The notes under the pieces were generated by a model. It searched no databases and was not told where the DNA came from. It saw only the letters and a program-made list of their open reading frames with translations. A stretch of DNA of 64,000 bases from an uncultured delta proteobacterium (GTDB lineage: Bacteria; Desulfobacterota; Binatia; UBA9968), in contig CAVUZH010000019.1 of the NCBI GenBank assembly GCA_963745835.1, forward strand, positions 416,001 to 480,000, written 5' to 3'. Each line of letters begins with the position of its first letter. Position 1 is the first letter of the stretch. The position numbers were made by a program, and so were the translations under genes. Of this stretch, positions 1 through 64,000 are shown in pieces.

Positions 1-530
1 GCTTGGAGCTACTCAAAGAAACACTCCCGAAGCTGTCCCGTGTAGCCGTTCTGTGGAACCCGAATGAACCAGGCACTCCATCAATATGGAAGGAAAGCGA
101 ACTGGTTGCACCCAACCTGGGTCTCCAGCTTCATTCTATGCAGGTCCGCAGTCCCGACAAGCTGGCCAGCGCGTTTGAAGCCGCGACAAAAGCACGTAGT
201 ACTGCACTCTCCGTAGCAACTGGTCCGTTTATCAGTTCACACCGAAAACAAATCACTGAACTGGCCCTCAAGTATAAGCTCCCGGCCATCTATGCAAGAG
301 AAGACTACGTCGACAACGGCGGTTTGATGTCTTACAGCGCTGACCAGAATGAGGCCTATAAGCGTGTCGCTGTCATGATCGACAAAGTTCTCAAAGGAGT
401 AAAGCCCAGCGACATTCCTGTTGAGCGCGCGACAAAATTTGAGCTCGCGATCAATCTAAAAACAGCCAACCAGATTGGCCTGACCATTCCGCGGAACGTG
501 CTAGCGAGGGCGGATAAGGTGATTAGGTAG
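1..530 (+). CDS. ABC_sub_bind-family solute-binding protein, copy 1 (5' truncated by window edge)
   Basis: ELLKE..P, GGLMSY and C-terminal IDKVLKGVKPSDIPVERATKFELAINLKTANQIGLTIP..VLARADKVIR shared with the seven following paralogs. Confidence 0.9.
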   Translation, partial: LELLKETLPKLSRVAVLWNPNEPGTPSIWKESELVAPNLGLQLHSMQVRSPDKLASAFEAATKARSTALSVATGPFISSHRKQITELALKYKLPAIYAREDYVDNGGLMSYSADQNEAYKRVAVMIDKVLKGVKPSDIPVERATKFELAINLKTANQIGLTIPRNVLARADKVIR

Positions 531-548
531 CAATTGCTGAGCAAAGTC

Positions 549-1531
549 ATGAGCAAAACAAAACTCTCGCTTATCGTTGGCGGTCTGCTCTTAGCATTCG
601 GAATGTGTGCCGAGGCGCAGCAGATAACGAAGATAGCGCGAATTGGCATTTTACCCGGCGGCTCTCCTTCATCCATGGCAACGCTAGTTGAAGCGTTCCA
701 GCAGGGCCTACATCAACTAGGGTATGTCGAGGGAAAGAACATTTTGCTTGAGTACCGTTATGCGGAGGGCAAGCATGAAAAGTATCGTGATCTCGCTGAC
801 GATTTGGTCCGCCTGAAACCCGACATCATCGTTGTATCGAGTACGGGGTTCACCGTTGCAGCAAAGGAGGCGACTAAGACGATCCGATCGTTGTGGCGGG
901 AGCTGGGGACCTTGTTGGAACCGGCATTGTTGCCAGTCTTGCTCGACCTGGTGGAAATGTCACAGGGTCAACGGCCATGGCTACCGATTTGAGTGGAAAC
1001 GGCTGGAATTGCTAAAAGAAGTTGTGCCGAAGGCAAAACGAGCGGCTGTATTTTGGCATACGTTTCCAGGCTCTCAGGACGAAGACGAGGTGAAACAAAC
1101 GCAGGTTGATGGGCCGCCTCTTGGACTCAAGATTCACGCTGTTTCAGTCCGAGGTACTGATGATTTCGAGAGTGCATTCACTCAGATGAAGAGAGATGCC
1201 GGTGCGCTTATAATCATTCAGGGTAGCTTCACGAATGTTTACCGGAGACGGCTCGCAGAGCTTTCGATCAAAAACCGCTTGCCCACAATGTGCGAGCAGC
1301 CTACTTGGACAGAGGAAGGTTGCCCTGGTGAGTTATGGGAGGGACCCACGCGACGGATGGCGACATGCTGCTGTTTTTGTCGATAAGATCCTCAAAGGAG
1401 CTAAAGCTGCAGACTTACCAGTCGAACAGCCAAGTAAGTTCATATTATCGATTAATCTCAAAACCGCCAAACAGATCGGTCTTACGATTCCGCCCAACGT
1501 GCTGGCGCGCGAAGATAAGGTCATAAAGTGA
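549..1531 (+). CDS. ABC_sub_bind-family SBP, copy 2; three single-base frameshifts (~884, ~997, ~1324)
   Basis: Adding C at gatccg, adding A at ggaaac and removing C at tgccctg restores [55 protein letters not shown]; signal peptide present. Confidence 0.85.
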
Positions 1532-1650
1532 TTTTAGATTTTCGATTCCGACTTTAGATTGAGGAAAAGAGCATGATTGAACGACCTTCGATGCGATTGC
1601 TTGATTCTGTGTCCGACAATCGGAAATCTAAAATCCAAAATCGAAAATTG
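1530..1650. repeat. Inverted heptamer repeat (ATTTTAG/ATTTTCG vs AAAATCY); 18-bp stem around the start of SBP3
   Basis: 1530-1547 GATTTTAGATTTTCGATT pairs with 1618-1635 AATCGGAAATCTAAAATC (one G-U); heptamers continue to ~1649. Confidence 0.75.
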
Positions 1651-2613
1651 GTGGAGATTGTTGCCTTCGTTCTTACTTTTGTAATGTGTGGCGTTGTGGC
1701 CCAGGCGCAGCAGCCCACGAAAATTCCCCGCGTAGGAGTTCTTTTCATCGGCTCTCGGAACCAACCCCATTTAGACGCATTCAAACAGGGCCTACGAGAA
1801 CGTGGATATGTGGAACAGAAGAACATCGTCCTTGAGTACCGCTATGCTGAAGGCAATAACGATCGACTGCCCCAACTCGCTGCCGAACTAGTACGCGACA
1901 AAGTCGATATCATAGTCACGACCGCATCGGTTAGCGCCCTCGCGGCGCGGGCAGTGACGAAGACGATACCGATTGTAATGACCAGTGGTAATCCTTTGGA
2001 AAGTGGCCTGGCCACCAGTTTGGCCAAGCCAGGCGGAAACGTCACGGGTCTTACGGTACTCTCGGTCGATTTGAGCGGCAAGCGGGTGGAACTCCTCACC
2101 GAAACATTTCCAAAAACTACGCGTATCGCGGCCCTGCAGAGTCCCCAGGACTTTGAAGCTGGCGCCGGCTACAAGGAAACACAAGAGGCGGCAAAAGCAT
2201 TTTCTCTGCGTTTACATCCCGTAGAAGTCCAATCGGCCAATGATTTTGAGCCTGCATTCGCTCAGATGAACAAGGCTCGTGAAACCGCTCTGCTCGTGAT
2301 CCTGTCGCCGATGATCACTTTTAACTCGCGCCGGATCGTGGAACTGGCGCTTAAGTATCGGTTGCCGGGCATGTACCCTACCAAACAATTTGCTGAGGAA
2401 GGCGGACTCATGTCGTACGGGCCCCTGATCGGTGATTTATACCGTCGCGCCGCCACTTACGTGGATAAAATTCTCAAAGGGGCGAACCCCGGTGAGTTGC
2501 CAGTGGAGCAGCCAACCAAGTTCGAGCTGGTCATCAATCTTCAAACAGCAAAGCAGATTGGTGTGACAATTCCGCCGAGTATGCTGGCGCGGGCAGACCG
2601 GGTGATCAAGTAA
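1573..2613 (+). CDS. ABC_sub_bind-family SBP, copy 3
   Basis: Full family motif set; SD-like GAGG upstream; N-terminal SDNRKSKIQNRK encoded by the heptamer repeat. Confidence 0.9.
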   Translation: MIERPSMRLLDSVSDNRKSKIQNRKLVEIVAFVLTFVMCGVVAQAQQPTKIPRVGVLFIGSRNQPHLDAFKQGLRERGYVEQKNIVLEYRYAEGNNDRLPQLAAELVRDKVDIIVTTASVSALAARAVTKTIPIVMTSGNPLESGLATSLAKPGGNVTGLTVLSVDLSGKRVELLTETFPKTTRIAALQSPQDFEAGAGYKETQEAAKAFSLRLHPVEVQSANDFEPAFAQMNKARETALLVILSPMITFNSRRIVELALKYRLPGMYPTKQFAEEGGLMSYGPLIGDLYRRAATYVDKILKGANPGELPVEQPTKFELVINLQTAKQIGVTIPPSMLARADRVIK

Positions 2614-2672
2614 AGTAGGTGTGAGGTGAAGCGAGATGAAGGCGCTACCGTAAAAACATGAAGGAGGCGTTT

Positions 2673-4295
2673 ATGAAGCTCAACAGACTTTTTCTATTTG
2701 GCATCCTCGTCACACTTCTTTGCCTGCCCGCAGTTATGGCGCAGGACAATACGGGGGAAAAAATCGGCCAGGTTAACTTTCCGGTCACCTGCAGCGCGGC
2801 GGCACAAAAGCAGTTCGATCAGGCTCTCGCCGCCCTACACTCGTTCTGGTACGAGGAAGCGCTCAGAGTGTTTACCGCTGTTGCGGAAACTGACCCCGCT
2901 TGCGCCATGGCCTACTGGGGAATCGCCATGAGCATTTACTATCCTCTCTGGGTGCCGCCGAGTCAGCCGACATTGCAGAAAGGGACTAATGCCATCGAAA
3001 AGGCGAAGTCGATCGGCGCCAAAACCGATCGTGAAGGCGCCTATATTGCGGCGATAGAAGTCTTCTACAAGGACTCGGACAAGCTCGAACACCGAGCCCG
3101 CACTCTCGCGTACGAAAAAGCGATGGAGCAGATCCACCGCCAGTACCCAAACGATAGAGAAGCCGCGATCTTCTACGCGCTGGCGCTCAACGCCACGGCG
3201 CCTCCAACTGACAAGACTTACGCGCAGCAGCGAAAGGCCGGCGAGATTCTTGAAAAGGTCTTTGCGGAGCAGCCGGATCACCCGGGCGTGGCTCATTACA
3301 TCATTCACAGCTATGATAATCCGTCTACGGCGAAACGTGGGCTTCCTGCCGCGCAACGCTACATCAAGATCGCCCCCTCAGTTCCTCACGCGCAGCACAT
3401 GCCTTCTCACATTTTTACGCGGCTCGGTTTTTGGCAAGAATCGATTCAATCAAATCTCGGAGCCGTGGCAGCATCGAAAGAATATGCGGCTAAGGTTCAT
3501 CCCGAAGCAGCATACTATGAGCATCTTCATGCCTTGGATTACCTAGTGTATGCCTACCTGCAAGGAGCCCAGGATCGCGAAGCCAAGCGCGTCGTTGACG
3601 AACTGCAGGCGATTAAAAAAGTCCAGCCGGAAGCGTTTCAGGCAGCTTACGCCTATGCTGCGATTCCGGCACGTTATGCGCTCGAGAGGCGCCGCTGGTC
3701 TGAGGCCGCAGCGTTGAGCGTGCAACCAACCGCCTTTCCCTGGAGCCGTTATCAGTGGGCGGAGGCCGTTACACATTTCGCGCGGGCCATGGGATCTGCA
3801 CGCAGCGGCAATGTTGTTAGCAGTCGAAAGGACATCGAAAAACTCGAGTCGCTCCAAGATGCCTTAGTCAAGGCTAAGGACAGCTACTGGGCTAAGCAGG
3901 TCGACATACAGCGCCGGGTGGCAAGCGCTTGGTACCTACGCGCCGAAAATAAAAATGATGAGGCGCTACAGCTCATGCAGTCCGCGGCGGACCTCGAGGA
4001 CTCGACCGACAAACACCCGGTCACGCCGGCACCGATCCAGCCTGCGCGCGAACTCCTGGGCGAAATGCTTCTTGAGCTCGGCGACCCTGCTCAAGCACTA
4101 AAAGAATTCGAGGTTTCGCACCGAGTGGAACCTAACCGCTTCCGCGGCCTCTACGGCGCCGCGAAGGCGGCTCACGAATCTGGGGACCGCGAAAAAGCGC
4201 GCCATTACTACGCAAAGCTAATTTCCCTCTGTGAACACGCCGATGCGGATCGACCCGAACTCAAAGAGGCGAAGGCATTCTTGTCGGATAAATAA
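2673..4295 (+). CDS. Secreted TPR-like helical protein with His-rich motifs, function unknown
   Basis: AAGGAGG SD before ATG 2673; signal peptide ending VMA-Q; TPR-like helices; HPGVAHYIIHSYD and PHAQHMPSHIF motifs. Confidence 0.8.
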   Translation: MKLNRLFLFGILVTLLCLPAVMAQDNTGEKIGQVNFPVTCSAAAQKQFDQALAALHSFWYEEALRVFTAVAETDPACAMAYWGIAMSIYYPLWVPPSQPTLQKGTNAIEKAKSIGAKTDREGAYIAAIEVFYKDSDKLEHRARTLAYEKAMEQIHRQYPNDREAAIFYALALNATAPPTDKTYAQQRKAGEILEKVFAEQPDHPGVAHYIIHSYDNPSTAKRGLPAAQRYIKIAPSVPHAQHMPSHIFTRLGFWQESIQSNLGAVAASKEYAAKVHPEAAYYEHLHALDYLVYAYLQGAQDREAKRVVDELQAIKKVQPEAFQAAYAYAAIPARYALERRRWSEAAALSVQPTAFPWSRYQWAEAVTHFARAMGSARSGNVVSSRKDIEKLESLQDALVKAKDSYWAKQVDIQRRVASAWYLRAENKNDEALQLMQSAADLEDSTDKHPVTPAPIQPARELLGEMLLELGDPAQALKEFEVSHRVEPNRFRGLYGAAKAAHESGDREKARHYYAKLISLCEHADADRPELKEAKAFLSDK

Positions 4296-4480
4296 GCCGA
4301 TTTAGTATTTGACGCTCAGGCACGTATACGCATCTTGTACCTCGGGATGGCTTTCTCTCTCTCTTCGACCTGTGATCGGTCCGAAAGTGCGAACCAACTC
4401 AATTTTGCGTGTTGAAAAGCGAATAAGGTGATGATGACGTCCAGCCGTGAACAGCTACCACTTATTAGCAAAGCATCGGA

Positions 4481-5488
4481 ATGAAATGGATGGCTGTAAT
4501 CAATTTTATTAGCTGCCTACTACTCAGTGCATGTCTGCTTGTTGTTTCTAACGTCGATGCCCTGCAGCCGCAGAAAATTTACAAAGTTGGAAGGCTTAGC
4601 GCGGGCTCTCCTAAGGATCCGCTTACCAATGCGACCTACGACGCCTTCCGCGGAGGGCTGCGTGACCTAGGTTGGATCGAGGGCAGCACTATCATCTTGG
4701 AGAATCGTTGGGCGGGAGAGCCCAGCGCGAACGCGGTTGATCTCGCGGCCGAGCTCGTTCGGCTCAAAGTGGACGTCATCGTCGCCGTAGGCAGCCCATT
4801 AATTCAAGCAGCGAAGCAGGCAACCAATGCAATTCCCATCGTCATGTCCGGCACCGGCGCCGACCCGGTTGCAGCGGGCTTCGTCGCCAGTCTTGGACGG
4901 CCGGGACGCAACATCACCGGCCTGAGTATGCTTTCTACCGAGCTGAGCGGCAAACGGTTAGAGCTGCTCAAAGAGACGGTTGCTAATCTCGGGCGAGTCG
5001 CCGTCCTGCGCAATCCGAAATTTCCCGCCGTAGCAATTCAATCGAAACAGACGGAAGAGGCGGCAAAGTCCTTAGGGCTTCAGCTCCAAGCTTGGGAAGT
5101 GCGCACTCCCGAGGAAATTGATAGCGCCTTTTTGTCCATGAGCAAGGCTGGCCTTAGCGGTCTCGTTGTGTTTAGCGATCCGGTGCTGCTCGAGAGAAAC
5201 CGCGCATCGATCATCACGCTAACGCGCAAGTACCGCATTCCGACTGTTTATCCGTGGAGAAACTATGTCGAGGAGGGCGGCCTGGCGAGCTATTCGGCGA
5301 ATCTGCTAGACATGCACCGCCGGGCTGCGACTTACGTCGATAAAATATTTAAGGGCGCCAAGCCTGGGGAACTGCCGGTTGAGCAGCCTACGAGGTTTGA
5401 GCTGGTGATCAACTTAAAAACAGCCAAACAAATCGGCCTGGCGGTACCGCAGTCGGTGCTGGCAAGAGCGGACAAGGTCATCAGATGA
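4481..5488 (+). CDS. ABC_sub_bind-family SBP, copy 4
   Basis: [30 protein letters not shown], conserved C-terminus. Confidence 0.9.
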   Translation: MKWMAVINFISCLLLSACLLVVSNVDALQPQKIYKVGRLSAGSPKDPLTNATYDAFRGGLRDLGWIEGSTIILENRWAGEPSANAVDLAAELVRLKVDVIVAVGSPLIQAAKQATNAIPIVMSGTGADPVAAGFVASLGRPGRNITGLSMLSTELSGKRLELLKETVANLGRVAVLRNPKFPAVAIQSKQTEEAAKSLGLQLQAWEVRTPEEIDSAFLSMSKAGLSGLVVFSDPVLLERNRASIITLTRKYRIPTVYPWRNYVEEGGLASYSANLLDMHRRAATYVDKIFKGAKPGELPVEQPTRFELVINLKTAKQIGLAVPQSVLARADKVIR

Positions 5489-5541
5489 CAGAGCTCAAAC
5501 ATTGAGGGACATTGTCATTTCTGATTGCTTTCGAGGAATTC

Positions 5542-6510
5542 ATGAATAAGAAGATACTTTTCGCAGCAATGATCATCTTCACTCTCGGCGCTCTTGGCGT
5601 AGTCAACGCGCAGCCGACTGGGAAGATTCCAAGGATCGGTATTCTCGCGGACTTCATCACGCCGCAGCTTGACGCCCTACGGCAGGGCCTGCGCGATTTG
5701 GGCTACATCGAAGGTCAAAACCTCTTGATCGAATACCGATATGCGGAGGGGAAGCACGAGCGTGTTCCCGAACTGGTGGCTGAACTGCTTGGTCTCAAAA
5801 CCGATCTCATACTTACAAGCGGACCCATCACTCCTATCGCCGCAAAAATCATCAAAGGTGTTCCGGTTGTTTTCTCGTTAAGCGGTGATCCGGTTGAAGC
5901 AGGACTCATTGCAAGTCTGGCGCGGCCTGGAGGAACCATGACTGGTATGACTTTTTTCTCCTCTGTGTTGGCCGGCAAGCGAGTCGAGTTGCTTAAAGAA
6001 GCCGTGCCCGGGACGGCCCGTGTTGGGGTGCTAGCTAATCCAAACCACGCCGGCGAATCACTCGAATTCAGAGAGACTGAAGCCGCCGCCAAGGCCATGA
6101 GTGTTAGCGTCCAAAGGCACACGGTGCAGGCGGCCGATGATTTCGCCGGCGCTTTTAATGCAATTGGCAAACAGCGCGCCACTGCCATTATCACGTTCCC
6201 CGATGCGCTGATGCTGGCGCATCGAAAGGAGATTGCCGAGTTTGCCGTGAAACTGCGGGTGGCCAGCGTTGGTGGGTGGAGTCAATTTGCCGACGCTGGA
6301 GGGTTGATGACCTATGGTCCGAATCTTTTCAACTCGTTTAAGCGTCTTGCTTTCTACATTGACAAGATTCTCAAGGGAACCAAACCGGCGGATCTTCCTA
6401 TCGAGCAGCCAACAAATTTAGAGCTGGTGGTTAATCTCAACACGGCAAAGCAGATCGGCCTGAGCATTCCGCCCACCGTGCTGGCGCGGGCAGATCGAGT
6501 GATCAAGTGA
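5542..6510 (+). CDS. ABC_sub_bind-family SBP, copy 5
   Basis: GAGGA SD before ATG 5542; signal peptide; family motifs. Confidence 0.9.
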   Translation: MNKKILFAAMIIFTLGALGVVNAQPTGKIPRIGILADFITPQLDALRQGLRDLGYIEGQNLLIEYRYAEGKHERVPELVAELLGLKTDLILTSGPITPIAAKIIKGVPVVFSLSGDPVEAGLIASLARPGGTMTGMTFFSSVLAGKRVELLKEAVPGTARVGVLANPNHAGESLEFRETEAAAKAMSVSVQRHTVQAADDFAGAFNAIGKQRATAIITFPDALMLAHRKEIAEFAVKLRVASVGGWSQFADAGGLMTYGPNLFNSFKRLAFYIDKILKGTKPADLPIEQPTNLELVVNLNTAKQIGLSIPPTVLARADRVIK

Positions 6511-6591
6511 TTTGCACTCCAATCGCCTGATTGATCCGAGCAGAGTCTGAGTCATGGGACAGGTGCCCCATTCCGGTTTGATAAGACACTC

Positions 6592-7578
6592 ATGATCCAC
6601 GGCATCGTGATCTGTGTTCTAGCGATTTTGTTAGTGAGCGCACCCGCGCAGCTTGCTCATGGACAGCAGTCCAAGAGAATTCCGACGGTAGGTCTTTTAA
6701 CCGCGAGCTCTCCTGACCTGCAACGGCACCTGATCCAGGCATTCAAGCAAGGCTTGCTGGACCTAGGCTATGTCGAGGGACAAAACCTCGCGCTTGAGAT
6801 TCGTGCAGCCGAGGGGAAGTACGAGAGACTCCCAGCATTGGCGAAGGACCTTGTTAATCTTAAGGCAGACGTCATCTTTGCCGCCAGCGCGCCTGCGATT
6901 GGGGCGGCCAAGAAAGCTGCCGGTAATACTCCTATCGTGTTTGAGACATTATCCGATCCGGTCGCTGACGGCTTCGTTGACACACTCGCCCGTCCGGGCG
7001 GTAATCTCACTGGTCTCGCTGGCCTAGCACCTGAATTGAGTGGCAAACGACTGGAGCTGCTCAGGGAGATCGTTCCAGGACTCACCCGCGTCGGTGTTCT
7101 CCTCAATCCAAAAAACCCGAACGCACAGCGGCTGTTTAAGGAGACGGCACATTACGCCCACGCATTGGCCATGCAGCTCGAAGTTTTCGAAGTGCGACGG
7201 GCTGATGAATTGACAAAAGCATTTTCAACGATGATCAAAACTCGGGTTACAGGCCTTTCGGTCGTCCCTGATCCAACGTTGTTCGCTGCGCGACAAGAGA
7301 TTGCTGACCAAACAATCAGAGCCAAATTACCGGCCGTCTATGGAATCTCGGGTATGGCCGAAGTTGGCGGGCTGCTGGTTTATGGGCCGAGCCTTCCTGA
7401 CTTGTGGCGCCGTGCTGCGACATATATCGACAAAATCCTCAAAGGCGCCAAACCCTCCGATCTACCCGTCGAGCAGCCAACGAAGTTCGAACTGGTGATT
7501 AATCTGAAAACCGCCAAGCAAATCGGCCTGACCATCCCACCCAATGTGCTGGCAAGGGCAGATCGGGTGATTCGGTGA
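6592..7578 (+). CDS. ABC_sub_bind-family SBP, copy 6
   Basis: Signal peptide; DPVADGFVDTLARPGGNLTG; conserved C-terminus. Confidence 0.9.
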   Translation: MIHGIVICVLAILLVSAPAQLAHGQQSKRIPTVGLLTASSPDLQRHLIQAFKQGLLDLGYVEGQNLALEIRAAEGKYERLPALAKDLVNLKADVIFAASAPAIGAAKKAAGNTPIVFETLSDPVADGFVDTLARPGGNLTGLAGLAPELSGKRLELLREIVPGLTRVGVLLNPKNPNAQRLFKETAHYAHALAMQLEVFEVRRADELTKAFSTMIKTRVTGLSVVPDPTLFAARQEIADQTIRAKLPAVYGISGMAEVGGLLVYGPSLPDLWRRAATYIDKILKGAKPSDLPVEQPTKFELVINLKTAKQIGLTIPPNVLARADRVIR

Positions 7579-7806
7579 GCCTTGAGCCGTGAGGGGAAGG
7601 CGTGAGTCATTCAATGCCTTGGTTCTGCCCCTGCCCGCGAGGATCGTTTGAGAGCCGAGCATCTGAAAGAGAACTTATCACTTTGGTTCGGACGAAAATC
7701 AACGGAGACAAGTAATTGGCAGCGGCGTCATTATTGAACTGATGAATATTACTGAGTTCGTAAAAAACCAGGTACGAGCGGATTTTCGAAAAGATCGGGG
7801 TAGCGA

Positions 7807-8775
7807 ATGCGAAAACGACTTTTCATTGTAGCGCTCGGCTTTCTAGCGATTTGTCTTCCCGCGCAGGCGCAGCAGATGAAACACATCGGTTACATCGGGG
7901 CGGGATCCAAGGTTACCGCTGGCCATCATGCGACAGCGTTCGCGCAAGGACTGCGCGAACTTGGGTACGTGGAGGGACGGAATATAGTAATCGAGCATCG
8001 ATGGGCTGAAGGAAGTATCGAAAAGCTGCCCCACTTGGTCGCCGATTTGATTCGCCTGAAAGTCGACGTCTTAGTTTCGTCGGCTACGCCGGCGATCCGG
8101 CTTGCCAAGGAGCAAACCAGCAGTATTCCAATTGTCATGGCCGGCGTCACCGATCCCGTCGGAGTTGGATTCGTCGCGAGTCTCGCGCGGCCGGGAGGTA
8201 ATATCACTGGACTGACACATCTTGCTCCGGACCTGACCGGCAAAAGATTGGAGTTACTCAAGGAAGTTGTTCCACGACTTTCGCGACTGGCCGTCATCTG
8301 GAATCCCGAGCAGCCCGGTCAGCAGCTGGCTTACAAAGAGAGTCAGGTAGCGGCCCAGACGCTGAAGTTAACAGTGACTTCCATAGAAGTGCGCAATCGG
8401 GAAGACATTGAAAAATTACTTCCCGGAGTTGGGAAGGACCGCATCGAAGCGCTCTTGGAGCTTCCCGATCCCGTTCTCTTCGCAAACCGTGTTTTGATCA
8501 CAGAGTTCGCAACCAAACATCGGCTTCCGGCAATGTACAGCTTCAGTGAGTACGTTGAAGCCGGCGGTCTCATGTCCTACGGCACGAGCTTTCCAGGCCT
8601 GTTTCATCGCGCCGCAACGTATGTGGACAAAATCTTCAAAGGTGCCAAACCAGCGGAACTCCCGGTCGAGCAGCCCACCAAGTTTGAATCAGTGATCAAT
8701 TTGAAAGCGGCAAAAACAATCGGCCTCACTATTCCGCAGCGGGTCCTGGCCCGGGCGGATAGTGTGATCAAGTGA
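7807..8775 (+). CDS. ABC_sub_bind-family SBP, copy 7
   Basis: Signal peptide AQA; [20 protein letters not shown]; conserved C-terminus. Confidence 0.9.
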   Translation: MRKRLFIVALGFLAICLPAQAQQMKHIGYIGAGSKVTAGHHATAFAQGLRELGYVEGRNIVIEHRWAEGSIEKLPHLVADLIRLKVDVLVSSATPAIRLAKEQTSSIPIVMAGVTDPVGVGFVASLARPGGNITGLTHLAPDLTGKRLELLKEVVPRLSRLAVIWNPEQPGQQLAYKESQVAAQTLKLTVTSIEVRNREDIEKLLPGVGKDRIEALLELPDPVLFANRVLITEFATKHRLPAMYSFSEYVEAGGLMSYGTSFPGLFHRAATYVDKIFKGAKPAELPVEQPTKFESVINLKAAKTIGLTIPQRVLARADSVIK

Positions 8776-9809
8776 CCTCAGGTGATAAGCAGAAACCGGT
8801 TAGCAGAGAAAACTCGGAGCCCGATGGGATGATTAGAAGCATTGCTATCTGCCTAGTGATCACTGCTGTGCTGCCAGCTGTTTGCCTCGCCGAGGCGCTG
8901 CAGCAGGGGAAACGAGTGTACCGAATCGCGGTTCTGTCACCGGCCACACGGCCGCGGCCGGTCATCGACGCACTTCGACAAAGGTTACGAGAGCTCGGCT
9001 ATACGGAAAATCAAAACGTCGCGTTTGAAGATCGTTACGCCGAGTTTAAAATGGAACGTCTGCCAGAACTGGCTTCCGAGTTGGTCAAGCTCAGGCCCGA
9101 TGTCATCTTTACGCATTCGATGACCGGCGCAAGGGCGGCCAAGCAAGCCACTTCAACCATTCCAATAGTCATTGGAGCGGCCGGTGATCTGGTAACGGAC
9201 GGCATAGTCGCCAGCCTGGCGCGTCCAGGTGGAAACGTCACCGGCGTGACTTTGCTAAGCTCCGAGCTGGAAGGTAAAAGGCTCGAGCTTTTGAAGGAAA
9301 CATCCCGCAAACTCTCTCGCGTGGCGGTTTTAGTGAATGCGGCAAACTCCGCCTGGGAGAATTACCCGCAGGTTCTCGAGCCCGCTGGTCAGGCGCTCAA
9401 GTTGCGTCTCGAGCGCGTTGAAGTCAGGCAATCCGCCGAGTTCGAAGACGCGTTCGCCGCGATGCGTCGCAATGGAGTCGATGGCGTGCTGGTAGTCAGC
9501 GATCCCATGTTTCAAACTTATCAGAATCGCATCGCGGAGTTCGCGGCCAGGCAGCAACTGCCGAGCATTTCAGAAGTGCCGGGGTTCGCGGAGGCCGGCG
9601 GTCTGATCCAGTATGGGCTCAGCATTCACGAGATGGGGCGACAGGCAGCAGTGTATGTCGACAAGATCCTCAAGGGTGCACAGCCGGCGGATCTGCCGGT
9701 CGAGCGGCCGACAAAATTCGAATTCCTCATTAATCTGAAAACAGCTCGACAATTGGGTTTGACCCTGCCCCCGGCTATGCTGGCGCGGGCGGACAAGGTC
9801 ATAAAGTGA
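8772..9809 (+). CDS. ABC_sub_bind-family SBP, copy 8 (start may be ATG 8829)
   Basis: GTGA overlap with copy 7; family motifs. Confidence 0.9.
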   Translation: MTSGDKQKPVSRENSEPDGMIRSIAICLVITAVLPAVCLAEALQQGKRVYRIAVLSPATRPRPVIDALRQRLRELGYTENQNVAFEDRYAEFKMERLPELASELVKLRPDVIFTHSMTGARAAKQATSTIPIVIGAAGDLVTDGIVASLARPGGNVTGVTLLSSELEGKRLELLKETSRKLSRVAVLVNAANSAWENYPQVLEPAGQALKLRLERVEVRQSAEFEDAFAAMRRNGVDGVLVVSDPMFQTYQNRIAEFAARQQLPSISEVPGFAEAGGLIQYGLSIHEMGRQAAVYVDKILKGAQPADLPVERPTKFEFLINLKTARQLGLTLPPAMLARADKVIK

Positions 9810-9840
9810 TATATCGATACCCACAAGGTGATCAGACGAA

Positions 9841-12243
9841 ATGAAGCTGCGTGATTTGCCCGTGTTGAAAAGCTTTGGCGTGCGTCGCCGGCGCGAACGG
9901 CTGCTGCGCGATTATTTCTTGATTTCCGTGCTGCTGATCGGCGGCGGCTTGATCACCAGCGGCCTGGTCGAGATCTATTTTCGATATCAGGAGAGCCAAG
10001 AGCAGCTCGCTCTGCTGCAGAAGGAAATTGCCGCCGGCGCCGCCTTCAAGATCGAACAGTTCGTTCAGGAGATTCATAACATCTTGAAAGGAGCCACCAA
10101 GAGCCGCGATATCGCGCCGAAAGGTTTGACGCCGGAGTTTCGGTTTGAATTAGAGAAACTCTTGATCATTGCGCCGGCGGTAACTGAGGCGCTTGCGGTC
10201 GACGAAAACGGTACTATCCAAGTGCAAGCATCGCGATTGCGCACGGTTTTACCGGACGCCAAGAAAGACCTCTCCACCTCGCCGTCCTTCCGTCAAGCAA
10301 GGCAGGGCAAATCCTATTTCGGCCAGGTTTATTTCGTTCGCGGATCAGAACCCTATATGACCATCGCCGTGCCCATCGAGCGGTTTGCCGGCGACGTCAT
10401 CGGCGTGCTTCAGGCCGAAGTCAATTTGAAATACATCGGCGACGTTGTTTCCAACATCCGCGTGGGCAAAGCCGGCCACGCTTATACGATCAGTCGAGCC
10501 GGCGAATTAATCGCCCATCCGGATATCAGCCTCGTGCTGCAGCGCCGCAATGTGCTCCACCTGGAACAGGCCAGAGCCGCGTTTCGACCAAACACGCCCG
10601 GTGTCGCGGCGTCCAATGCAATTGTCGCCGCGGATCTGCAAGGCAAAGATGTGCTCAGCTCGTTCGCCTTGATCCCAACTCTCGACTGGGCGGTGGTGCT
10701 CGAGCGGCCGGTCGAGGAGGCCTACGAAGCGCTATATGCTTCGATGATTCGAACCTCGACGCTTTTCATGATCGGTCTCGGCATGGCTCTCATCGCCAGC
10801 CTGTTCTTAGCGCGTCGTGTTATTCGACCGGTGAGAATCCTGCGCCAAGGTGTCGAACGAATCGGCAGCGGCGATCTGGCATATCGGCTCAATCTTAAAA
10901 CCGGCGATGAGATGGAAATATTTGCCGACGAGTTCAACAAGATGACATCTCAGCTGCAAGAGTCCTATGCCAATTTGGAGCAAAAAGTCGAAGCGCGCAC
11001 CAAGGAGCTCACCGAATCGTTGGAGCAACAGACGGCAACGAGCCAGGTTCTGGGCGTTATCAGCAGTTCGCCGAGAGACCTGCAACCGGTATTTGAAACC
11101 ATGCTCGCCAACGCCACACGTTTGGGCAGTTCCGACTACGGCGCGATTTTTAGATTTGATGGAAAGGTCTTCAGCCTAGTTACGGCTCAATATGTTTCGC
11201 CGCATATGACCGTATTGGCTGATCGAACATTTCCGCCGGACCCGACGACCGCAGTCGGCCGCCTTGGGCTGGAGAAGAAGATCGTGCACATTCCTGATGT
11301 TACAGCGGATCCTAAATGGAACCCTCCGGAAGAATACCGCAAGGAGGGCATACGGAGCGTTCTCGCGGTGCCCATGCTCAAGGAAAATAATCTGGTCGGC
11401 GCGATTGTTGTTTACCGCAGAGAAATTCAACCATTCACGGAAAGTCAAATTGCCCTGCTCAAGACTTTCGCCGATCAGGCCGTCATTGCCATCGAGAATG
11501 TTCGTCTCTTTAAAGAGCTCGAAGAAAAGAATGAACAGCTCGAAGCCGCCAACCGGCATAAGTCTCAGTTCCTGGCGAACGTCAGCCATGAGCTGCGCAC
11601 ACCGCTGAACTCGATCATCGGCTTTACCCGGCTCGTGCTGCGAAAGATCGAGGGACAGATCGAAAAGCTGCAGAAAGAAAATCTGCAGAAAGTGCTGGTC
11701 AGCGCGGAACACCTGCTCAAATTGATCAACGGTCTTTTGGATTTGGCCAAGATCGAAGCCGGCCGCATGGAAGTGTATGCCGAAACATTCAAGATCGATG
11801 ACGTAGTCCGGATTGCAACGGCAACGGTCGAGCCGATGCTCAGAAATGGCAACGTGCGCCTCGTTACTGAGATGTCTCCCGAGCTTCCGGCGATCAAAAC
11901 AGACCGAGATAAACTGAAACAAGTCATTCTCAATCTCTTGAGCAACTCGGCTAAATTCACCGAAGCAGGAGAAATCAAAGTAGCCGCGTGGTCGGAGAAC
12001 GGTTCGCTGAAGCTGGCTATTTCCGACACCGGAATCGGCATGAACAAAGACGCCTTGCATTATATCTTCGATGAATTCCGCCAAGTGGACATGTCGACGA
12101 CTAGAAAATACGGCGGAACCGGACTCGGGTTGGCTATCGTCAAACGACTCATTGATTTGCTCGGCGGCGAAATCGGCGTCGAGAGCGAAGTAGGCAAGGG
12201 TTCAAAGTTTACCATCACCCTGCCGCTCAGCCAGAACAACTGA
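9841..12243 (+). CDS. Membrane sensor histidine kinase (TM-dCache-TM-HAMP-GAF-HisKA-HATPase)
   Basis: Two TM helices; Cache-like YFGQVYF..PYMTIAVPI; GAF (AVPML..LVGAI..F.DQAVIAIENVRL); H-box FLANVSHELRTPLNSIIGF; N, G1, F, G2 boxes (GGTGLGL). Confidence 0.95.
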   Translation: MKLRDLPVLKSFGVRRRRERLLRDYFLISVLLIGGGLITSGLVEIYFRYQESQEQLALLQKEIAAGAAFKIEQFVQEIHNILKGATKSRDIAPKGLTPEFRFELEKLLIIAPAVTEALAVDENGTIQVQASRLRTVLPDAKKDLSTSPSFRQARQGKSYFGQVYFVRGSEPYMTIAVPIERFAGDVIGVLQAEVNLKYIGDVVSNIRVGKAGHAYTISRAGELIAHPDISLVLQRRNVLHLEQARAAFRPNTPGVAASNAIVAADLQGKDVLSSFALIPTLDWAVVLERPVEEAYEALYASMIRTSTLFMIGLGMALIASLFLARRVIRPVRILRQGVERIGSGDLAYRLNLKTGDEMEIFADEFNKMTSQLQESYANLEQKVEARTKELTESLEQQTATSQVLGVISSSPRDLQPVFETMLANATRLGSSDYGAIFRFDGKVFSLVTAQYVSPHMTVLADRTFPPDPTTAVGRLGLEKKIVHIPDVTADPKWNPPEEYRKEGIRSVLAVPMLKENNLVGAIVVYRREIQPFTESQIALLKTFADQAVIAIENVRLFKELEEKNEQLEAANRHKSQFLANVSHELRTPLNSIIGFTRLVLRKIEGQIEKLQKENLQKVLVSAEHLLKLINGLLDLAKIEAGRMEVYAETFKIDDVVRIATATVEPMLRNGNVRLVTEMSPELPAIKTDRDKLKQVILNLLSNSAKFTEAGEIKVAAWSENGSLKLAISDTGIGMNKDALHYIFDEFRQVDMSTTRKYGGTGLGLAIVKRLIDLLGGEIGVESEVGKGSKFTITLPLSQNN

Positions 12244-12350
12244 ACAGCTTCGAGCTTTCGATTGGGAGCCGCAGGGAACAACAACCCCATCGCGAGCTGG
12301 TATGGAAGAATTCACCGCAGTCTAAATTCAGCTCTGCCAGCGAGGATCCT

Positions 12351-12719
12351 ATGGGAAAAAAGAAAAAAATACTTGTAGTCGATGACACTGAATTCAATCG
12401 CGATTTAGTGGTGCAACTGCTTGAAGACGAGTTTGAATTGATTATCGCCGAGGACGGCGCCCAAGGCCTCAAACAAACGCAATCCGAAAGGCCGGACCTC
12501 ATCTTGATGGATCTCGGCATGCCGATCATGGATGGCTGGGAAGCGACGCGCAAAATAAAAGCTAACGATGAGCTAAAGCATATTCCGATTATTGCCGTAA
12601 CATCCCATGCCATGGCGGGCGACGAAGTCGAGGCGCGCAAGGCCGGCTGCGATGATTATCTGCCGAAGCCTATCGATGAAGACGAATTGTTGAAAAAGAT
12701 CAGAAAATTTCTCGATTGA
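12351..12719 (+). CDS. Single-domain response regulator (DivK-like)
   Basis: VVDD, LILMD.GMP.MDGWEATRKIK, IPIIAVTSHAM.GD, KP. Confidence 0.9.
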   Translation: MGKKKKILVVDDTEFNRDLVVQLLEDEFELIIAEDGAQGLKQTQSERPDLILMDLGMPIMDGWEATRKIKANDELKHIPIIAVTSHAMAGDEVEARKAGCDDYLPKPIDEDELLKKIRKFLD

Positions 12720-12784
12720 TGCCTGAGTTGAGCCGAGCAGAAGCAACTCCCGATTAAATCGAAAACTGTAGAAGCGATACGCTC

Positions 12785-13873
12785 ATGACCAACAAAATTC
12801 TGATCGTCGACGACGAGCCATTCAATCTTGATCTGCTCGAGCAAGAGTTACAGGAGCAAGGTTACGAGATCGAAAGAGCCAGCGACGGCGCTGAGGCGCT
12901 CGAAAAACTGCCGGCCTTTGTACCGGATGTCGTGCTCCTCGATTACATGATGCCGAGGATGAACGGGCTGGAGGTTCTGAAGCGGCTTCGAGCCGACGAG
13001 AAATGGCGCAGTCTTCCGGTGATACTTCTCACGGCGAAGGCGGCGCAGGAAGATAAGATCACCGGTCTCGACGCCGGCGCCGACGATTACGTCATCAAGC
13101 CGTTCGATGCATTCGAGCTGTTGGCCAGAGTCCGTTCGATGCTGCGTATAAAAGAGCTGCACGATTCTTTGGAGGACCTGAACAAGACACTGGCTCAAAA
13201 AGTCGAACAACAGGTTGGCGAGATTGAGCGCATGAAGCGCCTGAAGCGATACTTTTCGCCGCAAATCGCCGATACTTTGATCGAGAGCAATGATGAGAGT
13301 TTGTTCAAAACCCACCGGCGCGAAATCACGGTGGTGTTCCTTGACCTGCGCGGCTTTACCGCGTTCTCCGATAGCGCCGAACCGGAAGAGGTGATGGAAT
13401 TGCTGCGAACCTATCACGCCGCAATGGGCAAGCTGGTTTTTAAATACGAAGGCACCCTCGAGCGCTTCGCCGGCGATGGCATCATGATCTTCTTCAATGA
13501 CCCGATAGTGTGCGACGATCATACCGAGCGGGCGATTCGTATGGCCCTCGAGATGCGTAGCCGAAGCACAGAGCTTCGCAGTGGCTGGATGAAGAAAGGT
13601 TACGATCTAGATTTGGGCATCGGCCTGGCCGCCAGCTATGCAACCTTGGGAAACATCGGCTTCGAGGGCCGCATGGATTACGGCGCGGTGGGTAACGTCA
13701 CCAATCTTGCGGCGCGCCTTTGCGACGAGGCCAAGGGCGGGCAGATCCTGACCAATCAGAGAACCTTGAGCAAAGTCGAAGACCTGGTCGAATTCGAAAC
13801 TTGCGAAGAGTTGCATCTCAAGGGCTTTAGCCGGGCCGTCGCTGCTTTCAATATAGTTAAGCTCAAATCGTGA
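12785..13873 (+). CDS. Receiver domain fused to class III nucleotidyl (adenylate/guanylate) cyclase
   Basis: N-terminal REC; VVFLDLRGFT, FAGDGIM, GNVTNLAARL catalytic motifs. Confidence 0.92.
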   Translation: MTNKILIVDDEPFNLDLLEQELQEQGYEIERASDGAEALEKLPAFVPDVVLLDYMMPRMNGLEVLKRLRADEKWRSLPVILLTAKAAQEDKITGLDAGADDYVIKPFDAFELLARVRSMLRIKELHDSLEDLNKTLAQKVEQQVGEIERMKRLKRYFSPQIADTLIESNDESLFKTHRREITVVFLDLRGFTAFSDSAEPEEVMELLRTYHAAMGKLVFKYEGTLERFAGDGIMIFFNDPIVCDDHTERAIRMALEMRSRSTELRSGWMKKGYDLDLGIGLAASYATLGNIGFEGRMDYGAVGNVTNLAARLCDEAKGGQILTNQRTLSKVEDLVEFETCEELHLKGFSRAVAAFNIVKLKS

Positions 13874-13949
13874 ACGACCAATACCAATCGAGCTCAGCGT
13901 GGAGACTCACTTTAAAAATATCCTTCCGTCCGCTTTCCGTAGCGAGAAC

Positions 13950-13979
13950 TTGACGTTCTTCCCAGCCCGACCCTACAAT
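13950..13979 (+). promoter_or_regulatory. Putative sigma70 promoter of the sigma54-activator gene
   Basis: TTGACG-N18-TACAAT 20 bp upstream of ATG 14000. Confidence 0.5.
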
Positions 13980-13999
13980 CCAGCCGTCCGATATCCGCA

Positions 14000-15347
14000 A
14001 TGGCACATAGAATTTTACTCGTCGATGACGAGCCCTTTAACTTAGACCTGCTGGAGCAAGAGTTAGCGGATCAGGGCCATTCGATTGCAACCTGCGCCAG
14101 TGGCGAGGAGGCTCTGGAGAAGTTGCCCGGATTTCAACCCGATTTGATTCTGCTCGACTACATGATGCCCGGGATGAATGGTCTGGAAGTGCTAAAAGAA
14201 ATCCGGCGAAAAGGTCTCGACACTCCGGTGGTCATCATCACCGCCCATGGTACCATCGAGCGGGCGGTAGAGACGATGAAGGAGGGCGCCGAAGATTTTC
14301 TTACCAAGCCGTTCGATCCTGATCATCTCGCTATCGTAGTCAAGAAAGGCGCTGGAGCGGACCCGGCTTCGTGAAGAAGTAGAAATTCTTTCCGAACAGC
14401 TCGACGCTCGCTTTAAGATGGTTCAGGGCAAAAGCCTGTCGATGGCGCGGGCGGTCAGTGAGGCCCAAAAAGCCGCGGTCAGCAAGTCCACGGTTCTGCT
14501 GCTCGGCGAGAGCGGCACCGGCAAGGAAATTTTTGCCAGAGCAATCCACAATTGGAGTCAAAGAAAATCAGCGCCGTTTATACCGATCAATTGCGTAGGC
14601 CTTTCCAAAGATCTTTTGGAAAGCGAGCTGTTCGGTCATGAGAAAGGCGCATTTACCGGCGCGCACCAGTTAAAGAAAGGAAGAGTCGAGCTAGCCGACG
14701 GTGGAACGATTTTTCTTGACGAGGTTGGCGATATCTCCCCGGAGCTTCAAGCCAAGCTTCTGAGGTTTTTACAAGAGCGCGAGTTCGAGCGCGTCGGCGG
14801 AACACACCAGATCAGCGTGGATGTGAGAATCGTTGCGGCAACCAACCGCAATATCGACAAAGCGGTGAGCGATGGCACGTTTCGTGAGGATCTCTATCAT
14901 CGGCTAAACGTCATTCCGATCATCCTCACCCCGCTTCGGGAACGCCGTGAAGACATCTCCGAGCTGGCAGCCCATTTCTTACAGCGATTTTCTATTGAAA
15001 CCAAGAAGCTATTTTCGGGAATCAACGCCGATGCGGACGCAACTCTCATGGCCTACGGTTGGCCCGGGAATGTGCGCGAGTTAGCTAATGTAATCGAGCG
15101 CGCAGTAGTTCTCGGAGACGGTCCCCTTCTGACCATTGACCTGCTGCCGGCGCGCATCGCCGGTCTAAAGCCAACCTATACAACTGCCGAAGCTAAATCC
15201 TATCACGATACAATCAATCATCACCGGCGCGATCTGATCCTGAAGGCGCTGTCTGAGGCCGGTGGCAATCGCGCAGCCGCTGCCAAGGCTCTCGGATTGC
15301 ACAGAACTCATCTACTGAAGCTGATCAAAGCTTTACAGCTCGGCTAG
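14000..15347 (+). CDS. Sigma54-dependent response regulator (REC-AAA+-HTH, NtrC family); one frameshift ~14348
   Basis: Removing one G in aagaaaggcgctg joins REC to [35 protein letters not shown] and a Fis-type HTH. Confidence 0.9.
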
Positions 15348-15699
15348 AGCTTTTTCATTGGCTGAACCGTTCAACTGTCTCTCAGTGTAAAGTTTGGCTG
15401 TATAGCATTCCTGGCTGTGTGCGAAGATCATCCAAGTGATCCGGGGCCATGGCGATTTCCCTGACATTTGGACTGATCTAAGTTTCTAATTCCGCACAGC
15501 GGGTTGGCTGCTCAGTGAGAAAGTGTGCCAAACTTACTGCCTTTTAAAGCGGCAAGTCACATGCGGAGAGCTGAATAAAACATTCTGTTCGTTTCTCAAA
15601 AGAAATAATCTAAGGTGTTCAATTGATATTCAGAAGCGATTTTGTTTTGCCGTGAAATTAAAAAATTCAAAAAATGTTTTCTAAAATGGTATTTTTTTC

Positions 15700-15729
15700 T
15701 TGACATACAACTTATAGCGCCTTTATAAT
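15700..15729 (+). promoter_or_regulatory. Consensus sigma70 promoter with upstream A/T tracts (UP-element-like)
   Basis: TTGACA (15700-05)-N18-TATAAT (15724-29); A/T runs at 15655-15699. Confidence 0.85.
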
Positions 15730-15839
15730 CCGGTCAGCTACAAAATATGGGAGGGTTTTTGTTCTACTTCTCTTCGCCTGAGTCACGCTTTAACTCCCCT
15801 CGATACAGCCCGCCCGCCGAATCCTAAAAGGAGGTGCCT

Positions 15840-15893
15840 ATGGCAACTAAGAAAAAAGCGGCAAAGAAAAAAGCCAAGAAGAAAAAGAAGTAA
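15840..15893 (+). CDS. 17-aa lysine-rich micro-protein MATKKKAAKKKAKKKKK
   Basis: AAGGAGGT SD just upstream of ATG; own promoter and terminator; below the ORF-track length cut-off. Confidence 0.7.
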   Translation: MATKKKAAKKKAKKKKK

Positions 15894-15972
15894 CTGTTTT
15901 TTTGATGTGGGGTTGTGGTGGATAAACCCTCCTAGACTCTCAGGCGGCTAGATAGTCGTTCTGGCTATCTCG

Positions 15973-16012
15973 AAAACAGGCCCTCCGGTGATCGCCGGGG
16001 GGCTTTGTTTTT
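15973..16012 (+). terminator. Intrinsic terminator
   Basis: GCCCTCCGGT-GATC-GCCGGGGGGC stem followed by TTTGTTTTT. Confidence 0.8.
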
Positions 16013-16191
16013 GTTGTATCTCAACCGAATCTCTCCATTCAGAACCAGCCTAGCTGCACCGCATCGATCACTGATCGCGATCATACACCCTAGATATACG
16101 ATGGACGCGCCCGATGGCGCATGCGGAGAACCAGGTTAGGCAGGCAACACAATTCCGGACATTGCGTCGATTCAGCCAGTTCGCTACAGTC

Positions 16192-16761
16192 ATGGCTATG
16201 AATTATCCGTTTCCTAAGCGATCGCTTTTGTTGCTGCTAATCATACCGGCGCTCCTTTCGACGGCTTCAAGCTATGCTTGGGCGCAGAGCAAGATCAATT
16301 ACAAGGTCATTCCGAATTTGGAGGCGATGAAGGATCAAGCGCCGACGCCGGATTTCACTTTGCCGAATCTCGATAGCAAGAAAATCTCGTTGAAAGATTT
16401 TCGCGGCAAATTGGTTTTTTTGAATTTCTGGGCGACATGGTGCGTCCCATGTCGCGAAGAAATGCCGGCCATGGAAAAGCTTTACCAGGAATTTAAAGAA
16501 AAGAACTTCGTGGTTCTGGCAGTCAATGTCAAAGATCGCAAGCAGGACGCAGCAAATTTTGCCAAGGAACTAAAGCTCTCCTATCCTATTGTCATCGATC
16601 CGGATGCTCAGGTAGGACTACTCTACGGCGCCTGGGGATTGCCGACGACCTATTTGATTGGGCCCAAAGGCGAAGGAGTGGCGCGCGCATGGGGACCGGC
16701 GGAATGGTATAGCCCCGCAGCCCGTAACCTCATCAAAGATCTCCTCGATGGAAAAAGATGA
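16192..16761 (+). CDS. TlpA/ResA-family thiol-disulfide oxidoreductase
   Basis: FLNFWATWCVPCREEMP, LPTTYLI; N-terminal signal/anchor; start uncertain (16114-16198). Confidence 0.88.
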   Translation: MAMNYPFPKRSLLLLLIIPALLSTASSYAWAQSKINYKVIPNLEAMKDQAPTPDFTLPNLDSKKISLKDFRGKLVFLNFWATWCVPCREEMPAMEKLYQEFKEKNFVVLAVNVKDRKQDAANFAKELKLSYPIVIDPDAQVGLLYGAWGLPTTYLIGPKGEGVARAWGPAEWYSPAARNLIKDLLDGKR

Positions 16762-17495
16762 GCGATGTTAACGTTTTTGTCGCCTTTGCCGCTGGTATTT
16801 TTTCGTTCCTCTCGCCTTGCGTTCTACCGCTGATTCCGTCGTACCTGTCGTTCATATCCGGCGTATCTCTCGAAGATATGCGCCATGATCAAACACTCAA
16901 ACGAGTCCGCGCGCGCGTCGTGCTCAATTCCGTCGCTTTCATCGCCGGTTTCTCTTTGGTGTTTATTTCCCTGGGCGTATCCGCCAGTTTTCTTGGCAGC
17001 CTGTTTTTCGGCTATCGCAATAGTATTCGAATCGTCGGTGGTCTCTTCATTCTACTGGTCGGACTGTATCTGATCGGTCTTATCAAGATCCCGGCGCTCG
17101 AACGGTATCTACAATTCAATTTACGGGATAAGCCGGCCGGTTACTTAGGTTCTGTCTTGGTCGGCATCACCTTCGCGGTGGCGTGGACGCCCTGCGTCGG
17201 GCCGATTCTCGGCGCCATTCTCGCTTTAGCCGGAACTTCGGGAGAAGTCGGCCGCGGCACTCTACTGCTCTCGACCTATGCCGCGGGCCTTGGTCTGCCT
17301 TTTTTTATGAGCGCGGTGGCCATCAATTCATTTATGCGATTCTCACAATCATTTCGTCGCTATATCCGAGCATTTCATATTGCGGGAGGAATTTTGCTGG
17401 TGATTGTCGGCCTGCTCTTGATAACCGACTACATGACGATGCTGAACATTTATGCGTTGCGTTTCACCCCTGACTGGTTGCTCAAAAGACTTTAG
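16758..17495 (+). CDS. ccdA: Cytochrome c biogenesis disulfide transporter CcdA
   Basis: FLSPCVLPLIP and WTPCVGPILG motifs; about six TM helices. Confidence 0.9.
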   Translation: MSDVNVFVAFAAGIFSFLSPCVLPLIPSYLSFISGVSLEDMRHDQTLKRVRARVVLNSVAFIAGFSLVFISLGVSASFLGSLFFGYRNSIRIVGGLFILLVGLYLIGLIKIPALERYLQFNLRDKPAGYLGSVLVGITFAVAWTPCVGPILGAILALAGTSGEVGRGTLLLSTYAAGLGLPFFMSAVAINSFMRFSQSFRRYIRAFHIAGGILLVIVGLLLITDYMTMLNIYALRFTPDWLLKRL

Positions 17496-17630
17496 CCGCT
17501 GCTCCTTAGAGCTTACCAATATTTGACCTGCTTGTGGCTAAATGTTAGCTTTTTGCGATCATCAAATTGCTTTTCAATCGTCAACCTCGCCAAGCGCCTT
17601 AAGCCGGAAAACATGGAGACTGACAACAGC

Positions 17631-18179
17631 ATGGAAGAGCAGATTCGATTCATTTTGAAGTCCCTGGGCGAAGATCCGGAGCGTGAAGGGCTGGTCAAAA
17701 CACCACAGCGCGTTGCTCAAGCGCTAACTTTCCTGACCAGAGGTTACGACATGGATCCGGCAAAGGTCATCAACGATGCCCTCTTCACCGAAGACTACCA
17801 AGAGATGATCGTTCAGAAAGATATCGACTTCTTTTCTCTTTGCGAACATCACATGTTGCCGTTTTTCGGCAAAGCACACGTAGCGTACATCCCGCATCAC
17901 AAGATCGTCGGCATCTCCAAACTGGCGCGTTTGGTCGACGTCTATGCGCGCCGCCTGCAAGTTCAGGAACGAATGACCAATCAGATAGCGACGATCATCA
18001 TGGAAAAGCTCGATCCATTGGGAGTCGCAGTAGTGATAGAAGCCGAACATCTATGCATGAGAATGCGTGGCGTGGAAAAGCAAAATTCGATGGTGATCAC
18101 CAGTACGTTGCTTGGCGCTTTTCAAAATCGGCAAGAAACTCGAAACGAGTTTATGACGCTGATTCGGCAACGAGGTTAA
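17631..18179 (+). CDS. folE: GTP cyclohydrolase I
   Basis: [41 protein letters not shown]. Confidence 0.96.
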
Positions 18180-18189
18180 CCGAAGCTCT

Positions 18190-19668
18190 ATGGAAATTAG
18201 ATTCAAAGATATCGGGCCGGAAAGTTTGAAGACCGACCTTTTGGTGGTGCCTGTTTCCGAGAAGAGGCTTGAAGAGACAAGCATTCGCGCACTGGACCGC
18301 CGACTAAAGGGAAAGCTACAGGAGCGCATCCAGAAAAGTAAGTTTGCCGGGACGGAAGGCGCCAGCCTGCTCTACTCGACGGCCGGAGTGCTCCCTGCCG
18401 CAAATCTGCTGCTGATTGGACTCGGTAAGGCCTCGGATGTAGATGCTGAAGTTTGGCGTAGATCCGGAGCGCGGGCCAGACGAGAGGCCACTGCGCTTGG
18501 GCTTGAGGATATCGGATTTTTTTTCTCTCCCGAACGAGATCCCGCTGGCGCTGCGGCGGCAATCGTCGAGGGAGCATTGCTGGCTTCTTACCAGTTCACT
18601 AAATACCGCTCCAACGCCAAGAACCCTTTAGGGATCAAGACTCTCACGCTCCATAAACCCGGGCTGAGTCGCAGCAGCGGTATGGATCAGGCGGTGCGCA
18701 TTACTGAACAAACTGTCGGCGCGGTTTTCTTAGCGCGCGATTTGATCAACGAGCCTCCCTCGGTCACTACGGCACGATATTTAGGCGAACAGGCGGAGCG
18801 TCACTGTCGTGGCCGCGGCCTGTCTGTGGACGTCTGGGGTAAAAAGAAAATCGAATCCATGAAGTTGGCGGGGCTCTTGGCCGTTAATCGCGGCAGTCAA
18901 GAAGAGCCACGTTTTATAACGATTCATTACAAGCCGGCGGGTAAACCTAGGAAGAAAATCGCCCTAATCGGCAAAGGAATCACTTTCGACTCAGGTGGGC
19001 TATCGCTCAAGCCGTCCAAGTCTATGGAGACTATGAAACTGGATATGGCGGGTGGCGCGGCGGTCATTGCCGCCATGAGTCGGCTGCCGGTGCTGCGTCC
19101 GGCAGTTGAGGTCATTGGCTACATCCCGACGACGGATAATCTGCCCGGCCCCAACGCTCAGAAGCCCGGCGATGTCATTCGTTACCTTAATGGCAAAACC
19201 ATCGAGGTCTTGAACACCGACGCCGAAGGCCGTTTGATTCTTGCCGATGCTTTGGCGTTAGCCGCTAAGCAAAAGCCGGATTACATGATCAATTTGGCTA
19301 CCTTGACCGGCGCTTGCATGGTCGCTTTGGGCACGCAGGTGGCCGGTATGTTCAGCAACCACCAAGCTCTCGCCGAGAGAATCATGCGCTGTGCGCAGGA
19401 ATCGGGCGAGAAGCTGTGGCAACTTCCGCTCGTCAAGGAGTATCGCGAGGACATCAAGAGTAGCGTTGCCGATATCAAGAATATTGGTGGCGGCCACGGC
19501 GGCGCGATAACTGCGGCCCTGATACTACAAGAGTTCGTCGAAGAAATTCCCTGGGCTCATCTCGACATCGCGGGGCCCGCATATACCGACCGCGACATTG
19601 CCACCTGTCCCAAGGGCGGAACCGGATTTGGCGTGCGCACCCTGCTGAGATTTCTTATGACCGTATAG
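18190..19668 (+). CDS. pepA: Leucyl aminopeptidase (M17)
   Basis: GKGITFDSGG, MKLDMAG, NTDAEGRL, WAHLDIAG. Confidence 0.95.
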   Translation: MEIRFKDIGPESLKTDLLVVPVSEKRLEETSIRALDRRLKGKLQERIQKSKFAGTEGASLLYSTAGVLPAANLLLIGLGKASDVDAEVWRRSGARARREATALGLEDIGFFFSPERDPAGAAAAIVEGALLASYQFTKYRSNAKNPLGIKTLTLHKPGLSRSSGMDQAVRITEQTVGAVFLARDLINEPPSVTTARYLGEQAERHCRGRGLSVDVWGKKKIESMKLAGLLAVNRGSQEEPRFITIHYKPAGKPRKKIALIGKGITFDSGGLSLKPSKSMETMKLDMAGGAAVIAAMSRLPVLRPAVEVIGYIPTTDNLPGPNAQKPGDVIRYLNGKTIEVLNTDAEGRLILADALALAAKQKPDYMINLATLTGACMVALGTQVAGMFSNHQALAERIMRCAQESGEKLWQLPLVKEYREDIKSSVADIKNIGGGHGGAITAALILQEFVEEIPWAHLDIAGPAYTDRDIATCPKGGTGFGVRTLLRFLMTV

Positions 19669-19685
19669 AAAAGGAGACAACCATC

Positions 19686-20012
19686 GTGGGAAAAATCACT
19701 GAAGTTGGCGACAACAATTTCGACGTTGAAGTGATCCAAAGTAGCGTGCCGGTGCTGGTCGATTTCTGGGCCCCCTGGTGCGGTCCATGCCGGTCGATCG
19801 CGCCAATTGTCGAAGAAATCGCCGGAGAGTACGAAGGCAAACTGAAAGTAACTAAACTCAACGTCGATGAGCATCCCGCCACAGCATCGCGCTACGGCAT
19901 TCGCGGCATCCCAAATCTGCTTATACTCAAGTCCGGCGCGGTAAAAGAACAAATCGTTGGCGCCGTCCCCAAAGCAAAACTGGTCAGCGCAATCGACAAA
20001 GCCCTACAGTAA
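19686..20012 (+). CDS. trxA: Thioredoxin
   Basis: WCGPC; AAGGAG SD before GTG. Confidence 0.96.
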   Translation: MGKITEVGDNNFDVEVIQSSVPVLVDFWAPWCGPCRSIAPIVEEIAGEYEGKLKVTKLNVDEHPATASRYGIRGIPNLLILKSGAVKEQIVGAVPKAKLVSAIDKALQ

Positions 20013-20147
20013 GAAGATACGGGTTGTTTGAAGGGGTTACTTGATTCGAACAAGCATCAGCTTTACCGCAGGCATCCGAACCAGGAGGCTCAGCGTCTCA
20101 ATGATCGATGCTCGAGTTGCAAAACGGACTGTTCGGACTCGCTCTCC

Positions 20148-21251
20148 TCAGAAAGTGTACCGGCGCATACTGACGTTTATCATCATGCCGACTGCGAACA
20201 TCATTGATGCCAGTGCCGACCCGCCATAGCTGAATAGCGGCAATGGGACGCCCACTACCGGCATCAGGCCCGCCACCATGGACACATTGATCACCACATG
20301 CCAGAACAGGATTGCCACCATGCCGAAGATTAACAGCGCGCCGAATCGATCTTTGGCTCGTTCAAAGAGCTTAAGACAATAGACCATCATGGCAAAATAA
20401 CAGGCAAGCAAAACGAAACAGCCGACAAAGCCCCACTCCTCGGAAAACACTGCGAAGATAAAATCAGTATGCTGAGCCGGCAAGAAATCCAGCCGGTTTT
20501 GGCTACCGTGCAAGTAGCCTTTGCCGAACATCATTCCTGATCCGATCGCAATCTGTGATTGAATGACGTGGTATCCTGCACCCAGCGGATCACGATCAGG
20601 ATCAAAAAATGTCAGCACACGCTGCCGCTGGTAAGGCCACAGGAGATTCCATCCAATTGGCAGAAATGCCAGCCCGGCAGCGGCCAAACCGAGAAATGAC
20701 TTTAATCGCAGCCCGCCGATCAGCATCATACTCATAAAAACCAGGCCGAGAATAATCGCAGTGCCAAGATCAGGTTGAACCAGCGTCAGTAATATTAACG
20801 GCGCAACCAATACGAACGGCGCCCAAAGGTCACGTAAATAATAGCCCCGCGACGGCTCGCTATCTTGAAAATATTTCGCCATCACCAAGACAATGGCCAG
20901 CTTTGCCGGCTCCGAGGGCTGCAGTCTGAAGAACCCGAGATTAATCCAGCGCTGCGAGCCACCTCCTGAATGTCCGACAAAGAAAACCGATATCAGCAGA
21001 AGTAAGATCAACCCGTAAAACGGATATGCCAGCCGATCGACGTAGTGGTAATCAAACGCAATGGTGGTGAACATAACCGCGAGTCCCAGCCCCAGCCAAA
21101 GGAGCTGGCGCGAAGGGAGGCCCCCGGCATGCTCCGCCGTGATGTCGTAATTGGCGCTATAGATGGTCACGATCCCCATGCCGACGAAGGCAAGGGTTAG
21201 AAGAAACAGAGGCCAATCGAAATGTGAAATGAGGCGGCGATCAATCTGCAA
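20148..21251 (-). CDS. rodA: Rod shape-determining SEDS protein RodA
   Basis: QPSEPAK, QPDLGT, GYHVIQS.IAIGSG, HTDFIF, SYGGS; last gene of the mre operon. Confidence 0.95.
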   Translation of the reverse strand: MQIDRRLISHFDWPLFLLTLAFVGMGIVTIYSANYDITAEHAGGLPSRQLLWLGLGLAVMFTTIAFDYHYVDRLAYPFYGLILLLLISVFFVGHSGGGSQRWINLGFFRLQPSEPAKLAIVLVMAKYFQDSEPSRGYYLRDLWAPFVLVAPLILLTLVQPDLGTAIILGLVFMSMMLIGGLRLKSFLGLAAAGLAFLPIGWNLLWPYQRQRVLTFFDPDRDPLGAGYHVIQSQIAIGSGMMFGKGYLHGSQNRLDFLPAQHTDFIFAVFSEEWGFVGCFVLLACYFAMMVYCLKLFERAKDRFGALLIFGMVAILFWHVVINVSMVAGLMPVVGVPLPLFSYGGSALASMMFAVGMMINVSMRRYTF

Positions 21252-23124
21252 CGATCTCTCCTGGCGCCCGGGCTTGTTGTTGATCCTTTGGCTGGTTTTT
21301 CATTTCGATGTATTTCTCGAAAACTTTTTTTGCCATGGGAGCAGCGGCTTCACCGCCGTGCCCGCCGTGCTCTACCAACACGACGATGGCGACTTGTGGA
21401 TTCTCGACCGGCGCATAGGCGACGAACCAGGCATGGTCGCGGTTAAAATAAGAGAGTTGCTCGCTCTTGAGATAAGCTGCCTTCATCTCGACAACCTGCG
21501 CTGTGCCGGTCTTGCCGGCGACCGATATCATGTTCGAACGCGCCGCCCCACCGGTGCCGCCTCTGCCTCGCACCACATCAGCTAGAGCCGTCTGAACCCG
21601 CTGTAAGGTGGTTGGCTTCAAATTGATGGTGCGAATCCTTTCGGGCCCATACTCGCGCACCATTGTGCCATCCACAGACTCAACTTTGTTGACGATGCGC
21701 GGGCGATAAAGAGTCCCTCCGTTGGCCACCGCCGCCATCATATTGGCGAGTTGCAATGGAGTGGTCGTTAAATACCCCTGGCCGATTGCCACCGAGGGTG
21801 TTTCGCCCGGATACCAGGGCTGACGGTAACGCTTTCTCTTCCACGCGGTGTCCGGCACCAGTCCGTCTTTTTCATCGTCGAGAAAAGCACCGGTTTTTTC
21901 GCCCAACCCGAAGGCGCGGGAATACTTGGCGATCTTGTCTATGCCCAGGCGCTGGCCGAGCTGATAGAAATAGACATCGCAGGATTCGACGATTGCCTTG
22001 TGCAGGTCGACCGAGCCATGACCGCCCTTCTTCCAATCACGGAAGCTGCGATTCCCGAACGGGAAAAAACCGGGATCAGAAATCCGCGCATCCGGGTCAA
22101 TCACGCCTTCTTCAAGTCCGGCGATCGCCATGATGATTTTGAACGTCGATCCCGGAGGATACTGTCCTTGAATCGCGCGATTATTAAGCGGCCGCAGCCT
22201 ATCTTTTGTCAGGGTGCGCCATTCTTCAGGTTTGATTCCCCGGGCAAAGAGATTGGGGTCGAACGCCGGCGTGCTCACCATCGTCAAAATCGCGCCGGTC
22301 TGAATGTCCAGCGCTACAATGGTTCCTTCCTTGCCTTTGAGCGCTTCGTAAGCGGTTTGCTGCAGCTGCCGGTCCAGCGTGAGGTGAACCGTGTAACCGG
22401 GAACATCAACCACTTCGTGCAGCACCCTCACACGCCGTCCTAAGGCATCGACTTCAACCTGCTGCCCGCCGTTTTGGCCTTTAAGAAATCCCTCCCATCT
22501 CTTTTCTAAGCCATACTGGCCGATCTCATCACCGGATCCGTAGCCCTGCTCTTTAAGAATCTTGAGCTGCTTGGGGCCGATCTCACCAAGATAGCCCAAC
22601 ACATGCGCCGCCATCGGGCCGTCAGCGTAGTTGCGCCGGGGTCGTACCCGCAAGTTGACCCCCGGAAGATCGAGCTGATGTGTTTCGACTGCTACCACCG
22701 TGGCCCAATCCACATCCCGCCCTAAGATGATTTCATCGAATGCGGCGCGACTCTTGTTCTCCTCGAAAACTGCAATGAGCTCATGCTCCGGTCGCCCCAA
22801 GTACTTCGCCAGTTGCCGCAATGTGCTTTGCGGGTCTCCCGCATCTTCGGGCACAAACAACAGGTCAAATGATGGTCGGCTGTCAACCATCAACTCGCCT
22901 TGACGATCCATGATCATGCCACGGGTGCCGGGAACTCTCTTGATTCGCACCCGGTTGTTCTCAGAAAGGAAAGTATAGCGTTCGCCCTGAGCAATCTGGA
23001 GAACCGCCAGGCGTGACATGATTCCGAGAAAAGCGATAATTAAAACAAGATAAACAAACCGCGTACGGACGCGGAGTTCCGGGGCGCCATCTTTTCGAGC
23101 CACATCGCCGAGAATAGCCATCAA
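21241..23124 (-). CDS. mrdA: Penicillin-binding protein 2
   Basis: YPPGSTFK (SxxK), SCDVYFY, GKTGTAQ. Confidence 0.95.
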   Translation of the reverse strand: MMAILGDVARKDGAPELRVRTRFVYLVLIIAFLGIMSRLAVLQIAQGERYTFLSENNRVRIKRVPGTRGMIMDRQGELMVDSRPSFDLLFVPEDAGDPQSTLRQLAKYLGRPEHELIAVFEENKSRAAFDEIILGRDVDWATVVAVETHQLDLPGVNLRVRPRRNYADGPMAAHVLGYLGEIGPKQLKILKEQGYGSGDEIGQYGLEKRWEGFLKGQNGGQQVEVDALGRRVRVLHEVVDVPGYTVHLTLDRQLQQTAYEALKGKEGTIVALDIQTGAILTMVSTPAFDPNLFARGIKPEEWRTLTKDRLRPLNNRAIQGQYPPGSTFKIIMAIAGLEEGVIDPDARISDPGFFPFGNRSFRDWKKGGHGSVDLHKAIVESCDVYFYQLGQRLGIDKIAKYSRAFGLGEKTGAFLDDEKDGLVPDTAWKRKRYRQPWYPGETPSVAIGQGYLTTTPLQLANMMAAVANGGTLYRPRIVNKVESVDGTMVREYGPERIRTINLKPTTLQRVQTALADVVRGRGGTGGAARSNMISVAGKTGTAQVVEMKAAYLKSEQLSYFNRDHAWFVAYAPVENPQVAIVVLVEHGGHGGEAAAPMAKKVFEKYIEMKNQPKDQQQARAPGEIVAD

Positions 23125-23624
23125 TAATACAACCCGGGTATCTGGACCTTTTCGAGATAGGTTTGGCCGCGGCGCAAGAGCGCAAAGACGAACGGAGCCA
23201 GCAGTGCAGCGACCAAAGCTTCAAGTAGTATATACCGTAAGGCCCCCATCCAGAAGCCTTCGGTGCTGAGAAAAATCACGGAGACCAACACTAACGCGAC
23301 TCCCTTGACCAATGAAGCCAAGAGAACAACCACGGCGCTGACCAGGTGATTATGAAGCCAGATTGAACGAGAGCTGAGGTAGACGGCCAGGAATACCAGT
23401 GACATTGCGAACGCGTTGATACCCAAGATCGGGCTGGAAACAACATCAACCGAGTAGCCCAATACAAACGAGGCCAGAACAGCGCCGACGGTCGGATGGT
23501 GCAGCCCCCAGTAAACGCAAAGAACAAGTATCAAATCAGGAACCAAGGGAAAAAAATGGAGGAAAGTCGTTTGTAGCAGAACCATCAGGAGTCCAATGGC
23601 GAATAAGAGCAACGAGAGTTTCAT
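23121..23624 (-). CDS. mreD: Rod shape-determining protein MreD
   Basis: Hydrophobic 167 aa with PDL motif between mreC and mrdA. Confidence 0.85.
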   Translation of the reverse strand: MKLSLLLFAIGLLMVLLQTTFLHFFPLVPDLILVLCVYWGLHHPTVGAVLASFVLGYSVDVVSSPILGINAFAMSLVFLAVYLSSRSIWLHNHLVSAVVVLLASLVKGVALVLVSVIFLSTEGFWMGALRYILLEALVAALLAPFVFALLRRGQTYLEKVQIPGLYY

Positions 23625-23642
23625 GTCCGACCCACAGAACCG

Positions 23643-24476
23643 TTATTTCGCGGCTGATCTCCCTTCGGCGCTGACTACCAGCACGATTTCAGTGCGAGCA
23701 AGACTGACCGCCGGAATGACCTCGATGACTTGAAACAAACCCAAACTCTCTTTGCGCACCTTGGTGATCGTGCCGACCATCAAGCCTTTGAGAAACACCC
23801 CATCGAGACCCGACGTGATAAGCCGATCGCCAACCTGAACATCCTCAGTACGTTTGATGTATTTCAGCACCGTGCCATTTTCCAACGAGCCCGACACAAT
23901 GCCCCGCGCGCGAGTGCGCTGCACCATGACATCGATTCCACTGTTGGAATCGGTGAGCAACAAAACCTTGGCGCTTCGCGCCGCCACGTCCACGACTCGT
24001 CCCACAACTCCCAAAGGCGTAACTACAGACATTCCCTTGCGCACTCCGTCGGCAGTGCCTTTATCGATGGAGCAGCTCTGAAACCAGTTGCTCGCGCTGT
24101 TGGCAATAATCGAGGCTGTGATGCCGGCAGCTGGCAAATGCGAGCGGAAATCCAATAAGTGTCGGAGTTGCTGATTGGTTGCTTCCGCTTCCAAAAATCG
24201 ATTTCGCTCCATCTCAAGCTCTAAGATACGTTCTCTGAGCCGTTCATTTTCAGCCTTGTAGCCGGCTGCCGTGAGATGGCTTTCCTGCAATCCCTTGATC
24301 CAGCTCGTGGTTGCATGCGCTGCAATCTGCAATGGCCGGATTAGCCATAGCAGAAGCGGTCCGATGGGATCGTTTTTGAGCTGGCCGCGAGCAGCCGCGG
24401 TCATTATATAGAGGGATAAGACAATGCAGAAACAGCAGCTAAGAGGAATTTGGTACTTGCGAAAAAAAGCGAGCAT
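23643..24476 (-). CDS. mreC: Rod shape-determining protein MreC
   Basis: TM + coiled coil (ENERLR), IDKG..DGV, GVVGRV, TSGLDGVF. Confidence 0.92.
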   Translation of the reverse strand: MLAFFRKYQIPLSCCFCIVLSLYIMTAAARGQLKNDPIGPLLLWLIRPLQIAAHATTSWIKGLQESHLTAAGYKAENERLRERILELEMERNRFLEAEATNQQLRHLLDFRSHLPAAGITASIIANSASNWFQSCSIDKGTADGVRKGMSVVTPLGVVGRVVDVAARSAKVLLLTDSNSGIDVMVQRTRARGIVSGSLENGTVLKYIKRTEDVQVGDRLITSGLDGVFLKGLMVGTITKVRKESLGLFQVIEVIPAVSLARTEIVLVVSAEGRSAAK

Positions 24477-24523
24477 TGAAGGCTCGAACGTGCAGGAGCA
24501 GGAGACATTGCGGGTCTCGAAAC

Positions 24524-25567
<1,044 letters not shown>

Positions 25568-25761
25568 TTATTAGCGCGAAAAGAAGAAGACTAAAGCAGC
25601 GTAAAAATAGCAGATTTGTCACTACCAAGCAAGAAAATGAAATTTTCACCAGGGTAGAAACTGGTGAATTATGCGATGGTTGCATTGCCAATGACCTTTC
25701 CCTATCATTAATCTTCTCTCAAATACGCTCTTCCGACCTAACGCTGAAAGGCTTGTCGCGC

Positions 25762-27672
25762 ATGCTCGATTTTCTAAGAAAAAAGAAACGGTCCTGGATC
25801 ATCACCATACTATTGGGCCTGATTATTGTCGTCTTTATCGCATTTTACGGCGGCTCCCAGCAGCCGACCGGCGTCACCTCTCACGTCGCGGAAGTAAACG
25901 GTGAAAGCATCTCGCAGCGAGAATTCATAGTGCACTACCAGCGCGCCGTGGAACGCTACCGCGAAATGTTCAAAGGTTCTTTTACGCCGGAACTGCTGAA
26001 AAATTTAAATATCAAGCAGTCGCTGTTGGAAGAGATGATCGAGGCCCGTTTAGTGCTTCAGGAAGCGCGCCGTTTAGGTCTCAGCGCCACCGATGAAGAA
26101 CTCATGAATGCCATCGCGCAAGTCCCCGAGTTCCATGTCAACGGCCGGTTTAATAAGGAGCGCTATATACAGCTTCTTCGTGCCAATCGGCTGACTCCAG
26201 CGCAGTTCGAAGAAGATCAGAGAAAACAGCTCACCATCCAACGCTTACTCGGAGTTCTCGCCGACGCCGCGCATGTGACTGAAGCCGAGGTGCGCGAGCG
26301 CTATCGCTTCGAACAGGAAAAGATCAATCTGCAGTTTATCCGGTTTTCAGTCAGCGACAACTTATCTGAGGTAGAGATCAATGACGAAGATGTCCAGAAA
26401 TTTTATGACCGTAACAAGGAATCCCTCAAGGAGCCGCTCAAAGTTCAAGTAGAATACATCCCCTATTCTTTCGAACAGTTCTCCGGCCCGGTGCACCTCA
26501 CTGATAAGGAGGTTGAGGAATATTACAGCGCCAACCGCGCAACCAAGTTTACCACGCCCAAACAGGCAAAGGTCCGTTACATAATGATTCGTCTCGATGC
26601 CGGAGCAGACGCTAAACAGAAAGAGGCTGCTCAAGTTCGGGCGAATCGGATCGTCGCAGAGGCGCGTGGAGGAAAGAATTTCGCCGAATTAGCCAAAAAG
26701 GAATCGCAGGATCCCAGCGCAGAAAAAGGTGGAGAGATCGGCTGGCTCAATCAAGGACAATTGCCGGAAGCTCTGGACAAGCAGATATTCGCGTTGGCTA
26801 AAGGAGAAATCAGCGAGCCTATCGAAACGCCGGTGGGTTTCCACATCGTCAAAGTCGAAGATATCAAGGAAGAAAAAACACTGAGCTTGGCCGAGGCGAA
26901 ACCGGTTATCACGCGCGAGCTCAAACTTGAAAAAGGAAAGTACGAGGCGGCAAAGATCGCCGATCGCGACCGCGAAAAAGCGGCCTCCGGCAATGATCTC
27001 GCCAAGATCGCGCAAGACAGCGGCTTGTCGCTAAAGACAACCCGACTGTTCAGCGAGGGAGAAGTATTGCCCGAGATTGGCCCAACGCAAGACTTCTACA
27101 AGACAGCGCTAGCACTGAAAGCCAAGGAGGTTAGTTCAGTCATCGAAGGACCGAATGCCTACTATGTTCTCAAAGCGAAAGAACGTACGGAAGCAGTTGT
27201 TCCGCCGCTGGACGCGGTCCGCGGTAAAATCGAGAAAGGTCTGAAAGAATCAAAGGCTTATGAAATGTCCGTGCAGCAAGCTAACGATTCGCTCGATCAA
27301 GTCAAAAAAGAACCGAACCTTGCAAAATTTGCTCGTGATAAAAAACTGAAGCTGGAGGAAACCGGATGGTTCGCCCGCAACACACAACAGTTGCCCAAAG
27401 TGGGCGAGCTGCAAAATCTCACGGCCGGAAGTCTGGCACTCTCCGCGCGCAAACCTATTCCCGATAGGATTTTCACGCAAGCTGACGCAGCCTTCGTGTT
27501 TGCCTTCAAAGAGGCGCAACCGGCTGACATGGCTCAGTTTGAGAAGGATAAGAGCCAACTGATGCAACAGGCATTAGCCGAGGCCCGCCAGCGGATCCTG
27601 TTAAAGTTCAAAGACGAGCTCAAAGCCAAGGCCAAGATCGAAATTAATTCCGGGCCTCTTGAAGAAATCTGA
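25762..27672 (+). CDS. PpiD-like membrane-anchored chaperone (SurA_N + parvulin)
   Basis: MLDFLRK..TM, VAEVNGESIS, F.ELAKKESQDPSAEKGGEIGW, GFHIVKV. Confidence 0.88.
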   Translation: MLDFLRKKKRSWIITILLGLIIVVFIAFYGGSQQPTGVTSHVAEVNGESISQREFIVHYQRAVERYREMFKGSFTPELLKNLNIKQSLLEEMIEARLVLQEARRLGLSATDEELMNAIAQVPEFHVNGRFNKERYIQLLRANRLTPAQFEEDQRKQLTIQRLLGVLADAAHVTEAEVRERYRFEQEKINLQFIRFSVSDNLSEVEINDEDVQKFYDRNKESLKEPLKVQVEYIPYSFEQFSGPVHLTDKEVEEYYSANRATKFTTPKQAKVRYIMIRLDAGADAKQKEAAQVRANRIVAEARGGKNFAELAKKESQDPSAEKGGEIGWLNQGQLPEALDKQIFALAKGEISEPIETPVGFHIVKVEDIKEEKTLSLAEAKPVITRELKLEKGKYEAAKIADRDREKAASGNDLAKIAQDSGLSLKTTRLFSEGEVLPEIGPTQDFYKTALALKAKEVSSVIEGPNAYYVLKAKERTEAVVPPLDAVRGKIEKGLKESKAYEMSVQQANDSLDQVKKEPNLAKFARDKKLKLEETGWFARNTQQLPKVGELQNLTAGSLALSARKPIPDRIFTQADAAFVFAFKEAQPADMAQFEKDKSQLMQQALAEARQRILLKFKDELKAKAKIEINSGPLEEI

Positions 27673-27687
27673 TTCGCCTCTGTATTG

Positions 27688-28305
27688 ATGCAAATCGTCT
27701 TGCTTCGCCATGGGGCGACAGATTGGAATCTTCAAGGCCGCTGCCAAGGTTCGAGTGATCGCCGGCTGACCGAAGTGGGCCTGCGCCAAGCCGAGCAGAT
27801 TTCAACTCAGCTCAGCAACGAAACCATTCATGCTGTTTATTCGAGCAGTCTTGAGCGGGCGCGCCAAACCGCGCAGCTGGTGAGCCGACCGCACAATCTT
27901 CCGGTCATGATCGAGGATGACGTACGTGAGCTCGACCATGGCGAATTGGAGGGACTGACTTTTAACGAGATCAAGGAGAAGTATTCCGAATTTCTAACGG
28001 GCTGGAGAACCGCGCCCGCGGAACTCCAGGTACCTGGCGGAGAAAGGCTCGCCGATGTTGCCGAGAGAGCCTGGGACGCTTTGACACGCATCGCGCAGCG
28101 TCATCAAACAGATCATACCGTGATCGTGGTAAGTCATAACTTTCCTATTCTTGGCGTCGTTTGCCGGGTGACTGGAACCGATCTAAACAATTATCGATCA
28201 TTTCATCTCGATCCCTGCGGCATCACGCGGATTACTCAGCACCGCGATAATATCTGGAAAGTCACTCACGTTAATAGCAGGCCCTACAGCTTGCCGCGGC
28301 CATAG
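27688..28305 (+). CDS. Histidine phosphatase (phosphoglycerate mutase family)
   Basis: LLRHG.TDWN, SS.LERA.QTA, PGGE, VSH. Confidence 0.9.
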   Translation: MQIVLLRHGATDWNLQGRCQGSSDRRLTEVGLRQAEQISTQLSNETIHAVYSSSLERARQTAQLVSRPHNLPVMIEDDVRELDHGELEGLTFNEIKEKYSEFLTGWRTAPAELQVPGGERLADVAERAWDALTRIAQRHQTDHTVIVVSHNFPILGVVCRVTGTDLNNYRSFHLDPCGITRITQHRDNIWKVTHVNSRPYSLPRP

Positions 28306-28331
28306 GCGCTTCGAGAGCCGGGCCTTTATTT

Positions 28332-29897
28332 TTACGAAGAATCCGCGTTAGCGTGCCTCCGTTTACCTGGAGCGAACGAGAAGGCCAGGAATAACAAGGC
28401 GAGCAGTATATAACTGGCTGCAAACTCAGGAGCTTCAAGCAAGCCGAAACGCGCGGCTACGCCGGCGGGCGTCAATTCGTAGGCGTGGATAAGGCCGATG
28501 GCGGAGAAAGCCGCTGCAGCTAAGGACCAGCCAGCCGCTTTTTTAAATTGTCTTTCGATCAAGGCAACACCAATGGCCGCAAGAATCATCGAGGTAAAAA
28601 TAAACCCTTGCTGAAGCGAGATCATGCCATGCATCGCGGGGTTTTGGCCAAAAGGCGCAAGTCCGACTGAATGCAACGATTTGCCCGCGACGCGCACACC
28701 GGTCTCGACCATTAACAGCCCCCATGCGGCCAATGCCGGCACAATCCCCAGCGCCACTGCCGGGGCATGTTCCTTTGGCGTCTCCTGAAAAGATTGGGCA
28801 ACAATGATAACGCCGATATAGAGAAGAATACCGATGCCGGACTCCAGCGGAATAAACGCAAGCACGGCTTGAATCGTTCCGGTGAGGCAAATCAACGCAA
28901 TGAAAAGACCGTTCAAAACCGAGTATCCGGAGCGCGCGCCGAGCCGCTTCCAGCCTGGATGGCCGATGTAAATCGTGGTCGGGAAAACGCTGCCGAGCAA
29001 AGCCGCCACCACGGAGCCCACGCCGTTGGCCAGCAGCGACGGAAAGGCTCGATAGCGATCTCCGGCGGCTTCCGCGCTTTCGATATTCTGCAGTGATCCA
29101 ACAACGTTGAAAATTCCCATTGGAATGATCACTGAAAGATAATTCAAAAATGCCGGATGGCGCAGCGCCTCGAGTAAGGAACCGCCGGTGAAATCGGGCC
29201 GTGCTAAAGCGAAATCGATGCTGGGCGGCGGACCTTTTACAGCTCCCAGCCACCATCCCAAAAGTGTTCCCACGGCGACAGCCACCATTCCGCCGGGCAG
29301 CCCGAGCGGAAATTTTTGCTGTGAGAAATAGGCGATAAAAATTAGTGCCAATGGAATCAGCGCCACCAAAGGCTGCGCGAAGATCCGGAAGGTAAAATCC
29401 ATCGAAATGAAAGTGATCGCGATGCCCGCCAAAGCTGAAAGTAACGCCGCCCGCGGCGTTACGCTACGGACGCGATCGGCGACAAAGGCTCCCGCGATTT
29501 CGATGACGCCATTAAGAAAACAAGCGACCAAGCCGACTTTCCATGCCCAAACCGGATCCTGCGTCTCCTGATAGATCGGCATCATGATGAAGAAAATAAA
29601 CGCGAACAGGCTGACCGTATTGATACCGTAAGGCAGCGCGGTGACGTCGTCTCGACCGGTTTCGCGCGCCAGCCGCCGCGCCTGCCATGCGTAAAACAGG
29701 TTGCCAACCAATATGGAAAACGCGGCGCCGGGTAGAATTTTGCCGAATATATATTCGTCGGGAAGATGGATCAGCTCGCGGCACAGGCTGACAATCAGGA
29801 TTAGCTGAATCAGATTATCGATCATCAATCCGAAAAAGCCGTCGAGATCTTTACGGACAAACCATGCTGGATTGAATGGATGTTGAGGCATATGCAA
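28332..29897 (-). CDS. NCS2/AzgA-like permease
   Basis: DLDGFFGL..DNL, TALPYGINT, FPTTIYIGHPGWK; many TM helices. Confidence 0.8.
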   Translation of the reverse strand: MHMPQHPFNPAWFVRKDLDGFFGLMIDNLIQLILIVSLCRELIHLPDEYIFGKILPGAAFSILVGNLFYAWQARRLARETGRDDVTALPYGINTVSLFAFIFFIMMPIYQETQDPVWAWKVGLVACFLNGVIEIAGAFVADRVRSVTPRAALLSALAGIAITFISMDFTFRIFAQPLVALIPLALIFIAYFSQQKFPLGLPGGMVAVAVGTLLGWWLGAVKGPPPSIDFALARPDFTGGSLLEALRHPAFLNYLSVIIPMGIFNVVGSLQNIESAEAAGDRYRAFPSLLANGVGSVVAALLGSVFPTTIYIGHPGWKRLGARSGYSVLNGLFIALICLTGTIQAVLAFIPLESGIGILLYIGVIIVAQSFQETPKEHAPAVALGIVPALAAWGLLMVETGVRVAGKSLHSVGLAPFGQNPAMHGMISLQQGFIFTSMILAAIGVALIERQFKKAAGWSLAAAAFSAIGLIHAYELTPAGVAARFGLLEAPEFAASYILLALLFLAFSFAPGKRRHANADSS

Positions 29898-30013
29898 CGG
29901 GTTTAAAGGATTGGCAGAATCTAGCCGTCACTATATTCCCTGTCAAACGTTATACGTGCCGGTCCACTCCACCTTGAAAGATCGGGCCGCGGTGGATAAG
30001 ACTAAACCAACCT

Positions 30014-30715
30014 ATGGCACAATTGCTTTACCAAGATCTGGGCCGGTTGGACTTCCTCGCCGCGCTGTCATGGCAAGAACAACTCATCGAGCTAAAACAA
30101 CGGCAAGGGGTTGCCGATATTCTTCTCTTCGTCGAACATCCGCATGTCTATACGATCGGCCGTAGCGGTGACCTCAATAATGTTCTCGCCGCGCATGACG
30201 TGCCGCTGCATCGCGCTAGTCGCGGCGGCGATGTCACCTATCACGGACCTGGTCAACTGGTGGTATATCCGATTATCGGCTTGCGCTCGAAATTGCGTAA
30301 AGATGTGCATCGCTATGTCAAAAACCTCGAGATGACGGCGATCGAAACGCTCAAGAACTTCGGCCTCGAAGCCAGGCGCCGACCGCCATATACCGGCATC
30401 TGGATCGATAATCGAAAAATTGCCGCCATGGGTATCGCCGTGCGAAAGGGCATCACCTACCACGGTCTAGCGCTGAACGTGAATACGGATCTTTCCTATT
30501 TTGATCGAATTATTCCGTGCGGCCTGAGCTGGGCCGATGTAACGTCTATGGCCAAGGAACTGGGCAAAGATCCAAACGTACATAACGTAAGAGAAAATTT
30601 TCTTTGCCACTTCGCCGAGCTGTTTGGCTATACGGAAATCGAAAATATTTCTCATTTTTCAGAGTTTCAGACTGGTCAAAAAGGCGGCAGGTACGAGGCG
30701 CGCGATAATCGATGA
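30014..30715 (+). CDS. lipB: Lipoyl(octanoyl) transferase
   Basis: EHPHVYTIG, RGGDVTYHGPGQLV.YP, HGLALN, IIPCG. Confidence 0.95.
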   Translation: MAQLLYQDLGRLDFLAALSWQEQLIELKQRQGVADILLFVEHPHVYTIGRSGDLNNVLAAHDVPLHRASRGGDVTYHGPGQLVVYPIIGLRSKLRKDVHRYVKNLEMTAIETLKNFGLEARRRPPYTGIWIDNRKIAAMGIAVRKGITYHGLALNVNTDLSYFDRIIPCGLSWADVTSMAKELGKDPNVHNVRENFLCHFAELFGYTEIENISHFSEFQTGQKGGRYEARDNR

Positions 30716-30792
30716 GCGGAGGCGTACGTGTTAGTACGTTGGAGCGAATCGGGCGAGCGCAACGAAGTAGATGGTCCTTTTTCACCAGCCTG
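30668..30792. repeat. ERIC-like ~125-bp palindromic element (copy A)
   Basis: 17-bp terminal IRs 30668-84/30776-92 (15/17 match); central GGCGTAC-loop-GTACGTT hairpin; AGGC and AACG boxes. Confidence 0.7.
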
Positions 30793-30802
30793 CTAAAGTA
30801 GT

Positions 30803-31651
30803 ATGCCGCGAAGACATCCCGACTGGATCAAAGTCAAAGCCCCGGGAAGTCCCAACTACCTGCGCCTGAAACATATCCTGCGCGAAAAAAATCTTCATAC
30901 GGTTTGTGAGGAGGCGCGCTGTCCTAATATCGGTGAGTGCTGGGGCAATAAGACTGCGACGTTTCTCATCCTGGGGGACACCTGCACCCGAGGTTGCCGT
31001 TTTTGCGCCATCGATAAAGGTAAACCACTGGCACTCGATCCCGAGGAACCGCGCAATGTGGCGCTGGTCGTCAAAGATCTCGGCTTGGATCACATCGTCG
31101 TAACATCTGTTAATCGCGATGATCTTCCGGACGGCGGCGCTGGACATTTTGCCAAGACGGTTTTCTGGATTAAAGCTTTGAATCCGCAAACCCGCGTGGA
31201 ACTACTGATTCCAGATTTCGACGGCAATCTCCAGGCGCTCAAAACTGTCGTCGAATCCGGAATAGAAATTCTCAATCACAACATCGAAACCGTGCCGCGT
31301 CTTTACGGCAAAGTTCGCCCTGGGCACAGCTACGAATGCTCGTTGAATATCTTGAGTGAAGCGAAAAGATATCGCGATGACGTGCTCACGAAGTCCGGTT
31401 TAATGCTTGGGGTCGGCGAAACTCATAACGAGGTCATTGCCACGCTGGAGGAGCTGCGCGACAAAAAGGTCGACATCGTCACTCTCGGGCAATATCTGCA
31501 GCCGTCGAACCGCCAACTGAAAGTCGACCGATACGTCACGCCCGATGAATTCAACGAATTCAAAATGGCGGGGAAAAAGCTCGGGTTTCGTCATGTCGAA
31601 TCCGGCCCACTGGTGCGCAGTTCGTATCACGCGTGGAGTCACGTCGGTTAG
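30803..31651 (+). CDS. lipA: Lipoyl synthase
   Basis: CEEARCPNIGEC, CTRGCRFC, RSSY. Confidence 0.97.
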   Translation: MPRRHPDWIKVKAPGSPNYLRLKHILREKNLHTVCEEARCPNIGECWGNKTATFLILGDTCTRGCRFCAIDKGKPLALDPEEPRNVALVVKDLGLDHIVVTSVNRDDLPDGGAGHFAKTVFWIKALNPQTRVELLIPDFDGNLQALKTVVESGIEILNHNIETVPRLYGKVRPGHSYECSLNILSEAKRYRDDVLTKSGLMLGVGETHNEVIATLEELRDKKVDIVTLGQYLQPSNRQLKVDRYVTPDEFNEFKMAGKKLGFRHVESGPLVRSSYHAWSHVG

Positions 31652-31691
31652 GCGTTTCGCAATTTGCGCTTTCCCCGCCAGCGAATCGCGC

Positions 31692-31721
31692 TTGACATCC
31701 GTGACGAAGATTAGTTAGCTT
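31692..31721 (+). promoter_or_regulatory. Putative sigma70 promoter (nearly leaderless transcript)
   Basis: TTGACA-N18-TAGCTT, 11 bp before ATG 31733, which has no clear SD. Confidence 0.5.
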
Positions 31722-31732
31722 TCGCGCATCTT

Positions 31733-32917
31733 ATGTCCGGTCGCCCGTTCCTTCAAATTCCTGGTCCGAGCATTGTGCCGGAGCGTGTGGTTCGGGCTAT
31801 GTCCCAGCCGCTGATTGACCATCGCGGCCCTCAGTTTGCCGTCCTTCTGAGCGAAGTGCTCGAAGGCCTCAAAAAGCTCTTTCAAACTGCTCAAGGTAAA
31901 ATCCTCCTCTTCCCCGGCTCCGGTACGGGAGGTTGGGAGTCCTGCATCGTCAATACGCTGTCTCCCGGCGATCAAGTCCTGGGTTGTGTCAACGGCCACT
32001 TCAGCGATCTCTATTGCCGCACTGCCACAGCCCACGGAGTCAAGGTTCAGAGGTTGGAAGTCGACTACGGCGCCGGCGTCTCGGCTGGCGCGATTGAGGA
32101 ATGCCTGCGCCTAGACAAAGAGCACCAAACCAAAGCAGTCCTCTTCGTCCAAACTGAGACATCGACGGGAGTTACGAGCAGCGTTGCAGCTGTTCGCGAT
32201 GCCCTTGATCGTGTGGGCCACCCCGCCCTGCTGCTGGCCGATGTGGTTAGCTCGCTCGGATGCACGGACTTGCGCTTCGACGAATGGCGACTGGACGTCG
32301 CCCTCACTGCGGCGCAAAAAGGGCTTATGCTGCCGCCCGGCATGGCGATTCTCGCCGTCAGCGAGAAAGCGCTTCAGGCGAACCGATCGGCCAAATGTGC
32401 GCGCTCGTTTTGGGACTGGCAAGCGGTGCTAGAGAGTAACGCCAACGGCAACTTTCCATACACACCGGCGACCTCCTTACTTCTGGGCCTAAGCGAAAGT
32501 CTCAAAATGCTCTTCGAAGAGGGCCTCGAGAATGTTTTCCGCCGCCATGCACGGCTGGCCGAAGCCTGCCGCAGAGCCATTGAAGCGACAGGTCTTAGAC
32601 TCTTCGCACAGAGCGCCGCGGAATATTCCAATACGTTAACGGCCGTTCGGATGCCCGAGGGGCTCGACTCCGATGCGTTCATCGATCACACGCTGAAACT
32701 CGTCGATCTTCCCCTCGGCAAGGGGCTCGGCAAAGTAAAAGGAAAACTTTTTCGCATCGGTCATCTCGGCAGCCTCAATGAGCTTGAACTCTTGGGCATC
32801 TTGGCTGGGCTTGAAATGGCGCTGAAGAGCTTCGGTGTCAAAATCGCGCTGGGTGCCGGACTCGCAGCAGCTGAGAGATATCTTCTGGAAGACGCCGTAC
32901 GGCGATCGCCGTTATGA
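31733..32917 (+). CDS. Class V PLP aminotransferase (serine/alanine-glyoxylate aminotransferase family)
   Basis: LQIPGP, DHRGP, GSGTGGWE, ETSTG, D.VSSLG, QKGLMLPPG, FRIGHLG. Confidence 0.9.
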   Translation: MSGRPFLQIPGPSIVPERVVRAMSQPLIDHRGPQFAVLLSEVLEGLKKLFQTAQGKILLFPGSGTGGWESCIVNTLSPGDQVLGCVNGHFSDLYCRTATAHGVKVQRLEVDYGAGVSAGAIEECLRLDKEHQTKAVLFVQTETSTGVTSSVAAVRDALDRVGHPALLLADVVSSLGCTDLRFDEWRLDVALTAAQKGLMLPPGMAILAVSEKALQANRSAKCARSFWDWQAVLESNANGNFPYTPATSLLLGLSESLKMLFEEGLENVFRRHARLAEACRRAIEATGLRLFAQSAAEYSNTLTAVRMPEGLDSDAFIDHTLKLVDLPLGKGLGKVKGKLFRIGHLGSLNELELLGILAGLEMALKSFGVKIALGAGLAAAERYLLEDAVRRSPL

Positions 32918-33723
32918 AGATCGATCCGGACAAGTGCGTTGCCTGCGGGAACTGCCTACCGGTCTGTCCGATGGGGGCCATCTACATCGATCCGATGATA
33001 AACCGCGCGCGCATCAACACCGACGAGTGCGTCGAATGTTTTGCTTGCTACCGCGGCATGTCGAAAGAACACTTGAACCCCATGTTTGTGCGAGCGATTC
33101 GCAAAACGGCGCAATTCTTCCGCTTTCGCTTCGATCCGGAGCCGGACATCTGCCCAACCGATGCCATCGTTCCGGAAGAGTTGAGCTGGCCGCGGTTAGT
33201 CCGGCGGGCTTTTTCCGATCCCCAGGTACCCCACGAATCCACCGGCATTCACGGACGCGGTACGGCCGAAGTTAAGACCAACGACGTCACCGCTCGGGTG
33301 AAGGAAGGCGAAGCGGGCTTTGTCGTCGAGTTTGGCCGTCCGGGAATCGGCGCATGCTTTCGCGATATCGAACGGATCACGAAAGTTTTGGCCGAACTCG
33401 GGGTTGAATTCGAAACTAGCAATCCCGTGACGTCGCTGATGAGCGATCCCTCTCGCGGGCTCATCCGGCCGGAGATTCTAGACGAGAAGGTTTTATCCGC
33501 AATCGTGGAGATCAAGACAAGGTTGGAAGACGTGCCATTGGTCCTAAAAAGAATCAAACAGCTATCCCGCGAGCTGGCCACCGTCGTCAGCCTCGGCGTT
33601 TCGACCCGCTGCGGCGCAGCGGGTGAAGAACCGTTGCGGAAAATTTTGGAGCGGGAAGGCTATCCGACCTATCGTGGGAAAACCAATCTAGGCCTCGGCG
33701 CACGCACGGCCGCGCAAGCGTAG
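32914..33723 (+). CDS. Uncharacterised ferredoxin-domain (2x[4Fe-4S]) protein
   Basis: CVACGNCLPVCP; split CVECFAC...CPTDAI; C-terminal domain with GRGTAEVKTNDVT. Confidence 0.8.
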   Translation: MKIDPDKCVACGNCLPVCPMGAIYIDPMINRARINTDECVECFACYRGMSKEHLNPMFVRAIRKTAQFFRFRFDPEPDICPTDAIVPEELSWPRLVRRAFSDPQVPHESTGIHGRGTAEVKTNDVTARVKEGEAGFVVEFGRPGIGACFRDIERITKVLAELGVEFETSNPVTSLMSDPSRGLIRPEILDEKVLSAIVEIKTRLEDVPLVLKRIKQLSRELATVVSLGVSTRCGAAGEEPLRKILEREGYPTYRGKTNLGLGARTAAQA

Positions 33724-33728
33724 AGCAA

Positions 33729-34433
33729 ATGACGAACACGCTGCACCGCTACAGCGAACACTATGCATTTGAAAATCCGTCGAACCCGATGCCGGTTCGC
33801 GACGATTTCATCGTATTCGCGATGGCGAGCCGAGGTATCAATGATGACAATCTGATCGAAAAATACCGAGCGTTTCTACGCCTTTCATTAAAGCACAATC
33901 CCGTGAACCTCGGCGATGCCACTAAGGGCGGCGTCCTGCGCCCGCGCCGGGACCTAAACCCGAACGCGCACTGGAAGCGCGATCACCGACCCAATCCGGA
34001 TGAAGTGATTGCGGGCATCGAGGGTCACACCACGGTGGCGGCGGTCTTCGACAATTTCGAAAACATGAAGGCCTTCGTTGATGATGTCCGAAACGCGAAC
34101 CTTGGTATTTCAGTGAACATTAGCGCTCCCATCGAGGAAGCGGAGCGTTGCTGCCGCGAAACCGGAATCACCCGTCACAGTGTCGAGTACTCGTTGGGCT
34201 TTTGCGGACGAGTGGACAAGTTGCCGGACGCCACCGTGCTCGAGCTTACGACGATGTGCGGGCACGGCATGATTTCAGCGCATTTTGCGAAAAAAATGAT
34301 CGACTGGGTGAAGGAGAATCGGCGCAGCCCGGCGGCGGTGGCTTGCACAATGGCGCGCTTTTGCAGCTGCGGAGTATTCAATTTGAGCAGAGCTCAAAGC
34401 ATTCTGAACGAGGCACGTACCAAGAATCGGTAG
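33729..34433 (+). CDS. Uncharacterised Cys-motif protein, partner of the upstream Fe-S protein
   Basis: MTNTLHR N-terminus; TMCGHG and FCSCGVFN motifs; 5 bp downstream of the previous stop. Confidence 0.75.
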   Translation: MTNTLHRYSEHYAFENPSNPMPVRDDFIVFAMASRGINDDNLIEKYRAFLRLSLKHNPVNLGDATKGGVLRPRRDLNPNAHWKRDHRPNPDEVIAGIEGHTTVAAVFDNFENMKAFVDDVRNANLGISVNISAPIEEAERCCRETGITRHSVEYSLGFCGRVDKLPDATVLELTTMCGHGMISAHFAKKMIDWVKENRRSPAAVACTMARFCSCGVFNLSRAQSILNEARTKNR

Positions 34434-34471
34434 GCTTCGTCCTGCCGAAGATGGCGAAAAGGAGAAGTGAG

Positions 34472-35452
34472 ATGAAGCGGACGTTGATCACTATGCTTCT
34501 CATGACCTTGCTCAGTATTATGTGGGCTCAAGGGTCCCGGGCGCAGGCACCAACGTTGCGCTTAGGTCACGTCGGCTTTCCGGGCTCGCTCTTCGCCTTG
34601 ACGGCTGATGAATATGCGACTCGAGTCAACGGTGCGCTCAAGGGTAAATTAGAGGTCAAGGTATTTCACTCGAGCCAGCTCGGCAGCGACGAACAGATGA
34701 TGCGAGGTATCAAGGTTGGCGCGCCGGAGATGGTAGCGCCCTCAACGGTCATGAGCACCGTAGATGCGAAATTCGGCGTCTTTGAGATGCCCTATCTCAT
34801 TGTCAGCCGAGCTCACATGAAGAAGGTGGCCGAGAACAAACAGGTGCAGGACCATCTCTTCGCTGGGCTGCCGACAAAGGGAATCCGGGTGCTGGGAGTC
34901 TGGGAGAATGGCTTTCGCCATATCACAAATAATGTGCGGCCGATCATAAAGCCAGAGGATCTGAAAGGGATCAAGTTGAGAGTGCCCGGCGGAGTCTGGC
35001 GAGTAAAGATGTTTAAAGACTATGGCGCGAATCCGTCACCCATGCCGTTGGCAGAAGTTTATTCGGCACTGCAGTCCGGCGTCATGGATGCGCAGGAAAA
35101 CCCGTTCCCACAAATCGCCTCCGCTAAATTTTTTGAAGTGCAAAAATTTCTTTCATTGACCGGCCATGTCTACACACCCGCTTACCTGGTGATCGGCGAA
35201 GACGTGTGGGCCAAGCTTCCTAAAGATGTCCAGAGCACGCTGTCCAAAATTGCCTGGGACATGGGGGACTTTGCCCGCTCCGAGGGCGAGCGGCTGGATA
35301 GAGAGTTAATGGGAAAACTCGCCCCGCCGATGAAAGCTAACGACGTCGACAAAGAAGCGTTCATTAAGCGATCGGCGGCAATCTATGAAGAATTTGGTAA
35401 GGAAGTGCCCGGCGGCATCGATCTCATCAAGCTCGTCCAGTCGCTTAGGTAA
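34472..35452 (+). CDS. dctP: TRAP transporter substrate-binding protein (DctP family)
   Basis: AAGGAG SD; WENGFRH, DLKGIKLRV, EVYSALQSGVMDAQENP. Confidence 0.92.
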   Translation: MKRTLITMLLMTLLSIMWAQGSRAQAPTLRLGHVGFPGSLFALTADEYATRVNGALKGKLEVKVFHSSQLGSDEQMMRGIKVGAPEMVAPSTVMSTVDAKFGVFEMPYLIVSRAHMKKVAENKQVQDHLFAGLPTKGIRVLGVWENGFRHITNNVRPIIKPEDLKGIKLRVPGGVWRVKMFKDYGANPSPMPLAEVYSALQSGVMDAQENPFPQIASAKFFEVQKFLSLTGHVYTPAYLVIGEDVWAKLPKDVQSTLSKIAWDMGDFARSEGERLDRELMGKLAPPMKANDVDKEAFIKRSAAIYEEFGKEVPGGIDLIKLVQSLR

Positions 35453-35512
35453 CGCGGCGGCAGTTCGAATGGAATGGAGTTCATCTAAATTTGAAATTCG
35501 AGCAGAGCAACT

Positions 35513-36025
35513 ATGAGAATCCTCAACCGCTTTATTGGCCTTCTCGACTGGTGGTCGATGCTCCTGCTGGTCTTGATGGTCGTGCTGGTTTTTCTGGGGG
35601 TTTTCTTTCGTTACATCCTCGGCGCGTCTCTTGCTTGGTACGATGAGTTCGCATCCTATCTGCTGGTCTGGCTGACCTTCTACGGAGCGGTCTCGGCTTC
35701 TTACCGTGGCCGCCATATCGGATTTGACTTGGTGGTAAATCGGTTCACCCCGAGCCCCGGAAGGGCGGCCAGGGTTGTCGCCGAACTCTTCGTCTTGGGA
35801 TTCCAAGTTGTGCTTTTGTACTATGGCTGGATCCTCACGCAGAAGATGGGCAACGAGACTGCGGTTTCGCTTCCATGGATCAAAATGGCCTGGGTCTACA
35901 GCGTGCTGCCAATTGCCGGTGGGCTCATGCTCCTGATCAGTCTTGAACGCCTCGGTCATCTTCTCTTCGGCAAGGGGAATGGGAAAGGAGCTGAAGCGGC
36001 GTGGAGTGGCTCATCCTCGGAGTAA
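35513..36025 (+). CDS. dctQ: TRAP small permease
   Basis: Four TM; V.FRY, W.DE, HI..D. Confidence 0.9.
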   Translation: MRILNRFIGLLDWWSMLLLVLMVVLVFLGVFFRYILGASLAWYDEFASYLLVWLTFYGAVSASYRGRHIGFDLVVNRFTPSPGRAARVVAELFVLGFQVVLLYYGWILTQKMGNETAVSLPWIKMAWVYSVLPIAGGLMLLISLERLGHLLFGKGNGKGAEAAWSGSSSE

Positions 36026-37278
36026 TCATTTTCCTTACGGTCATTAACGTCCCGATCGCGTTCGGCCTTTCGATCACCACCATCCTATTTCTTCTCTGGA
36101 ACGGAACCGCGTCGCTCAGCGTTGTCCCCCTGAATCTTTTTTCCGGGGCGTCCAGTTTCCCGCTACTCGCGATCCCGCTCTTCATCTTGGCCGGGGGTCT
36201 GATGGAGACTTCGGGCATCTCGTTGCGGCTGGTAAACCTAGCCAATAGTTTCGTTGGGTTTATCCGCGGCGGACTTGCGATGGTTACTGTGGTGGCGACG
36301 ATGATACAGAGCGAGATCTCGGGATCATCGGTCGCTGACGCGGCTGCGATCGGAAATGTTGTTATCCCCGCCATGGAGAAGCGGGGTTACCCCAAGGCGC
36401 TGAGCGCGGCCATTGTTTCCAACGCGGCCTCGGCGGCCATTCTCATTCCCCCCTCCATCCCTATGATCATCTATGCGTGGATGGCTGAGGTGTCAGTAGC
36501 CAAGCTCTTTTTTGCCGGTTTTCTCCCGGGCTTTATCGCTTGCGCAAGCATGATGGGACTCAGCTATTATTATGCGCGCAAACTAAATTTACCGGTGGAG
36601 CAGAAGTTCTCTTTGAATGAGGTCGGAAAGTCTACTGTCCGCGCCTTCTGGGCACTCTTCATTCCGATTGTGATCTGGGGCGGGATCTTTCTCGGCATCG
36701 CCACTGCCACCGAGGTTGCAGCGCTGGCTGTAATCGCAGCCTTAATCATTGGCGCCTTACTCTACCGCGAGCTCCCGGTGCGCGAGATCATCCGCATCTT
36801 ACATGATTCAACGGGACAGACGGCCGTGGTCATGTTGATCGTGGCGTCGTCTGCCGTCCTTGGGTGGTTTTTGACCAGTGAACAGATTCCGCAGAAGTTC
36901 GCTCGGATGATGCTTGAGACGACGTCAAATAAATACCTGATCCTGTTCTTTTTGAACATCTTTTTCTTCGTTGCCGGGATGTTTCTCCACTCGGCGGCGG
37001 CGATTATTCTGATTGTTCCGATCGTGATGCCGCTGATTCGCCAAATCGGCGTCGATCCGATCCATTTCGGTATTATCGTAACGATCAATCTCGGCGTCGG
37101 TCAGCAAACCCCGCCCGTTGCCACTGTCCTGTTTACCACAGCGGCGATCGCGCGCTTGCCCTTCTGGGAAGTCTTCAAAGCGGGTTGGCCGTTCACGCTC
37201 GTTCTCGCGTTTGTTACTCTGCTCGTCACCTATGTTCCGTGGATCAGCCTCGGCTTAGTCAACCTGGTTGACTGGTAG
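36001..37278 (+). CDS. dctM: TRAP large permease
   Basis: FPLLAIPLFILAG, ISGSSVADAAA, IPPSIPMIIY, DPIHFG, TPPV. Confidence 0.93.
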   Translation: MEWLILGVIIFLTVINVPIAFGLSITTILFLLWNGTASLSVVPLNLFSGASSFPLLAIPLFILAGGLMETSGISLRLVNLANSFVGFIRGGLAMVTVVATMIQSEISGSSVADAAAIGNVVIPAMEKRGYPKALSAAIVSNAASAAILIPPSIPMIIYAWMAEVSVAKLFFAGFLPGFIACASMMGLSYYYARKLNLPVEQKFSLNEVGKSTVRAFWALFIPIVIWGGIFLGIATATEVAALAVIAALIIGALLYRELPVREIIRILHDSTGQTAVVMLIVASSAVLGWFLTSEQIPQKFARMMLETTSNKYLILFFLNIFFFVAGMFLHSAAAIILIVPIVMPLIRQIGVDPIHFGIIVTINLGVGQQTPPVATVLFTTAAIARLPFWEVFKAGWPFTLVLAFVTLLVTYVPWISLGLVNLVDW

Positions 37279-37421
37279 GCTGCCAGCTTTGGGTTATCGA
37301 ATTCAATTGCGCCTTTCTCACTTCGGATGAACTTGGCTCCGAGGATTTGGTGCCATCGTAACTAGTCGAGCGAAGTACCCATTCGCAACGCCTTTTTTCC
37401 TTGACGCAATAGATTAGTTGC

Positions 37422-38762
37422 TTAAGACGTGGCAACTTTCGTGGCCAGCCACTGCGCCGTCCGCAGGAGCCGCGCATCGCCGTAGCGCGGACCGACGAGT
37501 TGAACAGCAAGAGGGAGACCGTTAGCGCTTTGCAAGAGCGGCAGGCTGATGGCAGGCATGCCGCATAATGTCCACAAGGTACAGAAGGATGGATCGCCGG
37601 TGGCCGTGAGTCCTTTCGGAGCCGGGCCCGGGGCGGCTGGTGTCAAAATCGCATCGTAACGCTGCTGGAACAGTTCGAGAAAACTTTCGTGAATGGGAGC
37701 GATTCTGGCCAGCGCTCGTTGGTAATCGAATGCCGTCACTTGCTGTCCCTGCTCGATCTGTTTCCGCAGTCTTTCCGAGAGCTGTGGGCTCGCTATCGTG
37801 TATTCATGTTCCAAGTTTAGCGACATTTCGGCGCTCATAATGATCTGGTGTAATTCCCACGCCTCGATGGCTGAGGGAAACAGTTCGACCTCTTCCACCT
37901 GCCCATCCAAATGCGCGGCCAATTCAGCAAAGCCTTCCTTGGTATCACTGTCGGCGCGCTCCCACATCGGGGTTTTCACCAGCGCGAACATCGGCGCGAG
38001 TGGCGGCTCTTGGCGCGTAACCGTCTGGAAAGGAATACTCGCGCGCGGCCGTGTGTCGGGATCGGCTTCGTCGTAGCCGACGAGCTGTTCGCAGAGCAAT
38101 GCAATGTCGTCGACAGTGCGCGCGAATAGCCCAACGTGATCAAGCGTGCGCGACAAGGGCGATACACGATGGCGCGAAATAAGCCCGTGGGTCGGCTTGA
38201 AACCAACGATGCCGCAATACGCAGCCGGGCGAATCGTGGAGCCGTTGGTCTGGCTGCCGAGCGCGAGAGGAACCATGCTTGAGCCCACGGCCGCGGCAGA
38301 TCCACTGGAAGAACCGCCGGGGGTATGCTCCGGGTTATGCGGGTTGCGCGTCTTTCCGGGCGAGAAGTAAGCGAATTCCGTGGTAACGGTTTTGCCCATG
38401 ATCACGGCACCGGTTGCACGCAACCGTGATACGGCCGCGGCATCGCGCGACGGTGTGCGTCCGGCGTGAATCACTGAGCCATTTTCAGTCGGCATGTCGG
38501 CGGTATCGAAAATATCTTTGATGCCGACAGGAATGCCGTGCAGCGCGCCGATTGCCTGGCCCGATAAACGCAACTGATCCAGAGCACGCGCTTGCGCCAG
38601 CGCATAGTCGGGGTCGAGAAAGGTCCAGGCCTCGACTTGCGGGTCCACTTCGCGTATGCGCGCTAGACAAGCCTCGACCAGCTGTTCCGAGCTGATGATG
38701 CCATCACGGATTAATCGGGCAGCCTCCGAAGCCGAGAGCAAGTGAAGGTCGGTTAGTTCCAT
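37422..38762 (-). CDS. Amidase-signature family enzyme
   Basis: GIKD, GKTVTTEFA, PGGSSSGSAAAV, LGSQT.GS.IRPAAYCG. Confidence 0.92.
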   Translation of the reverse strand: MELTDLHLLSASEAARLIRDGIISSEQLVEACLARIREVDPQVEAWTFLDPDYALAQARALDQLRLSGQAIGALHGIPVGIKDIFDTADMPTENGSVIHAGRTPSRDAAAVSRLRATGAVIMGKTVTTEFAYFSPGKTRNPHNPEHTPGGSSSGSAAAVGSSMVPLALGSQTNGSTIRPAAYCGIVGFKPTHGLISRHRVSPLSRTLDHVGLFARTVDDIALLCEQLVGYDEADPDTRPRASIPFQTVTRQEPPLAPMFALVKTPMWERADSDTKEGFAELAAHLDGQVEEVELFPSAIEAWELHQIIMSAEMSLNLEHEYTIASPQLSERLRKQIEQGQQVTAFDYQRALARIAPIHESFLELFQQRYDAILTPAAPGPAPKGLTATGDPSFCTLWTLCGMPAISLPLLQSANGLPLAVQLVGPRYGDARLLRTAQWLATKVATS

Positions 38763-38781
38763 CCTATATTTCTTAGCGATC

Positions 38782-38909
38782 GTGCAGGTACAAATGACGA
38801 GCCAGACAAGGCCCGAGGAAGAAGCCGACCGGAAGCGTACAGGGCTAGTACGCTGAGGATCGGCGACGACCGAGAACGCCGTATGGCGAAGTCAGTTGCA
38901 CCTGCACTA
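38782..38909. repeat. ERIC-like ~126-bp palindromic element (copy B)
   Basis: 17-bp terminal IRs 38782-98/38891-907 (15/17 match); central GCGTAC-AGGGCTA-GTACGC; AAGGC and AACGC boxes. Confidence 0.7.
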
Positions 38910-40949
38910 ACCATACAGGAATTCGGGCAGCCACAACGTCATGCCCGGCCAGACGTACATGCATACCAGACACAGAAGGACAATCAGCATGTACGGCATC
39001 ATGCCGGCAAAGATCTGGTTGAGAGTAACGTGCTTCGGTGCAACCCCCTTCAGATAGAAGGCTGACATCGCCACGGGGGGCGACAAAAAGGCCGCTTGCA
39101 AATTAACCGCTACCATGGTGCCGAACAAAATCGGATCGACGTTAAAATGGCCGAGCAGCGGTATGAAAATCGGACAGAAGATAACGATGATCTCAGTCCA
39201 TTCGAGCGGCCAGCCAAGTAGAAATATGATCAATTGCGCCATGATCAAAAAACCGACGGGAGAGAGGTTCATCCCCAGAACCCAGCGTTCGATGAGCGCC
39301 TGTCCGCCATGTAGCGCAAAGACACCGGAGAAAAGCGCCGAGCCAATGAAGAGCCAGCAGACCATAGCCGTGGTCTTCGCGGTGAGGAAAACCGATTCTT
39401 TGAGATTTTGCCAGAGCTCCTTGGACCTTCCGAGCCCCCAAAACCAGGGAACTAGCGTTCCCGCGAATACGCCTCCAAGAGACCCTGATACGAGCACAGT
39501 CACTACGCCGCCGCGCTGCCAGCTGAGGACCACCCCAATAATCGCTCCGACCAGACTCCAGGACCAGACCTGGCGCGGGTATTTGGCCATCACCGCGAGA
39601 TAGAGGGCGCCGAGCGCCCCCACTGCAGCCGATTCGGTGGCCGTAGTGATGCCGAACAAAATCACTGCGAGCACCACCACCGTCAGCACACCCAGCGGCA
39701 CTACCGAGACGACCAGTTCCTTCAATATCTCGAGCTGCTCGCCATCCATACGCCAGTAGTAGATGGCAAGAAGAAGCGTCGAAAAAGCCGCCATTCCCCA
39801 GAACACGAGATAGAAGTATTCCGGAGTTTTGCGGATGGCCGATGCGCCTGGCGGTTCGGCCAGTGAGCCCATTTCCTGAGGCGGCCCGTCCGGGAGCAGA
39901 GGCGATTCGGAGAACTCCGACGTGGTTGGTGACCCTCCGAGCTCTTGCAATTTCTCCTGCGGCGCTTCCTGCGGCCTCTCCTCCAGAGCAGCTGGCGGCA
40001 AGCTCAGCGGCTGTGCAGCCCCGTTCTCCGGAGCGACGGCGGCACTGGGGGCGTTATAGATAACGACATACCACCAGGCGGTAGCAAACATTCCGATCGT
40101 AAGTACTGCCGGGACCATCAGCGTCAAGAAGTTTTTGACGATCAGCCCATAGGTTATCCGATGACCGTCGGGTGACGTCGCGCCGTGCAACAATTTCGGT
40201 CGAAGCATGGCGCCGAGGACACCGGTAACGATCCGTCGGGCCGGACCACGTTCGAGCCGTCGGAGCCATTCCGGCGTCGCGATCCGATACTGTTCCGGCG
40301 GCAACTTAGGCGCGATCTTCGGATTGATGATTGCCCAGCCGAGAATGAAGACGAGATAGAGGAACGTTAGGAAAAACCCCGGCAGCATTGCGGCCGCATA
40401 GAGCTTCACGATCGACTCTCCGGCCACAGCCGCATAGACAATAAGCATCACGGAGGGCGGAATCAAAATACCCAGCGTGCCGCCCGCCGTGATTGCACCC
40501 GACGCGAGCCGTACGTCGTAACCGGCATTCAGCATCGGACGCATCGCGATCACTCCCATCAGAACCACCACTGCGCCGACGATGCCCGAGGCGATTCCCC
40601 AAAAGGCGCACACCAGCAAGGTGGTCACGGCGAGCGACGCGGGCACTCGCCGAAAGGCAAGCTGGACGCTATGAAACATTCGGTCGACCAGCGCGGCGCG
40701 CTCCATGATGTAGCCCATGAAGACGAAGAGCGGCACAGACAGCAAAGTATCATTGGTCATCACACCATACGTGCGCTGCACCATGAGATCGAAGACCTGA
40801 TTGTCGTACCAATGCTGTGAAGGAGTCCAAAAAGCGAGAAACCCAAAGAGCATTCCCAGCCCCATCAAGGTGAAGGCGGTCGGAAAGCCCATCATGATCG
40901 CGATCACGATGAGCCCAAGCATGGTCAACCCGAGCGCTGGATCACTCAC
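38907..40949 (-). CDS. TRAP large permease with a long internal insertion
   Basis: GTLGILIPPSVMLIVY, TATESAAVG, LGWPLEWTEI, FLSPPVAM; GTG start overlapping the small-permease stop. Confidence 0.88.
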   Translation of the reverse strand: MSDPALGLTMLGLIVIAIMMGFPTAFTLMGLGMLFGFLAFWTPSQHWYDNQVFDLMVQRTYGVMTNDTLLSVPLFVFMGYIMERAALVDRMFHSVQLAFRRVPASLAVTTLLVCAFWGIASGIVGAVVVLMGVIAMRPMLNAGYDVRLASGAITAGGTLGILIPPSVMLIVYAAVAGESIVKLYAAAMLPGFFLTFLYLVFILGWAIINPKIAPKLPPEQYRIATPEWLRRLERGPARRIVTGVLGAMLRPKLLHGATSPDGHRITYGLIVKNFLTLMVPAVLTIGMFATAWWYVVIYNAPSAAVAPENGAAQPLSLPPAALEERPQEAPQEKLQELGGSPTTSEFSESPLLPDGPPQEMGSLAEPPGASAIRKTPEYFYLVFWGMAAFSTLLLAIYYWRMDGEQLEILKELVVSVVPLGVLTVVVLAVILFGITTATESAAVGALGALYLAVMAKYPRQVWSWSLVGAIIGVVLSWQRGGVVTVLVSGSLGGVFAGTLVPWFWGLGRSKELWQNLKESVFLTAKTTAMVCWLFIGSALFSGVFALHGGQALIERWVLGMNLSPVGFLIMAQLIIFLLGWPLEWTEIIVIFCPIFIPLLGHFNVDPILFGTMVAVNLQAAFLSPPVAMSAFYLKGVAPKHVTLNQIFAGMMPYMLIVLLCLVCMYVWPGMTLWLPEFLYG

Positions 40950-41622
40950 CGTTGCCTTCCCTTTTTTGATCCACCAGGGTGCGCTGGCGCGCGGCTTCAT
41001 CCAGCGCGTGTGCCGAGCCGGCCGCAGCGCGGCGCGACTCTTCGTCGACAAACTCGCTGTGAGCGAGCTGTCCGCCGACTACGTCTATCTCCTCGACATC
41101 TTCCAGCCGTGCCGGCCAGGTGCCGGTGCGCAAGCACAGGATGCAACGCGCGATCTCTGCGACACCCTGGAGCATCACCAGCGCGCCGGCGATCGGGATC
41201 ACGGACTTGAAGTGATAAACCGGCGGACCCTCCGCGGTCACAGTCGAGTGCTCTCCGATCTGCCACGACTCGACGGCGTAACCGTACCCGGCATAGATAA
41301 GTGCCAGGATGCCCGGGACAAAGAAAAGCATATACAGTGCTAAGTCCAGCGCCGCCTGCATCTTCGGCGACAGCCGGGCATATATGAAGTCGGCGCGCAC
41401 GTGCCCACTGAGCGACAAGGTGTAAGCGCCGCACATCATGAACAGCGTGCCATAAAGCATGTTGTTGAAGTCGAAGATCCAGGCCGTGGGAGCATTCAGG
41501 ATGTAGCGCTTGAAGACCTCCACCGAGACAACGAGTGTGAGCGCGACGATCAGCCAGGCAAAAGCCTTGCCCGACCAGTAGCTGAGTTGATCGATGGCTC
41601 GGAATAGTCGGTAGGCATTCAC
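40942..41622 (-). CDS. TRAP small permease
   Basis: EVFKRY.LNAPTAW, LYG.LFM..GAY.L..GHVRAD. Confidence 0.88.
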   Translation of the reverse strand: MNAYRLFRAIDQLSYWSGKAFAWLIVALTLVVSVEVFKRYILNAPTAWIFDFNNMLYGTLFMMCGAYTLSLSGHVRADFIYARLSPKMQAALDLALYMLFFVPGILALIYAGYGYAVESWQIGEHSTVTAEGPPVYHFKSVIPIAGALVMLQGVAEIARCILCLRTGTWPARLEDVEEIDVVGGQLAHSEFVDEESRRAAAGSAHALDEAARQRTLVDQKREGNGE

Positions 41623-41693
41623 GGTGTACAAAACACCAGGGATCAGCCCGAGATTGATGGCTGATGGAGAAGCTGGATCCGATCCACGGAAGA

Positions 41694-42872
41694 TTAGCTC
41701 TTTTTGCTTCCTTCCGGTGCGGTTTTGCCGGCCGCTTTGGCGAAATAGTGATTGTAGGCCATGCGGCGACCAACGTTAGTGTCCAAATCCCACTTCACCG
41801 CCCGCTCAGCAAAGAGCCGCTGTGACGCAGTAATCTCCTTGAACATTGGATTTTCGGTGGCCTTCTTATCGGCTGCGGCGTCGTATGCCTGGAGTTGCCT
41901 CTGCAGCACGGAGTCCGGCGTCCTGTAGAATCTGACTTTGTCTTTGGCCTGCATCTCGACATAATCTTTTGAGTAGCGATCGATCGCTTTCCACGACATA
42001 TCCTGCGAAGCGGCTTCCACCGTAGATTCGATAAGCGCCTTCATCTTCGCCGGCAGCGCATCGAACTTCGTCTTGTTGAACAGAATTTCAAACTGCTCAG
42101 CGTTCTGGTGGAAGCTCTGCAACATGCAAACTTTGGAAACGTCAGGGAAGCCAAGGAGACGGTCCGAGGACGCATTGTTGAACTCGGCGGCATCGAGCAG
42201 TCCCCGGTCCATCGCCGGCACGATCTCGCCGCCCGGCAGCGCGTTCACCGCTGCGCCCAACCCCGTGAACACGTCAATCGAGAGGCCGACGGTGCGGAAT
42301 TTGAGTCCCTTGATGTCGTCGGCCCTGGTGATCGGCTTCTTGAACCAGCCAAGCGGCTGGGTCGGCATCGGGCCGTACAAGAAAGAGACCACGTTGGCGC
42401 CGATGGACTTGTAGAGCTTTTCGAGCAAGTCCTTGCCGCCACCGTACTTGTGCCAGGCAAGCATCATGTTGGCATCCATCCCGTAGCTCGGACCCGAGCC
42501 CCAAAGCGCCAGAGCCGTCTGCTTGCCATAATGGTACACGACCACGCCATGGCCGCCGTCGAGTGTGCCTTTCGACACCGCATCGAGAAGCTGGAAGGCC
42601 GGCACTACAGCGCCCGCAGGCAACACCTCAATCTTCAAATCGCCGCCGGTCGTGTCGTTGACCTTCTTGGCGAAGTCGAGAGCGAACTCGTGGAAAATGT
42701 CTTTTTGCGGCCACGTGCTCTGCCAGCGCATTGTGATCGGCCCCGTTTGGCCTCGGGCAATCATCGGGAAGCCGAGCGCCGCAGCGCCACCCGCCGCAAA
42801 CGCCGCTTTGAGAACGTTTCGGCGTGAAATCTTCTTGGCATCTTGATCTTCTAGCTTCTCTTGATTAGCCAT
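41694..42872 (-). CDS. TRAP substrate-binding protein (TakP-like, Tat signal)
   Basis: SRRNVLK twin-arginine signal; QSTWP, GWFKKPI, GLKFR, GEIVPAMDRG.LDAAEF. Confidence 0.9.
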   Translation of the reverse strand: MANQEKLEDQDAKKISRRNVLKAAFAAGGAAALGFPMIARGQTGPITMRWQSTWPQKDIFHEFALDFAKKVNDTTGGDLKIEVLPAGAVVPAFQLLDAVSKGTLDGGHGVVVYHYGKQTALALWGSGPSYGMDANMMLAWHKYGGGKDLLEKLYKSIGANVVSFLYGPMPTQPLGWFKKPITRADDIKGLKFRTVGLSIDVFTGLGAAVNALPGGEIVPAMDRGLLDAAEFNNASSDRLLGFPDVSKVCMLQSFHQNAEQFEILFNKTKFDALPAKMKALIESTVEAASQDMSWKAIDRYSKDYVEMQAKDKVRFYRTPDSVLQRQLQAYDAAADKKATENPMFKEITASQRLFAERAVKWDLDTNVGRRMAYNHYFAKAAGKTAPEGSKKS

Positions 42873-43149
42873 GGTCTCTCCTTTCAGATAAGCACGACAA
42901 GCGAACTTCGCGTTCACGGTTTATATTACAGGTTCCGGACTTACGTCAATGGTGCGTCCAACCTGCACAACTCACGGCGATTGAGAAGTGATAATCCTTA
43001 TGGCTGTCTCACTGAAGTCGTGTCGCTTAGAATATCGATTGCTGATCTCAGCTCATTGCATTGGCCAAGTTCTTTGGTCTCGCTCATTGACACTGTATTC
43101 CAGTCTCCGCTACGCTTCCAAGGGATCGCCGGGAGACAGATACAGCCAG

Positions 43150-44586
43150 ATGAATAACAACAATCTCGTCCGCCAGCTATGCGCCATCGTTGGCGAGCGT
43201 TATGTGCTGGTCGAAAAGGAAGACGTCATCGTCTACGAACAAGACGGCTCAATCTTCCAGGTCATGCCGGAGATCGTTGTCCTGCCTGCCAATGCCGAAC
43301 AGGTTGCCGCGGTGGTGAAAACGGCTAAACAAGCCGCTGTGCCGGTCGTACCCCGTGGTTCGGGCACGGGTTTGGCCGGCGGTGCCGTGCCGGCCGAGGG
43401 CGGCATCGTGCTATCTCTGGCGCGCTTGGATCGCATATTGAGAATCGATCTCGAGAACGGCCTTGCTGTCGTCGAACCCGGCGTTATCAATCTCGACCTC
43501 ACTAAAGCAGTCGCCAATGACGGGTTCTTCTATGCGCCCGATCCTAGCAGCCAAGCCGCATGCTCCATCGGCGGTAATGTCGCCAACAATTCCGGAGGGC
43601 CGCATACCCTCGCCTACGGGGTGACAACCAATCACGTTCTTGGTCTCGAAATCGTTTTGGACGATGGTCAGGTTGTCTGGCTCGGTGGCGAAGTGCCGGA
43701 CACGCCCGGCTATGATCTTCGCGGCGTGTTTGTCGGGTCGGAAGGAACCATGGGTGTGGTGACCAAGGTCATTGTAAAACTCATGCACAATCGCGAGTCG
43801 GTGCGCACCCTTCTTGCCATCTACGATCGGATGGATGACGCCACTCGAGCGGTGGTTGAAATCACCGGGGCCGGAATCATTCCCGCCGCGTTAGAGATGA
43901 TGGACCGCACGACCATTGAAGCCGTCGAATCCGGGGCGCCAGTAGGCTTTCCCCGCGATGCCGAAGCGGTGCTGCTGGTTGAAATCGAAGGCTTGCGCGA
44001 GCAAACCGAGCGTTCCGTGAAATTGGCGTATGCGATTTGCGAGCAGAGCGGCGCGCGGGAGGTCAGGTTGGCACGGGACGAAACCGAACGGCAACGTCTT
44101 TGGAAAGGCAGAAAAGGGGCTTTCGGCGCCATGGGTTCGTTAGCGCCCAATTACTATGTCAACGACGGCGTTGTCCCGCGCAGTCAATTGCCGGAAATCA
44201 TGAGGCGAGTAGCTGCCATCAGCAAACATTACAATCTACGCATTGCTAATGTATTTCACGCCGGCGACGGCAATCTGCATCCCAATATTCTTTTCGACAT
44301 GCGTGTGCCGGGAGAGCTCGATCGAGTCATCGAAGCGGGCGCGGCAATATTGAACGCATGCGTAGAGCTCGGCGGCAGTATCACCGGCGAGCATGGTGTG
44401 GGCATTGAAAAGAAAGCCTACATCGGTTTGCTATTCAGTGATGCGGATCTCGGGGCGATGACGCGAGTCCGCACGGCGCTGGACCCGGACGGCCGGTTTA
44501 ATCCCGCAAAGCTATTTCCAACGCCGGCTGGTTGCGGCGAAGTGCGGCGCCAGCCGGCGCAAATCCCGGCGGGGCTTTGGATTTAG
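43150..44586 (+). CDS. glcD: Glycolate oxidase GlcD-like FAD-linked subunit
   Basis: PRGSGTGLAGGA, PDPSSQ.ACSIGGN, GSEGT.G, HAGDGNLHP, GEHGVG.EK; upstream TTGACA-N18-TACGCT (43087-43116). Confidence 0.85.
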   Translation: MNNNNLVRQLCAIVGERYVLVEKEDVIVYEQDGSIFQVMPEIVVLPANAEQVAAVVKTAKQAAVPVVPRGSGTGLAGGAVPAEGGIVLSLARLDRILRIDLENGLAVVEPGVINLDLTKAVANDGFFYAPDPSSQAACSIGGNVANNSGGPHTLAYGVTTNHVLGLEIVLDDGQVVWLGGEVPDTPGYDLRGVFVGSEGTMGVVTKVIVKLMHNRESVRTLLAIYDRMDDATRAVVEITGAGIIPAALEMMDRTTIEAVESGAPVGFPRDAEAVLLVEIEGLREQTERSVKLAYAICEQSGAREVRLARDETERQRLWKGRKGAFGAMGSLAPNYYVNDGVVPRSQLPEIMRRVAAISKHYNLRIANVFHAGDGNLHPNILFDMRVPGELDRVIEAGAAILNACVELGGSITGEHGVGIEKKAYIGLLFSDADLGAMTRVRTALDPDGRFNPAKLFPTPAGCGEVRRQPAQIPAGLWI

Positions 44587-44608
44587 GAACAAACGTTTAG
44601 AGTTTGTC

Positions 44609-45923
44609 TTGGAAGACAGTCTGCACAATCCGCGACATGGCGATCAACCCAAGATCGCTACGCTCGATATTCCGGAACTCTATCAATGCGTGCACTGCGG
44701 CTTGTGTCTAAACCAGTGCCCGACCTACCGCGCGCTGCGTCTCGAGCCGGAATCGCCACGCGGCAGGATTCACCTGGTAAAAGCGGCTGCGGACGGCCGT
44801 ATCGAGCTCAACGAGCGCTTCAAGGAGCATCTCTATCTCTGCTTGTTGTGCCGTGCTTGTGAAACCGCCTGTCCGTCCGGAGTTCAATACGGCCATATAG
44901 CCGAAACCGCCCGGGCGGTAATCGGCCCGCCGGGATCGAAGCTCGGACGGGTTATCCTGAATCTGGCTTTCACCCAGCTACTTCCTTTTCCCGGACGTCT
45001 AAAAATCCTGTTCGGCGTGTTGCGTCTCTATCAACGAACCGGCTTGCAGAGGCTGGTTCAGCCGTTATTGCCGCGCAAGATTCGCGCAGATGGATGCAAT
45101 GCTGCCGGCCATCCCGCAACGTTTTCAAGCAAACGTTCAGGCTCTTTCTGCGATCGGCCCACGGCGCGCCCGAGTCGCGTTTCTAAACGGCTGCGTGATG
45201 CCGTTGCTCTTTGGCGACATCAATGACGCCACCGTGCGCGTGCTGCAACGCAACGGCTGCGAGGTTGTTTTCCCAAAGGGGCAGACCTGCTGTGGCGCTC
45301 TCAACACCCACAATGGCGAGACGAGCAGCGCGAAAGCAATGGCCCGGCGCAACATCGACGCATTTTTAACTGCCGGCGTCGACGCCATCATCGTCAATGC
45401 CGCCGGCTGCGGCGCCGCGATGAAGGAATATGCCCATTTGCTCGGAGATGATCCTGATTACGCGGATAAGGCACAGAGGTTCAGTTCTTTAGTCAAGGAT
45501 GCCGCTGAATTCCTTGCGCAGATTGGACTGGCTGGCAAACTCGGCGAATTGCGGATGACCGTTACCTATCAGGATCCCTGCCATCTGGCGCATGGTCAGC
45601 GCGTGCGCATTCAGCCCCGGCAATTATTACAGGCGATCCCGGGTTTGAAACTGGTCGAGATGGATGGCTCTGAACGCTGTTGCGGCAGTGCCGGGATTTA
45701 CAATATTACTCACGCTGAAATGTCACAGCAGCTTCTCCAAGAGAAAATGCCGGCAATCGCTGCCACCGGTTCCGAAGCGGTGGTCGCGCCCAATCCAGGC
45801 TGTATGCTGCAGCTTCGTTATGGCGCACAGAAGTATGGGCCGAATGTGAAAGTCTACCATTTGATGGATCTCCTCGATCGCGCTTATACGAGCGGCGAAT
45901 CTTCGCCAGCCAATGAAGATTGA
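44609..45923 (+). CDS. glcF: Glycolate oxidase Fe-S subunit GlcF-like; one frameshift ~45087
   Basis: CVHCGLCLNQCPT, CLLCRACETACPSG in the first frame; two CCG domains and YQDPCHLAHGQ in the second. Confidence 0.85.
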
Positions 45924-47220
45924 CCCGGACCGGCTCGCCAGCCGGTTAGAAGCCGAACTGGGCGGCGCCGCGGTAAAGAGGCAGCCGGAATTGCTTGCCG
46001 CCCGCGCCATCGACGGAGTTTATCCGTGCGTCATATGTTGGCCGGGTAATGCCGAGGAAGTCAGCGCCGCGTTACGGATTTGCAGCGAGACGGATGCAGC
46101 CGTAACTCCCTGGGGAGGAGGCACGGCCGTTAACATCGGCAACTTACCCGAGCGCGCCGAAGTCATCATCGACGTGTCCAAGCTTAATCACGTGGTCGAA
46201 CATGATCACGCAAACTTGACCGCCACCGTGCAGAGCGGCATTACCTTGGCAGCAATGCAACAGATTACTGCAGGAGCTCGGCAGTTCGTGCCATTCGATG
46301 TGCCCAACCCACAACGCTCCACAGTCGGCGGCATCGTCGCAGCCGATCTAAACGGAGTGCGCCGCGTCTGCTACGGCAGCGTGCGTGATTTGGTGATTGG
46401 TATGAAGGTAGTCCTGCCTACGGGTGAGCATATCAAGGCCGGCGGCAAGGTCGTCAAAAACGTCGCCGGCTACGACATGTGTAAACTTTTCGTTGGATCT
46501 TTAGGAACGCTTGGGATTATCACGGAGCTGACACTCAGACTGACGCCGCTTCCGGAAGCGGAAGCGACCTTGGTCGTTTCCGGAAGTTTACTCGAACTTT
46601 CCGAGTTCGCCGGCGAGATCCTGGATTCAGTTTTGTTGCCGAGCGCGATTGTGCTGTGGAAAAGTGAAACAAACTCGAGCGGCGAAGCGTCGCAATCGGG
46701 CTGGCACTTGGCTGTTCGCGCCGGAGGCTTTGCCGAACACGTCGATCGTCACCTTCGGGATTTCCAATTGACGGCTGAACGATTGGGCCTGAGCATGGCG
46801 GTTTATAGTAATACGGCTCATGAAGAACTATGGGCGGGTATTTGCGATTGCCCGCTTCTCGGCCACGAGCTGGTGTTTCGTGTAACGGTGCCACGATCAG
46901 CGGTTGCTGATTTGCTGCACGGCGTTCAGGAGTGGGATACGACGGATGATAGTCCGGGGATTGTCGCGGATATGGCCGCAGGCGCGATCTGGATAGGGTC
47001 GAACCAAACCAAGTTAGCCGCCGCGCGCTTCGCACAGCTCCGATCCAAGGCGGCCCAACACAACGGGCATGTTGTGCTGGTTGTTGCGCCGGCTGATCTG
47101 AAGCGGAATTTGGATATCTGGGGACCGGCTCCGCCGGCGTTTTTGCTAATGCGCAGGATTAAACAGCAATTCGATCCCCAGCGGTTGATGAATCCCGGCC
47201 GCTTTGTCGGACGTTTATAA
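45913..47220 (+). CDS. glcE: Glycolate oxidase GlcE-like FAD-binding subunit
   Basis: YGSVRDLVIG, GGKVVKNVAGYDMCKL.VGSLGTLG, K.QFDP...NPGR. Confidence 0.85.
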   Translation: MKIDPDRLASRLEAELGGAAVKRQPELLAARAIDGVYPCVICWPGNAEEVSAALRICSETDAAVTPWGGGTAVNIGNLPERAEVIIDVSKLNHVVEHDHANLTATVQSGITLAAMQQITAGARQFVPFDVPNPQRSTVGGIVAADLNGVRRVCYGSVRDLVIGMKVVLPTGEHIKAGGKVVKNVAGYDMCKLFVGSLGTLGIITELTLRLTPLPEAEATLVVSGSLLELSEFAGEILDSVLLPSAIVLWKSETNSSGEASQSGWHLAVRAGGFAEHVDRHLRDFQLTAERLGLSMAVYSNTAHEELWAGICDCPLLGHELVFRVTVPRSAVADLLHGVQEWDTTDDSPGIVADMAAGAIWIGSNQTKLAAARFAQLRSKAAQHNGHVVLVVAPADLKRNLDIWGPAPPAFLLMRRIKQQFDPQRLMNPGRFVGRL

Positions 47221-47230
47221 GCGTAGAGTA

Positions 47231-47749
47231 TCACCGGAAGATCCACACCACCCAATTGCTAATCAAATTATCCAGACCGTACGCCCCGCTGCCCCGGACT
47301 GCGAAGTATGCCGCCGCGGCTAGCAAAACTAGATTATCGCGGATTCCCACTTCATGAGCATGGAACGCTTGTCGCTCAAACTTTTGGAAGTATCCCAGCG
47401 CCTTGTCATCTGTTATGGAGTTCTTAACCGTCGGCGCCATGGTCGGCAACACCTTCAGCCAATAGTAGTGCACACTGAATGTTGGGATTAAAAATACCAA
47501 CAGCATCGTCGATGAAATGGGCGTCTGAAAGCCGGCCGCAACACCAAGACCGCCGCACACCATTAGCACGGTGGCAATCAACCCGAACAGTTTCGCTTGC
47601 TTCGCAAACAGAATGCTTGCGGTATTTACCGGGTTTGGCCAACGGCGGACGTTGCTCCAGCCGCTGATTAAAAAGCGCCAGCCCAAAATCACTCGCAATA
47701 ACGCTTCAACGAGGCCCACCAGGGTCGAATGTTCCAAGCTTTCCTCCAC
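47231..47749 (-). CDS. DoxX-family membrane protein
   Basis: LLR..LG..F..SG, FL.PT...HY.W, G.G.Y.LD. Confidence 0.75.
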   Translation of the reverse strand: MEESLEHSTLVGLVEALLRVILGWRFLISGWSNVRRWPNPVNTASILFAKQAKLFGLIATVLMVCGGLGVAAGFQTPISSTMLLVFLIPTFSVHYYWLKVLPTMAPTVKNSITDDKALGYFQKFERQAFHAHEVGIRDNLVLLAAAAYFAVRGSGAYGLDNLISNWVVWIFR

Positions 47750-47964
47750 GAAATGGTGAAATTCGGTCGCACTATATGTAGCGGTCGAGTAGCGGTCAAA
47801 TCTAGCGCATGGCTTCCGCCGCCTTAAGCAAGGAGAGCTCTAGGTCGAGGGAAGATGCCGAGAATTGACCCATCAAGACTCAAAATGTCTGCCGGCTTCT
47901 CGGATAGCAATTGTTTCTTAGCTGGATTTTCTTTATTATGCGTTGGTTAAAGCTCCCACGTCGG

Positions 47965-47980
47965 TGGCACGTGGGTTGCT
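47965..47980 (+). promoter_or_regulatory. Sigma54 (-24/-12) promoter
   Basis: TGGCAC-GTGGG-TTGCT, exact consensus spacing, 29 bp upstream of ATG 48010. Confidence 0.7.
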
Positions 47981-48009
47981 CAGTCGGGCTCACTATAAGG
48001 AGGGCGGCA

Positions 48010-49248
48010 ATGAAGCAAGCGCAACGATGGTTCCTCTCACTGGTCTTGTCTTGGATAGCGTTCTTGCCGGCTCATGCGAGAGCTCAATCCGTTCCGAGCG
48101 AAATCGATAATAATCCGTTTCCACTTCTTGCCGGACTCGAGCAACCCGTCGAGTTCTGGACCAAAATTTTTACCGAGTACAGCATATCCCAACTGGTGTT
48201 TTTTGATCCATTGGAGATGTCCAGGATATATGAAGTGTTGGAGGTCGGCGAAGAGAATCGCTCCAACGAATACGTCGACGGTGAAAAAGCGCGGATTGCG
48301 GCGGCACACGAAGTCAGCATCGAACGAGTGAAGGCACAGCGGGGAGTCAAAGAGCGAACCGCCGCGGGACTGAAACGTTCTAACCGTTACATCGGGCAAA
48401 TGCAGCAAATCTTCCGGGAGCGCGGCTTGCCGGTTGAATTGACTTACTTGCCTCTGATCGAATCGTCGTTCAACAGCAGCGCGCGTTCCCATGCAGGCGC
48501 TTTGGGCATGTGGCAGTTTATGCCCGCTACCGGCAGACAGTATATGCGGGTCAGTCGTACCATCGATGAACGAAGAGACCCCATTGAATCGACCCGCGCG
48601 GCGGCGTCATTTCTCAAGCAAGCCTATGAGTTGCTGGGCAATTGGCCATTGGCCATCACGGCTTACAACTTCGGGCCCGCCGGCATGGCACGGGCAGTGG
48701 CTGAAGTCGGCTCGGACAACTTGGTGGATATAATCCAGAAATATAACGGGCCGTATTTTGGTTATCCGCCGAAAAATTTCTACGCCGAGTTTCTTGTCGC
48801 CATGGATATCGGCAAAAACCCTGAACGATACTTTCCCGGCCTCGATTTAGATCCGCCGGTTGCCATTCAGGAAGTGGAGTTAAGATCTAACTCATCGCTA
48901 GCCGCGGTTATGAGCTCCACCGGCCTTAAACGAGATGAGTTTTTGGAGTGGAACCCGGCCCTGGCAAATGGTCCAAAGATTATTCCCGCAGGTTACCGCG
49001 TAAAGTTGCCGGTCCAAAAACAAATGGCAGCTATAGTCGAGACGCATGAGGTGAGCGAGATGCGTGAGAAACCCGCGCGCCAACAAGCACAATCCAGCGT
49101 GGTGCGGCATCGCGTAAAACGCGGTGAGACGCTTATGCAGATCGCTCAACGTTACGGCACGTCAGCCGAGCGTATCCTCAGGATCAACGGTCTAAGCAAA
49201 GCTAGCCTACTTCGCGCCGGATCGACAGTGCTGGTGCCCAGACTCTAA
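48010..49248 (+). CDS. MltD-like lytic transglycosylase with C-terminal LysM
   Basis: LP.IESSFN, AGALGMWQFMP.TG, DER.DP..ST.AAA, AYN.G; LysM HRVKRGETL..IA.RYG. Confidence 0.9.
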   Translation: MKQAQRWFLSLVLSWIAFLPAHARAQSVPSEIDNNPFPLLAGLEQPVEFWTKIFTEYSISQLVFFDPLEMSRIYEVLEVGEENRSNEYVDGEKARIAAAHEVSIERVKAQRGVKERTAAGLKRSNRYIGQMQQIFRERGLPVELTYLPLIESSFNSSARSHAGALGMWQFMPATGRQYMRVSRTIDERRDPIESTRAAASFLKQAYELLGNWPLAITAYNFGPAGMARAVAEVGSDNLVDIIQKYNGPYFGYPPKNFYAEFLVAMDIGKNPERYFPGLDLDPPVAIQEVELRSNSSLAAVMSSTGLKRDEFLEWNPALANGPKIIPAGYRVKLPVQKQMAAIVETHEVSEMREKPARQQAQSSVVRHRVKRGETLMQIAQRYGTSAERILRINGLSKASLLRAGSTVLVPRL

Positions 49249-49273
49249 CGCGCCTTCCCTCCGAAAACCGCCC

Positions 49274-49316
49274 CAAGATCGAAACGATACCCATCGTTTC
49301 GATCTTGTCGTTTTTG
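49274..49316 (+). terminator. Perfect 15-bp hairpin, probable terminator
   Basis: CAAGATCGAAACGAT-ACCC-ATCGTTTCGATCTTG followed by TCGTTTTT. Confidence 0.7.
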
Positions 49317-49526
49317 CTCTGCTTACGATCGGACATTATGCTCTCCGGCATTCTGCAGGCACGTCGCCAGCCATGCTGTTCTCCTTGACTGGGAGAACAG
49401 GGAGCGGAGTTTCGACTATGATCAGAGCGCAAACCCAGGAGCTGACAATTTGCTACTACTAGAATGTTGATCTATGAGGATGAATTGTCAGGATTGCTTG
49501 TCTGGGCACTTTAGTCGGGACTAGAA

Positions 49527-49952
49527 TTGTCGTACTTCACTGAAACGCTAGAACGCCTTGTTACTGCTCGAGGGCAGAGCCGGTCAGCCAAGAGCGTGGA
49601 AGTCTTCGGTTGGTTAATACTTCTTGAAGGCTCGTTGGTCGTGCTGTTCCCGCATTTCGTCGCACGAATATTAAACTTGCCGCCACTGGTTGAACAGGCG
49701 GCGAATTATTTCCGCCTCGTCGGCCTATTAGTCAGCGGGGTGGGTATGCTTTACATTGCCAGCGGTCGGTTGAATGCCGCGGGGTTTGTTTTCGCGTCGT
49801 TGCTAGACCGGCCGCTTGTGCCGTTCGCCATGCTTATCTTGTGGTATCTCGAAATTATCCCCGGACCCCTAGCACTTATTTTTTCAATCCAGGATCTCGG
49901 CAGCTTTCTATGGACATTGTCCACTTGGCAAGGTGAATTTAAGCAACACTGA
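49527..49952 (+). CDS. Hypothetical membrane protein (about four TM)
   Basis: Hydrophobic ORF co-oriented with neighbours. Confidence 0.6.
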   Translation: MSYFTETLERLVTARGQSRSAKSVEVFGWLILLEGSLVVLFPHFVARILNLPPLVEQAANYFRLVGLLVSGVGMLYIASGRLNAAGFVFASLLDRPLVPFAMLILWYLEIIPGPLALIFSIQDLGSFLWTLSTWQGEFKQH

Positions 49953-50730
49953 AGCTCATGTTTTCACTATTGTTGACGACTCGAAATCCAAAACTTTGAC
50001 TGTGGCGAGATCTATGCGGCAGCGCATATCGGCGCTTTTAGACCCAGACAAAGTTAGACGCTATCTGTTCCGAGGAGCAGATAAGAAAACTATATACGGC
50101 ATCGTAGTAGGAACGCTTGCGGAGACGGGCGAGCATCAAAAAATTGTCTTTGACAAGGTGGAAAGGGCTCTACGTCTGATTGAATTCTATGAAGTCAGAC
50201 AATTTCTACAGATACAACGACATATAAACTCGATTTTCATATTTGGCGACCCGACTGCCCGCGGTCGTTGGCACCAGGAACTCCAGATGTGCGAGTTAAA
50301 CGAAGAGTTCGTACGCGATGAAGGCACGTCGGTCGCACAAATCGCCTCTGTTATTATACATGAGGCAACTCACGCCCGATTAATGCGTTACGGTTTTGGA
50401 TACGAGGAACCTAAACGACTCCGCATTGAGCATATCTGCTTCAGCGCTCAGCGCGCATTTGCGCGACGGCTGCCTAATGCTGATGAACTTCTGACGGAGA
50501 TAGAAGAGACGAAGTCATACTACGGCGAAGCATATTTTAGCGATGCCGGGCGGCGCAACGCGAACTTAGAGGGTCTACGTACTTTAGGTGTTCCTAAGCT
50601 CGTTTGGCTCCTTGCGAAGCTTACATCCCGGCCATCGCGAACTAACTCAAGAGCGAAAACTAGTTCCATTAATGTAATTGATTTCGAGGGCACGAGTGTC
50701 AAAAAAGACGCAGAAGGAGTAGCGCAATGA
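49933..50730 (+). CDS. Hypothetical protein with HEXXH zinc-binding motif
   Basis: SVIIHEATHARL with downstream E (RIEHIC); start uncertain. Confidence 0.55.
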   Translation: MNLSNTEAHVFTIVDDSKSKTLTVARSMRQRISALLDPDKVRRYLFRGADKKTIYGIVVGTLAETGEHQKIVFDKVERALRLIEFYEVRQFLQIQRHINSIFIFGDPTARGRWHQELQMCELNEEFVRDEGTSVAQIASVIIHEATHARLMRYGFGYEEPKRLRIEHICFSAQRAFARRLPNADELLTEIEETKSYYGEAYFSDAGRRNANLEGLRTLGVPKLVWLLAKLTSRPSRTNSRAKTSSINVIDFEGTSVKKDAEGVAQ

Positions 50731-51641
50731 GTAATCCTATGATTGGTTTTATCGGCCTAGGCATCATGGGCAAGCCCATGGCTCGCAATCTAATTAAGGC
50801 AGGCTATCCGCTGATCGTGCACAATCGTAGTCGCGCAGCAGTGGACGAACTGACAAGGGAAGGCGCACAGGCCGCGACAGATGCAAAGGAAGTCGCCGGG
50901 CGCACGGAAATTATCATCACCATGCTACCCGATTCAGCCGATGTTGATCTCGTTTGTGCCGGCGAGAACGGGATTTTCTCGGCATTGAAATCGGGAACCC
51001 TGCTCATCGATATGTCGACCATCTCACCTGCTGTCGCCCGCAAACTTGCAGGTGAGGCGCAAAGGCGAGGCTGCGATATGCTCGATGCGCCGGTGAGTGG
51101 CGGCGAAGCTGGTGCAATCAGCGCGAGCTTATCGATCATGATCGGCGGCGAGGCCTCCGCCGTCGAGCGAGCCATGCCGATATTTGAATCGCTAGGAAAG
51201 AACATCGTTCATGTCGGCCGTGCCGGCGCAGGCCAGGTGACCAAGGCAGCTAATCAAATGGTTGTCGGAACGACTATCGCAATCGTCAGCGAAGCTTTGG
51301 TACTGGCCGCCAAGGCCGGCGTGGATCCGGCGAAGGTGCGGCAAGCGCTCCTAGGCGGCTTCGCCCAATCGAAAATACTCGAGGCTCACGGTCAGAAAAT
51401 GCTCCAGCATAATTTCAAGCCGGGCTTTCGCATCCGGCTGCACGAGAAAGACATGAAGATCGCACTGGGAGCGGGATTCGAGTATGGCGTACCGCTGATG
51501 GTCACTGGCCAAGTCGCGCAAATGATGAGCGCCATGAAAGCGATGGGCAACGGCGATCTGGATCACTCGGCGCTGGTAAAGCTTGTCGAGCAAATGGCGA
51601 ATACCGAGTTAGCTCACAACGAATCAGATTCGGCTAGATAG
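50727..51641 (+). CDS. 2-hydroxy-3-oxopropionate (tartronate semialdehyde) reductase family
   Basis: IGFIGLGIMGKPMA.NL, DAPVSGG, GQVTK.ANQ, GGFAQS.IL..HG, F.PGFRI.LH.KD. Confidence 0.9.
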   Translation: MSNPMIGFIGLGIMGKPMARNLIKAGYPLIVHNRSRAAVDELTREGAQAATDAKEVAGRTEIIITMLPDSADVDLVCAGENGIFSALKSGTLLIDMSTISPAVARKLAGEAQRRGCDMLDAPVSGGEAGAISASLSIMIGGEASAVERAMPIFESLGKNIVHVGRAGAGQVTKAANQMVVGTTIAIVSEALVLAAKAGVDPAKVRQALLGGFAQSKILEAHGQKMLQHNFKPGFRIRLHEKDMKIALGAGFEYGVPLMVTGQVAQMMSAMKAMGNGDLDHSALVKLVEQMANTELAHNESDSAR

Positions 51642-51658
51642 CCGATTATGGAGGGTCT

Positions 51659-51898
51659 ATGTCAGAGTCCGCGAATTTCTTGATGCTGGAGTTTCTTTCC
51701 TGGATCTCAAGTCGGCGGCGAACATACGCCGAGGCTATGAATGCATGGCAGACCACCTGTCCACGGCATACGATATGGGAGGATGCTATCATCGGCGGCT
51801 TGGTTCAAATGAGCCGCGCCGAGACAGTTGACGAGCCCGAAGTGACGCTCACGCCTCGCGGTAAAGCCTATCTTAACGGAGATACCCCAAGGCAGTGA
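51659..51898 (+). CDS. Small hypothetical protein (winged-helix-like)
   Basis: GGAGG SD; Y.EAM.AW.T.CPR.TIWEDA motif; V.LTPRG end. Confidence 0.65.
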   Translation: MSESANFLMLEFLSWISSRRRTYAEAMNAWQTTCPRHTIWEDAIIGGLVQMSRAETVDEPEVTLTPRGKAYLNGDTPRQ

Positions 51899-52111
51899 CC
51901 CTGCGATCCGGTATCTTTTTTATTCAATGGCACCAGTACCGGTTTAACCGAGTGGTTCAACTGGTTTGCGGCTGCCCTGTATGGAGGAAAGCGTCACGAA
52001 TGAGCAAAAGACTTGAGTGGATAGGCATCGCGTCTATGAATTCTTTTTTGATAATGGCTACCGCGCTGTAGTAACTAAGTTGTCGACTAATGCGTTACCC
52101 GGAGGAAAATA

Positions 52112-53110
52112 ATGGCTATTAAGACGATGCTTCCGATTATTTACCTTCTCTGCATCTGCACTGCCGCGGCCGCTCAGTCTCCCAAAGCAACCGTATTGGT
52201 CGACCTTGATCCCAACAGCTCAGCGCAGACGGTAATTGTCGAGAGCGTCGCCGCAGATCCGCAAGGGCTACTCTACGTCTGTGATCGGGTAACCGGGAAT
52301 GTACTGCGGATCGATCCGAAAAACCCAACCCCAGTCATCGTCGGTCTTGTCGAAATGCGACAGAAGGACGGAAAACCTGTAAGAGCCGACAGTTCCGGAC
52401 TCGTTTTCAACGAAGCAGGCGATCTTTATCTGACAAGCGGCGGGTTTCGAGAGATCTTGCGGATTAGGAAAACGGACTTGAATCCAGGAAAACCCGGCGT
52501 TGCCGAAACCTTCGCCACCGGCACAGAAGGAGCCAACGGTATCGCATTCGACAAGAAGGGCAATCTTTATGTCTCCGGAGGCCGTAACGGCAAGATCTAT
52601 CGCATAGGTCCCGGCGGAGGAGCGGCTGAGGACTGGGCGCAAATCGAGCTCCATACCCGCACGTTGGCTGACGGCAAGACCCAGCAGGCGATTCCGGCAA
52701 ATGGACTCGTCTTTGACGGCCAAGGAATGGTTCTCTACGTTGCCGATACCGCGCGCGGAGCGATTTGGAAGGTAGCGGTCAATCCCGACGGCAAAGCCGG
52801 CAAGCCCACCCTGATGGCGCAAAGCACGCTATTGGAGGGAGCCGACGGGCCGGCGTTCGATCCCAAGGGGAATCTCTGGGTCGCTGCCAACGAACGTAAC
52901 GCTATCGTCGAGGTCACACCGGATGGCAAAGTCAGGGACGTGCTGAAAAACGACAGCAAAGGGCCACTCGAATTTCCAACTTCGGTCATCTTCGTCGGCA
53001 ACATCGCGTATGTCAGTAATTTCGACACGGCGCGTCGTGACAACCTCGCCGCGGACGGCAAAACATCTCTCGATGGAATCGGTGCATCGATTATTCAGAT
53101 CATGCAGTAG
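52112..53110 (+). CDS. Secreted SMP-30/gluconolactonase-family beta-propeller
   Basis: GGAGG SD; signal peptide; repeated ANG.AFD..GNLYV / ADG.AFD..GNLWV blades. Confidence 0.85.
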   Translation: MAIKTMLPIIYLLCICTAAAAQSPKATVLVDLDPNSSAQTVIVESVAADPQGLLYVCDRVTGNVLRIDPKNPTPVIVGLVEMRQKDGKPVRADSSGLVFNEAGDLYLTSGGFREILRIRKTDLNPGKPGVAETFATGTEGANGIAFDKKGNLYVSGGRNGKIYRIGPGGGAAEDWAQIELHTRTLADGKTQQAIPANGLVFDGQGMVLYVADTARGAIWKVAVNPDGKAGKPTLMAQSTLLEGADGPAFDPKGNLWVAANERNAIVEVTPDGKVRDVLKNDSKGPLEFPTSVIFVGNIAYVSNFDTARRDNLAADGKTSLDGIGASIIQIMQ

Positions 53111-53471
53111 GATTTAGTGCTGATCAATAGCTTCCGGCTCACAAAGCTTGCTCCGCGATCACTCGCATACCAAGCCGGAACTTGCGCAGCGGCCCGAACC
53201 ATTTCGTCTCAGGCTTCCGCATTTACCAGCGAGCGGAGCACTTGATGCGGCTAGCGAGTTTCTTCGCCGCCTTCATGAAATTTCGATTTTCCTTTAGCAC
53301 TCCGGAACACACCAGCGGCTGGCTCGGAAACCGTTTCTTGAGCTTTAATAAGATAACGTACGCCGATTGTTTCCTTAGTTTCTGTGGCCATACTGCTCTT
53401 ATTTTTCTTGTCTTGTCCCTCCACATCTGTTAGTCCGGCTTTCGTCACACACGGAGTCACCTGGAGGTGCC

Positions 53472-54503
53472 ATGAAGAAGATAATCTTCTGGTTCTTGGT
53501 GTTTCTCGTCTGGGTTCCCGACGGCAGAGCGCAAGCACCCTACTTTGAGGGCAAAACCATACGAATCGTGGTCGGCTATCCGGCCGGCAGCGCCCATGAT
53601 CAGTGGGGCAGGCTGATCGCTCCCTACCTGACCAAGTTCATTCCGGGAAATCCGAACGCCATAATACAGAATATGGCCGGAGCCGGTTCAATGGTGGCTG
53701 CGAACTATATATACGGCGTCGCCAAGCCCGACGGGTTGAGTCTTGGAATCGTCAACGCGGCACTCTATTTCGACCAGCTGTTGGCCCGCAAAGAGGTCCA
53801 GTTCGATTGGCCAAAGTTTGCCTGGATTGGCAGCTCGACGCCGACCAATGCGATGCTTTACATGTGGGCCAGTACTCCTTACAAGACAATTCACGATGTT
53901 CGCACGGCCGCCGTGCCGCCTAAGTGCGGCGCCACCGGAACCGGCAACACGGGCTACTACCTGCCCAAACTGCTTGAAGAGGCCATCGGCGCAAAATTTA
54001 ACATCGTGATGGGTTATCAGGGTGGCGCTGACATTGACTTGGCGGCGGAGAAAGGCGAGGTTCACTGCCGCGCGTTTACGACCACGGTCTTTTTTGCGCG
54101 CGAGCCGTTCCATACCTGGAGAAAAAACGGACTGGTTCGCGTCCTGGTTCAAGCCGGCAAAAAGCGCGAGGAACGTCTGCCTGACGTGCCGACGTTCAAT
54201 GAGTTGATGGATCAGTATCAGACCTCTGAGTCGAACCGCCGTCTAGCCACAGTAATGCTTGGCTCGGGCGGCTTTGGCAGCGCACCGACATTGTCATCTC
54301 CTGGTGTCCATGAGGAACAACTTAAGACTCTACGCGCCGCCTACGCTAAGGCGATAAATCATCCGGATCTTATCGGCGAAGCGAGAAAGAAAGGCCTTGA
54401 GCCGGAGCTGATCAGCGGCGAGGAGCTGCAGGTTTTAGCCAAAGAAGTGATTGTGCAACCGTCCGAAGTAATCGCCCGGATAAAGAAACTCATCGGCGAC
54501 TGA
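53472..54503 (+). CDS. Tripartite tricarboxylate transporter (Bug/TctC-like) substrate-binding protein
   Basis: GKTIRIVVGYPAG, NM.GAGS..AANY, KPDGL, GY.GG....LA...GEV. Confidence 0.88.
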   Translation: MKKIIFWFLVFLVWVPDGRAQAPYFEGKTIRIVVGYPAGSAHDQWGRLIAPYLTKFIPGNPNAIIQNMAGAGSMVAANYIYGVAKPDGLSLGIVNAALYFDQLLARKEVQFDWPKFAWIGSSTPTNAMLYMWASTPYKTIHDVRTAAVPPKCGATGTGNTGYYLPKLLEEAIGAKFNIVMGYQGGADIDLAAEKGEVHCRAFTTTVFFAREPFHTWRKNGLVRVLVQAGKKREERLPDVPTFNELMDQYQTSESNRRLATVMLGSGGFGSAPTLSSPGVHEEQLKTLRAAYAKAINHPDLIGEARKKGLEPELISGEELQVLAKEVIVQPSEVIARIKKLIGD

Positions 54504-54763
54504 AATTTCAGCGAAGAGTGGAGTGTGGCGTCTTGGAATACCTAAAGTCGGATCAGAACATGACTCCATTACTTCACCACGTTAGTGCTCAAACATTCCT
54601 TGAGCGATAGGGCCACCAGAAGCAGCTGACCTTTGCGGTGAGTCTGGACGTAGCCTGTTCAAAGGGTTTCAAATACAAGAGGCCGAGGAAAAACCAGGAT
54701 GAAAGCGAAAATTTCCGTTTTCAGCTTTCAAATTTCATACTTTGTCACAAGATGAGAGGAACT

Positions 54764-55303
54764 ATGAGCCGATTACCAGTTATTGACCGCGAAGCGCTGA
54801 CGCCGGACGATCAAGCGGTCTGGGACCGCATTGCCGCTGTTCGTACGGGAGTCCGTGGACCCTTTGGAGTATTGATGCACGTCCCAGCACTCGCCGACCG
54901 CGTCGCAGCTCTGGAAGACTACTTTCGTTTTAACGCAGCGCTGCCGGCAGTCGATCGTGAGCTCGTGATCATGGCTACGGCGCGCGAAATGAACGCGCGT
55001 TACCCGTGGGCGCGGCACGAGGCCAGAGGACGCGAGGTGGGCACAAGAACCGAGGCGATCGAAGCGGTGCGCCTTAACGGCACGTTGGAGCGATTGACAG
55101 CGCGCGAGCGTCTACTGGTTGAGATCGTTCGCGCCCTGCTGCGCACGCACGCATTGCCGGAGGCGTTGTATACGCAAGCGCTGACCGAACTCGGGCGGCA
55201 ACAACTGATCGAAACAATCGCGCTCGCAGGCCATTACAGCCTGATCGGCTTAACGGTGAATGCATTCGATGTCGCGCCCCCGGAGAACAGTTCGACATTC
55301 TAA
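54764..55303 (+). CDS. Carboxymuconolactone decarboxylase/AhpD-like protein
   Basis: GPF..LMH.P, RELVI.ATAR....Y.W..H, G.Y; GAGGA SD. Confidence 0.82.
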   Translation: MSRLPVIDREALTPDDQAVWDRIAAVRTGVRGPFGVLMHVPALADRVAALEDYFRFNAALPAVDRELVIMATAREMNARYPWARHEARGREVGTRTEAIEAVRLNGTLERLTARERLLVEIVRALLRTHALPEALYTQALTELGRQQLIETIALAGHYSLIGLTVNAFDVAPPENSSTF

Positions 55304-55355
55304 AGCACCGGACTCTTGCGCCGCCGGCAAATCAGAGCAACAACGGGAAGCAAAT

Positions 55356-57585
55356 ATGAGCTTCAAAATCATTGGTCAATCGACACCGCGCACAGATAAC
55401 ACCGGCAAAGTAACCGGCGAAGCGCGCTACACTTCGGATGTGCTGTTACCCGGCACGCTCTGGGCCAAGACCTTGCGCAGTCCGTTCTCTCACGCGCGCA
55501 TCAAGGGCATTGACATTTCACGCGCCCTAAAAGCGCCAGGCGTGCGCGCGGTGCTTACCGGAAGCGATGTGCACGGGATTCTGTATGGGCGGCGGTACCG
55601 CGATATTTCCGTTCTCGCCCAAGACCGCGTTCGATTCATGGGTGAGCGCGTCGCGGCGGTGGCCGCGGAAACGCTGGAGCAAGCCGAAAATAGCCTTGGA
55701 GTTTATTCAGATCGATTACGAAGAACTGCCTACGGTATTCGATCCGGAGTCGGCGCTTCAAGAAGGGGCGCCGCTCATCCATCCCGATGTTGCCAGTTAT
55801 AAGGGACTTCCAAAACCGTTAGATCACCCAACCAATCGCTTCGTTCACAACGTGTTCACGCGCGGCGATGTCGAAGCCGGATTCGCGCAAGCTGATTTGA
55901 TCGTCGACAATACTTTCACCGTTCCCCGCGTGCATCAGTCTTTTCTCGAGCCGCACTGTTGTCTGGTTTGGATTGACGACAAGGATCGGGTGCAGATGTG
56001 GTCGCCCAACAAGGTGCCGCACGGCTTGAAAGAAAGCATGTCGCAGGCGTTCGGCATTCCCAGGGAAAAAATCCGCGTGAACCCTGTGGCGATCGGCGGC
56101 GACTTCGGCGGCAAGGGGGCGCCCATTGACGAGCCGATCTGTTATTTGCTCGCGCTGCGCAGCGGGCGACCAGTCAAAATGGTGATGGAATACCGCGAAG
56201 AGTTTTTTGCCGGCGCGCCGAGGCATGCGGCGATCATGAAATTGAAGACCGGCGTCACGCGCGATGGTACAATCGTCGCTCATCAAATGGATGCCTATCT
56301 CGACGCCGGAGCGTACGGCGGATTCAGACCGGGCGCGATCGTCGGCGGCATCGCTCATGCAGGTGGCTGCTACCGCGCCGAGCACGCGCGTATCGCGGTC
56401 TCACGCGTTTACACCAACAACCTTCCCGGCGGACAGATGCGCGCGCCCGGAGAGCCGCAAGGTTTCTTCGCCGCCGAATCTCACATGGACTGCGTCGCTC
56501 GCAAAGTCGGCATGGACCCGTACGAGTTCCGCATGAAAAATCTTATGGAAGAGGGCGACATCACCTTGACCGGCGGTCACTACCAAGCGATCAAAGCCAA
56601 GGAAACGCTTAAGGCGGCGGCGAACGCGGCGGGATATTCGACAGGTAAAGGAAAATACATCGGGCGCGGCGTCGCAATGGGCTATCGCGGGCCGGGCGGC
56701 GGTACTACATCACTGAAGGTCGAACTCGGCGCCGATGGTTCGATCACGATTCATACATCTTTTTTCGAACAAGGCACCGGGACGTATACGACACTCAGGC
56801 AGACGGTTGCTGAAGAGCTTGGCTGTGATCCCGACGCGGTTCAGATAAAAACGCTCGATACCGATGCCGGCGTCTCTTCCGATACCGGACTCGGCGGCAG
56901 CCGCGGCACACGCGTTGCCAGCGGCGCCGCATTCCAAGCCGCGCGTGCCGCTAAAGAACAATTGCTAGGACTTGCCGAGACGATGCTCGGTTGGACCAAG
57001 AGTGACACAGTGCTCAGCGGTAAAAAGATCGTCAACAGAAAGACCAAGAAGCAACAATCTTGGGGCGAGCTGTTGGCGCAAGCCGGCCGCTCGATCACGG
57101 GAGAATCGGTTAATAAAGACGACGATCATTCTCCCGTGACCGCGTTCGCCGCTCAGGTGGCGGAAGTTGCGGTTGATCCTGAGACCGGCGAAGTCACCTT
57201 GCGACGACTGACAACGGCGCACGACACCGGCGTGATCATCAATCCTGTGGGTCATCAGGGACAGATCGACGGCGGCGTCGTTCAGGGGATTGGTTATGGG
57301 TTGATCGAATATCTTCCGGTGCAGGACGGACGTGTCGAGGTGGTCAACTTCGGCGAGTATAAAATTCCCACCGTTAAAGACATCCCGGCGCTGAAGACCG
57401 TGATCGTTGCCAGCGGCGAAGGCGTCGGCCCATACAAAGTCAAAGGCATCGGCGAAAATCCGATCAGCCCGGCTGCTCCTGCGATCGCCAATGCAATCGA
57501 AGACGCGGTGGGTGTGAGGATCAAGGATCTACCGATCACCGCGGAGAAAGTTTACGCGGCGCTGCGGCTCCAAGTTAAGGGTTAG
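55356..57585 (+). CDS. Xanthine dehydrogenase/aldehyde oxidoreductase-family molybdopterin-binding large subunit; one frameshift ~55689
   Basis: KVTGEARY, LRSP.SHARI, GGDFGGK, MRAPG.PQ, GQ.DGG..QG.G, KG.GE; extra A in gaaaatagcc. Confidence 0.9.
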
Positions 57586-57672
57586 CATAGTTGTCACCTG
57601 CGACCCAGTTCGGCCAGCTGAGGCGTATAGAAGCCCGGCGGCATCCATGGCACTTAGGTGTTCGACATCAGC

Positions 57673-57777
57673 CAACAACTGATCGAGACAGTCGCGCTCG
57701 CGGGCCACTGTAGCTTGATTGGATTGGCCGTGAACCCTTTCAATGTCGCGCCGCCGGAAACAGTTCGACATTTCTGA
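57673..57777 (+). pseudogene. Remnant 3' end of a CMD-family gene (diverged direct repeat of 55199-55303)
   Basis: Translates QQLIETVALAGHCSLIGLAVNPFNVAPPE..SSTF vs QQLIETIALAGHYSLIGLTVNAFDVAPPENSSTF. Confidence 0.85.
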
Positions 57778-58002
57778 TTAGCGCGGTAGGTTTAAGAAGT
57801 GCGAGACACTTGCGTTGTCACGCTTCAACTGCCAGGCATGGACGGCTTGGTCATCTAGTTGGTTGACACAATTTCCGATAGTCGAGTACTCTTCCAAAAA
57901 TGTCTTCTAGCTGTTCAATCGATCTCGGTCAGCTTCTTAGGTCGGCCGCGGCGACTAGCTTACGCGAGAAATCTCGGGTTCTTTCTAGCTGGCAATTGAG
58001 CT

Positions 58003-59022
58003 ATGAAAACTGACGATCTTCGCATCGTCAAAACCCGGCCACTGCTCGCGCCAGCCATACTCGCCGAGGAGATCCCTCTTACCGACACCGCGGCAGCACG
58101 AGTACACGAAACGCGCCGAGCCATCGAGGCGATTCTCGACGGCAAGGATGCGCGGCTCCTGGTTGTCGTCGGTCCTTGCTCCGTGCACGATACCAAGGCC
58201 GCGCTCGAGTATGCAACCAAACTCAAACCGGTTGCCGATGCATTATCCCCTGCGCTTCTCCTTGTCATGCGGGTCTACTTCGAAAAGCCGCGAACGGTTG
58301 TTGGCTGGAAGGGACTCATCAATGACCCGGACCTGAACGAATCGTATCATATCAACAAGGGCTTGCGCCTAGCCCGGCAATTGCTCGCCGATATTTTGAA
58401 TGTAGGAATCCCTGCTGGGACCGAGTTTCTCGATACCACCTTTGGCCAGTTCTATGCCGATCTCATCAGCTGGGGTGCGATCGGAGCGCGCACGGCGGAG
58501 AGCCAGATACATCGAGAGCTGGCATCGGGTTTGTCGATGCCTGTGGGAATCAAGAATCGCACAGACGGTAACGTCCAGATTGCCGTGGACGCAATACAAA
58601 CTGCGCGCAGCCGGCATTTGTTTCCGTCACTTACCAAAGAAGGCGCGCCCGCGATCTTGGAAACTACCGGCAATCCCTACGCCCATCTCGTGCTCCGTGG
58701 GGGCAGTGAGACCGGACCCAACTTCAATGCCGCTTCCATCGAGAGCGCTGTCCGAATGCTTCGCGCCGCGGGTCTTCCCGAGGTCGTTATGATCGATTGC
58801 AGCCACGGTAACAGCGAAAAGGATGCGGCGCGGCAGATCGATGTGGCGAACGCTATCATGGAGAACCTGAGGGGTTCACCCATTCGAGCGCTGATGATTG
58901 AGAGCCATCTCGTCGCCGGTCGTCAAAATGCGCCCGTAACCTACGGTCAGAGTATCACCGATGCATGTCTAGGATTCGAGGAAACGAAAGAGTTATTATA
59001 CCGTCTTGCAGACGCCGTTTAG
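58003..59022 (+). CDS. DAHP synthase, class I-alpha (AroF/G/H type)
   Basis: VVGPCSVHD, MRVYFEKPRT.VGWKGLINDP, GAIGARTAESQ.HRELASGLS, DCSHGNS, YGQSITDAC. Confidence 0.95.
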   Translation: MKTDDLRIVKTRPLLAPAILAEEIPLTDTAAARVHETRRAIEAILDGKDARLLVVVGPCSVHDTKAALEYATKLKPVADALSPALLLVMRVYFEKPRTVVGWKGLINDPDLNESYHINKGLRLARQLLADILNVGIPAGTEFLDTTFGQFYADLISWGAIGARTAESQIHRELASGLSMPVGIKNRTDGNVQIAVDAIQTARSRHLFPSLTKEGAPAILETTGNPYAHLVLRGGSETGPNFNAASIESAVRMLRAAGLPEVVMIDCSHGNSEKDAARQIDVANAIMENLRGSPIRALMIESHLVAGRQNAPVTYGQSITDACLGFEETKELLYRLADAV

Positions 59023-59096
59023 CGACCACTATCATGGAGCTCACCCTCCCCTAAGCGGACTTTTCGAACCTCTACTTTCCGGCTCTTTGTCGATCG

Positions 59097-59741
59097 TTGA
59101 AGACCAACTCACTGTTGATACTCGCCTGCATCGCAGCCAGCATTTGGGGATGGCGGCAGGAGCCGGCGTTTGCCGAACAAAATCTTATCTTCAGTTTGCG
59201 CAATTTCGAAAACGGCCGAGTCTGGACGCTGGTGGTGGCCTTGTTTGTTCACGCCAACGTCTTTCATCTGGTCGGCAACATGCTTTTCCTATTTGTCTTT
59301 GGAAATACCCTGGAAAAGAGCGTCGGCTCAGACAAACTCCTGGCGATATTTTTCACCGGCGGCTTTCTAAGTTTTATCGTATCCCTGGCCTTTTTGCCCC
59401 GGGGCACCGGAATGCTGGGGGCCTCGGCCGCAATTTTCGCGTTGGCTGGAAGCGTCATGCTCATAAGACCGCTGAAATTCTCCTGGCTCTTTCTCGCGCC
59501 GCAGGGACTGATCGCGATTATCTACTTCATCTACAACGTCGTCCTGGTCTATCAAAAGAGTCGGATCCCCGGATACGACCCGCAAGTCGCTTACGTCGCG
59601 CACATCATCGGTTTCATCACCGGAATCCCATTTGGAATCGCTCTGAGCAATCGTTGGAAACAAAATTTCCTGATCACACTGCTGTTGTTAGGATTCTACC
59701 TAATCCTTGTGAGCGGCGTCGCGAGATCGTTGTTTCGCTAG
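59097..59741 (+). CDS. Rhomboid intramembrane serine protease
   Basis: H....HL.GNM, GASAA (catalytic Ser), AHIIG (catalytic His). Confidence 0.88.
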   Translation: MKTNSLLILACIAASIWGWRQEPAFAEQNLIFSLRNFENGRVWTLVVALFVHANVFHLVGNMLFLFVFGNTLEKSVGSDKLLAIFFTGGFLSFIVSLAFLPRGTGMLGASAAIFALAGSVMLIRPLKFSWLFLAPQGLIAIIYFIYNVVLVYQKSRIPGYDPQVAYVAHIIGFITGIPFGIALSNRWKQNFLITLLLLGFYLILVSGVARSLFR

Positions 59742-59988
59742 ACGGACTCGGGTTGCAGACGGATAGACATAAGCACCGCCCCTCGACCTGAAATCTCTTC
59801 TCGCCCTAAAAAATTGGCTTTGCTAATGTAGGGGGTAATGATTTTGCTGGTAGTTATGCCCGCTCCAAACTTGCCACTATCACGCTGATCGAATATACCG
59901 ATAGTCGGTAGGGAAATTATCCCGGCGTGATCTGCTGTCAGCGTTCCCTTACCGGGAAACGTTCGCAGCAATTGAGAGGAGATAATCA

Positions 59989-60756
59989 TTGAACTCCAAA
60001 GCAAAATATTTTGATTGCCATTTCCATATCATCGATAAAAACTTTCCCGTCGTGCCCAATCAAGGATTCATGCCCGACGCATTTACCAGCGAAGATTATC
60101 TAGAGCGCTCGAAAGCGGTCGATCTTTGCGGCGGCGCGATCGTCTCGGGCTCGTTCCAGGCCTTCGATCAGAGCTATCTATTCCATGCTTTAAAAGTGCT
60201 GGGCCCATTTTTTGTCGGAGTCACCCAAGTGCCGCAGACCGTGTCCGATCAGGAATTACAGGAACTCAATGGCGCGGGTGTTCGCGCCGTTCGTTTCAAT
60301 GTCAAACGCGGCGGTTCGGAAGAAATTCATCATCTGGAAACCATGGCGCGGCGCGTCCATGAGCTGGTCGGCTGGCACACCGAGTTGTATGTCGATTCTA
60401 CCGAGCTTGCCGATCTTTTTGAGACTCTGGTTTCGTTGCCGGCAGTCAGCATCGACCATCTCGGTCTATCGAAAGCAGGTTTTCCGACGCTGCTAAAGCT
60501 TGCTGAAAAAGGTGTGCGGGTAAAGGCCACCGGTTTCGGACGGGTAGACTTCGACGTGCGTTCCGCGCTTAGCGATCTTTATGCGGCCAATCCACGGGTC
60601 CTCATGTTCGGCACCGACCTGCCGTCCACCCGCGCGCCCAGACCGTATCAGGATGAAGACTACACTCTGGTTCTGGAAACATTAGGCGAACAACAGGCGG
60701 CAGATGTTTTTTACAAGAACGCAATTGAGTTTTATCGACCGAAAAAGGCCCGATAG
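59989..60756 (+). CDS. Amidohydrolase_2-family metal-dependent hydrolase/lactonase
   Basis: DCHFH, GVR.VRFN, IDHLG, FGTDLP; GAGGAG SD before TTG. Confidence 0.85.
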   Translation: MNSKAKYFDCHFHIIDKNFPVVPNQGFMPDAFTSEDYLERSKAVDLCGGAIVSGSFQAFDQSYLFHALKVLGPFFVGVTQVPQTVSDQELQELNGAGVRAVRFNVKRGGSEEIHHLETMARRVHELVGWHTELYVDSTELADLFETLVSLPAVSIDHLGLSKAGFPTLLKLAEKGVRVKATGFGRVDFDVRSALSDLYAANPRVLMFGTDLPSTRAPRPYQDEDYTLVLETLGEQQAADVFYKNAIEFYRPKKAR

Positions 60757-60936
60757 GAAGGCAGGTCTCGCAACCGCCGTAGGTTTGGCGCTTTTTCGGA
60801 TGATCGGATTTGAGCTGAGCGGAAAAGGCTCTCCGACCGAACGGCAAGAACACTGTCGAGTCACCCTGAACAGCCCATATGCTCGCGAACTGCCCAACGA
60901 AGGATCACGCATACCGTTAGTACTTGGAGTAGTAAC

Positions 60937-61752
60937 ATGGCGCAACACATTGATGGACCTCTTTATTACGAGCGGATGGGACGCTCAGGGCCGGTGATTG
61001 CTTTTATTCATCCCAATCCAATGGACCAATCTTGCTGGATTTTCCAAATGGCGCATCTCTCGACATGGTACCGGTGTATTGCCATCGACATCCCGGGCTA
61101 CGGGCGCTCGCCTAAAGCCCAGCCCGGCCTGACGATGAACGACATGGCCCAGGCCTGTTGGGAAGCCGTCGACGATGCGCTACCCGGTGAAAAAGCGGTT
61201 CTGGTTGGCTGCTCGGTCGGCTCGTCGCTCGCGCCCCACATGTACCATCTTCGTCCGGACAAAACGGCGGCACTCGTGTTGTCGGGCACCGGTTACAATC
61301 CGAGCAAGGAATTCACCAAGGGAAGGATCGCCAACTACACGGCCAATGGAATTGATTATCGCTGGGCCTACACGTTCGAAGATCTAAGCGCGGCCTTTCG
61401 TACTACCCCGCTGGCGCATTTCTTCGCGAATCTTTTCACCGAACGCAATCAACACGCCGATGTGCAGACGATCATCTACCAATTCCAAGCACTGGCGCAG
61501 CCCTACCCCGAGGAGCATCATGAGCGTATCGCCTGCCCAACGATCATTCTGACCGGCAGCGAAGACAACAGCCATCAACGCGCTTTCGCACTTCAAGCGC
61601 GCATACCGAACTGTGAGTTGAGAACATTGCCGGGCGCCGGCCACGCTTGCCAGATAGAGCAACCTTGGCTGTTCGATCGCTTTATGATTGAGTTTCTTGC
61701 CAAGCACGGGCTGTTCCCCGGAGGATCCATGCCGGCTAAAACGATCATCTGA
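60937..61752 (+). CDS. Alpha/beta hydrolase
   Basis: D.PGYGRS, GCSVG nucleophile elbow, G.ED, GAGH. Confidence 0.88.
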   Translation: MAQHIDGPLYYERMGRSGPVIAFIHPNPMDQSCWIFQMAHLSTWYRCIAIDIPGYGRSPKAQPGLTMNDMAQACWEAVDDALPGEKAVLVGCSVGSSLAPHMYHLRPDKTAALVLSGTGYNPSKEFTKGRIANYTANGIDYRWAYTFEDLSAAFRTTPLAHFFANLFTERNQHADVQTIIYQFQALAQPYPEEHHERIACPTIILTGSEDNSHQRAFALQARIPNCELRTLPGAGHACQIEQPWLFDRFMIEFLAKHGLFPGGSMPAKTII

Positions 61753-61763
61753 GCGGCGCAGTA

Positions 61764-62654
61764 TCATTCCAACGTGATCGTCTGCAAAAAGTCCGGGATG
61801 ATCACCTTGATGTTGCGATCCACGGACTTGACGTCCTGCTCCAAACGTTGCGCTCTTCTTCTAACAGCTACGGTCATGCCGCTCGACAATGGAACCCGCC
61901 AGTCGTCGTAGTGATGAACGACGACCGTTTTCGGACGGAGAATCTTGAGAGCCTCGGTCCAATCATAGTTGCTGTTCTCGGCGAGAATGGCGATGTCGGG
62001 CTCTAAGCCTTGGAGATTCTCTTCGATGAAGTTGCCGGTGCTTTGGTGCAGCAGCCGGAGTTTACCGAAGGTGAAGTAGTAAAGATAACTTCCACCCTCG
62101 ACGAAATGTTTTCCGAGAATGGGACCGGACAGCGGGCGGGTGATTTCCGCGGACTTGGGTTGCCGTTTTTGACCATCCCGGGTGAGTATGCCGTGCTGGC
62201 TTTTAATCACTTGCACCAAGAAGTCTTTGAAATCCAATTTCTCGCCGCCGCTAATGGTCGTCAATTGCGCTTTATCGACACCGGCGCTCAACGAGAGATT
62301 CACAGTGGTTCTGGAGCCGAGAATCTTGGCCCCGAAGCGCTTAGCGATGAACGGGATGTCACCGATATGATCAGCGTGACTGTGGCCGGCGAAGATGTAG
62401 TCGGCGCCGCTGATAACTTTAAGTACCGCCTCTTCATCGGTCTTCCATTCTTCCGAGGCGACCGCCTGCTGGCGCGTGAGGAAGGGATCGATCAGGATTT
62501 TGGTCTGACCAATCTGAATTTCCCAACCGGCAGTACCGAGCCACTTCAGGGTCACATGCTGTGTTGGGGAAGCGGAGCCGGTTTGGGATTGTGCAGCTTG
62601 GGATCCAAACGCAATCGAAGCCATGATGAGAATGACGATTAAAGCGGCTCGCAT
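61764..62654 (-). CDS. Secreted metallo-beta-lactamase-fold hydrolase
   Basis: WLGTAG, LIDPF, GHSHADH, HHYD; signal peptide. Confidence 0.85.
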   Translation of the reverse strand: MRAALIVILIMASIAFGSQAAQSQTGSASPTQHVTLKWLGTAGWEIQIGQTKILIDPFLTRQQAVASEEWKTDEEAVLKVISGADYIFAGHSHADHIGDIPFIAKRFGAKILGSRTTVNLSLSAGVDKAQLTTISGGEKLDFKDFLVQVIKSQHGILTRDGQKRQPKSAEITRPLSGPILGKHFVEGGSYLYYFTFGKLRLLHQSTGNFIEENLQGLEPDIAILAENSNYDWTEALKILRPKTVVVHHYDDWRVPLSSGMTVAVRRRAQRLEQDVKSVDRNIKVIIPDFLQTITLE

Positions 62655-62854
62655 AATGATCCTCCTGGTCCGATATTCACGGTGAAAAGCTGCCGCTAAT
62701 CACTCGTGATTGCACAGCTTCTCCTAAGTACACTAGAGGCCCGACGAGAAACTTCTGCACGAAGCACACGTTTCTAACGGGTCTGGATATTACTACTGAT
62801 ATCGAGAACAATGATAGATACGACCGCTAAACGTCCGAACAAGGAAGTCAGACA

Positions 62855-64000
62855 ATGAACCAGATTGCTAACGATTCTGGCGACCAGCTATTCGCCTTCG
62901 ACAACACGTATGCCCGCGAACTCGAGGGTTTTTATGTCCCATGGCAAGCGGCGCAAGTGGCGCGGCCTCGGATGATAAAGTTCAACCATCAGCTGGCTGA
63001 TGAATTGGGACTGGATGCCGATGCTCTCGATTCGGACGCTGGCGCCAGGATCTTTGCTGGCAACGAAACACCCGAGGGAGCCGTGCCCTTGGCGCAAGCC
63101 TATGCCGGGCACCAGTTCGGCGGGTTTGTGCCTCAACTCGGCGATGGGCGAGCGCTGCTGATCGGCGAGGTGATCGATCGTTATGGGCGCCGCCGTGACA
63201 TTCAGCTCAAAGGCTCGGGTCCCACTCCGTTTTCGCGCGCAGGCGACGGTCGGGCAGCACTCGGACCCGTATTGCGCGAATATCTGATCGGCGAAGCCAT
63301 GCACGCGCTTGGCATCCCGACGACGCGAGCGCTTGCCGCAGTGGTCACAGGCGAGCCTGTTTATCGCGAGCGAGCCCTGCCCGGCGCAGTCTTGACGCGC
63401 GTTGCTGCCAGCCACGTCCGTGTCGGCACCTTCCAATTTTTCGCCGTGCGCGGTGAACAGGCCAAGGTGCGGCAACTGGCGGATTATGTGATCGATCGCC
63501 ATTATCCGGAGCTGAAGGGGCAGGCCAACCCCTTCCTGGGCTTGCTCGAGCGGGTGTGCGACAAACAAGCGGCGCTCGTTGCCGGCTGGATGCACGTGGG
63601 CTTCATCCACGGTGTGATGAACACCGACAATATGACGATCTCCGGTGAGACGATCGACTACGGCCCCTGCGCTTTTATGGATCATTACGATCCAGCCACG
63701 GTCTTCAGCTCCATCGACACTCAGGGCCGCTACGCATACGCCAATCAGCCAAGGATCGCGCAGTGGAACCTGGCGCGGCTGGCCGAAACGCTTCTGCCCG
63801 TGATCGATGAGGATACAAACCGCGCCATCGCGCGCGCCACTGAGGTGGTTAACGCTTTTTCAGGACGATACGAAACCTACTGGGTAAAAGGCATGCGCGC
63901 CAAGCTCGGACTATTCACTGAGGAAGAGGCCGATCTTAACCTTGCGACTGAGTTTCTCACGGCGATGGAGGGCAACGGCGTTGACTACACGTTAGCTTTT
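62855..64000 (+). CDS. selO: Protein adenylyltransferase SelO (YdiU), 3' truncated by window edge
   Basis: Read manually (absent from ORF track): [48 protein letters not shown]. Confidence 0.93.

Follow-up and report, generated by a model that had tools for sequence, protein, structure and literature searches.

A run of solute-binding protein (SBP) genes that stops just short of a sensor kinase gene raises the question of whether the proteins serve transport or feed one signalling pathway. We analysed such a locus in a genome of the Binatia; the window is the whole stretch of DNA considered, 64,000 nucleotides of a contig here called C19. The original prediction was that many interchangeable receptors dock on the one kinase and act in sensing. 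In our analysis the SBPs, which belong to family PF04392, are probably detachable, interchangeable ligand sensors for dCache receptors.

The SBP array and the genes that follow it

Eight same-strand PF04392 units lie within positions 1-9809 of the window and six of these are intact (Table 1). The intact genes score 139-173 bits against the Pfam model (cut-off 25.9), placing them in ABC_sub_bind, and the best fold matches (3LKV, 3LFT and 6HNJ) indicate a class I SBP fold. The signal peptides originally ascribed to these proteins were seen as an N-terminal hydrophobic stretch, present in all seven units whose start falls inside the window; the proteins are predicted to be exported. The layout first described, with at least eight paralogs ending 31 bp before a dCache-HAMP-GAF kinase that is followed by a REC, a REC-cyclase and a REC-sigma54 activator, was found as described, and the array proved to be larger than the window: it spans C19:380557-425809 (~45 kb, 35 units bearing a C-terminus), with the eight window units as its tail and ~35 kb extending upstream.

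Table 1. Features of the window from the array tail to the sigma54 activator.
Feature	Coordinates	Strand	Remarks
PF04392 SBP, 3' part	1..530	+	cut by window edge; complete as C19:415529-416530 (L001:18529-19530)
PF04392 paralog in three pieces	534..1531	+	two frameshifts; from Pfam and contig comparison
PF04392 paralog	1573..2613	+	intact, 346 aa
Secreted TPR protein	2658..4295	+	545 aa; interrupts array; cargo
PF04392 paralog	4481..5488	+	intact
PF04392 paralog	5512..6510	+	intact
PF04392 paralog	6592..7578	+	intact
PF04392 paralog	7807..8775	+	intact
PF04392 paralog, kinase-proximal	8772..9809	+	intact
Sensor histidine kinase	9841..12243	+	800 aa; dCache_1-HAMP-GAF-HisKA-HATPase
Single-domain response regulator (REC)	12351..12719	+	
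REC-class III nucleotide cyclase	12785..13873	+	both metal-binding Asp motifs and Asn/Arg motif present
REC-sigma54 activator-HTH	14000..15347	+	frameshift near 14344 in assembly

A contig of run X1, identical in all other respects, lacks the first frameshift of the three-piece paralog (near 883), which is therefore probably an assembly error; that contig does not reach the second frameshift. Likewise, the sigma54 activator forms one 448-aa frame in contigs obtained independently in runs X1 and X6, and its frameshift is probably also an error of assembly. RNA run X15 yielded short contig pieces only, which are uninformative as to expression. The TPR protein has a partial match in one of 100 related loci and its position is not conserved; domain annotation of the scanned C19-array ORFs revealed no integrase among them. 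In the close relative L072, synteny starts within the last ~170 bp of the 7807-8775 gene (window 8608).

The kinase has a periplasmic dCache_1 domain between two membrane helices (residues ~25-45 and ~305-325), which is the arrangement of an SBP-stimulated dCache kinase, and its HisKA domain carries the H-box at residue 582. It scores 223 bits against the LuxQ equivalog NF041947 (cut-off 1200), with a match that spans the kinase core only. Amino-acid-sensing dCache_1 domains of the PctA type share the pocket motif Y-x-R-x-W...Y...D; judged by eye, the corresponding stretch of this dCache_1 contains neither R nor W, though the domain may sense another ligand directly. The receiver that follows had been called DivK-like, and while a single REC domain is indeed present it scores 69.8 bits against NF045717 (cut-off 160), so that we regard it as a generic single-domain REC. 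The cyclase carries both metal-binding Asp motifs as well as the Asn/Arg motif.

Partners, predicted docking and turnover

The genome-wide count of SBPs and membrane partners gave ~94 PF04392 units, one PF02653-type permease and four dCache receptors of the kinase's family. SBPs thus far outnumber membrane partners, at ~20 per receptor, as expected of a lineage-specific orphan SBP expansion. A PF04392 gene lies upstream of all four dCache paralogs. A point against the sensor reading is that only the present array, one of six with multiple copies, ends in a dCache receptor, the others ending at REC/TadE genes or at a cytoplasmic poly-GAF kinase. Of 65 SBPs, only 24 have their closest paralog within their own array or contig.

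Adjacency of SBP and receptor is conserved, as had been anticipated. Among loci that come mostly from one family and are hence non-independent, a same-strand PF04392 gene lies no more than 1.7 kb upstream of the receptor in 52 of 58 evaluable cases and is missing from that interval in six; SBPs are also found downstream within the operon in 30/80 loci. In other phyla the sole clade SBP stands beside the sole receptor in four of five genomes, and plasmid pRL11 of Rhizobium 3841 carries the same pair, an SBP with a dCache-cyclase (RL_RS30325, RL_RS30330). A single-protein query gave no receptor match in genome G009, which has 29 SBPs, or in G059, which has 20. A search with the receptor profile gave 1115 matching clusters (E up to 1e-30). 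With phylum-wide profiles a clade SBP was present in one of five other receptor-positive genomes, and four weak receptor matches (E 1e-31 to 1e-37) lacked an SBP inside 1.5 kb; this co-occurrence is uninformative, as relatives from outside pass both thresholds. No credible SBP-dCache fusion was found, since none of 116 long PF04392 matches carries dCache or histidine-kinase domains, most being SBP-SBP doubles. P0213, a partial SBP-dCache protein, appears to be a frameshift mosaic and was discounted.

That an SBP would bind the kinase sensor was also part of the original prediction. The modelled complex of the last SBP (8772-9809) with the sensor dimer scored 0.61, compared with 0.00 for the best of three controls, where the mark is reached by 116/157 solved and 2/215 mismatched pairs, a calibration that is only rough here. 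At least 89% of contacts agree between runs and partner pLDDT is at least 85. The model supports docking of this one paralog across the dCache dimer, through predicted docking residues 148-151, 165-172, 204-209, 307-320 and 334-345, on a face common to the paralogs. The C-terminal LARA motif, part of this face, is also kept in the transport protein 3LKV. We note that the prediction may partly reflect SBP-dCache complexes whose structures are already solved, and that the method tends toward conserved patches.

Median identity among 65 paralogs is 73% at the interface, 23% in the cleft loops and 46% over all non-interface positions, and intact paralogs match the docking-face consensus at a median of 82% (minimum 52%). 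Between sister pairs, dN/dS is 0.05-0.07 at the interface and 0.12-0.20 in the pocket, indicating strong purifying selection on the docking face and purifying selection on the pocket also.

Kinase-proximal SBPs are dispersed over the SBP tree, and SBPs that adjoin kinases with 70-90% identical sensors are themselves only 45-46% identical. A fixed cognate SBP for each kinase is ruled out by the tree together with this comparison of kinase and SBP identity. A looser form of pairing, in which each kinase uses one or a few SBPs and the remainder form a recombination-fed reservoir or serve other membrane partners, draws on the strict 1:1 pairs of other phyla, on the many broken copies with their excess of gene-tail relics (117 C-terminal vs 98-99 N-terminal or middle matches), and on a divergent kinase on contig C3 whose neighbouring SBP, also divergent, has just 14 of the 33 consensus residues of the interface, indicating that there are specificity classes. 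However, closely related kinases are usually adjoined by different SBP paralogs, and the intact paralogs retain the docking face under strong purifying selection; we consider this explanation unlikely. The shared docking face, the turnover of neighbours and the number of SBPs per receptor speak only indirectly for interchangeable receptors on one kinase. The pool is genome-wide rather than tied to this array, and the three further receptors could share it.

The variable pocket and the question of transport

Over a DSSP-defined set of pocket positions in the 65 paralogs, entropy is 2.69 at the cleft-facing strand ends vs 1.35 at the opposite ends. Some of the highest variability in the paralogs falls on the two positions that determine specificity in CD0873. 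No positive selection was seen in the pocket at the dN/dS values given above. For pairs of 70-90% identity, pocket positions are no better conserved than equally variable control positions, and at 70% identity or more pocket dN/dS is 0.20 vs 0.14-0.15 elsewhere. This last difference, along with some conserved pocket-like residues retained in the distal dCache module, is what might be expected if the SBPs had a ligand-independent role as kinase modulators, as shields against phage or predators or as solute buffers, with the dCache pocket sensing directly and pocket diversity reflecting relaxed constraint. Yet pocket dN/dS is far below 1 and variation is concentrated at the cleft-facing ends, including the CD0873 specificity positions, and we regard such a role as improbable.

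The weakest alternative, that the SBPs share the one PF02653-type permease and ATPase as proposed for orphan TTT proteins, can appeal to the three solved PF04392 proteins that bind aromatic amino acids and to the single such operon of the genome (on contig C23), but is very improbable given that a cognate-type permease was found in only 3/61 family genomes with a single-protein query (SBPs in 59/61, receptor in 56/61) and in none of 80 receptor loci, that the C23 operon comes with a two-domain SBP that falls well beyond the signalling clade, and that two window SBPs scanned against the TrpX equivalog NF041285 scored 159 and 117 bits (cut-off 390). None of the nine PF02653 matches in the genome lies on C19 and no cognate transporter was found upstream of the window, in line with the original statement that the array lacks a permease and ATPase. 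The original interpretation is upheld in part: none of the three observations named as refuting it was made, and a signalling rather than a transport function of the PF04392 proteins is well supported.

A scheme for the array and its relation to known systems

In the sensing scheme, each SBP, as an exported member of a signalling clade and not a transporter subunit, would bind a small molecule of its own in its interlobe cleft and dock through its conserved hinge and back face on the membrane-distal tip of the dCache sensor dimer. When the SBP closes around its ligand the dimer would shift, and the HAMP domain would relay this to the kinase, which may phosphorylate the REC, the REC-cyclase and the REC-sigma54 activator. 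With a conserved docking face and differing pockets, many paralogs could work through the same few receptors; the SBP side would have expanded to dozens in Binatia, with the pair remaining 1:1 elsewhere.

A sigma54 motif lies upstream of 17/79 first genes, 1/94 inner genes and 81/3000 random windows. This suggests sigma54-type promoters at array heads, through which the activator may feed back on the receptor pool. The sigma54 activator LuxO acts downstream of LuxPQ and may be compared with the activator downstream of the kinase here. Homologous recombination in the conserved tails of the genes may in addition drive the turnover of SBP copies, and because these tails encode the docking face new sensors would arrive already wired in. 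The scheme in full, with ~70-90 secreted SBPs of constant dock and variable pocket that signal via a handful of dCache kinases, sigma54 feedback and renewal by recombination, is offered tentatively, as a possibility that we hold less firmly than the sensor role itself.

HptA/HptS, LuxP/LuxQ, CBP/ChiS and NspS/MbaA are SBP-stimulated sensor kinases of dCache type (PMC8050422). As in those systems, a periplasmic SBP gene lies beside a dCache-like receptor, and the predicted mode, in which one SBP bridges a pair of sensor monomers, is similar to that described for HptA/HptS (PMC8050422). Unlike them, the SBPs are of PF04392, a family absent from the main text of that review, with tens of paralogs rather than one and with HAMP-GAF kinase or cyclase outputs. 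The generalisation that a kinase usually has one SBP has exceptions: the Bacillus subtilis dCache chemoreceptor McpC was pulled down with ArtP, MetQ and YckB (PMC8050422), and LevQRST of Streptococcus mutans has two binding proteins (LevQ and LevT) for one kinase, LevS (PMC3043104). These share with our case more than one SBP per receptor, but involve two or three SBPs and not a dedicated family of at least 65 intact paralogs with a constant dock.

Orphan TTT (TctC/Bug) SBPs, for which a sensing role has been proposed, are expanded in Rhodoplanes and Bordetella (PMC5994714) and show a similar lineage-specific expansion in tandem arrays, with paralogs ~50% identical and nearest relatives often outside the array. 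They are a different SBP family, however, their largest array has nine genes against 35 units here, and the parts of that account available to us name no single conserved partner receptor, whereas in our case synteny with a single receptor family extends across phyla and the interface has been modelled. TrpX, CD0873, VC_1101 and SP1069 are aromatic amino-acid ABC binding proteins (PDB 6HNI, 3LKV, 3LFT; PMC6816091) that share the Pfam family and, with a TM-score of 0.77-0.83 at 24-28% identity, the class I fold; in contrast to them, the Binatia proteins have no cognate permease or ATPase, fall below the NF041285 cut-off and are highly variable at specificity positions. A literature search whose coverage left out most subscription journals turned up neither an account of PF04392 proteins partnering dCache receptors nor one of this expansion.

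If correct, this reading would supply a function for a very large protein family that, in soil bacteria of high abundance, is routinely labelled 'ABC transporter substrate-binding protein'. What massed orphan SBPs do, a question of long standing, would become directly testable, with a named receptor, an interface at residue level and a cultured model in the Rhizobium 3841 pair, and a sensor that is given new inputs by swapping its soluble part would be a ready biosensor chassis.

Content of the locus

All eight same-strand PF04392 (ABC_sub_bind) solute-binding protein (SBP) units of the original prediction were recovered (six of them intact, one truncated at the window edge and one frameshifted), interrupted by a gene for a 545 aa TPR protein. 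As also predicted, the last of them ends 31 bp before the kinase gene, whose product, with close homologues named Candidatus Binatia, has the architecture dCache_1-HAMP-GAF-HisKA-HATPase and is followed by a single REC, a REC-cyclase and a REC-sigma54 activator. The broken activator frame is probably an assembly error, because contigs from two other sequencing runs (X1 and X6) have one base fewer there and restore a single 448-aa frame; the second SBP gene probably owes its first frameshift to another such error. The SBP-kinase junction is spanned by an X1 contig (9543-10539, 3 differences). The near copy of an SBP tail in the 31-bp gap may be a leftover tail that now serves in translation.

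Features of the window and of related contigs (C) and extracted loci (L)
Feature	Position	Remarks
PF04392 units	window 1-9809	
Frameshift, second SBP gene	window, near 883	
Inverted runs of a 6-7-base word	window 1530-1660; numerous L001 sites	in many SBP gene leaders; reads as FWILDFRL / NRKSKIQNRK
31-bp gap	window 9810-9840	near copy of SBP gene tail, resembling a ribosome-binding site
Activator split	window, near 14344	
Tiny Lys/Ala-rich ORF	window 15838-15891	strong ribosome-binding site; between sigma54 activator and AhpC/TSA gene
AI-2E family transporter gene	L002:13208-14323	divergent, just before C19 array head
Array cargo	L001:6767-7153, L015:2302-2904, L004:2251-3024, L001:10692-11471	PIN-domain genes, S1/P1 nuclease, unknown secreted proteins
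Only transport-type PF04392 operon	L016:2439-7445	two-domain SBP; STAS-domain protein between SBP and permease
Divergent PF04392 gene (C19:188350)	L012:2654-7369	head to head with CHASE2-cyclase and FecR-TPR gene
CAP12/Pycsar-type TIR domain gene	L006:7026-7778	on C13, about 2 kb ahead of a PF04392 gene
Giant cytoplasmic poly-GAF histidine kinases	C15:238746-269704, C13:148266-155799, C22:252811-258577	no dCache-family sensor in front

Gene pairing of SBPs with the dCache receptor

The window lies at C19:416001-480000 and its array extends upstream to C19:380557 (35 units with a C-terminus), and the genome holds 94 such units (133 PF04392 matches including fragments, 68 near-full-length domains), with further arrays on contigs C3, C22, C14 (two) and C24. 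The array is indeed without a permease: none of the nine PF02653 matches in the genome lies on C19, and the 94 units compare with one transport-type operon, on C23 (double SBP, STAS protein, permease, ATPase), whose SBP falls far outside the expanded clade. A PF04392 gene lies directly upstream of each of the four sensor domain paralogues (C19, C25, C3, C18). However, only one of six multi-copy arrays terminates in a dCache receptor, which counts against a simple array-to-kinase picture; in a survey of the 171 of 299 non-SBP flanking ORFs nearest the arrays, the C3 array gave way to REC and TadE genes, and a cytoplasmic poly-GAF kinase closed the C22 array.

The window GAF domain gives 89 tblastn pieces in poly-GAF kinases; on C15 one 2749-aa frame is intact, and REC and REC-sigma54 genes come next; PF04392 genes adjoin those on C13 and C22. 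The small clade of the C19:188350 SBP turns up again near the kinase operon in relatives. Many 580-790 aa proteins (P0270-P0359, long-PF04392 set), mostly singletons, resemble tandem doubles of the SBP clade and could be genuine fusions or arise by read-through in recombined arrays.

SBP-kinase adjacency proved to be conserved across 80 GTDB loci with the sensor domain, most of them from one family and so not independent. Among the 58 with at least 1.5 kb of upstream sequence, a same-strand SBP lay within 1.7 kb upstream in 52 and anywhere in the locus in 54, and was not found in L125, L141, L142 or L148. No permease was matched in any of the 80; SBPs also occur downstream, inside the operon, in 30, and 0 to about 10 copies lie within 10 kb upstream of the receptor. 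A search of 61 family genomes detected the clade SBP in 59 of them and the receptor in 56, with a C23-type permease turning up in 3; the exceptions G009 and G059 have many SBPs and gave no receptor match with a single-protein query. In other phyla, the only clade SBP sits beside the only receptor in four of five chosen genomes; a 101-genome phylum-wide sample was uninformative on co-occurrence. Plasmid records, mostly from Rhizobium, matched the SBP (62) and the sensor (54): on pRL11 of Rhizobium johnstonii 3841, RL_RS30325 (SBP) lies 40 bp ahead of RL_RS30330 (dCache-cyclase), with no transporter at the locus.

A tree of 246 SBPs disperses the 51 kinase-proximal sequences among array members. 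Where sensors are more than 90% identical the neighbouring SBP tracks the kinase (78%), but at 70-90% sensor identity proximal SBPs share a median of only 45-46%, near that of random paralogues (48%). Action of these SBPs on the kinase would require that many different members be capable of it.

Predicted docking face and pocket

The proximal SBP (model pLDDT 93.7) matches the folds of 3LKV, 3LFT and 6HNJ, and the sensor (pLDDT 87.0) has a dCache fold. Modelled with two sensor domains, this one SBP gave a complex score of 0.61, against 0.00 for the best of three controls (contact agreement at least 89%, partner pLDDT at least 85), which supports docking at the level of prediction. As a yardstick, 116 of 157 solved pairs pass the score mark, as do 2 of 215 mismatched ones, counts only roughly valid for this complex; the model may be informed by solved SBP-dCache complexes, and such models favour conserved patches. 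The SBP is predicted to bridge both monomers through residues 148-151, 165-172, 204-209, 307-320 and 334-345, which, from class I topology, would span both lobes and the hinge.

Among 65 intact paralogues of this genome (three divergent ones, on C23 and at C3:1291016 and C19:188350, left out), median identity was 73% at 33 interface positions, 23% at 40 cleft-facing strand-end positions and 46% at all non-interface positions; K169 is kept in 64, E311 in 61 and F316 in 62, although the tail motif is partly common to the transport protein 3LKV. On the sensor side, contact positions show modestly higher conservation than the remainder (p 0.025). The two residues reported to set CD0873 specificity, Glu-263 and Tyr-279 (PMC6816091, in part), correspond to positions 269 and 285, which rank in the top 2% and 6% for variability. 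Comparison of sister sequences (72 pairs) gave interface dN/dS values of 0.05-0.07, with 0.12-0.20 for the pocket and 0.13-0.15 for the remainder; these values point to pockets that are preserved within lineages and vary from one paralogue to another, although at 70-90% identity pocket positions were no better kept than equally variable controls.

Probable array turnover, proposed regulation and known systems

A close relative (L072) is 96% identical from window position 8608 on, a start in the final 170 bp of the penultimate SBP gene, and nothing in this genome matches the preceding 7.6 kb of L072 at 88% or more. Relics of the C-terminus are over-represented (117 hits against 98-99), only 24 of 65 SBPs have their nearest paralogue in their own array or contig, and silent-site identity, at 0.30-0.33 before, climbs to 0.50 over the final 15 SBP codons. 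These sequence patterns fit homologous recombination at SBP gene tails, although the silent-site rise could instead reflect a ribosome-binding signal in the tail. A sigma54-type motif (1 mismatch to the consensus tolerated) lies ahead of 17 of 79 first SBP genes; the corresponding figures are 1 of 94 for inner genes and 81 of 3000 for random windows. In this genome it also stands before 3 of 8 array or pair heads, including C19:380537; we infer that the REC-sigma54 activator feeds back on SBP genes.

The likeness to HptA/HptS and LuxP/LuxQ is in the way of working of an SBP with a dCache kinase (PMC8050422, in part); by family cut-offs, the window proteins belong with neither LuxQ nor TrpX. 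Several SBPs on one dCache receptor are already known for McpC (same partial source), as are two on one kinase for LevQRST (source likewise partial) and, for TTT proteins, an orphan SBP expansion for which a role in sensing has been proposed (PMC5994714, in part). PF04392 does not appear in the main text of the signalling review (PMC8050422), and the portion of PMC10443332 consulted lists only Trp, Tyr and Phe as its ligands. We found no description of a PF04392-dCache pair or of this PF04392 expansion in the literature searched, though supplements may bear on this.

Of the original proposal that many interchangeable receptors serve one kinase, the changing proximal SBP beside similar kinases and the conserved docking face speak in favour, and the single array of six ending in such a receptor speaks against. 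We consider many-to-one docking of SBPs on the dCache kinase likely, and conclude with greater confidence that this is very probably a real, conserved signalling module in which a new SBP family acts on a dCache receptor.
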